Origin: Candidatus Nanopelagicales bacterium
GTDB lineage: Bacteria > Actinomycetota > Actinomycetes > S36-B12
Assembly (NCBI GenBank): GCA_009694585.1
Contig: SHUQ01000002.1
Location: 3,947 to 67,946 of the forward strand
Direction: 5' to 3'
DNA: 64,000 nucleotides
Part shown: in pieces, positions 1 through 64,000 of the stretch
Position numbering within the stretch: the first letter of the stretch is position 1
Layout: every line of letters begins with the position of its first letter
The notes under the pieces: generated by a model
The model's database searches: none
What the model saw: the letters and a program-made list of their open reading frames with translations, nothing else
What the model was told of the DNA's origin: nothing
Position numbers and translations under genes: made by a program

Positions 1-723
1 TCCGCTCAGTGAGGTCAACTTCGCTTCGATTGTGCTGCCGCGCATGCTCGGCCCGACACTTTGCAGGTTGGTGGACGCAAACCCCGGGTGGGCAGCGAGC
101 GCGAGGATCGATAGGTGGGCCTGGTCAATGCGGCGTTGGAGTTCCGCCGTGAACAAGAGATTGGCGAGTTTGCTCTGCCCGTAGGCCCGCCACTGCCGAT
201 AGTGCTTTTCACCCATCAGGTCGTCAAAGTTTATCTGCCCCATGCGATGGGCTTGTGAGGCAACGGTGACGACCCGGGAGTTAGGGACGGCCACTAGGGC
301 GGGCAAGAGCAAACCGGTCAGGACAAAGTGTCCAAGGTGATTGGTGCCAATTTGCATCTCGAAGCCGTCGGCGGTCGCCCGCTTTGGGATTGCCATAATC
401 CCGGCATTATTGATGAGCAGGTCCAGGCCCTGAGAGTTGGCGGCGGACCAGCTTTGGGCGAAGGCGCGCACGCTGGCTAGATCGGCTAGATCCAGCCGGG
501 CGAGTTCAACTTGCGCACCCGGGGCGGTGGCGCGAATCTTGTCGGCGGCCTGGTGACCCTTGTCGAGGTTGCGGACAGCCATGGTGACTTTGGCACCGTG
601 AGCCGCTAGCGCTTTGGAGGTGCAAAACCCCAGACCGGAGTTGGCGCCGGTGACGATGACGGTGCGGCCGGTTAGGTCCGGTAAATCGGAGGTGTTCCAC
701 TTCTGGGCGGCTGTCTGCTTCAT
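1..723 (-). CDS. Short-chain dehydrogenase/reductase (retinol dehydrogenase/WWOX-like), runs off the left edge
   Basis: Manual translation from ATG 723: MKQTAAQKWNTSDLPDLTGRTVIVTGANSGLG...LDLLINNAGIMA...FEMQIGTNHLGHF; TGxxxGxG and NNAG motifs. Confidence 0.9.
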   Translation of the reverse strand, partial: MKQTAAQKWNTSDLPDLTGRTVIVTGANSGLGFCTSKALAAHGAKVTMAVRNLDKGHQAADKIRATAPGAQVELARLDLADLASVRAFAQSWSAANSQGLDLLINNAGIMAIPKRATADGFEMQIGTNHLGHFVLTGLLLPALVAVPNSRVVTVASQAHRMGQINFDDLMGEKHYRQWRAYGQSKLANLLFTAELQRRIDQAHLSILALAAHPGFASTNLQSVGPSMRGSTIEAKLTSLSG

Positions 724-814
724 GCACGAAGTATTGGGGTTCGCGCTAAAACCTGCAGTTTGGGTACCATTTTCGTTCTTGACTGCCTCTCTTGTACGCT
801 TGCGGGGGTTTTGT

Positions 815-887
815 GCCCCAATAGCTCAGACGGCAGAGCGTCTCCATGGTAAGGAGAAGGTCTACGGTTCGATTCCGTATTGGGGCT
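815..887 (+). tRNA. tRNA-Thr(GGT)
   Basis: Cloverleaf: acceptor GCCCCAA/TTGGGGC, anticodon arm TCTCC-ATGGTAA-GGAGA, GGTTCGATTCC T-arm. Confidence 0.95.
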
Positions 888-922
888 CGGTTGGTGCACC
901 CGCCCCCGCGGAGGCACCCCAA

Positions 923-995
923 GGCGGGGTAGCTCAGTTGGTAGAGCAAGCGGCTCATAATCGCTGTGTCGCCGGTTCAAGTCCGGCCTCCGCTA
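923..995 (+). tRNA. tRNA-Met(CAT), elongator type (Ile2 not excluded)
   Basis: GGCGGGGTAGCTCAGTTGGTAGAGC, anticodon arm AGCGG-CTCATAA-TCGCT, GGTTCAAGTCC; usual Thr-Met-rpmG context. Confidence 0.9.
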
Positions 996-1071
996 CTTCG
1001 CAAGAAGAACGACAAGGGTCATGCGACCGCGTGACTGCTAGGCGAGTTGCTCAAAGGGAAGAGGAAGTGCC

Positions 1072-1239
1072 GTGGCCAAGGCCAGCGACGTACGACCAAA
1101 GATCACCATGGCGTGCGAAGATTGCAAAGACCGTAATTACATAACCAAGAAGAACCGCCGCAACGATCCCGATCGCCTTGAGGCGAAGAAGTTCTGCCCG
1201 AAGTGCAATAAGCACACCGTGCACAAAGAGACCCGCTAG
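1072..1239 (+). CDS. rpmG: 50S ribosomal protein L33 (Zn-binding form)
   Basis: Manual translation, 55 aa: [55 protein letters not shown]. Confidence 0.97.
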
Positions 1240-1256
1240 TTCTGCGTCGCTGACAG

Positions 1257-1709
1257 ATGGCGCTTAACCCGGATTTGATTGGCCGCACCTACCCGCCGAG
1301 TGAGCCTTATCTCGTCGGTCGCGAGAAGATTCGCGAATTTGCACGGTCTATTGGCGATGAAAACCCTGCCTACCACGATGTAGCGGTGGCGCAGGGTCTT
1401 GGTTACGCCGACGTGGTGGCACCCCCGACCTTCGCTTTCACGTTCGTATTCGCTTCCGCTGCAGTGGTAATCCTCGATCCTGATCTGGGTCTTGACTACA
1501 CCAAGGTTGTGCACGGTGAACAATCTTTCGTTTACTCGCGACCGATAGTTGCTGGCGATGAACTCGTGGTCATTAACACGATTGAAAACATTCGTGCCGC
1601 CGCCGGCAATGACATGATCACCGTTAAGAGCGTGGTTAGCACGACTTCGGGCGAGCCCGTTGTTGTCACCACGAAGGTGATTGTCGCTCGCGGGACGGAT
1701 GCCCAATGA
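1257..1709 (+). CDS. MaoC-like/FAS1-like dehydratase subunit (HadA-like)
   Basis: GREKIREFA, APPTF, VHGEQSF motifs; follows rpmG as in other actinobacteria. Confidence 0.88.
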   Translation: MALNPDLIGRTYPPSEPYLVGREKIREFARSIGDENPAYHDVAVAQGLGYADVVAPPTFAFTFVFASAAVVILDPDLGLDYTKVVHGEQSFVYSRPIVAGDELVVINTIENIRAAAGNDMITVKSVVSTTSGEPVVVTTKVIVARGTDAQ

Positions 1710-2134
1710 CCACGAATTTGAAATTTGCGAATGTCGAAGTGGGCACCAAACTGCCCGCTCTGTCGGTTCCGATTCAACGTCTTGACTTGATCAGGTATGC
1801 AGGTGCCTCCGGTGACTTCAACATCATCCATTGGAATGAGCGCTTCGCCACTTCGGTCGGCCTGCCGAATGTGATCGCCCATGGGATGTTCACCATGGCA
1901 TCAGCCATTCGGGTCGTGACCGATTGGGTTGGCGATCCAGGGGCGGTTGTCGAGTATGGAGTCAGATTCACACGAACAGTGCCGGTGCCTGACGATGGTG
2001 TTGGTGTGCTGCTCGAAATCAGCGGTGAAGTAACCGAGTTACTAGCAGCCGGTCGCGTGCGGGTCACTTTGACGGCATCCAGCGCCGGGCAAACGGTGCT
2101 CGGCAAAGCGCAGGCTGTGGTTCAACTCGCGTGA
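1706..2134 (+). CDS. MaoC family dehydratase (HadB-like)
   Basis: Hydratase motif YAGASGDFNIIHWN...IAHGM. Confidence 0.9.
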   Translation: MTTNLKFANVEVGTKLPALSVPIQRLDLIRYAGASGDFNIIHWNERFATSVGLPNVIAHGMFTMASAIRVVTDWVGDPGAVVEYGVRFTRTVPVPDDGVGVLLEISGEVTELLAAGRVRVTLTASSAGQTVLGKAQAVVQLA

Positions 2135-3069
2135 GCGCAGCCCCGAGCGAGATCATCGACCTCGCCGAGCGCCGGCAAGCCGCTCGTGTGGCGCGTGACT
2201 TTGAGCTCGCGGATCAACTGCGCGACCAGATTGCAACGGCGGGCTGGATACTGGCCGACACCGCTGATGGATTTCAACTTTCGGTGAAGCCGCCATTCAA
2301 AGTTCATGCGACCCTCGCTGATGCGCTAATGGACACCGCACCGGTGGGTGAAGTCGGTTGCGGTATCGGGGTGATCGTTGACGGCTGGCCAGCTGATGTG
2401 CGCACTTGCTTGACCGCCCTGTTGGCATTTGCGCCCAAAGAGGTAGCGGTCATCGCACTTGATCTGGGAAATGTTGACGGCTCCGGCCTAGTTGCACATG
2501 AGATCTCCCAATTGCACCCGGATCGCCTGCGTGTTATCCATGTGGCCCAAGTCTTGGAGCAGGTGGGTTGGGGTAGAGCAACGGGTGCGCTCATTGAGTT
2601 GGATCCCGCCGCCGCTCACGTCGTTATGGACATGTCTTCAGTTTTGACCGGTGATGCGATAACACCCTTATTAGCCGCGTTGCAGGAGCCAGGTGTCGTC
2701 GCCGCGGGCTGGAAAGGCACCAATGTTGATGTCAGTGACTGGAGATCGGTCGTTGACGCAGGGCCCGGCGAGGTCGATGTGCTCTTGGGTTACTTGATGG
2801 TCGTTGATAGAACAGCAGCGCTAGCGACACCGCCAAATCCAAAGGCGAAGTTCTACCGAAACGGCGATCTTGAATGGTCATTGCTGCTGCGGGCTGCCGG
2901 CGGGCAACTGGTGGTGCCGACCGATGACCTCCCGGTCGAGCAAGGCCGGCACCATGGGTATCACGACTCAGATCCAGACCTTCGCGAACGGGAGTCGAAG
3001 AAGAACTACGAACGACTCCTCAAGCAATTTCGCGGACGTGCCGACATACTCGCGCCAAAGTCCTCATAG
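2131..3069 (+). CDS. Glycosyltransferase family 2-like protein with N-terminal CysRS C-terminal-like helical domain
   Basis: N-term ERRQAARVARDFELADQLRDQIATAGWILADTADG; remainder GT-A-like (IALDLGN, GWGRA, FYRNGDLEWS). Confidence 0.6.
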   Translation: MSAAPSEIIDLAERRQAARVARDFELADQLRDQIATAGWILADTADGFQLSVKPPFKVHATLADALMDTAPVGEVGCGIGVIVDGWPADVRTCLTALLAFAPKEVAVIALDLGNVDGSGLVAHEISQLHPDRLRVIHVAQVLEQVGWGRATGALIELDPAAAHVVMDMSSVLTGDAITPLLAALQEPGVVAAGWKGTNVDVSDWRSVVDAGPGEVDVLLGYLMVVDRTAALATPPNPKAKFYRNGDLEWSLLLRAAGGQLVVPTDDLPVEQGRHHGYHDSDPDLRERESKKNYERLLKQFRGRADILAPKSS

Positions 3070-3079
3070 GCTGGCGACC

Positions 3080-4108
3080 ATGCGTCTAGCAGACCTAACC
3101 ACGATGGGTGTTGGTGGTACGCCCGATGTGCTGCGCACGTGTATCGCGACCAATGAGTTAATCGAACGTGTACGAAAGTTGGACGATGCCCGCGAAGCTG
3201 TTCTCATCCTCGGGGGCGGCAGTAACATCTTGATGGGCGATGGTCCGTTTCATGGCACTGTTCTACAGGTGGCAACGCGCGGAATTGAGGTTGAAGTCGG
3301 CGATGCCGACGTACGACTGACCGTGGCGGCCGGCGAACCTTGGGATGACCTGGTTGAACTCTGTGTCGTCAATGGTTGGTCGGGTATTGAAGCCCTTTCG
3401 GGTATCCCGGGGCTCGTCGGTGCAACGCCAATTCAAAATGTCGGTGCTTACGGTCAAGAGATTTCGCAGGTGATTGAATCCGTTAGGGTGCTGGATCGCG
3501 TTAATGGGTCAGTCGAAGTTTTCGACAATGCTGATTGCCTTTTTGAATATCGATCCAGCATCTTTAAGCGTCAACCAAATCGCTGGCTAATTGTCGCGGT
3601 CACGCTCGTGCTGAGTAAGGATGCTAAGTGCGGTGTTCGTTACGCCGAGCTAGCTACCGCACTGGGTATCGACATTGACGGGTTGGCTACTCCGGTCGAA
3701 GTTAGGTCTGCGGTGCTGGGGCTAAGAGCAGCAAAAGGCATGGTACTTAATGCTCATGATGAAGATAGCCGTAGTGCCGGGTCTTTCTTCACCAATCCGA
3801 TTGTCAGCGACGAAATTGCCGCACGAATTCCGGGGGCTTGCCCTAGGTATCCGGCCGCAACCGGCGTGAAATTAAGTGCAGCGTGGTTGATTGAGCAAGC
3901 CGGCGTTACTAAAGGCTGGCGCCTTACCGAAAGTTCACCGGTTCGGGTTTCCAATAAACACACGTTGGCCATCGTTGCTGCGCGTGGTGCAACATCAGCG
4001 GAGGTAATCCATCTAGCGTCACATATTCAACAGTTAGTAATGACAAAGTATGGAATCAAGTTGGAGCCTGAACCCACTTTGGTCAACTGCACCGTCGGCA
4101 CCGCTTAA
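3080..4108 (+). CDS. murB: UDP-N-acetylenolpyruvoylglucosamine reductase
   Basis: GGGSN, GIPGLVGATPIQNVGAYG, FEYRSS, SAGSFFTNP, LEPEP; start placed at MRLADLTT. Confidence 0.95.
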   Translation: MRLADLTTMGVGGTPDVLRTCIATNELIERVRKLDDAREAVLILGGGSNILMGDGPFHGTVLQVATRGIEVEVGDADVRLTVAAGEPWDDLVELCVVNGWSGIEALSGIPGLVGATPIQNVGAYGQEISQVIESVRVLDRVNGSVEVFDNADCLFEYRSSIFKRQPNRWLIVAVTLVLSKDAKCGVRYAELATALGIDIDGLATPVEVRSAVLGLRAAKGMVLNAHDEDSRSAGSFFTNPIVSDEIAARIPGACPRYPAATGVKLSAAWLIEQAGVTKGWRLTESSPVRVSNKHTLAIVAARGATSAEVIHLASHIQQLVMTKYGIKLEPEPTLVNCTVGTA

Positions 4109-4113
4109 GTTTG

Positions 4114-5328
4114 TTACTGGGCCTCGCCGAGCAGTGCCGCCATGCGGTTGACTCCTTCGACGATGTCATCGTCACCAAGTGCGTACGACAGGCGTAAATA
4201 GCCCGGGGTGCCGAAAGCTTCACCTGGCACCACTGCAACTTCGGCTTCGTCCAAGATGACACCGGCGAGAGCGGCAGACGAACTAATCTCGGTGCCGCGA
4301 ATCGTTTTGCCGATCAAGCCCTTGACCGATGGGTAGACGTAGAAAGCGCCCTCGGGCAATGGGCAAGTGACACCTGGTATGGCATCGAGCAGGCCGGTGA
4401 TCAACTTGCGGCGGCGATCAAAGGCAAGTTTCATCTCATCGACCGCGGCAAGGTCGCCGGAGATCGCGGCGAGGGCGGCCACCTGCGAGATGTTCGCGAC
4501 ATTTGAAGTTGAGTGTGATTGGAGGTTGGTCGCAGCCTTGATGACATCAAGTGGCCCGATCATCCAGCCCACGCGCCAGCCGGTCATCGCGTAGGTTTTT
4601 GCCACCCCATTGACGATTACGCAGGTATCGGCCAGGCCGGGCACGAGTACCGGAATTGATGAGAATTCGGCGTCTCCATAAACCAGGTGCTCGTAGATCT
4701 CATCGGTGACCACCCAAATGCTATTGGCTAGTGCCCATTCGCCGATGGCCTTGACTTCGGCGGGGGAGTACACCGCACCGGTTGGGTTAGAGGGCGAGAC
4801 GAAGACCAAAACCTTGGTTCGCGGGGTACGGGCGGCCTCAAGCTGGGCGACGGTGGCCCGGTACCCGCTGGTCTCGTCGGTCATGATTTCAACAGGTACC
4901 CCGCCGGCCAGCCGGATAGCTTCTGGGTAGGTGGTCCAGTAGGGGGCGGGCAAGATCGCTTCGTCACCTGGGTCAAGGAGAGCCGCAAAAGTGTTGTAGA
5001 GAGCCTGCTTGCCACCATTGGTGACAAGTACCTGGGCCGCGGTCACCGCGTAGCCTGAATCGCGCCGGGTTTTAGCAGCGATCGCCTCTTTCAACTCCGG
5101 CAGCCCACCGGCCGGGGTGTAGCGGTGCCACTTGGGCAAGCTGGCTGCGGCGATCGCAGCCTCGACGATGTAGGCGGGGGTCGGAAAGTCGGGTTCACCT
5201 GCCCCAAAACCAATAACCGGCCGGCCGGCCGCCTTTAGGGCTTTGGCTTTGGCATCGACGGCCAAAGTCGCCGACTCGGTGATTGCGGCGATCCGGCGGG
5301 ATACTCGGGGGACAGGTGGCGGGGTCAT
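4114..5328 (-). CDS. Aspartate aminotransferase (PLP class I/II)
   Basis: [33 protein letters not shown]. Confidence 0.93.
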
Positions 5329-5417
5329 GGGGTCAGTATTTCAGGCGGCCGATACTGGGTTCGCGTCGGTGCAGATCTAGGCGATCAGCGGGTTTTGCGG
5401 GTGCTACTGGGCCGGAT

Positions 5418-5446
5418 TGGACCCCTCCGCCGGTGGGCCCGTAGAC
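5418..5446 (+). promoter_or_regulatory. Putative housekeeping-sigma promoter for tRNA-Trp/secE/nusG
   Basis: TGGACC (-35-like) and TAGACT (-10-like) hexamers. Confidence 0.5.
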
Positions 5447-5507
5447 TCTCGGACGCGGTTGGTCCGTTGGCGTCAGCCTGCCCACAGGGTGACACTCGGT
5501 CGGCCAA

Positions 5508-5580
5508 AGGGTCGTAGCTCAATTGGTAGAGCACCGGTCTCCAACACCGACGGTTGGGGGTTCAAGTCCCTCCGGCCCTG
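5508..5580 (+). tRNA. tRNA-Trp(CCA)
   Basis: AGGGTCG acceptor, anticodon loop CTCCAAC, GGTTCAAGTCC; directly upstream of secE. Confidence 0.93.
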
Positions 5581-5654
5581 CGCAGATGCACGAGCAGCTT
5601 AACCGCACGAAAAGCACGGCCGAGATAACTCATACGACGATACGAAGGCGAGTA

Positions 5655-5903
5655 ATGACCGACACCGACGTCTCCCAAGGCCGCGAAAGCGGATCGGGTG
5701 ACCGTAAGCGCCCCGGGTTCTTTGGGCGCTTAGCGTTGTTCGTTCGCCAAGTCATCGTTGAGCTTCGCAAAGTAATTTGGCCCACTCGCAAGGAACTTAT
5801 TGCCTACACCACTGTTGTGATCGTGTTTGTTGTACTCATAGCCGCGATCATCGCGGGCTTTGATTACGTATTCACTAAAGGTGTCTTGTTCGTCTTTGGA
5901 TAA
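5655..5903 (+). CDS. secE: Preprotein translocase subunit SecE
   Basis: ELRKVIWPTRKE followed by one TM helix. Confidence 0.95.
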   Translation: MTDTDVSQGRESGSGDRKRPGFFGRLALFVRQVIVELRKVIWPTRKELIAYTTVVIVFVVLIAAIIAGFDYVFTKGVLFVFG

Positions 5904-5943
5904 TCAAGAACTTTCCGACCACCGAACGAGGAGATAGCCCACC

Positions 5944-6837
5944 GTGTCCGAGCAGGACCAGCAACAGCCCGCACCTTCGGCGGATCCATTCGCGATAGCT
6001 CAGCCCGAGTCTGCGGACTTCGCGGTAGCAGACGCGGACGCGCTCCTTGCTGAATTGCTGGCAGGTGAAGCCATTGTCGAGGAGCTCGCCGAGGAAGCCA
6101 TTGTCGAGGAGCTCGCCGAGGAAGCCATTGTCGAGGAGCTCGCCGAAGCGATCGTAGAAGAAATTCTTGTAGAAGAAGTTCTAGCGGAAGCCGCCTTGCT
6201 TGAGGAAGGGCTAGCCGAAGAGGACGAAGTCGACCCGATCGCGGAGTTCCGGGAGCAGATGCGCTTAGCACCGGGCGACTGGTACGTAATTCACTCTTAT
6301 GCCGGATTTGAAAACAAGGTCAAGATGAACCTTGAATCGCGCATCAACTCACTGAGCATGGAGGACTACATCTTCCAGGTCGAGGTGCCGATGGAAGAAG
6401 TCACCGAGATTAAGAGTGGTGTGCGCAAGCAGGTGCGCCGCAATAAGTTCCCCGGATATGTGCTCGTGCGTCTTGACCTAACCGATGAGTCTTGGGGCGT
6501 TGTTCGACATACGCCAGGTGTCACCGGTTTCGTGGGCCATGGCCATCAGCCGTCGCCACTTTCGGTTGACGAGGTCACCGCGATCTTGGCCCCAGTGCCG
6601 GAGAAGAAGGCTGGAGTGCCGGGAAGCCAGAACGCGGGAGGGGTGGCTGCGGCCGAGGCAATTTACGTTGACTTCTTGGTCGGCGATTCGGTCACGGTTG
6701 TCGATGGGCCCTTCGCAACTTTGCACGCGACAATTTCCGAAATCAATATCGAAGGGCAAAAAGTCACCGGTTTGGTCGAGATATTCGGTCGCGAAACCCC
6801 GGTTGAACTCGCTTTCAGTCAGATCGACAAGAACTAA
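5944..6837 (+). CDS. nusG: Transcription termination/antitermination protein NusG with long acidic N-terminal extension
   Basis: [32 protein letters not shown]. Confidence 0.97.
6067..6147 (+). repeat. Three tandem 27-bp repeats in nusG (EAIVEELAE)
   Basis: GAAGCCATTGTCGAGGAGCTCGCCGAR x3. Confidence 0.95.
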
Positions 6838-6895
6838 CCGCTAACTCCCCGGGGGCGCCGTCTCCGGGTCACCACAACGAAGGACCTGACACACC

Positions 6896-7330
6896 ATGGC
6901 ACCGAAGAAAAAGAAGGTCACCGGCCTGATCAAGCTGCAGATTCAAGCTGGTCTGGCAAACCCGGCTCCGCCCGTTGGCCCAGCACTAGGTCAGCACGGC
7001 GTTAACATCATGGAGTTCTGCAGGGCCTATAACGCGGCCACGGAGAACCAGCGCGGCAATGTGATTCCCGTTGAGATCACGGTCTACGAAGACCGTTCAT
7101 TTGATTTCACCCTCAAGACGCCACCGGCTTCAAGGTTGATCCTTAAGGCCGCCGGTCTCGAAAAGGGATCGGGTAATCCGCCAAAGGTTAACGCCGGCTC
7201 GATCACCAAGAACCAGGTGCGCGAGATTGCCGAAACCAAGATGCCTGATCTCAATGCCAATGACGTCGATGCCGCGATGAAGATCATCGAAGGCACCGCC
7301 CGCCAGATGGGTATTACTGTCACGGCATAG
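6896..7330 (+). CDS. rplK: 50S ribosomal protein L11
   Basis: [22 protein letters not shown]. Confidence 0.98.
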
Positions 7331-7342
7331 CAAATGAACCGA

Positions 7343-7372
7343 GTGGGAGGGCCAGCGTGGCCCGCCGACCAC
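7343..7372 (+). promoter_or_regulatory. Putative L1 autoregulatory site in rplK-rplA spacer
   Basis: GTGGGAGGGCCA...TGGCCCGCCGACCAC hairpin with internal loop directly before rplA. Confidence 0.55.
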
Positions 7373-7391
7373 AACCTGCGAAGGAGCAGCG

Positions 7392-8105
7392 ATGAAGCGC
7401 AGTAAGGCATATTTGAAGGCCGAAGAACTTATTGATCAAGAAGCCCTATATTCGCCACTTTCGGCCGTCCGAATCGTCAAGAAGGGCATCTCAACCAAGT
7501 TTGATCCGACCGTTGAGGTCGCAATGCGACTTGGTGTTGATCCCCGCAAGGCCGATCAAATGGTGCGAGGCACCGTCAATCTTCCACACGGCACCGGCAA
7601 GACCGCCCGAGTCCTGGTTTTTGCCAACGGGGAAAAAGCCGATGAGGCCCGCGCTGCCGGTGCTGACTTTGTTGGCTCCGATGAGCTGATCGCCAAGGTT
7701 GCAGGTGGCTGGACGGATTTCGACGCTGCGGTAGCTACCCCAGATCTCATGGGCAAGGTCGGCACGCTAGGCAAGGTGCTCGGCCCCCGCGGCTTGATGC
7801 CCAATCCAAAGACCGGCACCGTCACGATGGATGTCGCCAAAGCGGTTGATGACATCAAGGGTGGCAAGATCGAGATGCGGATTGATAAGCATGCGAATAT
7901 GCAGTTCCCCATCGGTAAAGCTTCTTTCACCGAGCAACAGTTGGTTGAGAACTACGCGGCAGCTCTGGACGAGGTACTGCGGTTGAAGCCACCGTCGGCC
8001 AAGGGTCGCTACGTCAAGAAGGCCACGATTTCGGCCACGATGGGCCCAGGGGTGCCGGTTGACCCAAACCGGGTCAAGAACTTAACCGCCGAGGATGAAA
8101 TCTAG
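7392..8105 (+). CDS. rplA: 50S ribosomal protein L1
   Basis: [39 protein letters not shown]. Confidence 0.98.
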
Positions 8106-8108
8106 GAT

Positions 8109-8138
8109 TTGCCAAAGATGGGACAGGCCCTCTAGCCT
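8109..8138 (+). promoter_or_regulatory. Putative rplJ promoter
   Basis: TTGCCA-N18-TAGCCT. Confidence 0.55.
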
Positions 8139-8143
8139 GCCCC

Positions 8144-8230
8144 TACCAAAGACCGCTGGTCGCGCCAGCCCCGGAACCCCTGGGATGGCGTCGAAGGCCC
8201 CGCTCAAGCGGGCGGCCCGCGCAGGATAAC
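8144..8230 (+). ncRNA. L10 leader (rplJ autoregulatory element)
   Basis: AAGACCGCTGGTCG...GAAGG...CCCGCGCAGG pattern upstream of rplJ. Confidence 0.65.
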
Positions 8231-8316
8231 GAAGCTAGGCCGCAAATTGCGGTTCCCAGCCCCGTGCGCCTGCGCCGGGGCGTTCTGCTTGTTGGGACCG
8301 CAACGAAAGGAGCCCC

Positions 8317-9015
8317 ATGGCCCGGCCGACAAAGGTGACGACTGTCGCCGATCTCGCCGACCACTTCCGCACCTCCAGTGCGACTGTGCTCACTGAATAT
8401 CGCGGACTCACCGTCGCGCAACTCAAAGAACTGCGACGCTCACTCGGTGACACTGTGACCTACGCAGTAGTGAAGAACACCCTGACCAAGATTGCTGCCA
8501 AAGATGCCGGTGTTACCGGTATCGATGGTCTCTTGCATGGCCCGAGCGCTATTGCCTTCATCAAGGGCGATGCTGTTGACGCGGCCAAGGGGATTCGAAA
8601 TTTTGCAAAAGCCAACCCGGCACTTGTGATCAAGGGCGGGGTGATGGATGGCGTACTTCTAAGTGCGCAAGAAATCGCTCGGCTCGCCGATCTTGAGTCC
8701 CGCGAGGTATTGCTGGCCAAGATGGCATACGCCATGAAGGCCAAGCAGTCGCAGGCTGCAGCATTGTTCTCGGCGCCCCTGTCTAAGGCGGCTAGGGCAC
8801 TTGGGGCACTTCAGGCCAAGCTGGCCGCTGCCGCACCGGTTGCTGCCGCACCGGTTGCTGACGCACCGGTTGCTGACGCACCGGTTGCTGACGCACCGGT
8901 TGCTGACGCACCGGTTGCTGACGCACCGGTTGCTGAAGAAGAAGTGACCGAAGAAGTTGTTGTTGCCAAAGAAGTTGTTGCTGAAGTAGTTACTGAGGAA
9001 ATCCCCGAGGGCTAA
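8317..9015 (+). CDS. rplJ: 50S ribosomal protein L10 with repetitive C-terminal tail
   Basis: [22 protein letters not shown]. Confidence 0.97.
8833..8937 (+). repeat. Seven tandem 15-bp repeats in rplJ (APVAD)
   Basis: GCACCGGTTGCTGAC unit x7, first and last copies variant. Confidence 0.95.
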
Positions 9016-9076
9016 AGCCCACCACCACCCGGCCCTTCGGGGTAATACCCCACCGGAAAACCGAAAGGACGCCACC

Positions 9077-9475
9077 ATGGCGAAGATGAGCACAGATCAA
9101 CTGCTTGATGCATTCAAGGAGATGACCCTCCTCGAACTCTCTGAGTTCGTGAAGGTCTTTGAAGGTACCTTCGACGTAACTGCGGCAGCACCTGTTGCTC
9201 TTGCGGTCGCAGCACCTGTTGGCGCTGGCGGCGCTGGCGGCGACGCCGGCGGTTCCGCTGACCAAGATGAGTTCGATGTCATCCTCGAAGTTGCGGGCGA
9301 GAACAAGATTCCCGTCATCAAGGAGGTGCGTGCTCTCACCAACCTCGGGCTCAAGGAGGCCAAGGATCTGGTTGAGGCTGCACCCAAGGCCGTGCTGGAG
9401 AAGGTCAACAAGGCGGCAGCTGAGAAGGCAAAGGCCGTTCTTGAGGCTGCCGGCGCCACCGTTTCAGTCAAGTAG
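9077..9475 (+). CDS. rplL: 50S ribosomal protein L7/L12
   Basis: [18 protein letters not shown]. Confidence 0.98.
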
Positions 9476-9496
9476 TTTTTAGCGGCCTAGGCAGCG

Positions 9497-9534
9497 AGCG
9501 AAAGAGACTTCCCTTCGGGGGCGCCTCTTTCGCT
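9497..9534 (+). terminator. Hairpin after rplL (likely terminator/attenuator)
   Basis: AGCGAAAGAG...CTCTTTCGCT inverted repeat. Confidence 0.6.
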
Positions 9535-9775
9535 GTCCGGAGGGTCTTGCAAAATCGGACAAAACGGGTGCCTAGGTTGCGGTCTGGTCACAGTACGCGG
9601 GCGGCCCCTTGACTCTTGGGCTCTGGGCAGTCACGATTTGAACGCACGCAAATCCCGTTCAGAGCTCGTTTCACGATGACGTAATCAAGGTTAGTCCGGC
9701 TAAGGGTTAAGAAGTCACCGCTGTCGCCGCCGGGCCACCTGATTACCTTGAGGGGAAACGAAGATCTAGGGGGGT

Positions 9776-9804
9776 TAGACAGCGGTTTGCCCAAGGGGTA
9801 TACT
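9776..9804 (+). promoter_or_regulatory. Putative rpoB promoter
   Basis: TAGACA-N17-TATACT. Confidence 0.65.
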
Positions 9805-9933
9805 GCCGCTCTGCGCTGCCATCCTTTCGACCCAATGCCTGAACCGTCATTTGACAGTTCGGGCTGGCTGTCATGGACCAAGGCGCAAGTTCCAGCCCAA
9901 TACCAATAGCAGCGCCCTCGGAAGGATCTACTC

Positions 9934-13401
<3,468 letters not shown>

Positions 13402-13452
13402 ACCCGCTAAGGCATTTCCAAACTCAGTTTTAACCGAACGAAGGACACAAAA

Positions 13453-17328
<3,876 letters not shown>

Positions 17329-17346
17329 GTTCGACCGATAAGGCAC

Positions 17347-17389
17347 AAAAGTGGGGCGGCTATGAAAATTGCCGCCCCACTTCTTTTTC
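17347..17389 (+). terminator. Intrinsic, probably bidirectional terminator after rpoC
   Basis: AAAAGTGGGGCGGC-loop-GCCGCCCCACTTCTTTTT. Confidence 0.9.
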
Positions 17390-17397
17390 ATGTGAAT

Positions 17398-17499
17398 TCA
17401 TTTTGTGCTATTCGTTGAGTGGTGATTGGTATGACTTGTCGGAACGGCGGCGAGTAAGTTTCGGAAGAAGACCTCGTCTTCCAAAATGGCAATCCGCAT
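17398..17499 (-). pseudogene. 33-codon ORF resembling a truncated response-regulator receiver N-terminus
   Basis: MRIAILEDEVFFRNLLAAVPTSHTNHHSTNSTK*, preceded by GGGGG; beta1-ED-alpha1 pattern. Confidence 0.4.
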
Positions 17500-17756
17500 C
17501 CGAGCCCCCTGCATTTAGATTGAAGCTATTTTACGGTTTTTGGTTCAGCGGCTTGACCAAATGGAAATGGTGAAGCCGCTGCATCCAAAAGAGCGGGGGT
17601 AACCCCGGGCAGCAGGTGGTCCAGATTGTTACGACGAAAAGGAAATTGCTCCTGACCATGGGGTCAAGGGCCAAGAGCTGACTGCAACTACTCAGCACGC
17701 AATGGTGATTCGGGTAGGGGCTAGCGCCTCTTGACAGCCACAGGTAGGGTTAAGCG

Positions 17757-18191
17757 GTGTCTGAAAACATTTCATCGCAGCCAGAATCCGGGCAACTCGA
17801 GCCCACCTGGCCAGCTGCGAGTTCCAATCCGGGCCAAGTAATGCGGGCAGGGGTGCCCGCACCCACCGCGGCATCTGCGGTGTCAACATCTGGAAATGCC
17901 GTAGCTGCGCTCGTCCTTTCAATCGCATCTTGGGTCTTCTGCCCCGTAGTTTTTGCAATCATCGCATTGGTCTTCGCGCACTTGGGCAAGAAAGAAATTG
18001 AGGCCTCAGGGGGCTATAGACACGGCATGGAGTTGGTGACCGCTGCTCGAATTGTGGCCTGGATAAACATCGGGCTTTGGGCAGCATTACTAGTAATTGG
18101 GTTAATCATTGGATTTGTCGTTCTGGTGGCCGGGGGATTGTCATCGGTAACACCCGGCTCACTGGGCATTGGGTCGGCGGGAGTTAACTAA
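17757..18191 (+). CDS. DUF4190-like membrane protein
   Basis: TSGNAVAALVLSIASW...IIALVFAHLGKKEI...G..LVTAARIVAWI; stop overlaps next ATG (TAATG). Confidence 0.8.
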   Translation: MSENISSQPESGQLEPTWPAASSNPGQVMRAGVPAPTAASAVSTSGNAVAALVLSIASWVFCPVVFAIIALVFAHLGKKEIEASGGYRHGMELVTAARIVAWINIGLWAALLVIGLIIGFVVLVAGGLSSVTPGSLGIGSAGVN

Positions 18192-20071
18192 TGGCTGTGG
18201 TTGGCGCTTCCGGTTCAAATCTTGACTTACTGACTGACTTACGCGCCCTTTACGACGCCACCGGCGGGGGTACACCGAATGTTACGGTTGCGGTGATCGA
18301 CGGGCCGGTTGACTTCGCTCATGAGGTTTTTGAGGGTGCCGACCTCCGCACGGCCTTAGGCGCAATGTCTGTGACATCCGAGGCCGGAAACAAAATGGCA
18401 GAGCATGGCACACATGTTGCCAGCATTCTCTTTGGCCAGCCCGGGACCGAGGTGGAGGGTATTTGCCCACGGGTTCGAGGGGTAATTATCCCGGTTTATG
18501 ACGCTGCTACGGGCAGTGCGCCACAGTTGGAAGTGGCCCGAGCGATAGAACTGGCAATCGCTGAAGGCGTCGACATCATTAATTTCTCGGGGGGTCAGTA
18601 CTCAGACACCGGGCAAGCCGACCAGTGGCTTTCGGAGGCCGTAGCACGGTGCGCCGAGGCGGGGGTGCTCCTAATTGCGGCGGCAGGAAATGACGGTTGC
18701 GAGTGCCTTCATGTGCCGGCAGCGGCCTCGACGGCCTTGGCCGTGGGCGCCATAGATGCTGCTGGAGAGCCCATGGATTTCAGCAATTGGGGTCATGGGT
18801 ACTCCTGCAATGGGATCACCGCCCCGGGCGCCGATATTTTGGGGGCTGTGCCAGGAGGGGGAGTTACCCGACTGAGCGGTACCTCCTTTGCCACCCCTAT
18901 GGTTACCGGAGTTGCGGCGTTGCTGCTGTCGATGGCCCGGGCGGTCGGGACAGGGGTAGTCCCATTGAGTTCACTCGATATTCGAGAGATAATGATGACA
19001 GGTGCCGCAAAATGTGCTAGTAATTACCCCAATATCTGCCAGCGACTGCTGTCAGGGACGATTAATGTTGAAGGAGCGGTGAAAGCGATGAGCGATGCAA
19101 TGTTAATCGGTCCAGCGGAAGTTGCCCCATCGGGAGGCTGTGGTTGTGGGGGCGAGTCAGCTTCGGTGAGCCCAGAGTCGGCGGTTTCGGCAAGTGTCAC
19201 ACCGTCAATGGCTGATGCACCCGATGGCCAGAATAGTGTCTACGCATTGGGCAATTTGTCGTACGACTTTGGCACGGAGGCACGTCGTGACTCCTTCAAG
19301 CAATTGATGCCACCGGTCGAAATTAACGGCGATGTAGTGCCCCCAAATCCTTATGACGCCCGGCAGCTTGTCGCCTACCTCGGCGATAATCTTTCTGAGG
19401 CTAGGGCGCTCACCTGGACTTTGAATATTGAGTTGACCCCCGTTTACGCGTTGGAGCCAACTGGCGCCTTCGGCGCGGACCTTTATAATCGTCTCGTCGA
19501 AATCTTGGCCGCTGAGATCCTTGCCGAGGGCGATGAGGATAATGTCCAACGCGTCAGCATCCCTGGCCGTCTGACTGGCAACACCGTGCGGCTGTTCTCC
19601 GGTCAAGTTGTGCCAGTGCTTCAGCTTGAGAATCAACGCGGCATTTATGGGTGGAGGCACAATATGCTCGTCGCTCAGGCCGCACAGGCTATCAGCGGCG
19701 GTCCCAACAACACCGCGGATCTGGCCAAAATCCAGGAGAACCTGCGCGGTTTCCTCGACCGGATTTACTACGACATGCGTAACCTTGGTGTGCTCTCGAG
19801 TGATCGGGCGCTTAACTTTGCTGCGACGAATGCATTCCAAGCGGCGATGGTGTTTTCCGAAGCACTGGGCGGAGGCATGCAACTTGAAACCTTAGAGACT
19901 GAAATGTCGCCATTTGCTCGCGCTGATTCTGATGCCTGGGATGTGAAGATGAAGTTCTTCGACCCAGAAAATACCCGCCGTGCCCGTCGGGTGTACCGCT
20001 TCACTATTGACGTCAGCGAACTCATGCCGGTTACCTTGGGCGCGGTCCGCAGCTGGACCACGGCCGTCTGA
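18191..20071 (+). CDS. PatA-like cyanobactin maturation protease (S8 domain plus C-terminal PatA/PatG DUF)
   Basis: Triad VIDGPVD / EHGTHVAS / SGTSFATP; C-terminal YDFGTEARRDSFKQLM, NPYDARQ, RIYYDMRNLG, DRALNFAATNAFQ, WDVKMKFFDPEN, FTIDVS. Confidence 0.93.
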   Translation: MAVVGASGSNLDLLTDLRALYDATGGGTPNVTVAVIDGPVDFAHEVFEGADLRTALGAMSVTSEAGNKMAEHGTHVASILFGQPGTEVEGICPRVRGVIIPVYDAATGSAPQLEVARAIELAIAEGVDIINFSGGQYSDTGQADQWLSEAVARCAEAGVLLIAAAGNDGCECLHVPAAASTALAVGAIDAAGEPMDFSNWGHGYSCNGITAPGADILGAVPGGGVTRLSGTSFATPMVTGVAALLLSMARAVGTGVVPLSSLDIREIMMTGAAKCASNYPNICQRLLSGTINVEGAVKAMSDAMLIGPAEVAPSGGCGCGGESASVSPESAVSASVTPSMADAPDGQNSVYALGNLSYDFGTEARRDSFKQLMPPVEINGDVVPPNPYDARQLVAYLGDNLSEARALTWTLNIELTPVYALEPTGAFGADLYNRLVEILAAEILAEGDEDNVQRVSIPGRLTGNTVRLFSGQVVPVLQLENQRGIYGWRHNMLVAQAAQAISGGPNNTADLAKIQENLRGFLDRIYYDMRNLGVLSSDRALNFAATNAFQAAMVFSEALGGGMQLETLETEMSPFARADSDAWDVKMKFFDPENTRRARRVYRFTIDVSELMPVTLGAVRSWTTAV

Positions 20072-20083
20072 TAGTTGGCAACC

Positions 20084-20272
20084 ATGTTTCCGATCCAGGC
20101 ACCGCCGGTCCAGCGGCCAGAACTTGTCATCGTCTCTTCCACGGTTGACGTGAGTTCAGGGTCTCTGGAAGAATTGTCAGCGGTCTTCATGCACCTAACC
20201 CACGGGGCAAATTATGACTGCCCATCCCCGTGGGTAAATGCTGCATTTGCTGCAAGAAATAGGTCGAGATGA
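20084..20272 (+). CDS. PatB/AcyB/McaB family cyanobactin accessory protein
   Basis: MFPIQAPPVQRPELV...VDVSSGSLEEL...HLTHGANYDCP; PPVxRP and HGANY signatures; follows patA. Confidence 0.88.
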   Translation: MFPIQAPPVQRPELVIVSSTVDVSSGSLEELSAVFMHLTHGANYDCPSPWVNAAFAARNRSR

Positions 20273-20655
20273 GCGCTTCTAAGAAGTCTGCAGGTGGCGA
20301 GAACCCGCCACCTCGCGCGTCGCTGCCCAAGAATGCTAAGCCGGCGAAGTCCACGCCTAAAGCAAAAAAGAAGGCCCCACCAAGTGATCCTGTAGACCGC
20401 GCGCGCGCGTCAACAAAGTCGGTTTCACATGACCTGCACCCAGGGCACAACGTGCACCCGCTAGGTCATAATCCCTCTGAGAAGGTTCGAATTCTCGCGC
20501 ATCTGTACCAACCTTGGGCGGATGTTGATGCCAATGGAGGCGGGCTCTATGCGCTCGCCCACTGGCTCAAGTTGTTGGAGGAGCGGGGGGTCCCTGCAGT
20601 AAGTGATGCGGCTGAGGCTTCTGGGGGTTTCCTTCGTGGCCTGACCCATCGTTAG
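20269..20655 (+). CDS. PatC/TenC/TruC-like protein with Lys/Pro-rich N-terminal extension
   Basis: C-terminal GLYALAHW...FLRGLTHR resembles the PatC pattern GLxDYxxW...FRRGRIW; ATGA overlap with patB. Confidence 0.55.
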   Translation: MSASKKSAGGENPPPRASLPKNAKPAKSTPKAKKKAPPSDPVDRARASTKSVSHDLHPGHNVHPLGHNPSEKVRILAHLYQPWADVDANGGGLYALAHWLKLLEERGVPAVSDAAEASGGFLRGLTHR

Positions 20656-20663
20656 GGCCTGAT

Positions 20664-22697
20664 ATGCCTGACCTGAATACCCTGCCCGGGGTGCTTCGCC
20701 TGCGCGCGCTCACTCAAGGTGACCCTCGGGTCCTTACCGCGGTGATCGATGGCACACCGGTCATTGACCATCCCGCATTTGACGGGGCTGACGTCACTTC
20801 GGTGCGCGGGTACTGGCTAGATGACCGCGAGAATTCAGAAGGTAGTACCGGTCACGCAACCCACATCACGAGTGTGATTTTCGGGCAACCTGGTAGTGAA
20901 GTACCAGGACTGGCACCACGGGCTCGTGGGCTTTTTATCGCATCGGGAGTCGACGAGGACAGCTCCGAATCCGAAATTGGCATTGCGCGCGCTATTGAGT
21001 ATGCACTTTCGCAGGGTGCACAGATAATTCACTGCGCCTTTTGCCACCCAAGCCAGACCGGAGCAACACAGTCGTGGCTAACTGATGCGGTGCGTAAAGC
21101 AGAAGAAGCCGGTGCCATCATCGTGGCGCCGGCGGGTAACGACTACGGCGAGAACTGGTGCTCACCGGCCGCTATGCCAACCGTGCTTGCGGTTGGTGCG
21201 CTAGCAGATGACGGCGCGCCCATGCACTTCACTAACTTTGGATCACGTTATGACGGCCACTCGATTATGGGTCCTGGTGAAAACGTTTTAGGCGCAAAGC
21301 CCGATGGTACTGTCGTTAACCAAAAAGGCACCAGTGTCTCAGCACCGGTACTCACCGCTTTGATAACCGCGATAACCTCTGCACTTGTCCAAGCTGGTCA
21401 CGCGCCAAACCCGCAATTGGTTCGCAATGTCTTGATTGCGACCGCGCGTCCGTGCACCGGATCAGGGGCTGGAAGATGCATCGGTGGCGAAGTCGCGGTT
21501 GATCGTGCCCTTCAGGTCCTATTCGATGGCGTGCCAATTGCTTCTTTTGCGGCCGATAACGCCCGTATTTTGGCTCTGCAACCTGCTCCGAATGCCCCAT
21601 CGGTGATACCCGAACCACCTGCCCCCGATAGCCAGTACCAGTTTCCACCGCATTCATCGGCAACCCATCACCCCGAAGTGCTGCCAGATCCGCGCGAGGT
21701 GTACCTGCGTGAAGAGCGCAGAGGTGTCGCCGTATCACCTTCGGTTGAGCCGTCAATAATGTATCCGGCGCGCACCTTCGCGATCGGCACCATCGGCTAT
21801 GACTTCGGTGATGAAATTACCCGTGATTCATTTAATGAGGCGATGGGCGGACGCTACGGGGTGGGCACCGGCATCACCAATGACCCGCAGGCGATGGTTG
21901 ATTACTTGGATGTCAATCCTGCGGAAGCTCGCCGTTTAATCTGGGTGTTCTCAATAAATGATGAGCCTAGATTTGCAATCACTCCGGTTGGTCCCTACGC
22001 CTCGGATGTCTATGACATGTTGGCGGCGCTGCTGCAAGGTCAGGCCAATGGCAGCATCTCGGTGGTATCAATGCCAGGTAGCGCAGAGCCGGGAATGTCA
22101 ACTTTGCTTGATGGCACCGTCATTCGAAACCTCCATCGCAATGGGCTTCGGGGGATCTACGGCTGGCATGCGGCAAATCTGGCTGAGCAGTGCCTAGCGG
22201 CCGTTCACGGCGATGCCTTGAAGGGACTAGAGCAAGGGATCGCCGCAAAAGCCAAAGCCGAATCAATTGCCGCGGGAGCAGATGATGAGGTTTTCGGAAT
22301 AGATGAGGTCGGAACCGATTTCTGGACCCGCCTGCAGACCGCTCCCTCACCGGAAGTCCAACTTGCGGTCCAGGATTTCTTGGAGGAAATCTACTTCCGG
22401 GCTCCACAAGACCCGTCGGTTTCTGTTGAACGTGCCTTGAATCTAGCGGCAACGAACGGGTACCAAATTGCGATGGCGTTCCTAGACGCACTGAACGCCG
22501 GGTTCCAGTACCAACGTTACGACACCGAGTACAGCCCGTTTAGTCGGGTAGGCGGAAACTGCTGGGAAGTAATTCTCAGATTTAAGGATCCAGTACATCC
22601 GACTCGTGGTGCCCGCGAATACCGATTCACTATTGATGTCGCCGATACGTTGCCGGTAGCGGTCGGTCGGGTGCGACGCTGGGCGGCCGTTCGGTGA
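20664..22697 (+). CDS. PatG-like protease (stand-alone S8 plus DUF), lacking the macrocyclase insertion
   Basis: TQGDPRV..VIDG, GHATHITS, IIHCAFCHPSQT, PAGND..ENWC.PA, KGTSVSAP; DUF motifs GYDFGDE, ERALNLAATN, FTIDVAD. Confidence 0.9.
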   Translation: MPDLNTLPGVLRLRALTQGDPRVLTAVIDGTPVIDHPAFDGADVTSVRGYWLDDRENSEGSTGHATHITSVIFGQPGSEVPGLAPRARGLFIASGVDEDSSESEIGIARAIEYALSQGAQIIHCAFCHPSQTGATQSWLTDAVRKAEEAGAIIVAPAGNDYGENWCSPAAMPTVLAVGALADDGAPMHFTNFGSRYDGHSIMGPGENVLGAKPDGTVVNQKGTSVSAPVLTALITAITSALVQAGHAPNPQLVRNVLIATARPCTGSGAGRCIGGEVAVDRALQVLFDGVPIASFAADNARILALQPAPNAPSVIPEPPAPDSQYQFPPHSSATHHPEVLPDPREVYLREERRGVAVSPSVEPSIMYPARTFAIGTIGYDFGDEITRDSFNEAMGGRYGVGTGITNDPQAMVDYLDVNPAEARRLIWVFSINDEPRFAITPVGPYASDVYDMLAALLQGQANGSISVVSMPGSAEPGMSTLLDGTVIRNLHRNGLRGIYGWHAANLAEQCLAAVHGDALKGLEQGIAAKAKAESIAAGADDEVFGIDEVGTDFWTRLQTAPSPEVQLAVQDFLEEIYFRAPQDPSVSVERALNLAATNGYQIAMAFLDALNAGFQYQRYDTEYSPFSRVGGNCWEVILRFKDPVHPTRGAREYRFTIDVADTLPVAVGRVRRWAAVR

Positions 22698-24982
22698 GCA
22701 TGCTGGTCGGGCTGAGCCCAGCGGTGACAGTGAATCCCGCTGATGCCAGCTGGAGTGAGTTGGTCGGGCCGAGCGGCTCGCTGCTGGTACCTGCTGACTT
22801 TGCAAAATCCTTACCGGCGGGCGGTGCCTCGCCATCTAATGCGGTCGGTGGTGCGCGCCTGCTGCAGAGGTTGGCTGATGGCGGATTCTTAGCTGTCACG
22901 GCGTATGACGGAGATACCCCGCTGGCAACTTTGGTGCCGGGTGTGGATCCCTTGGAATCAATGCCAGTTGATGCATTGCCGACGACGGCCTACCGTCTTT
23001 CGAGATTCGCCTACCTACATCGTTCCAAGCGGCAGGTGTTGATTGAGATTCCGACCACCTCTGCTTATTTGGAGATTCACGATCCGCGCGTTGCTGCGAT
23101 TGCGGCCGGCCTTGCATTTGATCAGACCCCGGTAGCGCTGGCGTCAGCCAGCGGATTAAGTGTTGGGGGCGTCTGCGAAGTTCTTGGCCTAATGCGTTCG
23201 ATCGGCATCGTGGTTCCGGTGGTTCGCGGCCTGGAGTTCGTGCCGGCGGTTGCGTCCTTGGTGGACTGGGCGGAGCGCGAGGTATTAACAAGAGGCTTCT
23301 CGCATTCGGGTTTGGTAGCCGGCCTCGACCAGATCCCGGTGGATGGTGCAGATGGTTTTTTCCACTTGATTTTTGAACTGCACCATGACGGCTCCCGCAA
23401 GGTCGACATCTCGGTCTGTTTGCCATATTCCGGTCCGGGCACCAGTGGAGATCGCGCGCTGCTGGGCGACATGGGGTTTTATGAGTTTGATGTAGTTGAC
23501 GGGGTCGAGTCGCTAATGGGGTTATTCGTACATTTACGACCACCGACCGACCTGCTTGATCAAGACGAGCAGGTGCATCGCCTTGATGAGGCCCTTAGAG
23601 CGCTAGGCACCCACTGCTGTGCCTCGAGCAACCTCGATGCCCGCGGACTGGTCGCGGCTCTGGGCTTACCGGTGATGCTTGCAGTACTACATGAGCGAGA
23701 CGATGCCGTGCGAATGCTATTTTCCGTCCCCGACCTCGCGGCTTTGTCCGCAGCTCAGAAGGCCTTGCTCGATGCGGGATTGCCGCTAGCTAGTTTGGCG
23801 CACTTCCCGGCGATCGAGCCGCTGATTGGCGGTATGTCCCCGCTGCGGATCGCCGTTGATCTAACACAAACGGGTTTGGGTCAGCGCATCGGCTTTGAAG
23901 TTCTCGCTCCGCAGGCGATTGCAATTCTCGGTGCGGTGATGCCGGAACTTGGCGTTGACCCCCAAATGCAGGCGAGTGCCCTGGCGGCTATCTCCGAACC
24001 CAGTAAAGAGCGCACGGTTTACCAAACCAACCTAGATGGTTCGGTAACCGATGTTCCGGTTGCGCGGCAAGTCATTAACTTGCTGCACGTCAAAATCGGC
24101 CTCGAGCAAGATGGTCAAGTTGCGATCAAGACCTACTCCATTGCAGCGAGCAAGCCCTTCAACGAGGTTGGTAAGTCGGTTGAGGATGAGCGAATTCCTA
24201 AGTCATGGGAGTTTCACGATCTCCTTTTTCACACCAAGACCCGAAATGGCCGGGTGCGCGGTAAGCTCGGTGGCACCATCCGATTCGCATTAATGCCACA
24301 CCCGGCGGAGCCGTCAACCCAACCGGTGCCAGGTGACATCTTGTTGCCAAAGGTTGATATCCCAGCGGTAATTGCAACGGACCCGCCATTTGGCAAGGTA
24401 CTTGAGGATCGAAAGTCGATTCGCGCATGGAATGGTGCCGAATTACCGGTGGCCCAGGTTTCCGAATTGCTTGCACGGGTGATGCACTTGATCCCGCGAA
24501 GTGACGAATTAAATGGCCAGGCCATTGAGCGTTCTGGGCGGGTGTACCCATCGGGTGGAGCTCTTTATGAAATTGACATTGTGTTGTTTGCTAATCGCGT
24601 CGCTGGGTTGGCTCCGGGGGCATACCTTTACCGTCAAGGGTCGCATTCACTGGGCGCACTAACTGGTGACATCGAAAAGCAAGAGAAAGTTTTATTTGGC
24701 GCCAGTGATGCGACAGGTGCTGGAATGTCCCGGCCCCAGGCACTTCTTGTGTTGGCTGCACGTTTCCCAGATATAGCGACCAAATATGAGGGCATCGCAT
24801 ATTCGCTAATGCTCAAGCATGTCGGTGTAATGATGGCGACAATTCAATACTCGGCAACGGCGATGGGCCTAGGGTCGGTGCCTTTAGGCACTGGCGACAG
24901 CGACGCATTCGCACTGGCCACCGGCCTTGACTACTACACTCAAGGATCCATCGGTGAAATTGCTATCAGCCCGATGGATTGA
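22694..24982 (+). CDS. SagB/ThcOx-type azoline oxidase with a large inserted domain
   Basis: YRLSRFAYLHR peptide-clamp region, WEFHDLLFHTKTR, RKSIR, RVYPSGGALYE, catalytic KY in ATKYEGIAY. Confidence 0.88.
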   Translation: MSMLVGLSPAVTVNPADASWSELVGPSGSLLVPADFAKSLPAGGASPSNAVGGARLLQRLADGGFLAVTAYDGDTPLATLVPGVDPLESMPVDALPTTAYRLSRFAYLHRSKRQVLIEIPTTSAYLEIHDPRVAAIAAGLAFDQTPVALASASGLSVGGVCEVLGLMRSIGIVVPVVRGLEFVPAVASLVDWAEREVLTRGFSHSGLVAGLDQIPVDGADGFFHLIFELHHDGSRKVDISVCLPYSGPGTSGDRALLGDMGFYEFDVVDGVESLMGLFVHLRPPTDLLDQDEQVHRLDEALRALGTHCCASSNLDARGLVAALGLPVMLAVLHERDDAVRMLFSVPDLAALSAAQKALLDAGLPLASLAHFPAIEPLIGGMSPLRIAVDLTQTGLGQRIGFEVLAPQAIAILGAVMPELGVDPQMQASALAAISEPSKERTVYQTNLDGSVTDVPVARQVINLLHVKIGLEQDGQVAIKTYSIAASKPFNEVGKSVEDERIPKSWEFHDLLFHTKTRNGRVRGKLGGTIRFALMPHPAEPSTQPVPGDILLPKVDIPAVIATDPPFGKVLEDRKSIRAWNGAELPVAQVSELLARVMHLIPRSDELNGQAIERSGRVYPSGGALYEIDIVLFANRVAGLAPGAYLYRQGSHSLGALTGDIEKQEKVLFGASDATGAGMSRPQALLVLAARFPDIATKYEGIAYSLMLKHVGVMMATIQYSATAMGLGSVPLGTGDSDAFALATGLDYYTQGSIGEIAISPMD

Positions 24983-25009
24983 CACCCCCGCCTCGACTCG
25001 GATCTGCTG

Positions 25010-25804
25010 ATGTCGGGTCTGGTAAACACCGACGTTGAGCCATGGGAGTTCACGCTTGCGTCAATTGGCTCCTTTCGCGTCGCGGCGGATGGATCACCTG
25101 TGGTGACCATGGAAACCGGCTTAGACGCACAGGGCGAGGCCATGGTGCTAAACAATTTGCTCGACCCCCTTATTTGGTGGCGCCGGGGGTTCTGGTTGCT
25201 GAATGGTTCAGTCATGGTCGACCCGGCTGGTCGTGCGGTGTTGATCTCATCGGCACCAGAATTGGCCGAACGGGTGGTTGTCGGGCTTTCGAAAATCGGC
25301 TGGAAGTGTGTAGGTGACTTCCTGGTTCCCGCGCGAGTTGAATCTGGTCAGGTAATCGTCTATCCACGTGAAGCGCCGGTAATTTGCTCTGCAGCTATCG
25401 CGGTGATGGAGTCGATGACCATCGAAAACTTCGTGCGCCCAGGCGGTAATGCGGTGGGCATCGGGATTGCTCGCTGGAGCCAACCGATCGCCTTGGTAGC
25501 CATGGCAACTTTGATGCCTGAGCCGCCCGAGCCGGTCTCACCTGGCATTGGACGTGCTCGAATCGCACGTGCGCTGCTGGTAGAGGTGGTAGCCAAGGAG
25601 CGCACTCCCGGTGAGCTCTTGGAGATCGTGGCCGGCCTCGCGGTGCTGCCGGCTTGGGTGAGTAGTGATCCGTTGCGTGCCATAACCGACCCGGATGCCG
25701 AATGGGCATCGACGGATGCCCACCACACAAGTAGCAAGGCCAGGGGTGCCTTGGAACTTTCACTTGCTGAACTTGCGGCTTGGGTGGACTCGCAAAATGA
25801 CTAA
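25010..25804 (+). CDS. Degenerate HPr kinase/phosphorylase-like protein (P-loop lost)
   Basis: RGFWLLNGSVMVDPAGRAVLISSAPEL...GWKCVGDF parallels RG..LHAS.V...GRAVL..G.SG.GKST...G...DD. Confidence 0.55.
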   Translation: MSGLVNTDVEPWEFTLASIGSFRVAADGSPVVTMETGLDAQGEAMVLNNLLDPLIWWRRGFWLLNGSVMVDPAGRAVLISSAPELAERVVVGLSKIGWKCVGDFLVPARVESGQVIVYPREAPVICSAAIAVMESMTIENFVRPGGNAVGIGIARWSQPIALVAMATLMPEPPEPVSPGIGRARIARALLVEVVAKERTPGELLEIVAGLAVLPAWVSSDPLRAITDPDAEWASTDAHHTSSKARGALELSLAELAAWVDSQND

Positions 25805-27017
25805 CGCGGATTTAGCGTCACTGCCAGCAAATATTTGGTTGGCTTCGTATCCGAAATCGGGTAACACCTGGTTTCGATTCTTCTGGAAGGCGATTGAGGC
25901 CGCGCAAGACCCAGACCTTAAGCCGCATGTATCTCCACAGCCCTGCCAGATGGAGTACTTAACCGGATGGGGTATTGATGCTCGGCGCCTTACCTGTGAC
26001 GAGTTGGATCTTCTACGATCGCGTCTGGAGTTGGTCACTGGTGATCGGGCCGGGCGCCCTACCTTGCGCAAGACCCACGAGAAGTTTCGTAGCGCACCTG
26101 ATGGCTCGGAGTTGTTTCCGGCAGCCTCCTCACGCGCCGCATTGGTGATCATCAGAGACCCCCGCGATTTAGTTTGCTCCGCCGCCCGGCACTTCAATAT
26201 GAGCTTGGATGCCGCGGTCGACCTGCTGTGCCGTCGCGATCCGCAAACGCCCGGGACGCCGTCCGTCCTGATGAGTCGGCAACCGCAAGGGTCGTGGTCG
26301 GAGCACCTTGATAGTTGGCGGCGCCTCCCCACTTATCCGGTTGCGGTCTACCGCTATGAGGACTTCTTGGCAGAACCCTATGTAACCTTCGGTGCCGCGT
26401 TGGAGTTTGCCGGCCTTGAAGTTTCAGAAAGCGAGCTTACGCACGCCATTGAAAGCACCCGTTTCGAAAAACTACAATCACGCGAACGTGAATCCGGGTT
26501 CACCGAACGTGCACCCAGCTCCAACGTGCCATTTTTTAGAAAAGGGAAGGCCGGTGGCTGGCGTGAAGAGTTAAGTGGTAGTCAGATTTCGAGGATTGAA
26601 CGCAATTGCGGTGCCTTGATGGAAGAGTTTGGGTATGCAATTGAAGGGCGAACGGTATCTGTGTCGCGAGCGTCAGAGCCAAAGGTGATCACATCTGGGG
26701 AGAAGTTGTTCACCGGTGCACTTCCGCCGAAAACGGATGTGGCGTTCGGCCTTTCAACGAAATTAGTTAAAGACCCGCGAGTGATCACTTCGCAAGTAGG
26801 TGATGACCTAGTTTTGGTAACTGGAGAATACGAATTGATCGGCTTGGATGAGATGGGTGCTTTTATCTGGGACTTTCTTGACGAGCCTATGACATTTCAG
26901 GTGCTGGTCGACGGGCTCTGTGCACGATTTGGGATTGACGCCGTCACCTGTATCGATGACACCTCGCCGATGCTGCAACTGTTATTAAACGGCGGGGCAC
27001 TCACCTCGCGGAACTAA
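25797..27017 (+). CDS. PAPS-dependent sulfotransferase fused to a C-terminal PqqD/RRE domain
   Basis: WLASYPKSGNTW, KTH, IRDPRD..S, RYED, FFRKGKAGGW; tail VGDDLVLV...LDEMGAFIWDFLDEPMT...L.ARFGID...L..GAL. Confidence 0.9.
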   Translation: MTNADLASLPANIWLASYPKSGNTWFRFFWKAIEAAQDPDLKPHVSPQPCQMEYLTGWGIDARRLTCDELDLLRSRLELVTGDRAGRPTLRKTHEKFRSAPDGSELFPAASSRAALVIIRDPRDLVCSAARHFNMSLDAAVDLLCRRDPQTPGTPSVLMSRQPQGSWSEHLDSWRRLPTYPVAVYRYEDFLAEPYVTFGAALEFAGLEVSESELTHAIESTRFEKLQSRERESGFTERAPSSNVPFFRKGKAGGWREELSGSQISRIERNCGALMEEFGYAIEGRTVSVSRASEPKVITSGEKLFTGALPPKTDVAFGLSTKLVKDPRVITSQVGDDLVLVTGEYELIGLDEMGAFIWDFLDEPMTFQVLVDGLCARFGIDAVTCIDDTSPMLQLLLNGGALTSRN

Positions 27018-27048
27018 CGGTTTTTCGTGGTGGGCCAAGGACTGTGGG

Positions 27049-29316
27049 CTACCAGAAAATCGGGGTTGGGTTCAGTTCGGCCTCGGTTAGCGCAGTTTCC
27101 CGCCACCCCATCTTTACCGGTACGTCATAAAGTCGGCCAGGTGCGAACCTCGGCCAGAAATGGCGTATTCCGGGCACCACTACTTTTACAACTGGCATCC
27201 CGATATCGGGCTTCGTCATGTTTGCCACCGACATGGTTAGGTCATTGTCAGCAAGCAGTTTCACTACTCGCTCCACATTCGCTTTCCCATCTTTAGTCCA
27301 GTCATGCGCGTGATCAGCGGGGGTTGTTAACGGTTGAGTTGGATCTGGCAACACGTATGGGTGGGTAGCCATTGTTGGGGTGTACCACCAATTAACTTCT
27401 GGCTTGGAAACATCCAGCTCGGTTGGGGCCCCCTGGGCTTCCATGGCACCGATCATGCCGAGCATCTGATTCATCTCGGTGAGTGATCGCAGCAACGCGC
27501 CGCGGGGATCGCGGTGCGCACCGAAACCGAGAAGGATGCGGGGGAGCCCGGTGCGGGCTCGCGAGGCGGCAACAAATGCCGGGATACCTAGGTCGCTGGT
27601 GACATCAAGGGCCCAGATCTCGCGATCAAGGACTTCGCTGTAATGGGTCCTAAGCCGATTGAAGTACGAATCCTCATAGGTGCTCGCGTAGGCATCGATA
27701 TCTACCCCGGGCCGGCTGATGCCGTTATACCACCAGGTTGCAACCGCATCGCGTTCTACCAATTCAAAGAAGCCTTGCAAGATGGCATCCTCGATCGAAG
27801 TGCCAGCGGCATTTCCGTTGGAATCCGAGTTGCAGCCATTGCGCGGATACTCACCCACATAGTTGTAGTAGGAATACGAGGTCGGCAACCAGACACGTCG
27901 CTGCTCAGTAAGCGACCACAGGGGCGACCAGGGCATTTCAACATCAGGATCGAAGCGTTTTGGAATGACATGCTTGCCATTGCGTGCGGCGTTCCACTCC
28001 TCTCGAATGTCGTACTGGTGGTCACTGAATAATGCACACTTTCGCGGATCGATAGCTAGATCACCGAGTGCTGTCATTGACGACACCATGCTGGGCTCAT
28101 CGCCGGCGTAGGTTGCGGCGTAGCGTTCAATAGCTTCGGCCAAGGCGCCGGCGCGCGCCTGCTCAGGGGTGGTGCCCTTTCCCCCGGCATTTTGCCGGAA
28201 GCCACAAACTTTCGCCCCCTTCTTAACCGTGGCGAGATTAACCCCCGACTCAACAACGTGCGTGACGTCATTGTCGAGGTTGGTGCGTTGTAGGTGTTCG
28301 ACCACGCCGGTCACCCGACTGACCTGGTGACCGTAGGTGTCCAGGGTTTGTTGTGGCGTCAGGCGCCGGTAGCTTCCGTCGTCCCTGGCGTCAAGTGCTC
28401 CTGTTTCGAGAACAATTTCAACTGGCACGTTTTCTATGGTGAGTGGTTCACCGCAGGTCGCACATTGCGGTCGCCGCACCACATGATGGGTGCTGCGGTC
28501 TCCATTTAGGTGGTCAATTACGGTCATTTGTGAGATTGAAGGATCTTGATGAGCATTTGCGTTTGGCCGGCCGACGAAAGTCCGCAACAGTTCGAGAGAG
28601 ATTTCGCCTCCTGCATGTGCGAGCGTGGTGGGAGTCCAGCCCTTAGCAATTGGGCCCATGCGCTCGCCCTCACCAAGTAAGCGTTTCTCGACCTGCCGAT
28701 TGAACTGCAGGCGCACCGCAAGGCAATTCCAGCAGGGGCCGGGTGCCCCAAGCCAGGGGCCAATAGTTGGACGGACACCGCAAATGTTTGCAAGCAGCAC
28801 CGGGGTGCCTAGTTCGCATGCCTCCTGGGCCACAGCCTCAATATCAGGATTCAGGTAATCATCAGCAATCACTACGAGTGCGGACGCGGCGGCGAGGTCT
28901 TCGGTTACGCCCAACTTGTGCGCGGAAATTGACGCCCGAATTTCAGCCGTTGGTACGTCGCCAACTCCAACAACCGCAACCATCGTTTGTGGCAAATCGG
29001 CGGTAATGTGGTCCCGCCACCACATCCTATATACGTCAGCTGGTCCGGTGACCTCGCTCGAATCGACTACGAATCCGTGATCCATCAAGATCTCAATGGC
29101 CGCAGGAACCTCTTGCTCGGTGGCGGTGCCCGCTGCGGCCATTTTGGCCGTAATTTCAGCCACGGTGGCTCGTCCATCAATATGGGGTGCTAGGGCAGTG
29201 AAAAGTTCACCGGTGAGCACCTGCTCGTCACCGTCGGTGATCAGGTAGATCTCCTCAGGTGGCACGATGATGGTCCGGCTGTGGGGCTGCCAAAGTGGGA
29301 TGAGGTCCGTATTCAT
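27049..29316 (-). CDS. Fused TOMM cyclodehydratase (PatD/TruD-like: RRE, E1-like, YcaO)
   Basis: GPCWNCL and RRPQCATCG, GKGTT, EAIERY, SNGNAAG, ELVERDA, LTEMNQ, RFAPGRLYDVPV, C-terminal NPTPIFW; upstream start at 29376 also possible. Confidence 0.95.
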   Translation of the reverse strand: MNTDLIPLWQPHSRTIIVPPEEIYLITDGDEQVLTGELFTALAPHIDGRATVAEITAKMAAAGTATEQEVPAAIEILMDHGFVVDSSEVTGPADVYRMWWRDHITADLPQTMVAVVGVGDVPTAEIRASISAHKLGVTEDLAAASALVVIADDYLNPDIEAVAQEACELGTPVLLANICGVRPTIGPWLGAPGPCWNCLAVRLQFNRQVEKRLLGEGERMGPIAKGWTPTTLAHAGGEISLELLRTFVGRPNANAHQDPSISQMTVIDHLNGDRSTHHVVRRPQCATCGEPLTIENVPVEIVLETGALDARDDGSYRRLTPQQTLDTYGHQVSRVTGVVEHLQRTNLDNDVTHVVESGVNLATVKKGAKVCGFRQNAGGKGTTPEQARAGALAEAIERYAATYAGDEPSMVSSMTALGDLAIDPRKCALFSDHQYDIREEWNAARNGKHVIPKRFDPDVEMPWSPLWSLTEQRRVWLPTSYSYYNYVGEYPRNGCNSDSNGNAAGTSIEDAILQGFFELVERDAVATWWYNGISRPGVDIDAYASTYEDSYFNRLRTHYSEVLDREIWALDVTSDLGIPAFVAASRARTGLPRILLGFGAHRDPRGALLRSLTEMNQMLGMIGAMEAQGAPTELDVSKPEVNWWYTPTMATHPYVLPDPTQPLTTPADHAHDWTKDGKANVERVVKLLADNDLTMSVANMTKPDIGMPVVKVVVPGIRHFWPRFAPGRLYDVPVKMGWRETALTEAELNPTPIFW

Positions 29317-29385
29317 TGGGAAAGCGTACGCGTAAATTGGGGTCAATTGTCGGCTTTTCGTTCCATAGACTGCCATAATCCGGAA
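29317..29385. promoter_or_regulatory. Divergent, probably leaderless promoters for ycaO and the MFS gene
   Basis: Minus-strand TACGCT (29323-29328) 6 nt before ATG 29316; plus-strand CATAAT (29374-29379) 6 nt before ATG 29386. Confidence 0.5.
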
Positions 29386-31038
29386 ATGAACACGCTAATG
29401 GATCTTGCTCAACTTTCGAGAATTCATCCCAACAATCCCGATGTAGTTGCAGCGAAGGCAAGGGGTAAATCCCCCGAGTCCCATTCTGATTCCAAATCCA
29501 GTAAAGTCCGCATGGGGCTGGCCTCGCACATCGCGCTCATCGCGCTAGCCACCGGCCAATTCTTGGTGGGCCTTGACCTCAGCGTCATGTCGGTTGCCCT
29601 GCCGAGTATTCAAAAGGAATTCGGCGTTGGTATGGCTCAGATGGAATGGGCGATGATGGCTTACATGGTGGCCGGCGCTGCCCTCGCGGTGCCAGCGGGT
29701 GCCCTTGGTGACCGCACCGGCCGGCGTCGGCTGTATTTGATCGGTACCTCAATTTTCGTTGTTGGTTCGGCTATCAGCGCACTTTCCCCTGACATGGGTG
29801 TACTGATCGTTGGCCGGGCAATTCAAGGTGTTGGGTCGGGATTCATGGGCACCTTGGCCTTGGCCATGTTGACATCTGCGGTTGCGCACGATCAGATAGC
29901 GAAACTAATTGGACTCTGGACCGCTGTCACCTCAGGTGCTTCTGCGTTTGGACCAATTATCGGCGGCGCAATGGTGGAGTTCCTGGGCTGGCGTTGGATG
30001 TTCGGAATCAACGTTTTTTTGATGGCAGCTGTTATTCCGCTGGTAATTCGAGAAGTTCCAAAAGATATTCCTGATGGATCAGAAAAACGTCGAGTTGACT
30101 GGCTGGGATCATCGCTCCTTACGGTCGCGATGATTTTGGTTGCCGGTGGCTTGAGCATGCTAGAAACCAGTAAGTATTACGAACCCATTGTTTATGTACC
30201 GGTTGCTGCTGGATTCGTTGTTCTTTTGATAATGGTAATGCAGCAACGCCATAGCCTGATTAAGTTAACTAACTGGGCGTCGATCAAGGTGGCACCCATC
30301 CCGGCAACATTGACAATCTCGGTTCTACTTTCGATGGTATTGGCCGGGGCCATGATGCAGCAGATGCTCTTGGTCCAAAACGTGCTCGGGTTCACCCCGT
30401 TGTTGGCCGGCATCTCCTCCTTCGGCGCCTCATTAATGCTGGTCGTGTGCTCGCCCATCTCACCAAGAATCATGGGCCGCATCGGCTTAGGCCCGACAAC
30501 CTGCATCGGCTTGGGCACGGTCGCGATTGGGCTCTTTGGCCTGCACCTGACCACCGACACGACCGGGTTGTTGCAGATTGCCTTCTGGTTTGGGGTCATG
30601 GGCGTGGGTATTGGTGTGGGAATGCCGGCGGTATCCGCAGGCGCCATGATGTCGATACCGCGGGACCAAATGGGCACCATCTCTGGTTTCATGGGGCTGA
30701 TCGGTTCAATTTCAGCGGTCTTGGGTATTTCCGTGGTCGGTGCCATTTCGGCGGTGCGAGTGACTTCGGTTTGGCTGGTTGAAGGCGCTCAGATTTCCGG
30801 ATATGAGTCGCTCACCGATGAGGTAGTTTCCGGTGCCATCCCCGAAATCCTGGCAACCAATGGCCAGGATGCGGCTACGGCGGCCGGGTTGTCCTACACC
30901 GTTGGGGTAACCACCGCGTTGATGATTGCGGCAGTTGGGGTGGCGATCGCGGCAATCGTCGCCTTATTCCTCTTGGGATCGCGGGGCAAGGCCACCAAGG
31001 CCGCCGAGCACCCGGTGGAACCAGCTGGGACGCAGTAG
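29386..31038 (+). CDS. MFS transporter, DHA2/EmrB-like exporter
   Basis: LDLSVMSVALPSI, GALGDRTGRRR (motif A), GRAIQGVG, GPIIGG, WRWMFGINV; start could be 29512. Confidence 0.92.
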   Translation: MNTLMDLAQLSRIHPNNPDVVAAKARGKSPESHSDSKSSKVRMGLASHIALIALATGQFLVGLDLSVMSVALPSIQKEFGVGMAQMEWAMMAYMVAGAALAVPAGALGDRTGRRRLYLIGTSIFVVGSAISALSPDMGVLIVGRAIQGVGSGFMGTLALAMLTSAVAHDQIAKLIGLWTAVTSGASAFGPIIGGAMVEFLGWRWMFGINVFLMAAVIPLVIREVPKDIPDGSEKRRVDWLGSSLLTVAMILVAGGLSMLETSKYYEPIVYVPVAAGFVVLLIMVMQQRHSLIKLTNWASIKVAPIPATLTISVLLSMVLAGAMMQQMLLVQNVLGFTPLLAGISSFGASLMLVVCSPISPRIMGRIGLGPTTCIGLGTVAIGLFGLHLTTDTTGLLQIAFWFGVMGVGIGVGMPAVSAGAMMSIPRDQMGTISGFMGLIGSISAVLGISVVGAISAVRVTSVWLVEGAQISGYESLTDEVVSGAIPEILATNGQDAATAAGLSYTVGVTTALMIAAVGVAIAAIVALFLLGSRGKATKAAEHPVEPAGTQ

Positions 31039-31083
31039 CAACCTGGAGATACCGGAGTTTTCGGGCCCGGGGGGGGACCCGCT

Positions 31084-31113
31084 TTGACGCCTAGGCCAAG
31101 CTATGGGTAATCT
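31084..31113 (+). promoter_or_regulatory. Putative str operon promoter
   Basis: TTGACG-N18-TAATCT. Confidence 0.7.
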
Positions 31114-31334
31114 ACCGACCTGTGCCTGATCCGTCAGGTGCATCCTGTGGTGCGCGGCTTCCCCCGAAGATGCGCACGGGCGCGAAAGCGCCGGGGATCA
31201 ACCTGCGATTTGGTTGTGGTGGCTGCCTGTGGGCGCCGCGACACACCCGACCGCGTGGGCCGAAGATCTGGCAGGGAAATTGCACCAACCGCGCAGTTTT
31301 GACCGAAGCGAAAACGATCTAGGAAGGTAGGCGA

Positions 31335-31709
31335 GTGCCCACGATCCAGCAGTTGGTCCGCAAGGGCCGACAGGACAAGGTCTCCAAGAGCAAGGCCCCA
31401 GCCCTTAAGGGCAGCCCGCAGCGGCGTGGGGTCTGTACTCGCGTTTACACAACCACCCCGAAGAAGCCGAACTCAGCGCTGCGCAAGGTGGCCCGGGTAC
31501 GCCTGACCTCAGGTGTCGAAATCACCGCTTACATCCCAGGAGTTGGTCACAACCTGCAGGAGCACTCAATTGTCCTCGTGCGTGGCGGCCGCGTCCGCGA
31601 TCTGCCCGGTGTCCGGTACAAGGTCATCCGCGGTGCACTCGATACTCAAGGTGTTAAGAACCGCAAGCAGGCTCGCTCCCGCTACGGTGCGAAGAAGGAG
31701 AAGGCCTAA
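31335..31709 (+). CDS. rpsL: 30S ribosomal protein S12
   Basis: [24 protein letters not shown]. Confidence 0.99.
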
Positions 31710-32179
31710 TGCCTCGCAAGGGTCCAGCTGCCAAGCGGCCGATCGTTAACGACCCAGTATTTAGTGCCCCGATCGTTACCCAGTTGATCAACAAGGTGCT
31801 GCTAGATGGCAAGCGTTCCACCGCTGAACGCATTGTTTATGGGGCCCTGGAAGGCTGCCGCGACAAGACCGGTACCGATCCAGTCCAGACTTTGAAGCGC
31901 GCGCTCGACAACATCAAACCCACCTTGGAAGTACGTTCCCGCCGCGTTGGTGGAGCCACTTATCAGGTGCCGGTGGAGGTCAAGCCCAATCGCAGCATCA
32001 CTTTGGCACTGCGCTGGCTGATCGGCTACTCCCGCCAGCGTAGAGAAAAGACCATGACCGAGCGCTTGATGAACGAAATCCTTGATGCTTCAAACGGTCT
32101 TGGCGCCAGTGTGAAAAAGCGTGAAGATACCCACAAGATGGCTGAAGCCAATAAGGCTTTTGCCCATTACCGCTGGTAA
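31709..32179 (+). CDS. rpsG: 30S ribosomal protein S7
   Basis: [26 protein letters not shown]. Confidence 0.99.
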
Positions 32180-32219
32180 AGAACTTCCAACCCGGCAAAC
32201 GAGAGCAACGGAGAGCAAA

Positions 32220-34331
32220 GTGTCGACCCAGACCGCACTCGATCTGGCCAAGGTCCGCAATATCGGGATCATGGCCCATATCGACGCGGGCAAAACGACG
32301 ACAACCGAGCGCATCTTGTTCTACACGGGCATCAACTACAAGATCGGTGAAGTCCACGAAGGCGCAGCCACCATGGACTGGATGGAGCAGGAGCAAGAGC
32401 GCGGTATCACAATCACCTCGGCCGCGACGACCTGCAACTGGAAAGACCACACGATTAATATCATCGACACCCCGGGGCACGTTGACTTCACTGTCGAGGT
32501 AGAGCGTTCACTTCGCGTTCTCGACGGCGCAGTTACGGTGTTTGACGGGGTCGCCGGTGTTGAGCCGCAGTCCGAGACCGTGTGGCGCCAAGCCGACAAG
32601 TACAGCGTGCCCCGTATCTGTTTTGTAAACAAGCTCGATCGCACCGGGGCTGACTTCTACATGTGCGTCGACATGATCGTCAGCCGGCTCGGCGCGACCC
32701 CGTTGGTTCTCCAGCTCCCGATTGGTTCGGAGTCGAATTTCCTCGGGGTTGTTGATTTGATCACGATGCGGGCCCTCACTTGGCGCGGCGAGACCCAAAA
32801 GGGTGATGACTACGCCCTAGAGGAAATTCCGGCTAATCTCGTTGAAAAAGCGGCCGAGTATCGCGAGAAGCTCCTTGAGACTTTGTCCGAGGCCGACGAT
32901 GCCATCATGGAGAAGTTCCTCGAAGGCGAGAGTTTCACTGTCGAAGAGTTGCAGGCTGCTATCCGTCGCGCGACTTTGGCCTACAAACTCACCCCGGTTC
33001 TTACCGGCTCGGCATTTAAGAACAAGGGTGTGCAGCCCATTCTCGATGCCGTGATTGCCTACCTACCCTGCCCCCTTGATGTCACCGCAATTACTGGCAC
33101 CAAGCCCGGTAACAGCGAGGTCATCATTGAGCGCCAGCCCAATGACAAGGAGCCCTTCTCGGCCCTGGCTTTCAAGATCATGACCGATCCCCACCTCGGC
33201 AAGCTCACCTACCTGCGGGTTTATTCGGGCCGCCTTGATACCGGCACCGCGGTGCTGAACAGTGTCAAAAACCGCAAGGAGCGCATCGGCAAGATCTACC
33301 GGATGCACGCAAATAAGCGCGAAGAGATCGATTCGGTAGGCGCAGGCGACATCGTTGCAGTAATGGGCCTTAAGGACACCACAACTGGTGAAACCCTGTG
33401 TGATCCGGCCAACCCGGTAGTGCTTGAGTCGATGACTTTCCCGGCACCGGTTATCTCGGTTGCCATCGAACCCAAGACTAAGAGTGACCAAGACAAACTG
33501 GGCGTTGCGATCCAGCGCCTCGCAGAAGAGGACCCGACTTTCCACGTCCGTACCGATGAGGAGACCGGCCAAACCATCATCGGTGGGATGGGCGAGCTTC
33601 ACTTAGAGGTGCTGGTCGACCGGATGCGTCGTGAGTTCAGCGTCGAGGCAAATGTCGGCAAGCCACAGGTCGCCTACCGCGAGACCATCACCAAATCCGT
33701 GCAGAAAGTCGATTACACCCACAAGAAGCAGACCGGTGGTTCAGGCCAGTTTGCACGCGTCATTATCGACATCGCGCCGAACGCCGGCGCCGAAGGTGCC
33801 AATGAAGAGGGCTACACCTTCGAGAATAAGGTCACCGGTGGGCGCATTCCTCGCGAGTACATTCCCTCGGTTGATGCCGGTTGCCAAGAGGCCATGGATC
33901 ATGGCGTGCTCGCCGGCTACCCGATGGTTGACCTGAAAGTGACACTCACCGACGGCGCCTACCACGACGTCGACTCTTCTGAACTCGCATTTAAGATCGC
34001 CGGCTCAATGGCGTTCAAGGACGCGGCTCGCAAGGCGGGCCCGGTCCTGCTCGAGCCGATGATGTCCGTCGAAGTCACCACCCCGGACGATTACATGGGT
34101 GATGTCATCGGCGATCTGAACTCCCGCCGCGGACAAATCCAGTCCATGGAGGAGCGCTCAGGGTCCCGTGTCGTAGCGGCACTGGTTCCGCTGTCCGAAA
34201 TGTTCGGCTACGTAGGAGACCTACGCAGTCGTACACAGGGCCGGGCGAGTTACAGCATGCAGTTCGACTCCTACGCACAGGTTCCCGCAAATGTGTCGCT
34301 GGAGATTATCGCTAAGGCTCGCGGCGAATAG
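32220..34331 (+). CDS. fusA: Elongation factor G
   Basis: [28 protein letters not shown]; GTG start after GGAG. Confidence 0.99.
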
Positions 34332-34417
34332 TCGCGGATCACTGAAAAACAAATAAACAAGAACACACCACCGATCCGCGACAACGCCGGACGGCATTAC
34401 GAAAAGGGAGAACTCAA

Positions 34418-35614
34418 ATGGCGAAGGCCAAGTTTGAGCGCACCAAGCCGCACGTCAACATCGGCACCATCGGTCACATTGACCATGGCAAGACGACGCT
34501 GACCGCTGCGATCACCAAGGTGCTGCATGACAAGTACCCAGACGTGAACCCGTTCACGCCATTCGACATGATCGACAAGGCGCCAGAAGAGCGCCAGCGT
34601 GGTATCACGATCTCGATCGCCCACGTCGAATACCAGACCGAAGCTCGCCACTATGCACATGTGGACTGCCCAGGTCACGCTGACTACATCAAAAACATGA
34701 TCACCGGTGCGGCCCAGATGGACGGCGCGATCCTCGTGGTCGCTGCTACCGATGGCCCGATGCCCCAGACCAAGGAGCACGTCCTCCTGGCCCGCCAAGT
34801 CGGCGTTCCCTCGCTGGTTGTCGCCCTGAACAAGTGCGACATGGTTGATGACGAGGAGCTGCTCGAGCTCGTCGAGATGGAGGTCCGCGAACTGCTGTCG
34901 ATCTACGAGTTCCCGGGCGATGATATCCCCGTTGTTCGCGTAGCCGCCTTCCCAGCGCTGCAGGGTGACGCCAAGTGGGGCGAGTCGATTCTTGCTCTCA
35001 TGGACGCGGTGGATGCCTACATCCCAACGCCCGAGCGTGAGATTGATAAGCCGTTCCTCATGCCGGTCGAGGACGTCTTCACTATCACCGGTCGTGGCAC
35101 GGTTGTCACCGGTCGTATTGAGCGTGGTCAGGTCAAGATCAACGAGGAAATCGAAATCGTTGGTATTCGCCCCGGCCCGGCCCAAAAGACCACCGTCACC
35201 GGCGTTGAGATGTTCCGCAAGCTGCTCGACGAAGGTCAAGCTGGCGAGAACGTCGGCCTGCTACTTCGCGGTACCAAGCGCGAGGATGTCGAGCGCGGCC
35301 AGGTTTGCTGCAAGCCCGGTTCGATCACGCCGCATACCGACTTCGACGCACAGGTTTACATCCTGTCGAAGGATGAAGGCGGCCGCCACACGCCGTTCTT
35401 CAATAACTACCGCCCGCAGTTCTACTTCCGCACCACCGATGTCACCGGTGTGGTTTACCTGCCGGATGGCAAGGACATGGTTATGCCGGGCGACAACACC
35501 GACATGCGCGTTGAACTGATTCAGTCCATCGCTATGGAAGAAGGCCTTCGGTTCGCCATCCGTGAGGGTGGACGCACAGTCGGCGCCGGTCGCGTTATCA
35601 AGATTCTGAAGTAG
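34418..35614 (+). CDS. tuf: Elongation factor Tu
   Basis: [21 protein letters not shown]. Confidence 0.99.
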
Positions 35615-35620
35615 TTGGGA

Positions 35621-35644
35621 GGGGGTGGCAGTAATGCCACCCCC
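35621..35644 (+). terminator. 10-bp hairpin after tuf, without a U tract
   Basis: GGGGGTGGCA-GTAA-TGCCACCCCC. Confidence 0.55.
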
Positions 35645-35729
35645 ACTCAGTAAGCACTGCCTGCAACACCAGCAACAACCGCATGAACCTGAAGCAGTCG
35701 GCAAACGAGAAGTAAGGACACCAGCCACC

Positions 35730-36038
35730 ATGGCGGGACAAAAGATCCGCATTCGGCTTAAGGCCTACGACCATGAGGTCATTGATTCTTCGGCGCGCAA
35801 AATCGTCGAGACAGTGATCAGAACGGGCGCGAAAGTTGCCGGCCCGGTGCCACTGCCAACGGAGAAGAACGTGTACTGCGTTATCCGTTCACCGCATAAG
35901 TACAAGGACTCACGCGAGCACTTTGAAATGCGCACGCACAAGCGCCTCATTGACATTCTTGACCCCACGCCGAAGACGGTTGATTCGCTTATGCGTCTTG
36001 ACCTCCCAGCTGGTGTCGACATCGAGATCAAGCTGTAA
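35730..36038 (+). CDS. rpsJ: 30S ribosomal protein S10
   Basis: [24 protein letters not shown]. Confidence 0.99.
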
Positions 36039-36051
36039 GGACGCGAAGACC

Positions 36052-36696
36052 ATGAGTACCAATGTGAAGGGCGTACTGGGCGAGAAGCTCGGTATGACCC
36101 AGGTATGGGACGACAACAACAAAGTCGTGCCTATAACTGTTGTCAAGGCGGGGCCATGTGTAGTTACCCAGGTACGGACCGCAGACAAAGATGGCTATTC
36201 AGCTGTACAGATCGCCTTCGGGGCTATCGATCCTCGCAAAGTAAATAAGCCAGATACCGGACAATTCGTCAAGGCCGGTGTGACTCCACGTCGCCACCTG
36301 GTGGAGATCCGCACCGACGATGCCACCGAGTACACCCTCGGGCAAGAGCTAGGCCCCGACACTTTCGAGGCGGGCCAGCGCATTGACATTGTGGGCACCA
36401 CCAAGGGCAAGGGCTTTGCCGGTGTCATGAAGCGTCATGGTTTTCACGGCTTGCGCGCCACCCACGGTGTTACCCGCAAGCACCGCTCGCCCGGTTCCAT
36501 CGGTGGCTGTGCAACCCCAGGTCGTGTTTTCAAAGGGATGAAGATGGCCGGTCGGATGGGTGGCGTGCGCCAGACCACCTTGAACCTGGTCGTTTACGGC
36601 GTAGACGTCGAAAAGGGTTTGTTGCTTATCAAGGGTGCCATTCCTGGCCCCAAGGGTGGCTTGGTATTCGTCCGCACCGCTGTGAAGGAGGGCTAA
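36052..36696 (+). CDS. rplC: 50S ribosomal protein L3
   Basis: [28 protein letters not shown]. Confidence 0.98.
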
Positions 36697-36698
36697 CC

Positions 36699-37373
36699 GT
36701 GACTTCTGTAGAAGTTCGCACTCCTGCCGGCAAAGCATCCGGCAAAGTTGAACTACCCGCCGAGATCTTCGATGTGCAGGTCAACATCCCGTTGATCCAT
36801 CAAGTTGTTGTCGCCCAGCAGGCTGCGGCACGCCAAGGTACCCACTCGACCAAAACACGCGCCGAAGTAAGTGGTGGCGGGCGCAAGCCGTATAAGCAAA
36901 AGGGCACCGGTCGTGCGCGCCAAGGTTCAATTAGGGCTCCGCAGTTTGTTGGTGGTGGCGTGGTCCATGGACCGCAGCCACGTGATTACTCACAGCGCAC
37001 CCCCAAGAAGATGAAGGTTGCCGCACTACGTGGTGCACTTTCGGATCGGGCCCGCGAGGATCGCATTCATGTGGTCTCCGAACTCGTAACCGGCGAGGTG
37101 CCCTCGACTAAGAGTGCCAAGACATCACTGGCAGCACTAGGCCTCGAAGGACGGGTGCTCGTTGTGGTTAGCCGCGATGAAACCACTTCGTGGTTGAGCT
37201 TGCGCAATGTTGACAACGCGCATGTAGTCGCACCTGACCAGCTCAATACTTACGACGTCATCGTCAGCGACCAGGTGCTATTCACCACGGCCGCCCTTGA
37301 GGCATTCCTCGCTGGCGTGCCGAAGGGTAAGAGCATCAAGTCGGTAGCAAGGCAGTCGGAGGTAGAATCGTGA
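36699..37373 (+). CDS. rplD: 50S ribosomal protein L4
   Basis: [12 protein letters not shown]. Confidence 0.98.
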
Positions 37374-37669
37374 GAATCCAAGACGTCCGCGACATTTTGA
37401 TCTCGCCAGTGATCTCGGAGAAGAGCTACGGACTCCTTGACGAGAACAAGTACACGTTCATTGTTTCGACAGATGCCAACAAGACGCAGATCAAAATTGC
37501 GGTCGAGAAGGTCTTTGGCGTGAAGGTGATCAGCGTTAATACGCACAACCGTGAAGGAAAGCGGATTCGCACCCGCACTGGCTTCGGCCGTCGCGCAGCA
37601 ACAAAGCGAGCGATCGTTTCTGTTGCCGCCGGTGACCGCATCGACATCTTCGGAGGCCCGGTCTCCTGA
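37370..37669 (+). CDS. rplW: 50S ribosomal protein L23
   Basis: PVISEKS, ANKTQIK.AVE. Confidence 0.97.
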
Positions 37670-37700
37670 CCGGGCAATCGACTAAAGAGACGGAAGAGCT

Positions 37701-38537
37701 ATGGGAATCCGCAAGTACAAGCCGACTACACCAGGCCGTCGTGGCTCGAGCGTGGCCGACTTTGTCGAGATCACGCGGTCTGAACCGGAGAAGTCACTAG
37801 TACGTCCGCTTTCAAAGAAGGGCGGCCGTAACAACTCCGGCAAGATAACTACCCGCCATCAAGGTGGCGGTCACAAGCGTGCATACCGAATAATCGATTT
37901 CAAGCGTGCTGACAAAGACGGCGTGCCAGCTCGCGTTGCGCACATTGAATACGACCCCAACCGCACGGCGCGGATTGCGCTCTTGCATTTTGCAGACGGC
38001 GAGAAGCGCTACATAATCGCGCCGAACAAGCTCAAACAAGGCGATGCGGTTGAAACTGGGCCCAGCGCCGATATAAAGCCCGGCAACAACTTGCCGTTAC
38101 GCAATATCCCAGTAGGTTCTGTCATCCATGCCGTTGAACTACGACCTGGTGGCGGGGCCAAGATCGCCCGCTCGGCTGGTTCAAGCGTGCAACTTGTTGC
38201 CAAGGACGGGCCGTATGCGCAACTGCGCATGCCATCTGGTGAAATCCGCAACGTGGATGCGCGCGCTCGCGCGACGATCGGCGAAGTTGGTAACGCTGAG
38301 CAGTCCAATATCAACTGGGGTAAGGCCGGCCGCATGCGCTGGAAGGGCAAGCGCCCAACCGTCCGCGGTGTAGCAATGAACCCGGTTGACCATCCACATG
38401 GTGGTGGTGAGGGTAAAACTTCAGGTGGACGCCACCCGGTCAATCCGAATGGTAAGCCAGAAGGTCGCACTCGCAAGGCCAACAAGGCCAGCGACATGTT
38501 CATCGTCCGACGCCGCAAGACCGGCAAGAAGCGATAA
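37701..38537 (+). CDS. rplB: 50S ribosomal protein L2
   Basis: [26 protein letters not shown]. Confidence 0.99.
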
Positions 38538-38549
38538 GGGAACCGAAAT

Positions 38550-38831
38550 ATGCCACGCAGTCTGAAAAAGGGCCCGTTTGTGGACACCCATCTGCTAAAG
38601 AAGGTGGAAGTCCAAAACGAGGCTGGGTCAAAGAACGTGATCAAGACTTGGTCACGTCGTTCGATGATCATCCCGATCATGCTCGGCCACACGATTGCAG
38701 TGCACGACGGCCGCAAGCATGTCCCGGTATTTGTCTCGGAGAACATGGTCGGGCACAAACTCGGCGAGTTCGCTCCGACCCGTACCTTCAAAGGCCATAT
38801 CAAGGACGACCGCAAGGCGAAGAAGCGGTAG
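38550..38831 (+). CDS. rpsS: 30S ribosomal protein S19
   Basis: [21 protein letters not shown]. Confidence 0.99.
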
Positions 38832-38885
38832 TTCAGTAGTTCACAACCGACCACAGACCGAGCAACGAGAAGCAAGGGGATAGCG

Positions 38886-39461
38886 ATGGAAGCCAGGGCC
38901 CAGGCGCGGTACGTCCGTGTCACGCCCATGAAGGCGCGCCGTGTCATCAACCTCATTAGAGGGATGAATGCGTCAGACGCCCAGGCGGTATTGACGTTCG
39001 CACCCCAAGCGGCCAGTGAGCCGGTTGGCAAGGTGCTTGCGAGCGCCATAGCTAACGCGACAAATAACCATGCGATGGATGCCCGCGGCTTGGTGGTCAG
39101 CGAAGCATTTGTTGATGAAGGCCCCACCATGAAGCGTATCCGCCCGCGGGCGCAAGGGCGGGCCTACCGGGTGCTTAAGCGCAGCAGTCACATCACCGTG
39201 ATCGTTTCCGATGGCGAGGCGATCATCAATCCTGCTAAGGCGGTTAAGCCCGTCAAGCCAGCAAAGGTTGAGGCCAAACCAGCCGCGGCCGAAAAGGCAC
39301 CGGCCAAGAAGGCACCGGCCAAGAAGGCACCGGCCAAGAAGGCACCGGCTGCCAAGAAGGCACCGGCTGCCAAGAAGGCACCGGCCAAGAAGGCACCGGC
39401 TGCCAAGAAGACGACAGCGAAGGCGACAACCAAGTCGACCGACGCTAAGAAGAAGGGATGA
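38886..39461 (+). CDS. rplV: 50S ribosomal protein L22 with Lys/Ala/Pro-rich tail
   Basis: [15 protein letters not shown]. Confidence 0.97.
39294..39410 (+). repeat. 15/18-bp tandem repeats in rplV encoding [11 protein letters not shown]
   Basis: AAGGCACCGGC(TGC)CAAG units, seven copies. Confidence 0.9.
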
Positions 39462-39468
39462 CTCGACC

Positions 39469-40272
39469 GTGGGCCAGAAAGTAAACCCGCACGGCTTCCG
39501 CCTAGGTATCACCACCGACTTCACGTCGCGCTGGTTTGCCGACTCGGCTAAAGAGGGTCAGCGCTACCGAGATTACGTTGATGAGGATGTGAAGATCCGC
39601 AAGCTTCTGGCCACCGGCATGGAGCGCGCTGGTATCTCCAAGGTGGAGATTGAGCGCACCCGCGAGCGAGTCCGCGTCGACATCCACACTGCACGTCCGG
39701 GAATCGTCATCGGCCGCCGTGGAACTGAAGCCGATCGCATCCGTGGCGATCTTGAGACTTTGACCGGTAAGCAGGTACAGCTAAACATCCTTGAGGTCAA
39801 AAACCCCGAGATTGATTCACAATTGGTGGCACAAGGTATCGCCGAGCAGCTATCCAGCCGGGTGTCATTCCGCCGAGCAATGCGCAAGGGAATGCAGAGC
39901 ACGATGAAAAGTGGCGCCAAGGGCATCAGGGTTCAGGTTTCCGGTCGCCTTGGTGGAGCTGAAATGTCGCGCACTGAGTTCTATCGCGAAGGCCGGGTGC
40001 CGCTGCACACACTGCGCGCTGATATCGACTACGGCTTCTACGAGGCGCGTACGACATTTGGCCGTATTGGCGTCAAGGTGTGGATCTACAAGGGCAATGC
40101 GCCAAGCACCCGCGCTGAGCGGGAGGCGGCAGCTGCCACCGCACGTTTGGGTCAGCGCGCTGCCGCTTCGGCACGCCCGCGTGGGGCACGCAGTTCAGAT
40201 GAGGTGACCGAGACTGCCGTAGTAGAAGCCGCGGTTGAAGCTGCAGTTGCCGCAGAAGCGCAGGAGGGATAG
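39469..40272 (+). CDS. rpsC: 30S ribosomal protein S3
   Basis: [26 protein letters not shown]. Confidence 0.98.
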
Positions 40273-40274
40273 CC

Positions 40275-40697
40275 ATGCTTATTCCGCGCCGAGTCAAGCA
40301 TCGTAAACAGCACCACCCCACGCGCCGTGGCGTGGCCAAGGGTGGCACCGCCGTGACGTTTGGCACCTTTGGTTTGCAGGCGCTAGAACCCGCATACGTC
40401 ACGAACCGGCAAATTGAGTCGGCTCGTATCGCCATCACCCGGCATATCCGTCGTGGCGGCAAGGTGTGGATCAACATCTACCCCGATCGCCCCCTGACCA
40501 AGAAGCCTGCCGAAACCCGTATGGGTTCTGGTAAGGGTTCGCCGGAGTGGTGGATCGCGAATGTCAAGCCAGGTCGGGTGATGTTCGAACTTTCGTACCC
40601 AGACGAGAAGGTTGCGCAGGAAGCGCTCACGCGGGCCATGCACAAACTTCCGATGAAGTGCCGAATTGTCCGGCGCGATGAAGCAGGAGGGGACTAA
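40275..40697 (+). CDS. rplP: 50S ribosomal protein L16
   Basis: [12 protein letters not shown]. Confidence 0.99.
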
Positions 40698-40928
40698 ATG
40701 GCGACTGGAACTCAGGTTGGTGAACTTCGCAACCTCGATAGCGCTGAATTGACGGCCAAACTCCTAGAGTCCAAGGAGGAGTTGTTCAACCTTCGCTTCC
40801 AAGGCGCTACCGGGCAATTGGAGAACCACGGACGCCTCCGCGCCGTGCGCAAGGACATCGCGCGGATCTACACGATCTTGCGTGAGCGTGAGTTGGGCAT
40901 TACGCCCATTGAGGGTGGTGCCGCATGA
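40698..40928 (+). CDS. rpmC: 50S ribosomal protein L29
   Basis: [18 protein letters not shown]. Confidence 0.97.
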
Positions 40929-41209
40929 GCGCGAACGAAGTAAACGGCGACGTGGAAAAGCGTGGCTACCGCAAGACCCGCGAGGGACTTGTTGTCAGCG
41001 ACAAGATGGACAAGACGGTTGTGGTAGCCGTCGAAAACCGTTTCAAGCATCCGCTTTACGGCAAGGTCGTCCGTCGGACGAGCAAGCTAAAGGCACATGA
41101 CGAGGCCAACGCAGCCGGTATAGGTGACCGCGTTCTCGTTATGGAGACCCGCCCCGTGTCAGCGACAAAGCGCTGGCGCGTAGTGGAGATCCTCGAGAAG
41201 GCCAAGTAA
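40925..41209 (+). CDS. rpsQ: 30S ribosomal protein S17
   Basis: [18 protein letters not shown]. Confidence 0.98.
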
Positions 41210-41267
41210 CCCAGCGCAAAGCTCCGCCAGGCTCGGTAGAGAACCGGCAGACGATCAGGAGAATGAA

Positions 41268-41636
41268 GTGATTCAGCAAGAGTCGCGACTAAGGGTCGCC
41301 GACAACACGGGTGCAAAGGAACTCCTTTGCATTCGGGTACTCGGTGGGTCCGGTCGACGCTATGCCGGCATCGGCGACGTCATCGTCGCAACGGTGAAAG
41401 ATGCCATCCCCGGTGGCGGTGTGAAAAAGGGTGAGGTCGTGAAGGCTGTCATCGTGCGTACCCGCAAGGAGCGCCGCCGCCCCGATGGCTCATACATCCG
41501 GTTCGACGAGAACGCAGCTGTCATCCTCAAAGCTGATGGTGAGCCGCGCGGAACTCGTATCTTTGGCCCAGTTGGCCGTGAGCTTCGCGAGAAGAAGTTC
41601 ATGAAGATCATCTCGTTGGCCCCGGAGGTGCTGTAG
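41268..41636 (+). CDS. rplN: 50S ribosomal protein L14
   Basis: [16 protein letters not shown]. Confidence 0.99.
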
Positions 41637-41638
41637 TC

Positions 41639-42001
41639 ATGCCAGATTTAAGAATTCGCAAAGGTGACCTAGTCCAGGTTATTTCGGGCAAAGATCGCGG
41701 GGTCAAGGGCAAAGTCATTGAGGTAATCCCCGACGCCGATCGCATCATCGTCGAGGGTGTGAACCGCATCAAGAAGCACACCAAGGTGGGTCAGAACGCC
41801 CGCGGTGCAAAAACCGGTGGCATTATCACGACCGAAGCGCCGATCCACGTGTCCAATGTGATGATCATCGATCCGGAGGATGGCCGCGCAACTCGAATCG
41901 GCTACCGCCGCGAAAAAGTCGAGAAGCGTCGCTCGGACGGCTCAACCTACGAAGCAGAGCGCAGCGTGCGCATCTCACGTCGCACAGGTAAGGACATCTG
42001 A
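41639..42001 (+). CDS. rplX: 50S ribosomal protein L24
   Basis: [23 protein letters not shown]. Confidence 0.98.
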
Positions 42002-42564
42002 TGACATCGACAACATCAGCGGCTCCGCGTCTAAAGGCGCGTTACCGCGAGGAGATCGTGCCCGCATTGAAAACCGAATTTACATTCGGCAACATCATGC
42101 AGGTGCCTACGGTCACCAAGGTGGTCGTCAACATGGGCGTCGGCGAAGCGGCCCGCGACTCTAAGTTAATCGAGGGCGCGATTCGAGACCTCGCCGAGAT
42201 AACAGGCCAAAAGCCCCAGGTCACCAAGGCTCGCAAATCGATCGCCCAATTCAAGCTGCGCGAAGGCCAGCCCATTGGGGCGCACGTCACCTTGCGTGGT
42301 GATCGTATGTGGGAATTCTTGGACCGGTTGCTTTCGGTCGCACTTCCACGTATTCGTGACTTCCGTGGGCTTTCACCCAAGCAATTCGATGGCAAGGGCA
42401 ACTACACCTTTGGTCTCAATGAGCAGTCAATGTTCCATGAGATCGATCAGGACAAAATCGATCGGGTCCGCGGTATGGATATTACGGTTGTCACGACTGC
42501 TAAAAATGATGCTGAAGGCCGCGCTTTGCTTCGCCTTCTCGGATTTCCCTTCAAGGAGGCCTGA
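42001..42564 (+). CDS. rplE: 50S ribosomal protein L5
   Basis: [18 protein letters not shown]. Confidence 0.99.
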
Positions 42565-42569
42565 TCCAA

Positions 42570-42755
42570 ATGGCGAAGAAAGCACTGATCGAAAAGCAGC
42601 AGAAGAAGCCCAAGTTCAAGGTGCGGGGTTACACCCGTTGCAATAAGTGTGGGCGACCACACGCGGTCTACCGCAAGTTCGGCCTGTGCCGGATTTGCGT
42701 GCGTCAAATGGCACATGCCGGCGAATTGCCGGGTGTGACTAAGAGCTCCTGGTAA
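42570..42755 (+). CDS. rpsN: 30S ribosomal protein S14 (type Z, Zn-binding)
   Basis: RCNKCGR...LCRIC, 61 aa. Confidence 0.97.
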
Positions 42756-42813
42756 TCAACGACGTCGCAGGTCCGGGTCTACCGGAAACCACAACGAGGA
42801 AGGCCGACTGGCC

Positions 42814-43212
42814 ATGACAATGACTGACCCGATAGCCGACATGCTTGCGCGCCTGCGCAATGCAAACTCGGCGTATCACGATGCTGTGACGATGCCGCAC
42901 TCCAAGATGAAAGAAAGCATCGCCGAGATCCTCAAGCGCGAGGGTTATATCGGCGGCTGGAGCGTCTCGGATGCGATCGTCGGCAAGACGCTCACGCTGG
43001 AATTGAAGTACGGTCCGACGCGCGAGCGTTCGATTGCCGGTCTTCGCCGGGTGTCTAAGCCGGGCCTTCGGGTCTACGCAAAAAGCACCGGCATCCCGCG
43101 TGTACTCGGCGGCCTCGGTGTCGCAATTTTGTCCACCTCTTCAGGGCTGTTGACCGATCGACAGGCCCATTCGAAAGGCGTAGGTGGGGAAGTCCTCGCC
43201 TACGTCTGGTAA
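42814..43212 (+). CDS. rpsH: 30S ribosomal protein S8
   Basis: [24 protein letters not shown]. Confidence 0.99.
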
Positions 43213-43230
43213 CCGGGAAGGAGCGAGCAA

Positions 43231-43773
43231 ATGTCACGTATTGGACGTATGCCGATCCCGGTTCCATCCGGGGTCAATGCACAAATCGCTGGCAATGACA
43301 TCACCGTGACGGGCCCCAAGGGCACGTTATCTCTGAAGGTTGCTGAGCCGATCGTCGTCGAGAAACAAGAGGATGGCACGTTGTTGGTGACTCGTCCCAA
43401 CGACGAGCGCGCATCGATGTCACTTCATGGCCTAACTCGCACCTTGGTTGCCAACATGGTCACCGGTGTCACCAACGGATATGAGAAGACACTTGAGATT
43501 GTCGGCACGGGTTACCGTGTTGCAGCTAAAGGCACCGACCTTGAGTTTGTACTCGGATTCAGCCATCCGGTTGTGGTTTCAGCGCCGGCAGGCATTGCCT
43601 TTCGCGTGGAGAGCCCCGTTAAGTTCACGGTGGTCGGCATCGATAAGCAGCAAGTCGGCGAAGTTGCGGCCAATATTCGCAAGTTGCGTAAGCCAGAGCC
43701 GTATAAGGGCAAGGGCGTGCGTTACGAGAACGAGGTCGTCCGCCGCAAGGCCGGAAAGGCGGGCAACAAGTGA
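43231..43773 (+). CDS. rplF: 50S ribosomal protein L6
   Basis: [17 protein letters not shown]. Confidence 0.99.
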
Positions 43774-44156
43774 GTAGCTTCGGTGTTAAGTTGGGCGGGT
43801 CGGGCAACAAGGTTGCTATCGGCCGCAAGCGTCGCCATATTCGTGTTCGCAAGAAGGTTTCCGGTACTCCGGAGCGTCCGCGTTTGGTTGTCAGTCGGTC
43901 AGCTCGCCACATGGTGGCGCAAGTGGTTGATGACACCCAGGGTCGCACTTTGGCCTCAGCCTCGTCAATGGAAGTTGACCTGCGAGCTGCGAGCGACGAT
44001 AAGTCCGCTAAAGCACGCAAGGTTGGCCAATTAATCGCAGCACGTGCGAAGCAGGCCGGGGTTGAGACGGTGGTTTTTGACCGCGGTGGAAATAAGTACC
44101 ACGGTCGCGTGGCAGCTCTCGCGGAGGGCGCCCGCGAGGGTGGCCTGAATTTCTAA
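43770..44156 (+). CDS. rplR: 50S ribosomal protein L18
   Basis: RPRLVV, VFDRGG..YHGRV. Confidence 0.98.
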
Positions 44157-44189
44157 GCGGATTACGGAATAGGTAGGAGAGGGAACCCC

Positions 44190-44813
44190 ATGGCAGCAAC
44201 CTCGCGGCGCGGAAGTGGCGCAGGCACAGGCACAGGCACAGGCACCGGTGGGCTAGGTGACCGCAAGGACCGCAAGGAGCGTGCTCCCCGCGAGGAGAAG
44301 TCCGCTTTCATCGAGCGGGTGGTTGCGATCAACCGGGTCTCAAAGGTCGTCAAGGGCGGTCGTCGCTTTAGCTTTACGGCTCTGGTAGTCGTCGGCGATG
44401 GCGATGGCAGCGTTGGCGTTGGCTACGGCAAGGCCAAAGAAGTTCCGGCCGCTATCGCCAAAGGTGTCGAGGAGGCCAAGAAGCACTTCTTCAAGGTGCC
44501 TCGGATCCAGGGCACGATTCCGCACCCGATCACGGGCGAAGCGGCTGCCGGTGTTGTGATGCTGCGTCCGGCTGCGCCAGGTACCGGCGTTATCGCCGGC
44601 GGCCCGGTTCGTGCGGTATTGGAGTGCGCTGGCATTCACGATGTGCTTAGCAAGTCCATGGGTTCAGATAATGCGATCAATATCGTGCACGCGACGGTTG
44701 CGGCGCTGAAGTTGCTCGAGTCACCCGAGGCTGTCGCAGCTCGTCGTGGGCTGCCCCTAGAAGCCGTGGCTCCAGCAGCATTGCTGCGTGCCCGCGCCGG
44801 GGTAGGTGCCTGA
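44190..44813 (+). CDS. rpsE: 30S ribosomal protein S5
   Basis: [22 protein letters not shown]. Confidence 0.99.
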
Positions 44814-44995
44814 TGGCACAACTTAAGGTAACCCAGAAAAGGTCGGAAATCGGTGGCACGTCCAATCAGCGCAATACGCTGCGCTCACTTGGGTTAAAGC
44901 GCATCGGTGACACAGTTGTTAAAGAAGATCGCCCTGAAATCCGCGGCATGGTCAACATGGTGTCGCACTTGGTTGTTGTCGAGGAGGTTAAGTAG
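44813..44995 (+). CDS. rpmD: 50S ribosomal protein L30
   Basis: [10 protein letters not shown], 60 aa. Confidence 0.97.
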
Positions 44996-44997
44996 CG

Positions 44998-45438
44998 ATG
45001 GCACTTAAGGTCCATCATCTGCGCCCGGCTCCGGGTGCTAAGACTGCAAAGACTCGTAAGGGCCGCGGTGAGGCGTCAAAAGGCAAGACGTCCGGTCGCG
45101 GCACCAAGGGTACAAAGGCGCGCTATCAGGTGCCGGCTCGTTTCGAGGGCGGCCAGATGCCCTTGCATATGCGCCTGCCGAAATTGAAGGGGTTTACCAA
45201 CCCCAACAAGATTGAATTCCAGGTAGTAAACGTTGCCATGATCTCTAAGTTGTTCCCAAAGGGCGGCGACATCACCGTTGCTGACCTGGTGGCGAAGGGC
45301 GCTGTGCGAAAGGGCCAAAAAGTCAAGATTCTCGGGCAGGGTGATATCACGGTGGCCGTCAAGGTCAGTGCCGATGCATTCTCCGATAGTGCCCGTGACA
45401 AGATCGTGGCCGCAGGCGGTTCCGCAACCGAGATTTAA
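44998..45438 (+). CDS. rplO: 50S ribosomal protein L15
   Basis: [18 protein letters not shown]. Confidence 0.98.
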
Positions 45439-45450
45439 GCAGGAGGCACA

Positions 45451-46749
45451 GTGCACATCAGTGCGTTTGGGGCTGCCCTGCGTACCCCGGATCTTCGCAA
45501 GAAGATTCTGTTCACCTTGGGACTGTTGGCGCTTTATCGCCTCGGTTCAGTGCTGCCGACCCCGGGTGTCGACTACTCCGCGATCCAGCGTTGTATCGAC
45601 GTAGTACAGGATAATTCTGTCTATGCACTGATCAACCTATTTAGCGGCGGGGCGCTGCTGCAGTTGTCTGTTTTCGCGCTCGGCATCATGCCTTACATCA
45701 CCGCCAGCATTATTTTGCAACTGCTGACCGTGGTTATCCCGCGTTTAGAGACTTTGAAGAAGGACGGCCAAGCCGGCCAGGCCAAGATCACCCAGTACAC
45801 CCGTTACCTTACAATTGGCCTGGCGATCTTGCAGTCAACAGCCATCTTGTCGCTGGCCCGCACACCAGGTGCCTTGTTCAGTGGCTGTAATGAAGCCATC
45901 ATTCCGAATGACTCTGTTTGGGTGATTTTGGTGATGATCACCGTGATGACCGCCGGTACGGCCGTCATCATGTGGTTCGGCGAACTGATCACCGAACGCG
46001 GTATCGGCAACGGGATGTCACTTCTTATCTTCACTTCGATTATTGCGCGGATCCCGGCCCAGTTTGCGTCCATCTGGGGTAGCCGTGGCATCTTCACTTT
46101 CACTCTTACGGTGCTGGTCGGATTAGTCGTCATTGCGCTGGTGGTCTTCGTTGAACAAGCCCAGCGACGAATCCCGGTTCAGTACGCCAAACGCATGGTC
46201 GGGCGGCGTATGTACGGTGGAACTTCTACCTACATCCCGCTCAAGGTAAATATGGCTGGCGTCATCCCGGTTATCTTTGCCTCATCCTTGCTTTTCTTAC
46301 CGACTTTGTTGGTGCAGTTAACCGGTAGCCAAGCTGAATGGGCCCTTTGGGTGCAGCAGAACTTTGGCACCGGCACCGGTAGCTACTACCTAATGGCGTA
46401 CTTCCTGCTTATCGTGTTCTTCTGTTACTTCTATGTGTCCATCACCTTCAACCCGGTTGAAGTCGCGGACAATATGAAGAAGTACGGCGGTTTCATCCCT
46501 GGGATTAGAGCCGGTAAGCCCACGGCGGATTATCTGGATTATGTGCTCACGCGGTTGACCGCACCTGGCTCGCTTTATCTGGGCCTGGTCGCGGTCTTAC
46601 CGGTATTTGCGTTTGGATCGCTGGGTGTGGCAGGCGACTTCATTTTCGGCGGCACGAGTCTCCTGATTATGGTAGGCGTCGGCCTTGACACCGTCAAGCA
46701 GATTGAAGCCCAGTTGCAGCAGCGAAACTACGAAGGATTCCTGCGCTAA
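45451..46749 (+). CDS. secY: Preprotein translocase subunit SecY
   Basis: FALGIMPYITASII, GIGNGMSL, FIPGIRAG. Confidence 0.99.
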   Translation: MHISAFGAALRTPDLRKKILFTLGLLALYRLGSVLPTPGVDYSAIQRCIDVVQDNSVYALINLFSGGALLQLSVFALGIMPYITASIILQLLTVVIPRLETLKKDGQAGQAKITQYTRYLTIGLAILQSTAILSLARTPGALFSGCNEAIIPNDSVWVILVMITVMTAGTAVIMWFGELITERGIGNGMSLLIFTSIIARIPAQFASIWGSRGIFTFTLTVLVGLVVIALVVFVEQAQRRIPVQYAKRMVGRRMYGGTSTYIPLKVNMAGVIPVIFASSLLFLPTLLVQLTGSQAEWALWVQQNFGTGTGSYYLMAYFLLIVFFCYFYVSITFNPVEVADNMKKYGGFIPGIRAGKPTADYLDYVLTRLTAPGSLYLGLVAVLPVFAFGSLGVAGDFIFGGTSLLIMVGVGLDTVKQIEAQLQQRNYEGFLR

Positions 46750-47318
46750 TGCGAATGATCATGATGGGGCCACCTGGCGCCGGCAAGGGCACCCAGGCCG
46801 ACATCGTGTGTTCGAGTATGTTAATCGCACATATTTCGACCGGAGATATTTTTCGGGCCAATGTCACGCAAGGTACCGCATTGGGTATTGAAGCTAAGCG
46901 CTACATGGACGCTGGCGAGTATGTACCCGATGGTGTCACTAACGCGATGGTGCGCGATCGGCTTGCGCAATCAGATTGTGCTACCGGATTTCTACTCGAT
47001 GGCTACCCGCGCACGATCGAGCAGGTGGGCGAACTCGACTCCATGCTCAGCGCACAGGGCGTGAGCATTGATGCAGTTATTGAAATCACGGTGGACGTTG
47101 ACGAAATTGTGCAACGCTTGGTTAAGCGAGCCGCTGACCAAGGCCGCGCTGACGACACCGAGGAGGTAATTCGCCGTCGCCTCGAAGTATTCGCCGAGCA
47201 GACGGCACCGCTGACTTCGCTTTATGCAAGCCGGGGTCTACTTACCCAAGTAAGTGGAATGGGCGATATCGCCGACGTCACCGCGCGTATTCGCGTGGTC
47301 CTAAACCCCGACTCGTGA
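46749..47318 (+). CDS. adk: Adenylate kinase (short-LID form)
   Basis: GPPGAGKGTQ, LLDGYPRT, GRADD. Confidence 0.98.
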   Translation: MRMIMMGPPGAGKGTQADIVCSSMLIAHISTGDIFRANVTQGTALGIEAKRYMDAGEYVPDGVTNAMVRDRLAQSDCATGFLLDGYPRTIEQVGELDSMLSAQGVSIDAVIEITVDVDEIVQRLVKRAADQGRADDTEEVIRRRLEVFAEQTAPLTSLYASRGLLTQVSGMGDIADVTARIRVVLNPDS

Positions 47319-47324
47319 CCGCTC

Positions 47325-48107
47325 ATGTTTCGTAGGAGCCAGGAAATCCAGATTAAGTCGGCTGATCAACTTGCGGTGATGCGTCGTGCGGGGTTGGTTG
47401 TAGCCCGAACTTTGCAGGCGGTAGCGAATGCCGTTTGCCCTGGCGTGACCACGCGCGAGCTTGATGCAATTGCTCGTGACTGCATCAGAACCAATGATGC
47501 GACCCCGTCATTTCTTGGCTATCACGGGTTTCCGGCGGTCATCTGCACGTCGGTTAACGAGGAAGTTGTGCACGGGATTCCGGGAGAGCGAGTACTACGT
47601 GATGGTGACTTGTTATCTATTGATTGCGGGGCAATTGTTGATGGCTGGCACGGTGATGCGGCGGTAAGTGTGCCGGTCGGTACCGTGTCCGCTCCGGTGC
47701 TTGCGCTTTCAGCGGCGACCGAATCCGCATTGTGGGCGGGATTGCAACAGGCTCGTGCTGGTAATCGGCTATCGGATATCAGCCATGCCGTCGAGGTTGC
47801 CATTAACGCGGCGGGTAGTTTCGGGGTAGTCGAGGACTACACCGGCCATGGCATCGGTACCAGCATGCATATGCATCCGCCTATCCCAAACCATGGCAAA
47901 CCAGGTCGCGGTCCAGTTCTAAAAGTTGGAATGGCGCTGGCCATCGAGCCCATGGCTACCTTGGGCTCTCCGGTGGTTGGGGTGTTGGCTGATGACTGGA
48001 CGGTGGTGGCCCTAGATCAAGGGCCGGCGGCGCATTGGGAACACACCGTGGCCATTACCGAATCCGGCCCTTGGGTACTTACGGCTTTGGCTGAAATTCA
48101 CCTGTAA
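47325..48107 (+). CDS. map: Methionine aminopeptidase type I
   Basis: SVNEEVVHGIP, DGWHGDAA, GHGIG, AIEPM, HWEHT. Confidence 0.97.
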   Translation: MFRRSQEIQIKSADQLAVMRRAGLVVARTLQAVANAVCPGVTTRELDAIARDCIRTNDATPSFLGYHGFPAVICTSVNEEVVHGIPGERVLRDGDLLSIDCGAIVDGWHGDAAVSVPVGTVSAPVLALSAATESALWAGLQQARAGNRLSDISHAVEVAINAAGSFGVVEDYTGHGIGTSMHMHPPIPNHGKPGRGPVLKVGMALAIEPMATLGSPVVGVLADDWTVVALDQGPAAHWEHTVAITESGPWVLTALAEIHL

Positions 48108-48133
48108 CAGCATCGCTCCGGTAGGCTCCTGTT

Positions 48134-48553
48134 ATGAGCAAACTGAGGAAATTCACTGCAATTGTGACCGCAGCAGCGGCGCTCACCCTAGGGGTTACCG
48201 CCACCAGCGGGGCGGCGTCCTTAACTAAGAACCCAGACCCGACCTTGGTGGTACTTCGGGTACCAACCAAGGTATGGATAACTGACGGCGAGGCCATAGT
48301 CCTGTCGCAGGAGACCAACAAGACCACCGGATACTCCTGGACCGTCAAAGTCACCGGTGACACGTCGGCCGTAAAGGTAGATGCGGGCCAATACGAGGCC
48401 CCGGCAAGTACCGGAATGGTCGGGGTAGCCGGGACCACCACTTGGTACATCAAGGCGCTGGCCCCGGGCCAAGCCGTTCTGAAATTGGTCGCCACCCCAC
48501 CTGGCGGCGGGACCGCAACCGTCAAGAAATTGACCGTTACGGTCACCAACTAG
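48134..48553 (+). CDS. Secreted chagasin-like peptidase inhibitor (family I42)
   Basis: Signal peptide; NKTTGYSW (cf. NPTTGYxW) and MVGVAG loops; KALAPGQAVLKL. Confidence 0.75.
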   Translation: MSKLRKFTAIVTAAAALTLGVTATSGAASLTKNPDPTLVVLRVPTKVWITDGEAIVLSQETNKTTGYSWTVKVTGDTSAVKVDAGQYEAPASTGMVGVAGTTTWYIKALAPGQAVLKLVATPPGGGTATVKKLTVTVTN

Positions 48554-48625
48554 CCGGTAGCCAGCACCGCGGCCGTGGGGCAGTGCCCCCCGGTGGTGCG
48601 GCTGCGCCAATGGTCCTCGCTGGGT

Positions 48626-48684
48626 GCGCGTGTTTTTGTCGTGAAATCGGCGAAAAAGCGGGTTTTCACGACAAAAACACGCGC
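48626..48684. repeat. Perfect 21-bp inverted repeat (REP-like palindrome)
   Basis: GCGCGTGTTTTTGTCGTGAAA-N17-TTTCACGACAAAAACACGCGC. Confidence 0.9.
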
Positions 48685-48884
48685 GTTGGTGTGCGGTTGC
48701 CCGGCCGAACCGGGGGGCCCGATTATGAGGAATCTAGGCCTGCCAATAGACTCGGCAGGCTGATGTGGGGCTTCCCCGTTCGTCCGCTGGCAAATTCTCG
48801 GGTTTCCGGGTGTTTCGGCGCGATACGTGGTGGTGCCGCGCGCCGCGAAAGTAGCAGTCAGCACACTTGGTGAAAGCGGAGGAT

Positions 48885-49106
48885 ATGGGCAAGAAGGACG
48901 GTGCGATCGAGCTCGAGGGCACGATCACCGAGTCATTGCCCAATGCAATGTTCCGGGTGGAGTTAGACAACGGGCACAAAGTGCTCGCGCACATCAGCGG
49001 CAAGATGCGGATGCACTACATCCGGATCCTTCCGGACGATCGGGTGGTAGTAGAGCTTTCGCCCTACGACCTCACGCGCGGCCGGATCGTCTACCGCTAC
49101 AAGTAA
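48885..49106 (+). CDS. infA: Translation initiation factor IF-1
   Basis: [25 protein letters not shown]. Confidence 0.99.
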
Positions 49107-49159
49107 GACCCAGCGACAGATAAGACCCAAACTGACCGTTCAAACTCAAGGAAGAAGCC

Positions 49160-49273
49160 ATGAAGGTCAAGCCGAGCGTGAAGAAGATCTGCGACAAGTG
49201 CAAAGTCATTCTGCGCCACGGTCGCGTCATGGTGATCTGCGAGAACGTGCGTCACAAGCAGCGTCAAGGCTAA
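49160..49273 (+). CDS. rpmJ: 50S ribosomal protein L36
   Basis: Manual translation [37 protein letters not shown]. Confidence 0.97.
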
Positions 49274-49456
49274 TTGCCCTGACGTCGTAAGGCGGGCTTT
49301 CGGGGAGACAACCCGAACACCTGATAACTATGCAGAACCCGACCCCTTGCGAAAGCAAGGACGACACCTTCGGACACGAGGCCGAGGACCTGCCTTGGCG
49401 GGCAGGACTGGTTCTGCACCCAAACCCCGTGCATTAGAAGAAGAGAGAACGCCCCT

Positions 49457-49834
49457 ATGGCAAGACTTGTTGGTGTCGATCTGCCGCGCGATAAGCGCAT
49501 GGCGGTTGCACTCACCTACATCTACGGCATCGGCCGCTCGCAAGCTGCGAAAGCTCTTGAAGCGACCGGCGTGAGCCCGGACCTTCGGTCCCAAGAGCTA
49601 GGCGATGAGCAACTGGTTGCCCTTCGTGACTGGATTGACGTCAACCTCAAAGTAGAAGGCGATCTACGCCGCGAGGTTGCTGCCGATATCCGACGCAAGG
49701 TCGAGATTGGTTGCTACCAGGGAATCCGTCACCGTCGCGGCATGCCGGTTCGCGGTCAGCGAACCCACACCAATGCTCGTACCCGTAAGGGTCCGCGCAA
49801 GACCGTCGCCGGAAAGAAGAAGGTCGGCAAGTAG
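49457..49834 (+). CDS. rpsM: 30S ribosomal protein S13
   Basis: [25 protein letters not shown]. Confidence 0.99.
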
Positions 49835-49883
49835 CCGTACCTTCACCCCGAAACCACAGACGAGAATCCCAGGAGAGCAATCA

Positions 49884-50291
49884 ATGGCCCCGAAGTCAGG
49901 CAGCAAGGCGCCCGCCAAGAAGGTGCGGCGCAAGGAGAAGAAGAACGTGGCCCACGGCCACGCTCACATCAAGAGCACTTTCAACAACACCATCGTGTCG
50001 ATCACTGATCCGACGGGCGCGGTCATCGCATGGGCGAGCGCCGGGCAAGTTGGCTTCAAGGGCAGCCGCAAGTCCACCCCCTTCGCGGCGCAGTTGGCAG
50101 CTGAGGCTGCAGCTCGCCGGGCGATGGAGCACGGCATGCGCAAGGTGGATGTCTTTGTGAAGGGCCCCGGCTCGGGCCGTGAGACCGCAATTCGGTCTCT
50201 GCAGGCAACCGGTCTTGAAGTTGGCTCCATTTCCGATGTAAGTCCGGTGCCCCATAACGGTTGCCGTCCCTCAAAACGTCGTCGCGTCTGA
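49884..50291 (+). CDS. rpsK: 30S ribosomal protein S11
   Basis: [23 protein letters not shown]. Confidence 0.99.
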
Positions 50292-50321
50292 TCGCGCAGA
50301 GAACTAGGAGAACAATTACCC

Positions 50322-50948
50322 ATGGCGCGATATACCGATGCGGATTGCAAGCGCTGCCGGCGTGAAAAGATGAAGCTCTTCTTAAAGGGTTCTAAGTGCG
50401 AGTCACCGAAGTGCCCGTTTGAGAAGCGTCCTTACCCTCCCGGCCAACATGGTCGTGGTCGTTCGAAGGACAGCGAGTACCTGCTGCAGCTTCGTGAGAA
50501 GCAAAAGGCTACCCGGATGTACGGCGTTCTCGAGAAGCAGTTCTCGAACTACTACCTAGAGGCACAGCGGCAATCGGGCAAGACGGGCGAAAACCTGCTG
50601 CGCATCCTTGAGTCGCGCCTTGACAACGTGGTGTTCCGCGCGGGTTTCGCTAAGTCGCGCGACATGGCCCGTCAGTTGGTTACGCACGGACACATGTTGG
50701 TTAACGGCCACAAGGTGAACATTCCTTCCTACCGCGTTTCGCCCAACGACATCGTTGAGGTGCGCGTCGGTTCACGCCAGATGACGCCTTTCGTTATCGC
50801 ACACGCCGAAATTGGCGATCGCCCGGTGCCGGCATGGCTCGAGGTAATCCCCTCGCAGATGCGCATCTTGGTGCACTCGCTTCCGGCACGTGCGGTCATC
50901 GATACCCAGGTCAACGAACAGCTGATCGTCGAGCTCTACTCCAAGTAA
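50322..50948 (+). CDS. rpsD: 30S ribosomal protein S4
   Basis: LESRLDNVVFR, LIVELYSK. Confidence 0.99.
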   Translation: MARYTDADCKRCRREKMKLFLKGSKCESPKCPFEKRPYPPGQHGRGRSKDSEYLLQLREKQKATRMYGVLEKQFSNYYLEAQRQSGKTGENLLRILESRLDNVVFRAGFAKSRDMARQLVTHGHMLVNGHKVNIPSYRVSPNDIVEVRVGSRQMTPFVIAHAEIGDRPVPAWLEVIPSQMRILVHSLPARAVIDTQVNEQLIVELYSK

Positions 50949-51028
50949 TTCGACCTTAAGCCACCCGGCTTGAGCTCACGGCAACATCGCGATGTCATAT
51001 ATAGGTCGTCGCGGGAAGGAAGTACATC

Positions 51029-52123
51029 GTGCTTATTAGCCAGCGCCCAATTCTTACCGAAGAGCCAATTAGTGAGTTCCGTTCGCGTTTTGTGCTCGAG
51101 CCACTTGAGCCCGGATTCGGCTACACACTTGGTAACTCTATGCGCCGCACGCTGCTCTCCTCGATCCCTGGAGCAGCGGTCACCAGCATTCGCATCGATG
51201 GCGTTCTGCATGAGTTCACCACGATTCCCGGGGTCAAGGAAGACGTCACCGAGGTAATACTCAACATCAAGCAACTTGTTGTTTCGAGTGAGCATGATGA
51301 GCCAGTTGTTATGTACCTGCGCAAGCAGGGTCCCGGTGATGTCACCGCGGCGGATATCCAGCCACCGGCCGGCGTTGAAGTTCACAATCCCGATCTGCAC
51401 ATTGCAACACTAAATGGCAAAGGTAAGGTGGAGATCGAGCTCGTTGTCGAGCGCGGACGCGGATATGTCTCGGCGACTTTGAATAAGCTGGCTGGCCAAG
51501 AGATCGGTCGGATTCCGGTTGACTCGATCTACTCACCGGTGCTGAAGGTGACCTACAAAATCGAGGCTACTCGCGTTGAGCAGCGCACTGACTTCGACAA
51601 GTTAGTCATCGATGTAGAAACCAAGCAGTCAATGCGCCCAGGCGATGCGGTTGCATCTGCTGGCAAGACCTTGGTCGAACTGTTCGGTTTGGCTCGCGAG
51701 CTCAACCTTGAGGCTGAAGGTGTCGACATCGGCCCGTCACCGACCGATTCATTCGTGGCGGAGCAGCTCTCGACGCCGATCGAGCAACTTGATATGACAG
51801 TGCGTTCATACAACTGCCTCAAGCGCGAAGGCATCCACACGGTTGGTGAACTCATCACCCGAAGTGAGGCCGACCTCCTCGACATTCGCAACTTTGGGGC
51901 CAAGTCGATTGACGAAGTCAAGGTGAAGCTCCTTAGCCTCGGCATGGCACTTAAGGACAGCCCGCCCGGATTCGATCCAGGCGCAGCCGTCTACTACGAA
52001 GATGATGATTACGACGACGCTGACTTCGAGCAGGGAGCTGTAGCTGAAGTTATGGAGCCCGCGGTTGTCGTTGAAGAAATCGTCGAGGACGACTCGGCAT
52101 TTGCCGAGGATGAGCGTCTTTAA
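51029..52123 (+). CDS. rpoA: RNA polymerase alpha subunit
   Basis: [31 protein letters not shown]. Confidence 0.99.
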
Positions 52124-52165
52124 TCCAGTTGTAACCACTGATCGCATTTCGACAGGAGAAGCACA

Positions 52166-52732
52166 ATGCCTACGCCAACTAAGGGTCCTCGTCTGGGCGG
52201 AAGCCCGGCCCACCAGCGGTTAATGCTGGCCAACTTGGCAACTGCGTTGTTTGAGCACGGCAAGATCACGACGACAGAGGCCAAGGCTAAGCGCCTGCGC
52301 CCACTCGCCGAGCGGTTGATCACTTTTGCCAAGCGGGGGGATCTGCACGCCCGGCGTCGGGTGCTCACGGTGGTGCGCGATAAGTCAGTGGTGCATACCT
52401 TGTTCACTGAAATTGGACCGAGTTTTGCAACTCGTCCGGGCGGCTACACGCGTATCACCAAGATCGGACCCCGCAAGGGCGACAACGCTCCCATGGCCGT
52501 CATCGAGTTGGTGGAACCGCTTTCCGAGCAGGTAGTTGCAGAGGCAACCGCCGCGGCCAAGCGCGCCGCCAAGACGGCGACCCCGGTGGTACCTGTAGAA
52601 CCGGCTGCGCCTGTTGAAGTTGCTGACGTCGAGGTGACCCCGGTCGCCGAGGAAATTGCAGCGGAAGAGGCGGTTACTGGCGAAGTGGCTGGCGACGAGA
52701 GTGGCGCCGAAGCGGACTCGGACAAGTCCTGA
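52166..52732 (+). CDS. rplQ: 50S ribosomal protein L17
   Basis: [17 protein letters not shown]. Confidence 0.98.
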
Positions 52733-52751
52733 CCGAACATGATGCTTTGCA

Positions 52752-52788
52752 GCAGCCCGCGGCCGGATTATCCGGTAGCGGGTTGTTT
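52752..52788 (+). terminator. Hairpin after rplQ
   Basis: GCAGCCCGC-GCCGGA-TTA-TCCGGT-GCGGGTTGT followed by TT. Confidence 0.55.
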
Positions 52789-52800
52789 CATCTTGGCACG

Positions 52801-53598
52801 ATGATTCGGGTTCGGCTGGATATCGCCTATGACGGTCGAGATTTCGCCGGCTGGGCGCGGCAGCGCGAACTGCGCACGGTGCAAGGTGTCCTTGAGCAGA
52901 TGATCGCGAACTTAGTCGGCGCTGAGGGTGAAATCACGTGCGCGGGTCGTACCGACGCCGGTGTTCACGCTCGCGGTCAGGTAGCCCATGTTGATGTCAT
53001 CGGTTGGCCAGCCGACTTAGACACCTGGCGGCTGAATCGGGCATTACCCGAAGACGTCCGAGTACTCGCCATAACCGTCGTTCCGAATGAGTTTGACGCT
53101 AGGTTTTCAGCCCTTTGGCGCAGGTACACCTATCTAGTGTCAGATAGCCCGATCGGCCCTGCCCCACTTGACCGCGGACAGGTACTGCAATGGGGCAAAG
53201 AGCTAAACCTTGATGCAATGAATTCAGCATCAAGGATGTTGCTTGGCGAGCATGACTTCACCGCCTATTGCAAGATGCGTGAAGGAGCCTCAGCTGTACG
53301 TGAGTTGATAGATCTACGCTCGGAGCGAGTGGGCTCCGATGTTGTCATCACGGTTACCGCAGACGCCTTTTGCCACTCGATGGTGCGCAGTTTGATTGGT
53401 GCACTTTTACCGGTCGGCGATGGGCGCAAGCCGGTCACCTGGCCTTTTGAAATGCTAACTTCTGGTATCCGTGGAGCCACCGTGATGCCACCGTACCCAT
53501 TAGTACTCGAAGAAGTTGGCTACCCGCCCGATGATCAATTATTGGATCGCCAACTGCAAACTAAGCAACATCGGGTTTTGAGCGAGCCAGACGCGTGA
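52801..53598 (+). CDS. truA: tRNA pseudouridine(38-40) synthase
   Basis: AYDGRDFAGW, AGRTDAGVHARGQV, FDARFSA, FCHSMVR. Confidence 0.97.
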   Translation: MIRVRLDIAYDGRDFAGWARQRELRTVQGVLEQMIANLVGAEGEITCAGRTDAGVHARGQVAHVDVIGWPADLDTWRLNRALPEDVRVLAITVVPNEFDARFSALWRRYTYLVSDSPIGPAPLDRGQVLQWGKELNLDAMNSASRMLLGEHDFTAYCKMREGASAVRELIDLRSERVGSDVVITVTADAFCHSMVRSLIGALLPVGDGRKPVTWPFEMLTSGIRGATVMPPYPLVLEEVGYPPDDQLLDRQLQTKQHRVLSEPDA

Positions 53599-54293
53599 GC
53601 CATGTTGATGTTCAGCACGTAAGTTACAGCTTGCCTGATGGTCGAGTCCTACTAGATGACATCACATTTCGAATTCCTGATGGCGCCGTAGCTGCATTAG
53701 TTGGCCCCAATGGAGCCGGGCCAATGGCTCCGGCAAGTCACACCTACTTCGACTCCTTGCCCGGGGTGGGTCAGACCCAGATATTGAGCACCAGCCGGTT
53801 GGGGAGGTCTTTATCGCCCAGGTGGAACATTAGTGGGGCGGTGCGCTTGGGGTCACGAGTGCGGCCTGGGTGGTTCGCCCAGACCCACGTGCGGCCAGAC
53901 CTAGCGGGGCGCACCCTGCTTGAAGTACTTCATCGCGGTGATGGGCGGCGGGTAGGCCTGCCCCGCGAACTGGCAGCCCGGGCCCTAGACCGATATGAGT
54001 TAGCAATTGCTGGAGAGCAAGCTTTCGATACTTTGTCCGGTGGCCAGCAGGCGCGCTTTCAGATCCTGCACCTAGAGCTCTCTGGGGCCACCATATTGCT
54101 CCTTGATGAACCCACGGATAACTTGGACTTGGCGAGCGCTGAAGCCTTGGAAATAGGGTTAAATGCCTTCGAAGGGACGGTGGTGGCGGTCACCCATGAC
54201 CGTTGGTTTGCCCGGAATTTCGACCGATTCCTGATTTTTGGCAAGGACGGCTCGGTGGCCTTGGCCGATGAGCCGGTTTGGTCCGGCTGGTAG
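53595..54293 (+). pseudogene. Internally deleted ABC-F family ATPase
   Basis: First Walker A cut at GPNGAG; second Walker A (ANGSGKSHLLRLLA) in the -1 frame at 53720-53830; then LSGGQ, LLLDEPTDNLD, VTHDR. Confidence 0.75.
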
Positions 54294-54420
54294 TGCCAGT
54301 GGGGGTTTTACCCGGTTAGCGCACCCGATTTGGTGCCGACCGGCCCACGTGGGTACCCTTGGGGGTCGCACTCCAGAAATAGCAAGTAATCCCAACGAGC
54401 AAATGTAAAGGTGGCGTCCC

Positions 54421-54864
54421 GTGCGCACGTACAGCCCCAAGTCCGGTGAGATCACCCGCACTTGGCATGTCATTGACGCAACCGACATCGTGCTCGGCCG
54501 CCTCGCCTCCCAAGCCGCAACATTGCTGCGCGGCAAGCACAAGACCACCTTCGCGCCACATGTTGATACCGGTGATTTCGTCATCATTATCAATGCTGAA
54601 AAAGTTGCGCTGACCGGTTCAAAGAAGCAGCAGAAAATGGACTATCGCCACTCGGGTTTCCCGGGCGGTCTGCGCGCCACCAACTACGCCGAACTCTTGG
54701 AGAGCAATCCGCGCCGCGTGCTCGAAAAGGCCGTCAAAGGGATGCTCCCGCACAACAAGCTCGGCCGTCAGCAGATCAAGAAGCTGAAGGTGTACTCCGG
54801 GTCTGAGCACCCACACACGGCCCAGCAACCGCTGCCGTTCACGATTTCCCAGGTCGCTCAGTAG
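54421..54864 (+). CDS. rplM: 50S ribosomal protein L13
   Basis: [20 protein letters not shown]. Confidence 0.99.
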
Positions 54865-54899
54865 TTTCCGGCCGAGCCAACACGAAAGGATCCGCGGCA

Positions 54900-55406
54900 G
54901 TGTCCGAGGCCATGATTGAAGAAGTAGATGTCGACATTGATTTAGATGCAGATGCACCATCGGAGTACACCTCCCAGACCCCGGATAATCGTGCGGTCGC
55001 CGCACGCGACATCGTGGTCGCACCCGGGGCTGCCATCGGTCGCCGCAAAGAAGCTATTGCCCGTGTGCGCATGGTTCCGGGTACCGGCAAGTGGACAATC
55101 AATGGCCGCGCTCTTGGTGAGTACTTCCCGAATAAGGTGCACCAACAACTTGTTAATGATCCGTTCGTGACACTAGGTGCCGAGGGCAAGTTCGACGTCA
55201 TAGCGCGCATTAATGGTGGCGGGGTTTCCGGCCAAGCCGGTGCGCTGCGGCTGGGCGTAGCCCGAGCCCTGAACGGCATCGACACTGAAGGTAACCGCCC
55301 GAGCCTGAAGAAGGCCGGATTCTTGACCCGCGACCCACGTATCAAGGAGCGCAAGAAGTACGGCCTGAAGAAGGCCCGTAAGGCTCCCCAGTACAGCAAG
55401 CGCTAA
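54900..55406 (+). CDS. rpsI: 30S ribosomal protein S9
   Basis: [21 protein letters not shown]. Confidence 0.99.
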
Positions 55407-55410
55407 TCCA

Positions 55411-56760
55411 TTGGGCCGGCTCTTCGGTACCGATGGTGTTCGAGGCCTGGCGAATCGAGATCTGACAGCGGAAGTCGCTTTAGATCTTTCGGTTGCTGCT
55501 GCACATGTACTCGGTGACGTGGGGGCTTTTGCCGGGCACCGACCCAGAGCAGTTGTTGGTCGTGACACGCGCGCAAGCGGTGAGTTCCTGGAAGCCGCGG
55601 TTGTCGCTGGCCTAGCTAGCGCCGGCGTTGATGTGATCTTGCTTGGAGTCGTCCCGACTCCTGCAGTCGCGTATCTAGTCAGTTACCTAGATGCTGATCT
55701 TGGGGTCATGTTGTCGGCCTCGCACAATCCGATGCCGGATAACGGCATCAAGTTCTTCAATCGCGGCGGGTTTAAGCTTGACGACGAGATCGAGGACACC
55801 ATTGAGGCGCGCCTGAGCGAACCGTGGGATCGACCAATCGGTGATCAGGTGGGTCGGGTGCGCGTAGACCATGGCGCGATAGATGCTTATGAGCAGCATT
55901 TGCTCGACACCTTGTCAAATGATCTCACCGGGTTGAAGATTGTTGTTGACTGCGCCAACGGAGCTGCGTCAGTCATTGCCCCCGAGGTCTTGCGAAGAGC
56001 CGGTGCCGAAGTTATTGCGATCCACGCGTCACCTGATGGGCTCAATATCAATGACGGCTGCGGCAGCACCCATCTCGAAGACCTGGTAGCGGCAGTGCTC
56101 GAGCATGGCGCCGATGCTGGTATCGCACATGATGGTGACGCTGACCGATGCCTAGCTGTTGACGAACTTGGACAGATTGTCGACGGAGATCACATCCTGG
56201 CCATTCTCGCGATGTCCATGCGCGATGCCGGTCGGCTGGTCGAGAACACCGTCGTTTCTACGGTCATGGCCAATCTAGGTTTTAAAATCGCAATGCACGA
56301 GGCAAATATTTTGGTGGTCGAAACCTCAGTCGGCGATCGCTATGTGCTTGAGGAGATGCGGGCGAACGGTTTGGTTCTTGGCGGCGAGCAAAGCGGTCAC
56401 ATAGTGATGAGTGACTTTGCAACTACCGGCGACGGACTTCTCACGGCCCTACATTTACTTGCTCGGGTAGCACAAACGGGAAGGTCACTAGGTCAACTTG
56501 CTACGGCGGTAACCAAACTTCCGCAGGTGCTGATAAACGTCGAAGGTGTCGATCGCTCCCGACTTGCCGGCTGCATTGAGGTGGACGAAGCGGTGGCTCA
56601 CGGCGCGTCCCTCTTGGGTGAAAAGGGGCGAATATTGCTGCGGCCATCGGGCACCGAACCGGTTATTCGAGTAATGGTTGAAGCCCCCACTTTGGAGCAG
56701 GCTCAAAATATTACTGAGTCGATCGCGTCGGTCGTTCGCGCTGCGCTAGCCGTGAATTAA
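55411..56760 (+). CDS. glmM: Phosphoglucosamine mutase
   Basis: [28 protein letters not shown]. Confidence 0.97.
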
Positions 56761-57673
56761 CCCGCGCCCATATCGCTTGTTGAAATAGCAAGGTGAGCCA
56801 ACCGGCGATCGCCATCCCGCCAATATTGATACCAAGTTGTGTGGCGCTGCCGATAACTTCATTCCACAGACCGAATACGGTGGCGATCGCGATATTGCCC
56901 GAAGCCGGAATCGTAGTGACGGAAATGAAGACACCGACAAGTCCGCTGGTGCGCGATGAAGTTAATGACAACACCCCGGCCGCACCAGCGACAATGGCCA
57001 CCAGGAATGACCACCAGTTGGGGCTGTAGATAAATGAGGTCCCCGGACTGGGCTTTAGCACATCGACCTCGGTGATGAAGCCAAAGCCCTTGGCCGCAAG
57101 TGCTAGGGCGGTAACGACCCCAATCGATACGGCGAACCCGATAAGCAAGGTGCGTAGTGCCTGCCGAAATAGGTTCGGTCGCCGCTTTATCAGCGCCAGC
57201 CCAAGAGTGGCGATTGCCGTGAATTCCGGACCCAACACCATCGCCCCGATTACGAGGATCACCGAATCGGTAACGATGGCGATAGCGGCTAACAAAGTGG
57301 CGAGAATCATGAAACTGAGATACGTCCAGGTTAGTTGGGTGTCGTCATATGCACGCTCGATGACCTCAGCCCAAACAACGGCATCAGGACCACTACCAGG
57401 TGCATTGCGCTCAGCGTTAAGACCGCTCTGGGAGATCCAGGTATTAACCGGAACAAGTTGAATAGTGCCTAATTCTTGGACCCCGAGTGCGGTGAGTTTG
57501 GCCACCAGATCATTGGCAGCCTCCCGCGGAATATCAGCCCAAATCACGTCACCGACCGGTTTGGAGCTAGCTCCTGGCCAAATGGTCAGACTGCTGATGG
57601 TCGGGTCAGCCTCTAAAACGGCGACGGCCGCTGCTGCTAGGTCGGTCGGGCAGGACAAGCGCAAAGTGAGCAC
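56711..57673 (-). CDS. DUF389 family membrane protein
   Basis: [29 protein letters not shown]; multiple TM helices. Confidence 0.85.
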
Positions 57674-57690
57674 CCTCTACTCTGGCACCT

Positions 57691-59541
57691 ATGTGCGGAA
57701 TTGTTGGGTATGTCGGCAAGAAGCAGGCACTGGAAGTCGTGGTGGCGGGCCTGCGCCGAATGGAGTACCGGGGTTACGACTCTGCTGGTATCGCGGTTAT
57801 CTCCGCCGGGCGCCTCGAAATTCGCAAGAAAGCCGGCAAATTGGTCAATTTGGAGACTTTGCTGGGGTCGGACCCACTTCCAGATTCGACCACCGGCATC
57901 GGACACACTCGGTGGGCAACCCACGGCGGCCCGACCGACTCCAATGCACACCCTCATGTCAGTGAGGACGGCACGATTGCAGTGATCCACAACGGCATCA
58001 TCGAGAACTTCGCTGAACTGCGAGGTGAACTAGTCGCGGCCGGCGTCACCTTGACTTCGGAGACCGATACCGAAGTGGTGGCACATTTATTGGCGAAGAC
58101 CCTGCCAGATACCAGCGATGATCTAGTCGAAGCCATGCGCAGAGTTTGTGGGCGGCTGGAGGGCGCGTTCACCTTGGTCGCGCTTGATCCTAGGCAACCA
58201 GACCTGGTGGTAGGCGCTCGACGCAATTCACCCCTGGTGGTCGGTATTGGTGTTGGTGAGAACTTCCTAGCCTCGGATGTTTCTGCTTTTGTTGATCACA
58301 CTCGCAATGCTCTGGAACTTGGGCAGGATCAAATCGTTGTGCTTACTAGTGCAGGTGTCAGAGTTATTGATTTTGCTGGCGCTGTCGTTGAGGCACGCCC
58401 ATTCACCGTCGACTGGGACGCCTCGGCCGTTGAAAAAGGTGGTCACGATCTATTCATGCTGAAAGAGATCGCCGAGCAGCCGAAAGCGGTCGCGGATGCA
58501 TTACTGGGTCGCGTCGGCAAGGACGGCCGAATTCAACTTGATGAGATGGGCCTAGAGGATCAAGCGCTGCGCGACATCGACAAGGTCGTTGTAGTGGCAT
58601 GTGGCACCGCGGCGCACGCGGGAATGGTCGCAAAGTATGCGATTGAACATTGGACTCGGATACCTGTCGAGATGGAGTTGGCTAGCGAGTTCAGGTATCG
58701 CGACCCAATAGTCAATGCGCGATCGTTGGTCATCGCAATATCCCAATCAGGTGAGACCATGGACACTTTGATGGCTCTGCGCCATGCTAAAGAACAGGGC
58801 GCGAAGACTTTAGCTATCTGCAACACGGTCGGCTCAACTATTCCGCGTGAATCAGATGCTGTTATCTATACCTATGCGGGCCCGGAAATCGCGGTTGCTT
58901 CAACGAAAGCTTTTTTGACGCAGATCATCGCCGCCTATTTGACCGGTCTCTACCTTGCGCAGGTGCGCGAAGTCTTGCCGCCCGCCGAGATCGCAGCGGT
59001 GCTGGCCGAACTCGCCGATATGCCCAGCAAGGTTGACCTAGTGCTCGATACCGTCGAGCCGGTACGGGCATTGGCGCGCAAGTTCGCAGATTCTCCTTCG
59101 GTGTTATTCATCGGACGCCATGTTGGGTTCCCCGTTGCCCTGGAGGGTGCCTTGAAACTAAAGGAACTCGCCTATATGCACGCCGAAGGCTTCGCGGCCG
59201 GTGAGCTAAAGCACGGCCCGATTGCTTTAATCGAAGATGGAGTACCGGTGGTGGTGATCGTGCCATCGCCTACTGGCCGGGCGATTCTTCATGACAAAAT
59301 CATTTCTAATATTCAAGAGGTTAGAGCCCGCGGTGCTCGAATTATCGCGATAGCTGAAGAAGGCGACGAGAAAATCTCGGACTACGCCGACTATGTCATT
59401 CGGGTGCCAGCGGTGCCTCCTCTCATGCAACCCTTAGTTTCAACAGTGCCTTTGCAGGTTTTCGCCTGTGAGATGGCTACGGCCAAGGGCCATGATGTCG
59501 ATCAACCGCGAAACCTGGCGAAGTCTGTGACCGTCGAGTAG
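57691..59541 (+). CDS. glmS: Glutamine--fructose-6-phosphate aminotransferase
   Basis: MCGIVG, EYRGYDSAG, GHTRWATHG, PRNLAKSVTVE. Confidence 0.99.
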   Translation: MCGIVGYVGKKQALEVVVAGLRRMEYRGYDSAGIAVISAGRLEIRKKAGKLVNLETLLGSDPLPDSTTGIGHTRWATHGGPTDSNAHPHVSEDGTIAVIHNGIIENFAELRGELVAAGVTLTSETDTEVVAHLLAKTLPDTSDDLVEAMRRVCGRLEGAFTLVALDPRQPDLVVGARRNSPLVVGIGVGENFLASDVSAFVDHTRNALELGQDQIVVLTSAGVRVIDFAGAVVEARPFTVDWDASAVEKGGHDLFMLKEIAEQPKAVADALLGRVGKDGRIQLDEMGLEDQALRDIDKVVVVACGTAAHAGMVAKYAIEHWTRIPVEMELASEFRYRDPIVNARSLVIAISQSGETMDTLMALRHAKEQGAKTLAICNTVGSTIPRESDAVIYTYAGPEIAVASTKAFLTQIIAAYLTGLYLAQVREVLPPAEIAAVLAELADMPSKVDLVLDTVEPVRALARKFADSPSVLFIGRHVGFPVALEGALKLKELAYMHAEGFAAGELKHGPIALIEDGVPVVVIVPSPTGRAILHDKIISNIQEVRARGARIIAIAEEGDEKISDYADYVIRVPAVPPLMQPLVSTVPLQVFACEMATAKGHDVDQPRNLAKSVTVE

Positions 59542-59544
59542 AAA

Positions 59545-61074
59545 ATGATTGCCGCATTCGATGTAGCAACTATTCAGGCTGCTGAGCAAGCCCACGGGGC
59601 TGAACTTGACTCCGGTGTCTTGATGGATCGCGCGGCAACCGGCTTGGCGCGAGCAGTTATTGGCCTACTTCAAGAATCGCGTGGCCAAGTGCGCGGTGCG
59701 CGGATTACCATTGCCGTCGGCGGTGGCAACAACGGCGGAGATGCGCTTTTTGCGGGGGCCAAGTTGGCGCAGCGTGGAGCCTCGGTCACCGCGGTATGCA
59801 TCGGAGCAAGTGCCCATGACGCCGGGGTGGCAGCGCTACGCAGAGCCAATGGGCGTGTTCTGCAATGGCATGAAACCGAAATTGATCTAGCCCAGCAGGA
59901 TTTATTCTTCGACGCTGACATCATCGTTGATGGAATTGTGGGTCTTGGGGGCGTTGGCGCACTGCGCCCCGCCGCGGCTGCTGTTGTTGAGCTCATGAAC
60001 GCTAGTGGGGCTTTGGTGGTAGCGGTGGATCTACCAAGTGGAGTTGCAGCTGATACCGGTGAGGTAGCCGACATCGCGGTTGCTGCCGATGTCACCGTTA
60101 CGTTTGGGTGCCTAAAGCCGGGATTATTGATCGCACCAGGTAGTGGTTTTGCTGGTGGGGTTCATGTTGTTGATATTGGGATCAACGATGCCCTAGGTGA
60201 CCCGGCGCTCATCGCCTTGGAGGCGTTGGATGTGGTTGCTTATGTTCCTGAGCCCGATGTTGACGACTATAAGTACCGCCGGGGGGTTGTCGGCGTAGCG
60301 GCAGGGGGGCGCCGGTATCCGGGTGCGGCTCTGCTAGCTGTGGGAGCGGCTCGAATGGGCGACGTTGGCATGGTGCGGTACCTCGACCGTGGTGACGACG
60401 TCGCGCACCAAGTGCTGGCCGCCTTCCCCGATGTGGTGGCAAGTGGTGATGACCCCAGCAGCTCAACCCGGGTCACGGCTTGGGCCTGCGGACCAGGATT
60501 TGTCGCCGATGACTCGGTGTCACAAGACGAGATCGCGGTGGAAGCGGTACTTCGCACCTCGGCGCCGGTCGTACTTGATGCCGGCGCTCTGATGGCGGTT
60601 GCGGGTTCACCGATATTGCGAGAGGTACTACGCGAGCGGTCAGCGATAACCGTGATAACCCCGCACTCTGGTGAAGCCGCGGCCTTGGCTGCAGCTTTGT
60701 TGCTGCCGGCAGTTCTTGGGCGTCTTGAGTTGGTGCAGGCCCTGGCGCAGCGCCTTAATGTTGTGGTTGTGCTCAAAGGATCCGCGACTTTAATTGCCGC
60801 ACCGAGTGGCTTGGTGCTCGTTGACACCATGGGCGGGGCTGAACTAAGCACCGCCGGCAGTGGCGATGTGCTTACCGGGTTGGTTGCCGCAATTCTTGCC
60901 GGTGCCAATGCACGGGGTGAGATTGACGACCATGATGATGCGGCCGTGGCTGTTACCGCCGCCGTATGGCTGCATGGTCAAGCCGGGCAACTTGCGGCCG
61001 CAGCTGGCCGGCCGGTGACCGCCGTAGATGTGCGAGACCACTTAGCCGGTGCGGTGGCGCTGGTGCGTCGCTAG
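59545..61074 (+). CDS. nnr: Bifunctional NAD(P)H-hydrate epimerase/dehydratase (NnrE-NnrD)
   Basis: GGGNNGGDA, VDLPSG, LDAGAL, ITPHSGEA, TAGSGDVL. Confidence 0.92.
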   Translation: MIAAFDVATIQAAEQAHGAELDSGVLMDRAATGLARAVIGLLQESRGQVRGARITIAVGGGNNGGDALFAGAKLAQRGASVTAVCIGASAHDAGVAALRRANGRVLQWHETEIDLAQQDLFFDADIIVDGIVGLGGVGALRPAAAAVVELMNASGALVVAVDLPSGVAADTGEVADIAVAADVTVTFGCLKPGLLIAPGSGFAGGVHVVDIGINDALGDPALIALEALDVVAYVPEPDVDDYKYRRGVVGVAAGGRRYPGAALLAVGAARMGDVGMVRYLDRGDDVAHQVLAAFPDVVASGDDPSSSTRVTAWACGPGFVADDSVSQDEIAVEAVLRTSAPVVLDAGALMAVAGSPILREVLRERSAITVITPHSGEAAALAAALLLPAVLGRLELVQALAQRLNVVVVLKGSATLIAAPSGLVLVDTMGGAELSTAGSGDVLTGLVAAILAGANARGEIDDHDDAAVAVTAAVWLHGQAGQLAAAAGRPVTAVDVRDHLAGAVALVRR

Positions 61075-61158
61075 CTCTTCACCACTCAACATTTAACTCG
61101 CGTCCATATTCAACAGGGTGCTAACTAGGTCGACTAGTGCCTGGAGGACAATGCGTGC

Positions 61159-62250
61159 ATGACCACCGCGACCGTCGATCTCGGCGCCATCGCCCATAAT
61201 CTGGCCCTTGTTCGAAGGGTGGTGTCGAGCGCTGATGTCATGGCCGTGGTCAAAGCTGATGCCTACGGCCACGGCCTGCTCCGGGTTTCTGAAGCTTTGC
61301 GCGCGCGCGATGTCAGATGGCTCGGGGTGGCACTCCCAAGTGAAGCTTTAGCGCTGCGAGATTTTGGCGACACCGGCCGCATCCTGGCTTGGTTGTGGGC
61401 GCCAGGTGATGGGGATATTGAGCGGTGTGTAGCAAGCGGTGTTGATCTAGGTGTCTCGAATTCGCGAATGCTGCAGGAGGTGGCGGCCGCGGCAGCCACC
61501 ACCGGCACAAAAGCTCGCGTGCAGTTAAAGGTAGACACCGGACTCTCACGCAACGGTTGTTCGTTATCGCAGTGGCCAGCGCTCATTGCCGAGGTACTTG
61601 ATGCTGGGTCCCTGGTTGAGGTAACCGGCGTGTGGTCGCATCTGGCTAATGCCGATATACCTAATCACCCATCGGTCCACGAGCAGCGCCTGCTATTTGA
61701 TCAGGCCTGCGCCACCGCGGAAGATCTGGGTCTGGTGATCCCAATGCGCCACTTGGCTAATAGTCCGGCTGCCTTGCTGTCTCCGGAGACCCACTACGAC
61801 CTAGTGCGGGTTGGCATCGCCCTTTACGGAGTTTCACCGGTTGCGGGGCGTGACTTTGGGTTGCGCCCGGCGATGACCTTGGTTTCATCGGTGGCCTCGG
61901 TAAAGATGATCGATGCCGGTGCCTCAGTGTCTTATGGCACCACCTGGACCGCAACCGAAGAAACTCTGGTCGCACTTGTTCGAGGTGGATATGCGGACGG
62001 GGTCCCTCGATCGGCGGGTAACCGTGCTGAAGTTGTTATTAATGGCCGGCTTTACCCGATCGTGGGACACGTGGCCATGGATCAGTTCATGGTTGCCGTA
62101 AGTGGTGACGTGATGGCGGGTGACGAAGTAGTCATCTTTGGAACTTCGCCAACGGCGAATGAATTTGCACAAGCCTGCGACACCATCGGTTATGAGATCG
62201 TCACTCGGATTGGCCCGCGGGTCCCGCGTGCTTATGTTGGTGCCTCATGA
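61159..62250 (+). CDS. alr: Alanine racemase
   Basis: AVVKADAYGHG, KVDTGLSR, GYADG, TIGYEI. Confidence 0.97.
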   Translation: MTTATVDLGAIAHNLALVRRVVSSADVMAVVKADAYGHGLLRVSEALRARDVRWLGVALPSEALALRDFGDTGRILAWLWAPGDGDIERCVASGVDLGVSNSRMLQEVAAAAATTGTKARVQLKVDTGLSRNGCSLSQWPALIAEVLDAGSLVEVTGVWSHLANADIPNHPSVHEQRLLFDQACATAEDLGLVIPMRHLANSPAALLSPETHYDLVRVGIALYGVSPVAGRDFGLRPAMTLVSSVASVKMIDAGASVSYGTTWTATEETLVALVRGGYADGVPRSAGNRAEVVINGRLYPIVGHVAMDQFMVAVSGDVMAGDEVVIFGTSPTANEFAQACDTIGYEIVTRIGPRVPRAYVGAS

Positions 62251-63323
62251 GCCGCGATATGACCAACGCAATCAGGGTGGTTGGGGGTGGTCTTTTAGCC
62301 GCCGGAGTACTTGCCGCGGGTGCGGCTGCGGGCGCTGCCGTCGAGCGCATTGTGCTTTCGCGTGGTTCAAAGTCCAAAGACAAATGGTCCATGGATGAAT
62401 TCGACCCGATTAATCGTGAACTTATTACTGCCGATGGCATTGCGCTTCATGTAGAGATTGATGAGGCCGACTCACCTTTGACCATAATTTTTTGCCACGG
62501 CTACGCATTGAGTTTGGATTCTTGGTATTTCCAGCGCAAAGCCCTTCAAGGTCAGGCCCGCATGGTGTTCTATGACCAACGTAGCCATGGGCGTTCTGAG
62601 CGCGCCGACTTTGATTCACATCACGTTGATCAATTAGGTGAGGATCTTGGGGACGTAATAGCGGCGGTAGCGCCAACCGGGCCGCTTATGCTGGTCGGCC
62701 ACTCCATGGGTGGCATGAGCATCATGGCATTTGCTGAGCAGCAGCCTGAGGTAATTCGCGATCGCGTCTACGGTGTTGCACTTATTGCAAGTTCGGCCGG
62801 GGGGCTCACCGAAGTTACTCTTGGCTTACCTGCGCCATTCGGGCACATCTTCCACCGAGTCGCCTCCCCGGCGGCGGCGGCACTCGCTCGTCGGCGCAAT
62901 CTAGTTGAACGCGGGCGTCGTTCAAGTAATGATTTAGGCATGCTGCTCACTCGCCTGTACTCATTTGGGTCGGTGGCATCTGAGCAAGCCGGGCAACTGG
63001 TTTCCAACATGATTACGGCCACGCCGATTGATATTCTTGCTGAATTCCTGCCCGCGCTGCAAGACCATGACAAGCGCGACGCGTTGCCGATACTTCAACA
63101 TGCCGAAGTCCTCGTCATAGTCGGAGATTCGGATCGGCTAACTCCAAAACCCCATAGCGACGAAATCGTGAGGCGCATTCCCGGGGCGGAGTTTGTTGTC
63201 ATCAAAGATGGCGGTCACATGGTCAATATTGAGCACCACGAAGAAGTGGATGAATTGCTGCAGCAACTGCTTGAACGCGTTAAGCGGGATCTCAATGGTG
63301 CGTCCGGTAACGGCGTGGCATGA
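62247..63323 (+). CDS. Alpha/beta hydrolase
   Basis: [18 protein letters not shown] nucleophile elbow, GGHM. Confidence 0.92.
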
Positions 63324-63796
63324 GCCAGGTTGTAATCGACACTGCGGCCTCGATGCAAGCTTTGGGCGAGCGGATTGGACACAACTGTCGACCCGGTGAT
63401 CTGGTTTTACTAGTCGGTGATCTCGGCGCTGGTAAAACCACCTTGGTGCAAGGACTCGGGCTGGCTCTGGGGGTAACCGAACGGGTAACCAGCCCGACAT
63501 TTGTTATTGCTCGGGTTCATGCCACCGCTGCCGGTTTTCCTCAACTTATGCACGTTGATGCCTATCGCCTTGGCTCCGCACTCGAATTCGACGATCTTGA
63601 CTTGGCTGCTGAAGTCGATGAGAGCGTCACCGTTGTCGAATGGGGTGAGGGGAAAGCCGAGCAGTTGGCCGGGGATTACCTGTTAGTGCAGATCACTCGA
63701 TCCGACTATGACGTCGATGAGACACGTCGGGTGGAATTAACTGGCAGAGGTGAACGCTGGACCACCAATGACCTGGACGTGATTGCCGGCCCATGA
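63320..63796 (+). CDS. tsaE: tRNA threonylcarbamoyladenosine biosynthesis ATPase
   Basis: [24 protein letters not shown]. Confidence 0.97.
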
Positions 63797-64000
63797 TTAT
63801 TTTGGCTTTGGATACTGCCTCGGCGGCGACCTCGGTGGCCTTAGTCGATGGTGATGTCATTTTGGATTCAGCGAGGCATATTGATGCACGTCGGCACGCC
63901 GAAGTCCTCGCGCCGATGATTGCTGAAGTCGTGGCTGGTCGCGCCGTTGACGCCGTGGTGTGCGGGGTGGGCCCCGGCCCGTACACCGGGCTACGTGTTG
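63793..64000 (+). CDS. tsaB: tRNA threonylcarbamoyladenosine biosynthesis protein TsaB (partial)
   Basis: [10 protein letters not shown]...RHAEVLAP...GVGPGPYTGLRV, runs off the right edge. Confidence 0.93.
   Translation, partial: MIILALDTASAATSVALVDGDVILDSARHIDARRHAEVLAPMIAEVVAGRAVDAVVCGVGPGPYTGLRV

Follow-up and report, generated by a model that had tools for sequence, protein, structure and literature searches.

Sulfated RiPPs as such are already known, with RaxX, some methanobactins and lanthipeptides as examples (PMC11143521), and few RiPP sulfotransferases are said to have been characterised (PMC11143521; PMC13417212). Biarylitide clusters encode sulfotransferases too, which are called understudied (PMC13417212), and a sulfotransferase is mentioned near mycobacterial YcaO-TfuA genes (PMC6511847). 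A survey of proteins carrying a RiPP recognition element (RRE) reports 1,158 Pfam domains on them, the accessible part not naming a sulfotransferase (PMC12710340); its data sets may list RRE-sulfotransferase fusions. Neither an RRE-fused sulfotransferase nor a sulfated cyanobactin was found in the openly accessible literature.

The gene considered here joins a PAPS-dependent sulfotransferase domain to an RRE in a single reading frame. The lanthipeptide tyrosine sulfotransferases SslST and SscST resemble it as PAPS-dependent RiPP tailoring enzymes of actinobacteria. SslST, however, acts independently of the leader, requires the A ring, has one conserved Tyr as its target, and is encoded in a cluster with cysCDN (PMC11143521), whereas our protein carries a fused RRE, its putative substrates have hypervariable cores without a fixed Tyr, and cysD and cysNC lie elsewhere in the genome. 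RaxST, which we compare by its description, offers a parallel in that linear RaxX is sulfated before leader removal, but it acts on one precursor with a class-defining Tyr, no RRE fusion is described in the accessible text, and azole chemistry is absent (PMC11143521). The paeninodin-type lasso clusters with an HPr kinase and a sulfotransferase share the HprK-sulfotransferase-PqqD neighbourhood, the RRE family, and the WxxP leader motif (PMC8498205). In those clusters the sulfotransferase is a separate gene, named as putative, and a C-terminal Ser is the target of the kinase (PMC8498205). Our cluster instead has a fused RRE and a degenerate kinase homolog, lasso peptidase and cyclase are lacking, and an acidic follower ends the precursors.

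The rest of the pathway looks to the cyanobactins (the pat, thc, and linear aeruginosamide types), with which it shares PatA-, PatD-, and PatG-like proteins, a possible PatB homolog, and a ThcOx-type oxidase (PMC4663559; PMC10885120), as well as a leader-core-follower layout in which hypervariable, Cys-ended cores lie between protease sites. It differs from them in its actinobacterial host, in a leader that the PatE model does not match, in having a prenyltransferase fold within the oxidase and a sulfotransferase module, and in its scattered precursors, with up to 50 matches where cyanobactin clusters are reported to hold at most 10 each (PMC4663559; PMC10885120). As the pathway resembles a cyanobactin pathway in its working but lacks the macrocyclisation insert and any match to the PatE and PatC models, we call it cyanobactin-like. 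The closest solved catalytic domains are those of Teg12, Teg14, and StaL (3MG9, 3MGB, 3NIB, and 2OV8), which likewise act on a peptide scaffold, although identity is about 21%, the substrate is non-ribosomal, and they have no RRE. Structure 3MGB was solved with the teicoplanin aglycone.

The cluster lies in a stretch of 64,000 nucleotides (the window), inserted between rpoC and rpsL, and its features, in order, are as follows, with the PatD-like gene convergent on the fusion gene:

17757..18191, + strand, DUF4190 membrane protein, operon start, found in 4/5 genus loci that reach that far
18191..20071, + strand, PatA-like subtilisin protease with PatG_D/PatG_C domains (TIGR03895, 719 bits, cut-off 421)
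20084..20272, + strand, PatB-like small protein (TIGR04220, E 3.7e-13, 48.9 bits, under the cut-off of 55)
20269..20655, + strand, conserved ORF of 128 aa at the PatC position, without a match to the PatC model TIGR04447
20664..22697, + strand, PatG-like protease without the ~40-residue macrocyclisation insert (TIGR03895, 447 bits)
22694..24982, + strand, ThcOx/SagB-type azoline oxidase (PF22767, TIGR03605)
about 23249-24178, + strand, predicted ABBA-prenyltransferase-fold domain inserted in the oxidase (model and Foldseek)
25010..25804, + strand, HPr-kinase-like protein, overlapping the start of the fusion gene
25797..27017, + strand, sulfotransferase-RRE fusion gene, 406 aa
25830..26633, + strand, PAPS-dependent sulfotransferase domain of the fusion (aa 12-279, PF00685)
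26760..27014, + strand, PqqD/lasso-B1-like RRE of the fusion (aa 322-406, PF05402)
27049..29376, - strand, PatD-like YcaO cyclodehydratase (PF02624, E 4e-87; PF21084, TIGR03604, and TIGR03882 over cut-off)
29281..31038, + strand, MFS efflux transporter, transcribed divergently to the PatD-like gene (PF07690, E 6.5e-50)

The fusion gene translates without an internal stop and begins with an ATG before the kinase-like gene ends at 25804. A longer start at 25695 was rejected because close homologs are 406 aa as well. Its front domain matches PF00685 (Sulfotransfer_1) at E 2.6e-22 (79.9 bits, cut-off 22), its best solved relative by sequence being the glycopeptide sulfotransferase Teg12 (3MG9, E 2.9e-11). 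The sequence-only reading had claimed a complete set of PAPS-binding motifs, and all five are indeed there: YPKSGNTW at aa 18-25, KTH at 92-94, RDPRD...S at 120-128, RYED at 186-189, and FFRKG..GGW at 246-255. Across 31 sequences, K20, H94, R120, S128, and F246-G250 are invariant or nearly so; from SULT enzymology, we take these conserved residues to make up the 5'-phosphosulfate loop, the catalytic His, the 3'-phosphate Arg/Ser, and the C-terminal RKG motif.

The same reading had placed a PqqD-like tail from about nt 26761, in line with a first strand that starts at aa 322 (about nt 26760), and here Pfam, the match to lasso RRE TbiB1, and the model agree. PF05402 (PqqD) covers aa 346-400 (E 2e-9, 38.1 bits, cut-off 23.4), the TbiB1 match (5V1U) covers aa 328-399 at E 2.1e-6, the region also matches 9X90 alongside 5V1U, and a match to NF033536 (E 1e-7) falls under its cut-off. 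An AlphaFold model built from the 31 sequences (mean pLDDT 82.1, pTM 0.67) places strands at 330-334, 337-341, and 347-350, then helices at 352-360, 367-378, and 382-399, with a block pLDDT of 78-93. The reading had allowed that the C-terminal domain might turn out to lack a PqqD fold; what the model shows is the three strands and then the three helices. Between the domains lies a disordered linker (288-310), and the modelled domains make no fixed contact with each other. In a Foldseek search with this model, the top match was 3MGB (Teg12) and, among the matches listed, all were of the sulfotransferase family; these matches covered the catalytic domain only, so that the RRE fold rests on PF05402, the TbiB1/9X90/5V1U matches, and the model. 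One of the listed sulfotransferase-family matches is titled retinol dehydratase, and in one public source a close homolog goes under the name of a PqqD-family chaperone.

Purifying selection acts on both domains. Ten orthologous genes (45 pairs) give a pN/pS of 0.13 for the catalytic domain, 0.19 for the RRE, and 0.48 for the linker, and the RRE is therefore maintained.

Several neighbours deserve a closer look. The PatA-like protease retains the Asp, His, and Ser triad motifs. Solved PatG-type enzymes carry a stretch of ~40 residues between the catalytic Asp and His, which is absent from the PatG-like protease: in the alignment to 4H6X, chain residues 67-106 are skipped opposite query residues 57-61, and the Asp-His spacing is 35, the same as in the PatA-like gene. 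As the insert is described as keeping water from the active site (PMC4663559), linear products are likely. The oxidase holds an insert of 310 aa, modelled at pLDDT 91.6, for which searches of Pfam, PDB sequences, and the ESM Atlas returned nothing by sequence; Foldseek matched the modelled insert to aromatic prenyltransferases only (best E 4.7e-8, TM about 0.5). The PatD-like enzyme has winged-helix and leader-binding regions of its own.

The kinase-like protein has no Pfam or NCBIfam match, and pairwise BLAST against an intact HprK came back blank; its link to the family comes by profile comparison only (hhalign against an intact HprK-type alignment, 97%, E 8.5e-11). The His, the Walker A GxxGxGKST, and the Asp-Asp that are invariant in 14 intact HprK-type relatives are replaced in it, and on these substitutions it is probably a non-catalytic partner. 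Neither a lasso B2 peptidase nor an asparagine-synthetase-like cyclase occurs among the nine cluster proteins scanned, nor in the fusion-bearing loci among the 158 related loci considered below.

No precursor lies inside the cluster. The PatB-like protein and the 128-aa ORF were considered as substrates and dropped because a precursor family turned up. A motif scan of related loci found four small ORFs upstream of PatA in loci L123 and L124, and a profile built from these gave, in G000 (the genome of the window), 17 precursor matches dispersed over the genome; eight copies are intact genes, and, counting contig-end fragments and frameshifted copies as well, there are 19 places. The PatE model (TIGR03678) has no match in G000, where PatE and lasso-leader models gave nothing useful, and NCBIfam models did not match the four precursors tested. 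All 11 genus relatives carry precursor matches, 5-50 per genome and 323 in all, and the precursors read are those in the fetched loci.

Each precursor consists of a conserved leader, a hypervariable core ending in Cys, and an acidic follower. Core boundaries were set by analogy with PatA and PatG sites (PMC10885120). A pattern that requires W-x-R-P collected 71 precursors, whose 66 distinct cores are 8-18 residues long; 65 of the cores end in Cys, and a FEGNEE-type tail follows.

Discrete lasso RREs bind the motif [Y/W]xxPx[L/V/I/F/A], and one RRE-leader crystal structure has Y-16, P-13, and V-11 as the motif residues (PMC13381572). When the precursors were read without a W/P filter, WxxPx[LVIFA] was present in 71/82, with its Trp at -16 in 64/67. 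Clusters with and without the fusion have a D-R-L-x-L leader element in common, which can serve as an anchor for comparing them. After this element, [W/Y]xxP occurs in 87/95 anchored leaders from 13 fusion-bearing genomes (two leaders unanchored; the motif is missing from the other eight) and in 0/72 anchored leaders from ten cluster-bearing genomes without a fusion match (three unanchored), a comparison that amounts to about two independent changes since the genomes are related, and in which the change in G261 rests on one precursor. The control profile was trained on 65 motif-less precursors only, and 9/22 cluster genomes outside the genus, which gave no precursor match, were left out of the count. 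In G266, the nearest sister, the follower is of the same type, and the motif position holds Pro in 6/17 leaders and Trp in none. Genomes G002 and G007, in whose incomplete assemblies the fusion was not found, have the motif in 15/18 leaders. A putative recognition motif for the RRE exists in the leaders and follows the fusion across genomes. Because leaders in fusion-bearing genomes carry the docking motif and the others do not, the enzyme likely sulfates a library of small modified peptides while gripping the leader. The leader-guided peptide sulfotransferase proposed by the sequence-only reading accordingly has independent support from the genomes, with precursors elsewhere in the genome, an RRE motif at the crystal-structure spacing, and this contrast between leaders.

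The full fusion is found in 9/11 other genomes of the genus at 78-83% identity, with the same PatA/PatB/PatG-like/oxidase/PatD gene order wherever contigs reach; the two without a fusion match are 57% and 79% complete and lack PatA-type genes too. Source names of close homologs are Actinomycetota. Within the order, PatA-type genes occur in 32/390 genomes, all of one family. Twenty-two of these lie outside the genus, 13 with homologous precursors and three with the fusion (G227, G252, and G261). Among the fusion-bearing loci seen, the position of the fusion within the operon does not vary. In at least two genomes of the motif-less group its absence is structural: G175 has PatD directly next to the oxidase, leaving no room for the module, and G013 has the entire cluster on one contig without it. 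On a PatG-like tree of 18 clusters, the fusion-bearing clusters require two changes, and a single clade of them is rejected (AU p 4.3e-7, from a quick search with long branches flagged). The second fusion lineage is G261, a genome 61% complete with one precursor and the fusion gene split over two contigs.

To ask where the module comes from, one has to look beyond the cluster. Both domains were found together in 13 (the query included) of the best 120 of 3648 matches. We annotated 158 related loci from genomes and metagenomes with profiles seeded from Pfam-labelled genes. Fusions make up only 3/158, all in the cyanobactin-like cluster type, while 34/158 have a separate PqqD gene directly 3' of the sulfotransferase, 80/158 an HprK-like gene at most 6 kb away, and 28/158 both lasso B2 and cyclase; the PqqD gene of this source cassette is often followed by lasso B2. 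In 75/158, PqqD, HprK, lasso B2, and YcaO are all absent within 6 kb; many of these loci are short contigs or belong to tandem arrays. In a FastTree phylogeny of 158 catalytic domains, for which tandem rows were thinned to 30 and solo rows to 20, the fusions and eight context-less proteins sit beside seven actinobacterial HprK/lasso-type loci with support 1.0. Six upstream genes of such loci were aligned, and they are degenerate in the same way as the kinase-like gene. The module likely has its origin in lasso-type clusters, in an actinobacterial HprK-sulfotransferase-PqqD cassette whose last two genes were fused; given the cassette neighbourhoods, the sister clade, and the shared kinase degeneration, capture followed by fusion would be the simplest account.

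Which residue would receive the sulfate is a separate matter. Ser, Thr, or Tyr is present in 61/66 cores (five have none of them) and Tyr in 31/66; the eight intact cores of G000 all have Ser or Thr, and none has Tyr. The cores share no fixed hydroxyl acceptor. Tyr stands right before the last Cys in 14/86 cores from fusion-bearing genomes and their genus versus 2/59 others, but this p of 0.016 is uncorrected and does not survive the 22 tests made, and Tyr as a dedicated target was set aside. Within the last eight core residues, Tyr occurs in 37/86 versus 23/59 (p 0.73). A within-core shuffle for Tyr before the last Cys (11/66) gives p 0.001 and ignores relatedness, and we regard the excess beside that Cys as a hint only. 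Ser and Thr near the core end are no more frequent in fusion-bearing genomes than in others.

We consider it probable that the RRE docks on the leader WxxP and that, with the leader still attached, the catalytic domain passes the sulfate of PAPS to a core hydroxyl. In such a pathway, the PatD-like enzyme would convert Cys to thiazoline, probably reading the D-R-L-x-L element, and the oxidase would turn thiazoline into thiazole. The RRE would dock on the Trp of WxxPx[V/A], 16 residues before the core, and the flexible linker would allow the catalytic domain to reach and sulfate a Ser, Thr, or Tyr at whatever position it occurs in a core. Prenylation of the peptide may also occur. The PatA-like protease would cut off the leader after sulfation, the insert-less PatG-like protease would remove the follower, probably by hydrolysis, giving linear thiazole-ended peptides, and the MFS protein would export them.

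It is unlikely, in our view, that the RRE serves another enzyme, be it the kinase-like partner, the oxidase, or the prenyltransferase-fold insert, with sulfation taking place leader-free on the released peptide. SslST works without a leader (PMC11143521), the modelled domains are joined by a disordered linker without fixed contact, and the PqqD protein of the source cassette, often encoded ahead of lasso B2, may have served that peptidase and been fused by proximity. However, this cluster has neither lasso B2 nor cyclase, PatD and oxidase occur in clusters that work without module and motif, the kinase-like neighbour has lost its catalytic residues, and an RRE fused to another domain is said to point to the two working as partners (PMC12710340). 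We think it quite unlikely that sulfation is leader-guided but transient, a step that primes Ser/Thr or the C-terminus to undergo elimination, decarboxylation, or ring closure and leaves the product sulfate-free. The Ser- or Thr-containing, Tyr-free intact cores of G000 would suit this, structural relative 22GA is titled as catalysing sulfation-assisted ring formation, and in curacin biosynthesis a decarboxylative elimination is driven by sulfation, but none of the cluster's proteins was identified as an eliminating enzyme and the fusion-bearing genomes show no Ser/Thr enrichment near the core end.

Least credible, and very improbable, is that the enzyme sulfates small aryl molecules, is unconnected to peptides, and carries a vestigial RRE. 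Although human SULT1A and further enzymes acting on small molecules rank among the top structural matches, and relatives are found in non-RiPP tandem arrays, the purifying selection on the RRE, the constant operon position in all fusion-bearing loci seen, and the tracking of the fusion by the leader motif all speak against it. Several observations sit uneasily with leader-docked sulfation of the core: the cores have no fixed acceptor in common, eight of the 95 leaders from fusion-bearing genomes lack the motif, G002 and G007 have the motif with no fusion found, SslST needs no leader, the nearest solved relatives (Teg12 and SULT1A) are aryl sulfotransferases while the intact cores of G000 lack Tyr, and the sulfotransferase family also occurs without a RiPP marker within 6 kb (75/158 loci).

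More tentatively, and at a little under an even chance as a whole, we propose a chimeric leader. A lasso-derived RRE-sulfotransferase module would have been grafted more than once into a cyanobactin-like pathway, and dozens of scattered precursors would have gained WxxP beside the heterocyclase site. Small-genome uncultured actinobacteria would then use a leader-directed, core-indifferent enzyme to make a library of thiazole peptides, sulfated, probably linear, and possibly prenylated, and any peptide joined to the 39-residue leader could be sulfated by that enzyme. With an RRE-fused enzyme, an identified motif, and at least 66 natural cores at hand, leader-directed sulfation of peptides can be put directly to the test, and such a sulfotransferase could become a portable tool for sulfating chosen peptides. 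What is new here is the natural control that links the leader motif to the presence of the fusion across related clusters; a docking motif gained or lost along with its tailoring module is a clear natural example of RiPP pathways acquiring chemistry.

As for the supply of PAPS, it had been claimed that the genes for its synthesis lie outside the window, and a genome search for cysC and cysDN bears this out: the genome has a single APS-kinase match and a single PF01507 match, both on contig C39, in adjacent genes of the cysD and cysNC type. With cysNC in 20/24 genomes, with and without the fusion, its presence is not discriminating. The genome also has another sulfotransferase gene, of family PF13469, on contig C19.

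The source genome of the window carries its own genes for PAPS synthesis, flanked by a TrmH-like region on one side and pheS on the other, and also a further sulfotransferase on another contig.

G000:C39:46137-48745, cysD and cysNC
G000:C19:193-882, PF13469 sulfotransferase

We searched this genome, which is 84% complete, for a second PF01507 gene and for a sulfite reductase domain, and found neither. Because neither was found and a PF13469 sulfotransferase is present, PAPS may be used here for sulfation more than for assimilation.

Relatives of the fusion's sulfotransferase occur both within and outside RiPP clusters. More distant pairs with an HPr-kinase-type (HprK-like) protein lie in two TfuA-YcaO clusters in which a Nif11-type precursor is encoded together with an M20 peptidase; these clusters are candidate sources of sulfated thioamide RiPPs.

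L038:2807-7607, HprK-like protein and sulfotransferase
L039:8630-14948, HprK-like protein and sulfotransferase

Lasso-type clusters with HprK and sulfotransferase (L031, L033, L036, and many of L044-L201) have several precursors with a WxxP leader, many of which end in Ser; in L033 there are two PqqD genes, one of them immediately 3' of the sulfotransferase. In Alphaproteobacteria, genes of the fusion's sulfotransferase family form tandem arrays of two to five (L064, L069, L072, L121, and others), with no RiPP markers alongside.

Within the bacterial family that carries the cyanobactin-like cluster, four loci (L311, L351, L362, and L380, from related genomes G189, G188, and G257) encode precursors that resemble PatE in having two to four cores with acidic spacers between them, and their clusters are without the sulfotransferase. 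A second, more divergent cluster type in the same bacterial family (L304, L305, L307, L313, L314, L316, and L317) consists of PatA (44-52%), PatB, a PatG-like gene (30-32%), and often an MFS gene. Neither PatD nor the oxidase was seen within the stretches of DNA retrieved for this type, and a precursor search gave no match. The MFS gene adjoining the cluster reaches three tandem copies in the related genome G004 (L025:473-4100).

Many precursor genes, in the source genome (C99, C85, C75, and C94) and in many genus loci (L225, L228, L230, and L240), are followed by some 70 conserved bases that contain an inverted repeat; this stretch might act as a terminator or belong to a gene-spreading unit. 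Two or three conserved sequence types lie upstream of these genes, and many copies are in tandem or at contig ends.

Upstream of the cluster lies the remnant of a response regulator gene. At the same position genus relatives such as L027 possess this response regulator in intact form, along with a histidine kinase; no further copy of it was found in the rest of the source genome.

Window 17449-17538, minus strand, response regulator remnant (30 codons, 63% identity)

Structure prediction and fold comparison revealed the fold of an insert in the ThcOx/SagB-type oxidase.

Window 23249-24178, plus strand, insert of predicted ABBA prenyltransferase fold

The insert and its relatives form a RiPP-linked family without a name.

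Of 22 matches, 8 form the N-terminal portion of LanM-type lanthipeptide synthetases, and other relatives occur as stand-alone proteins without a Pfam match.
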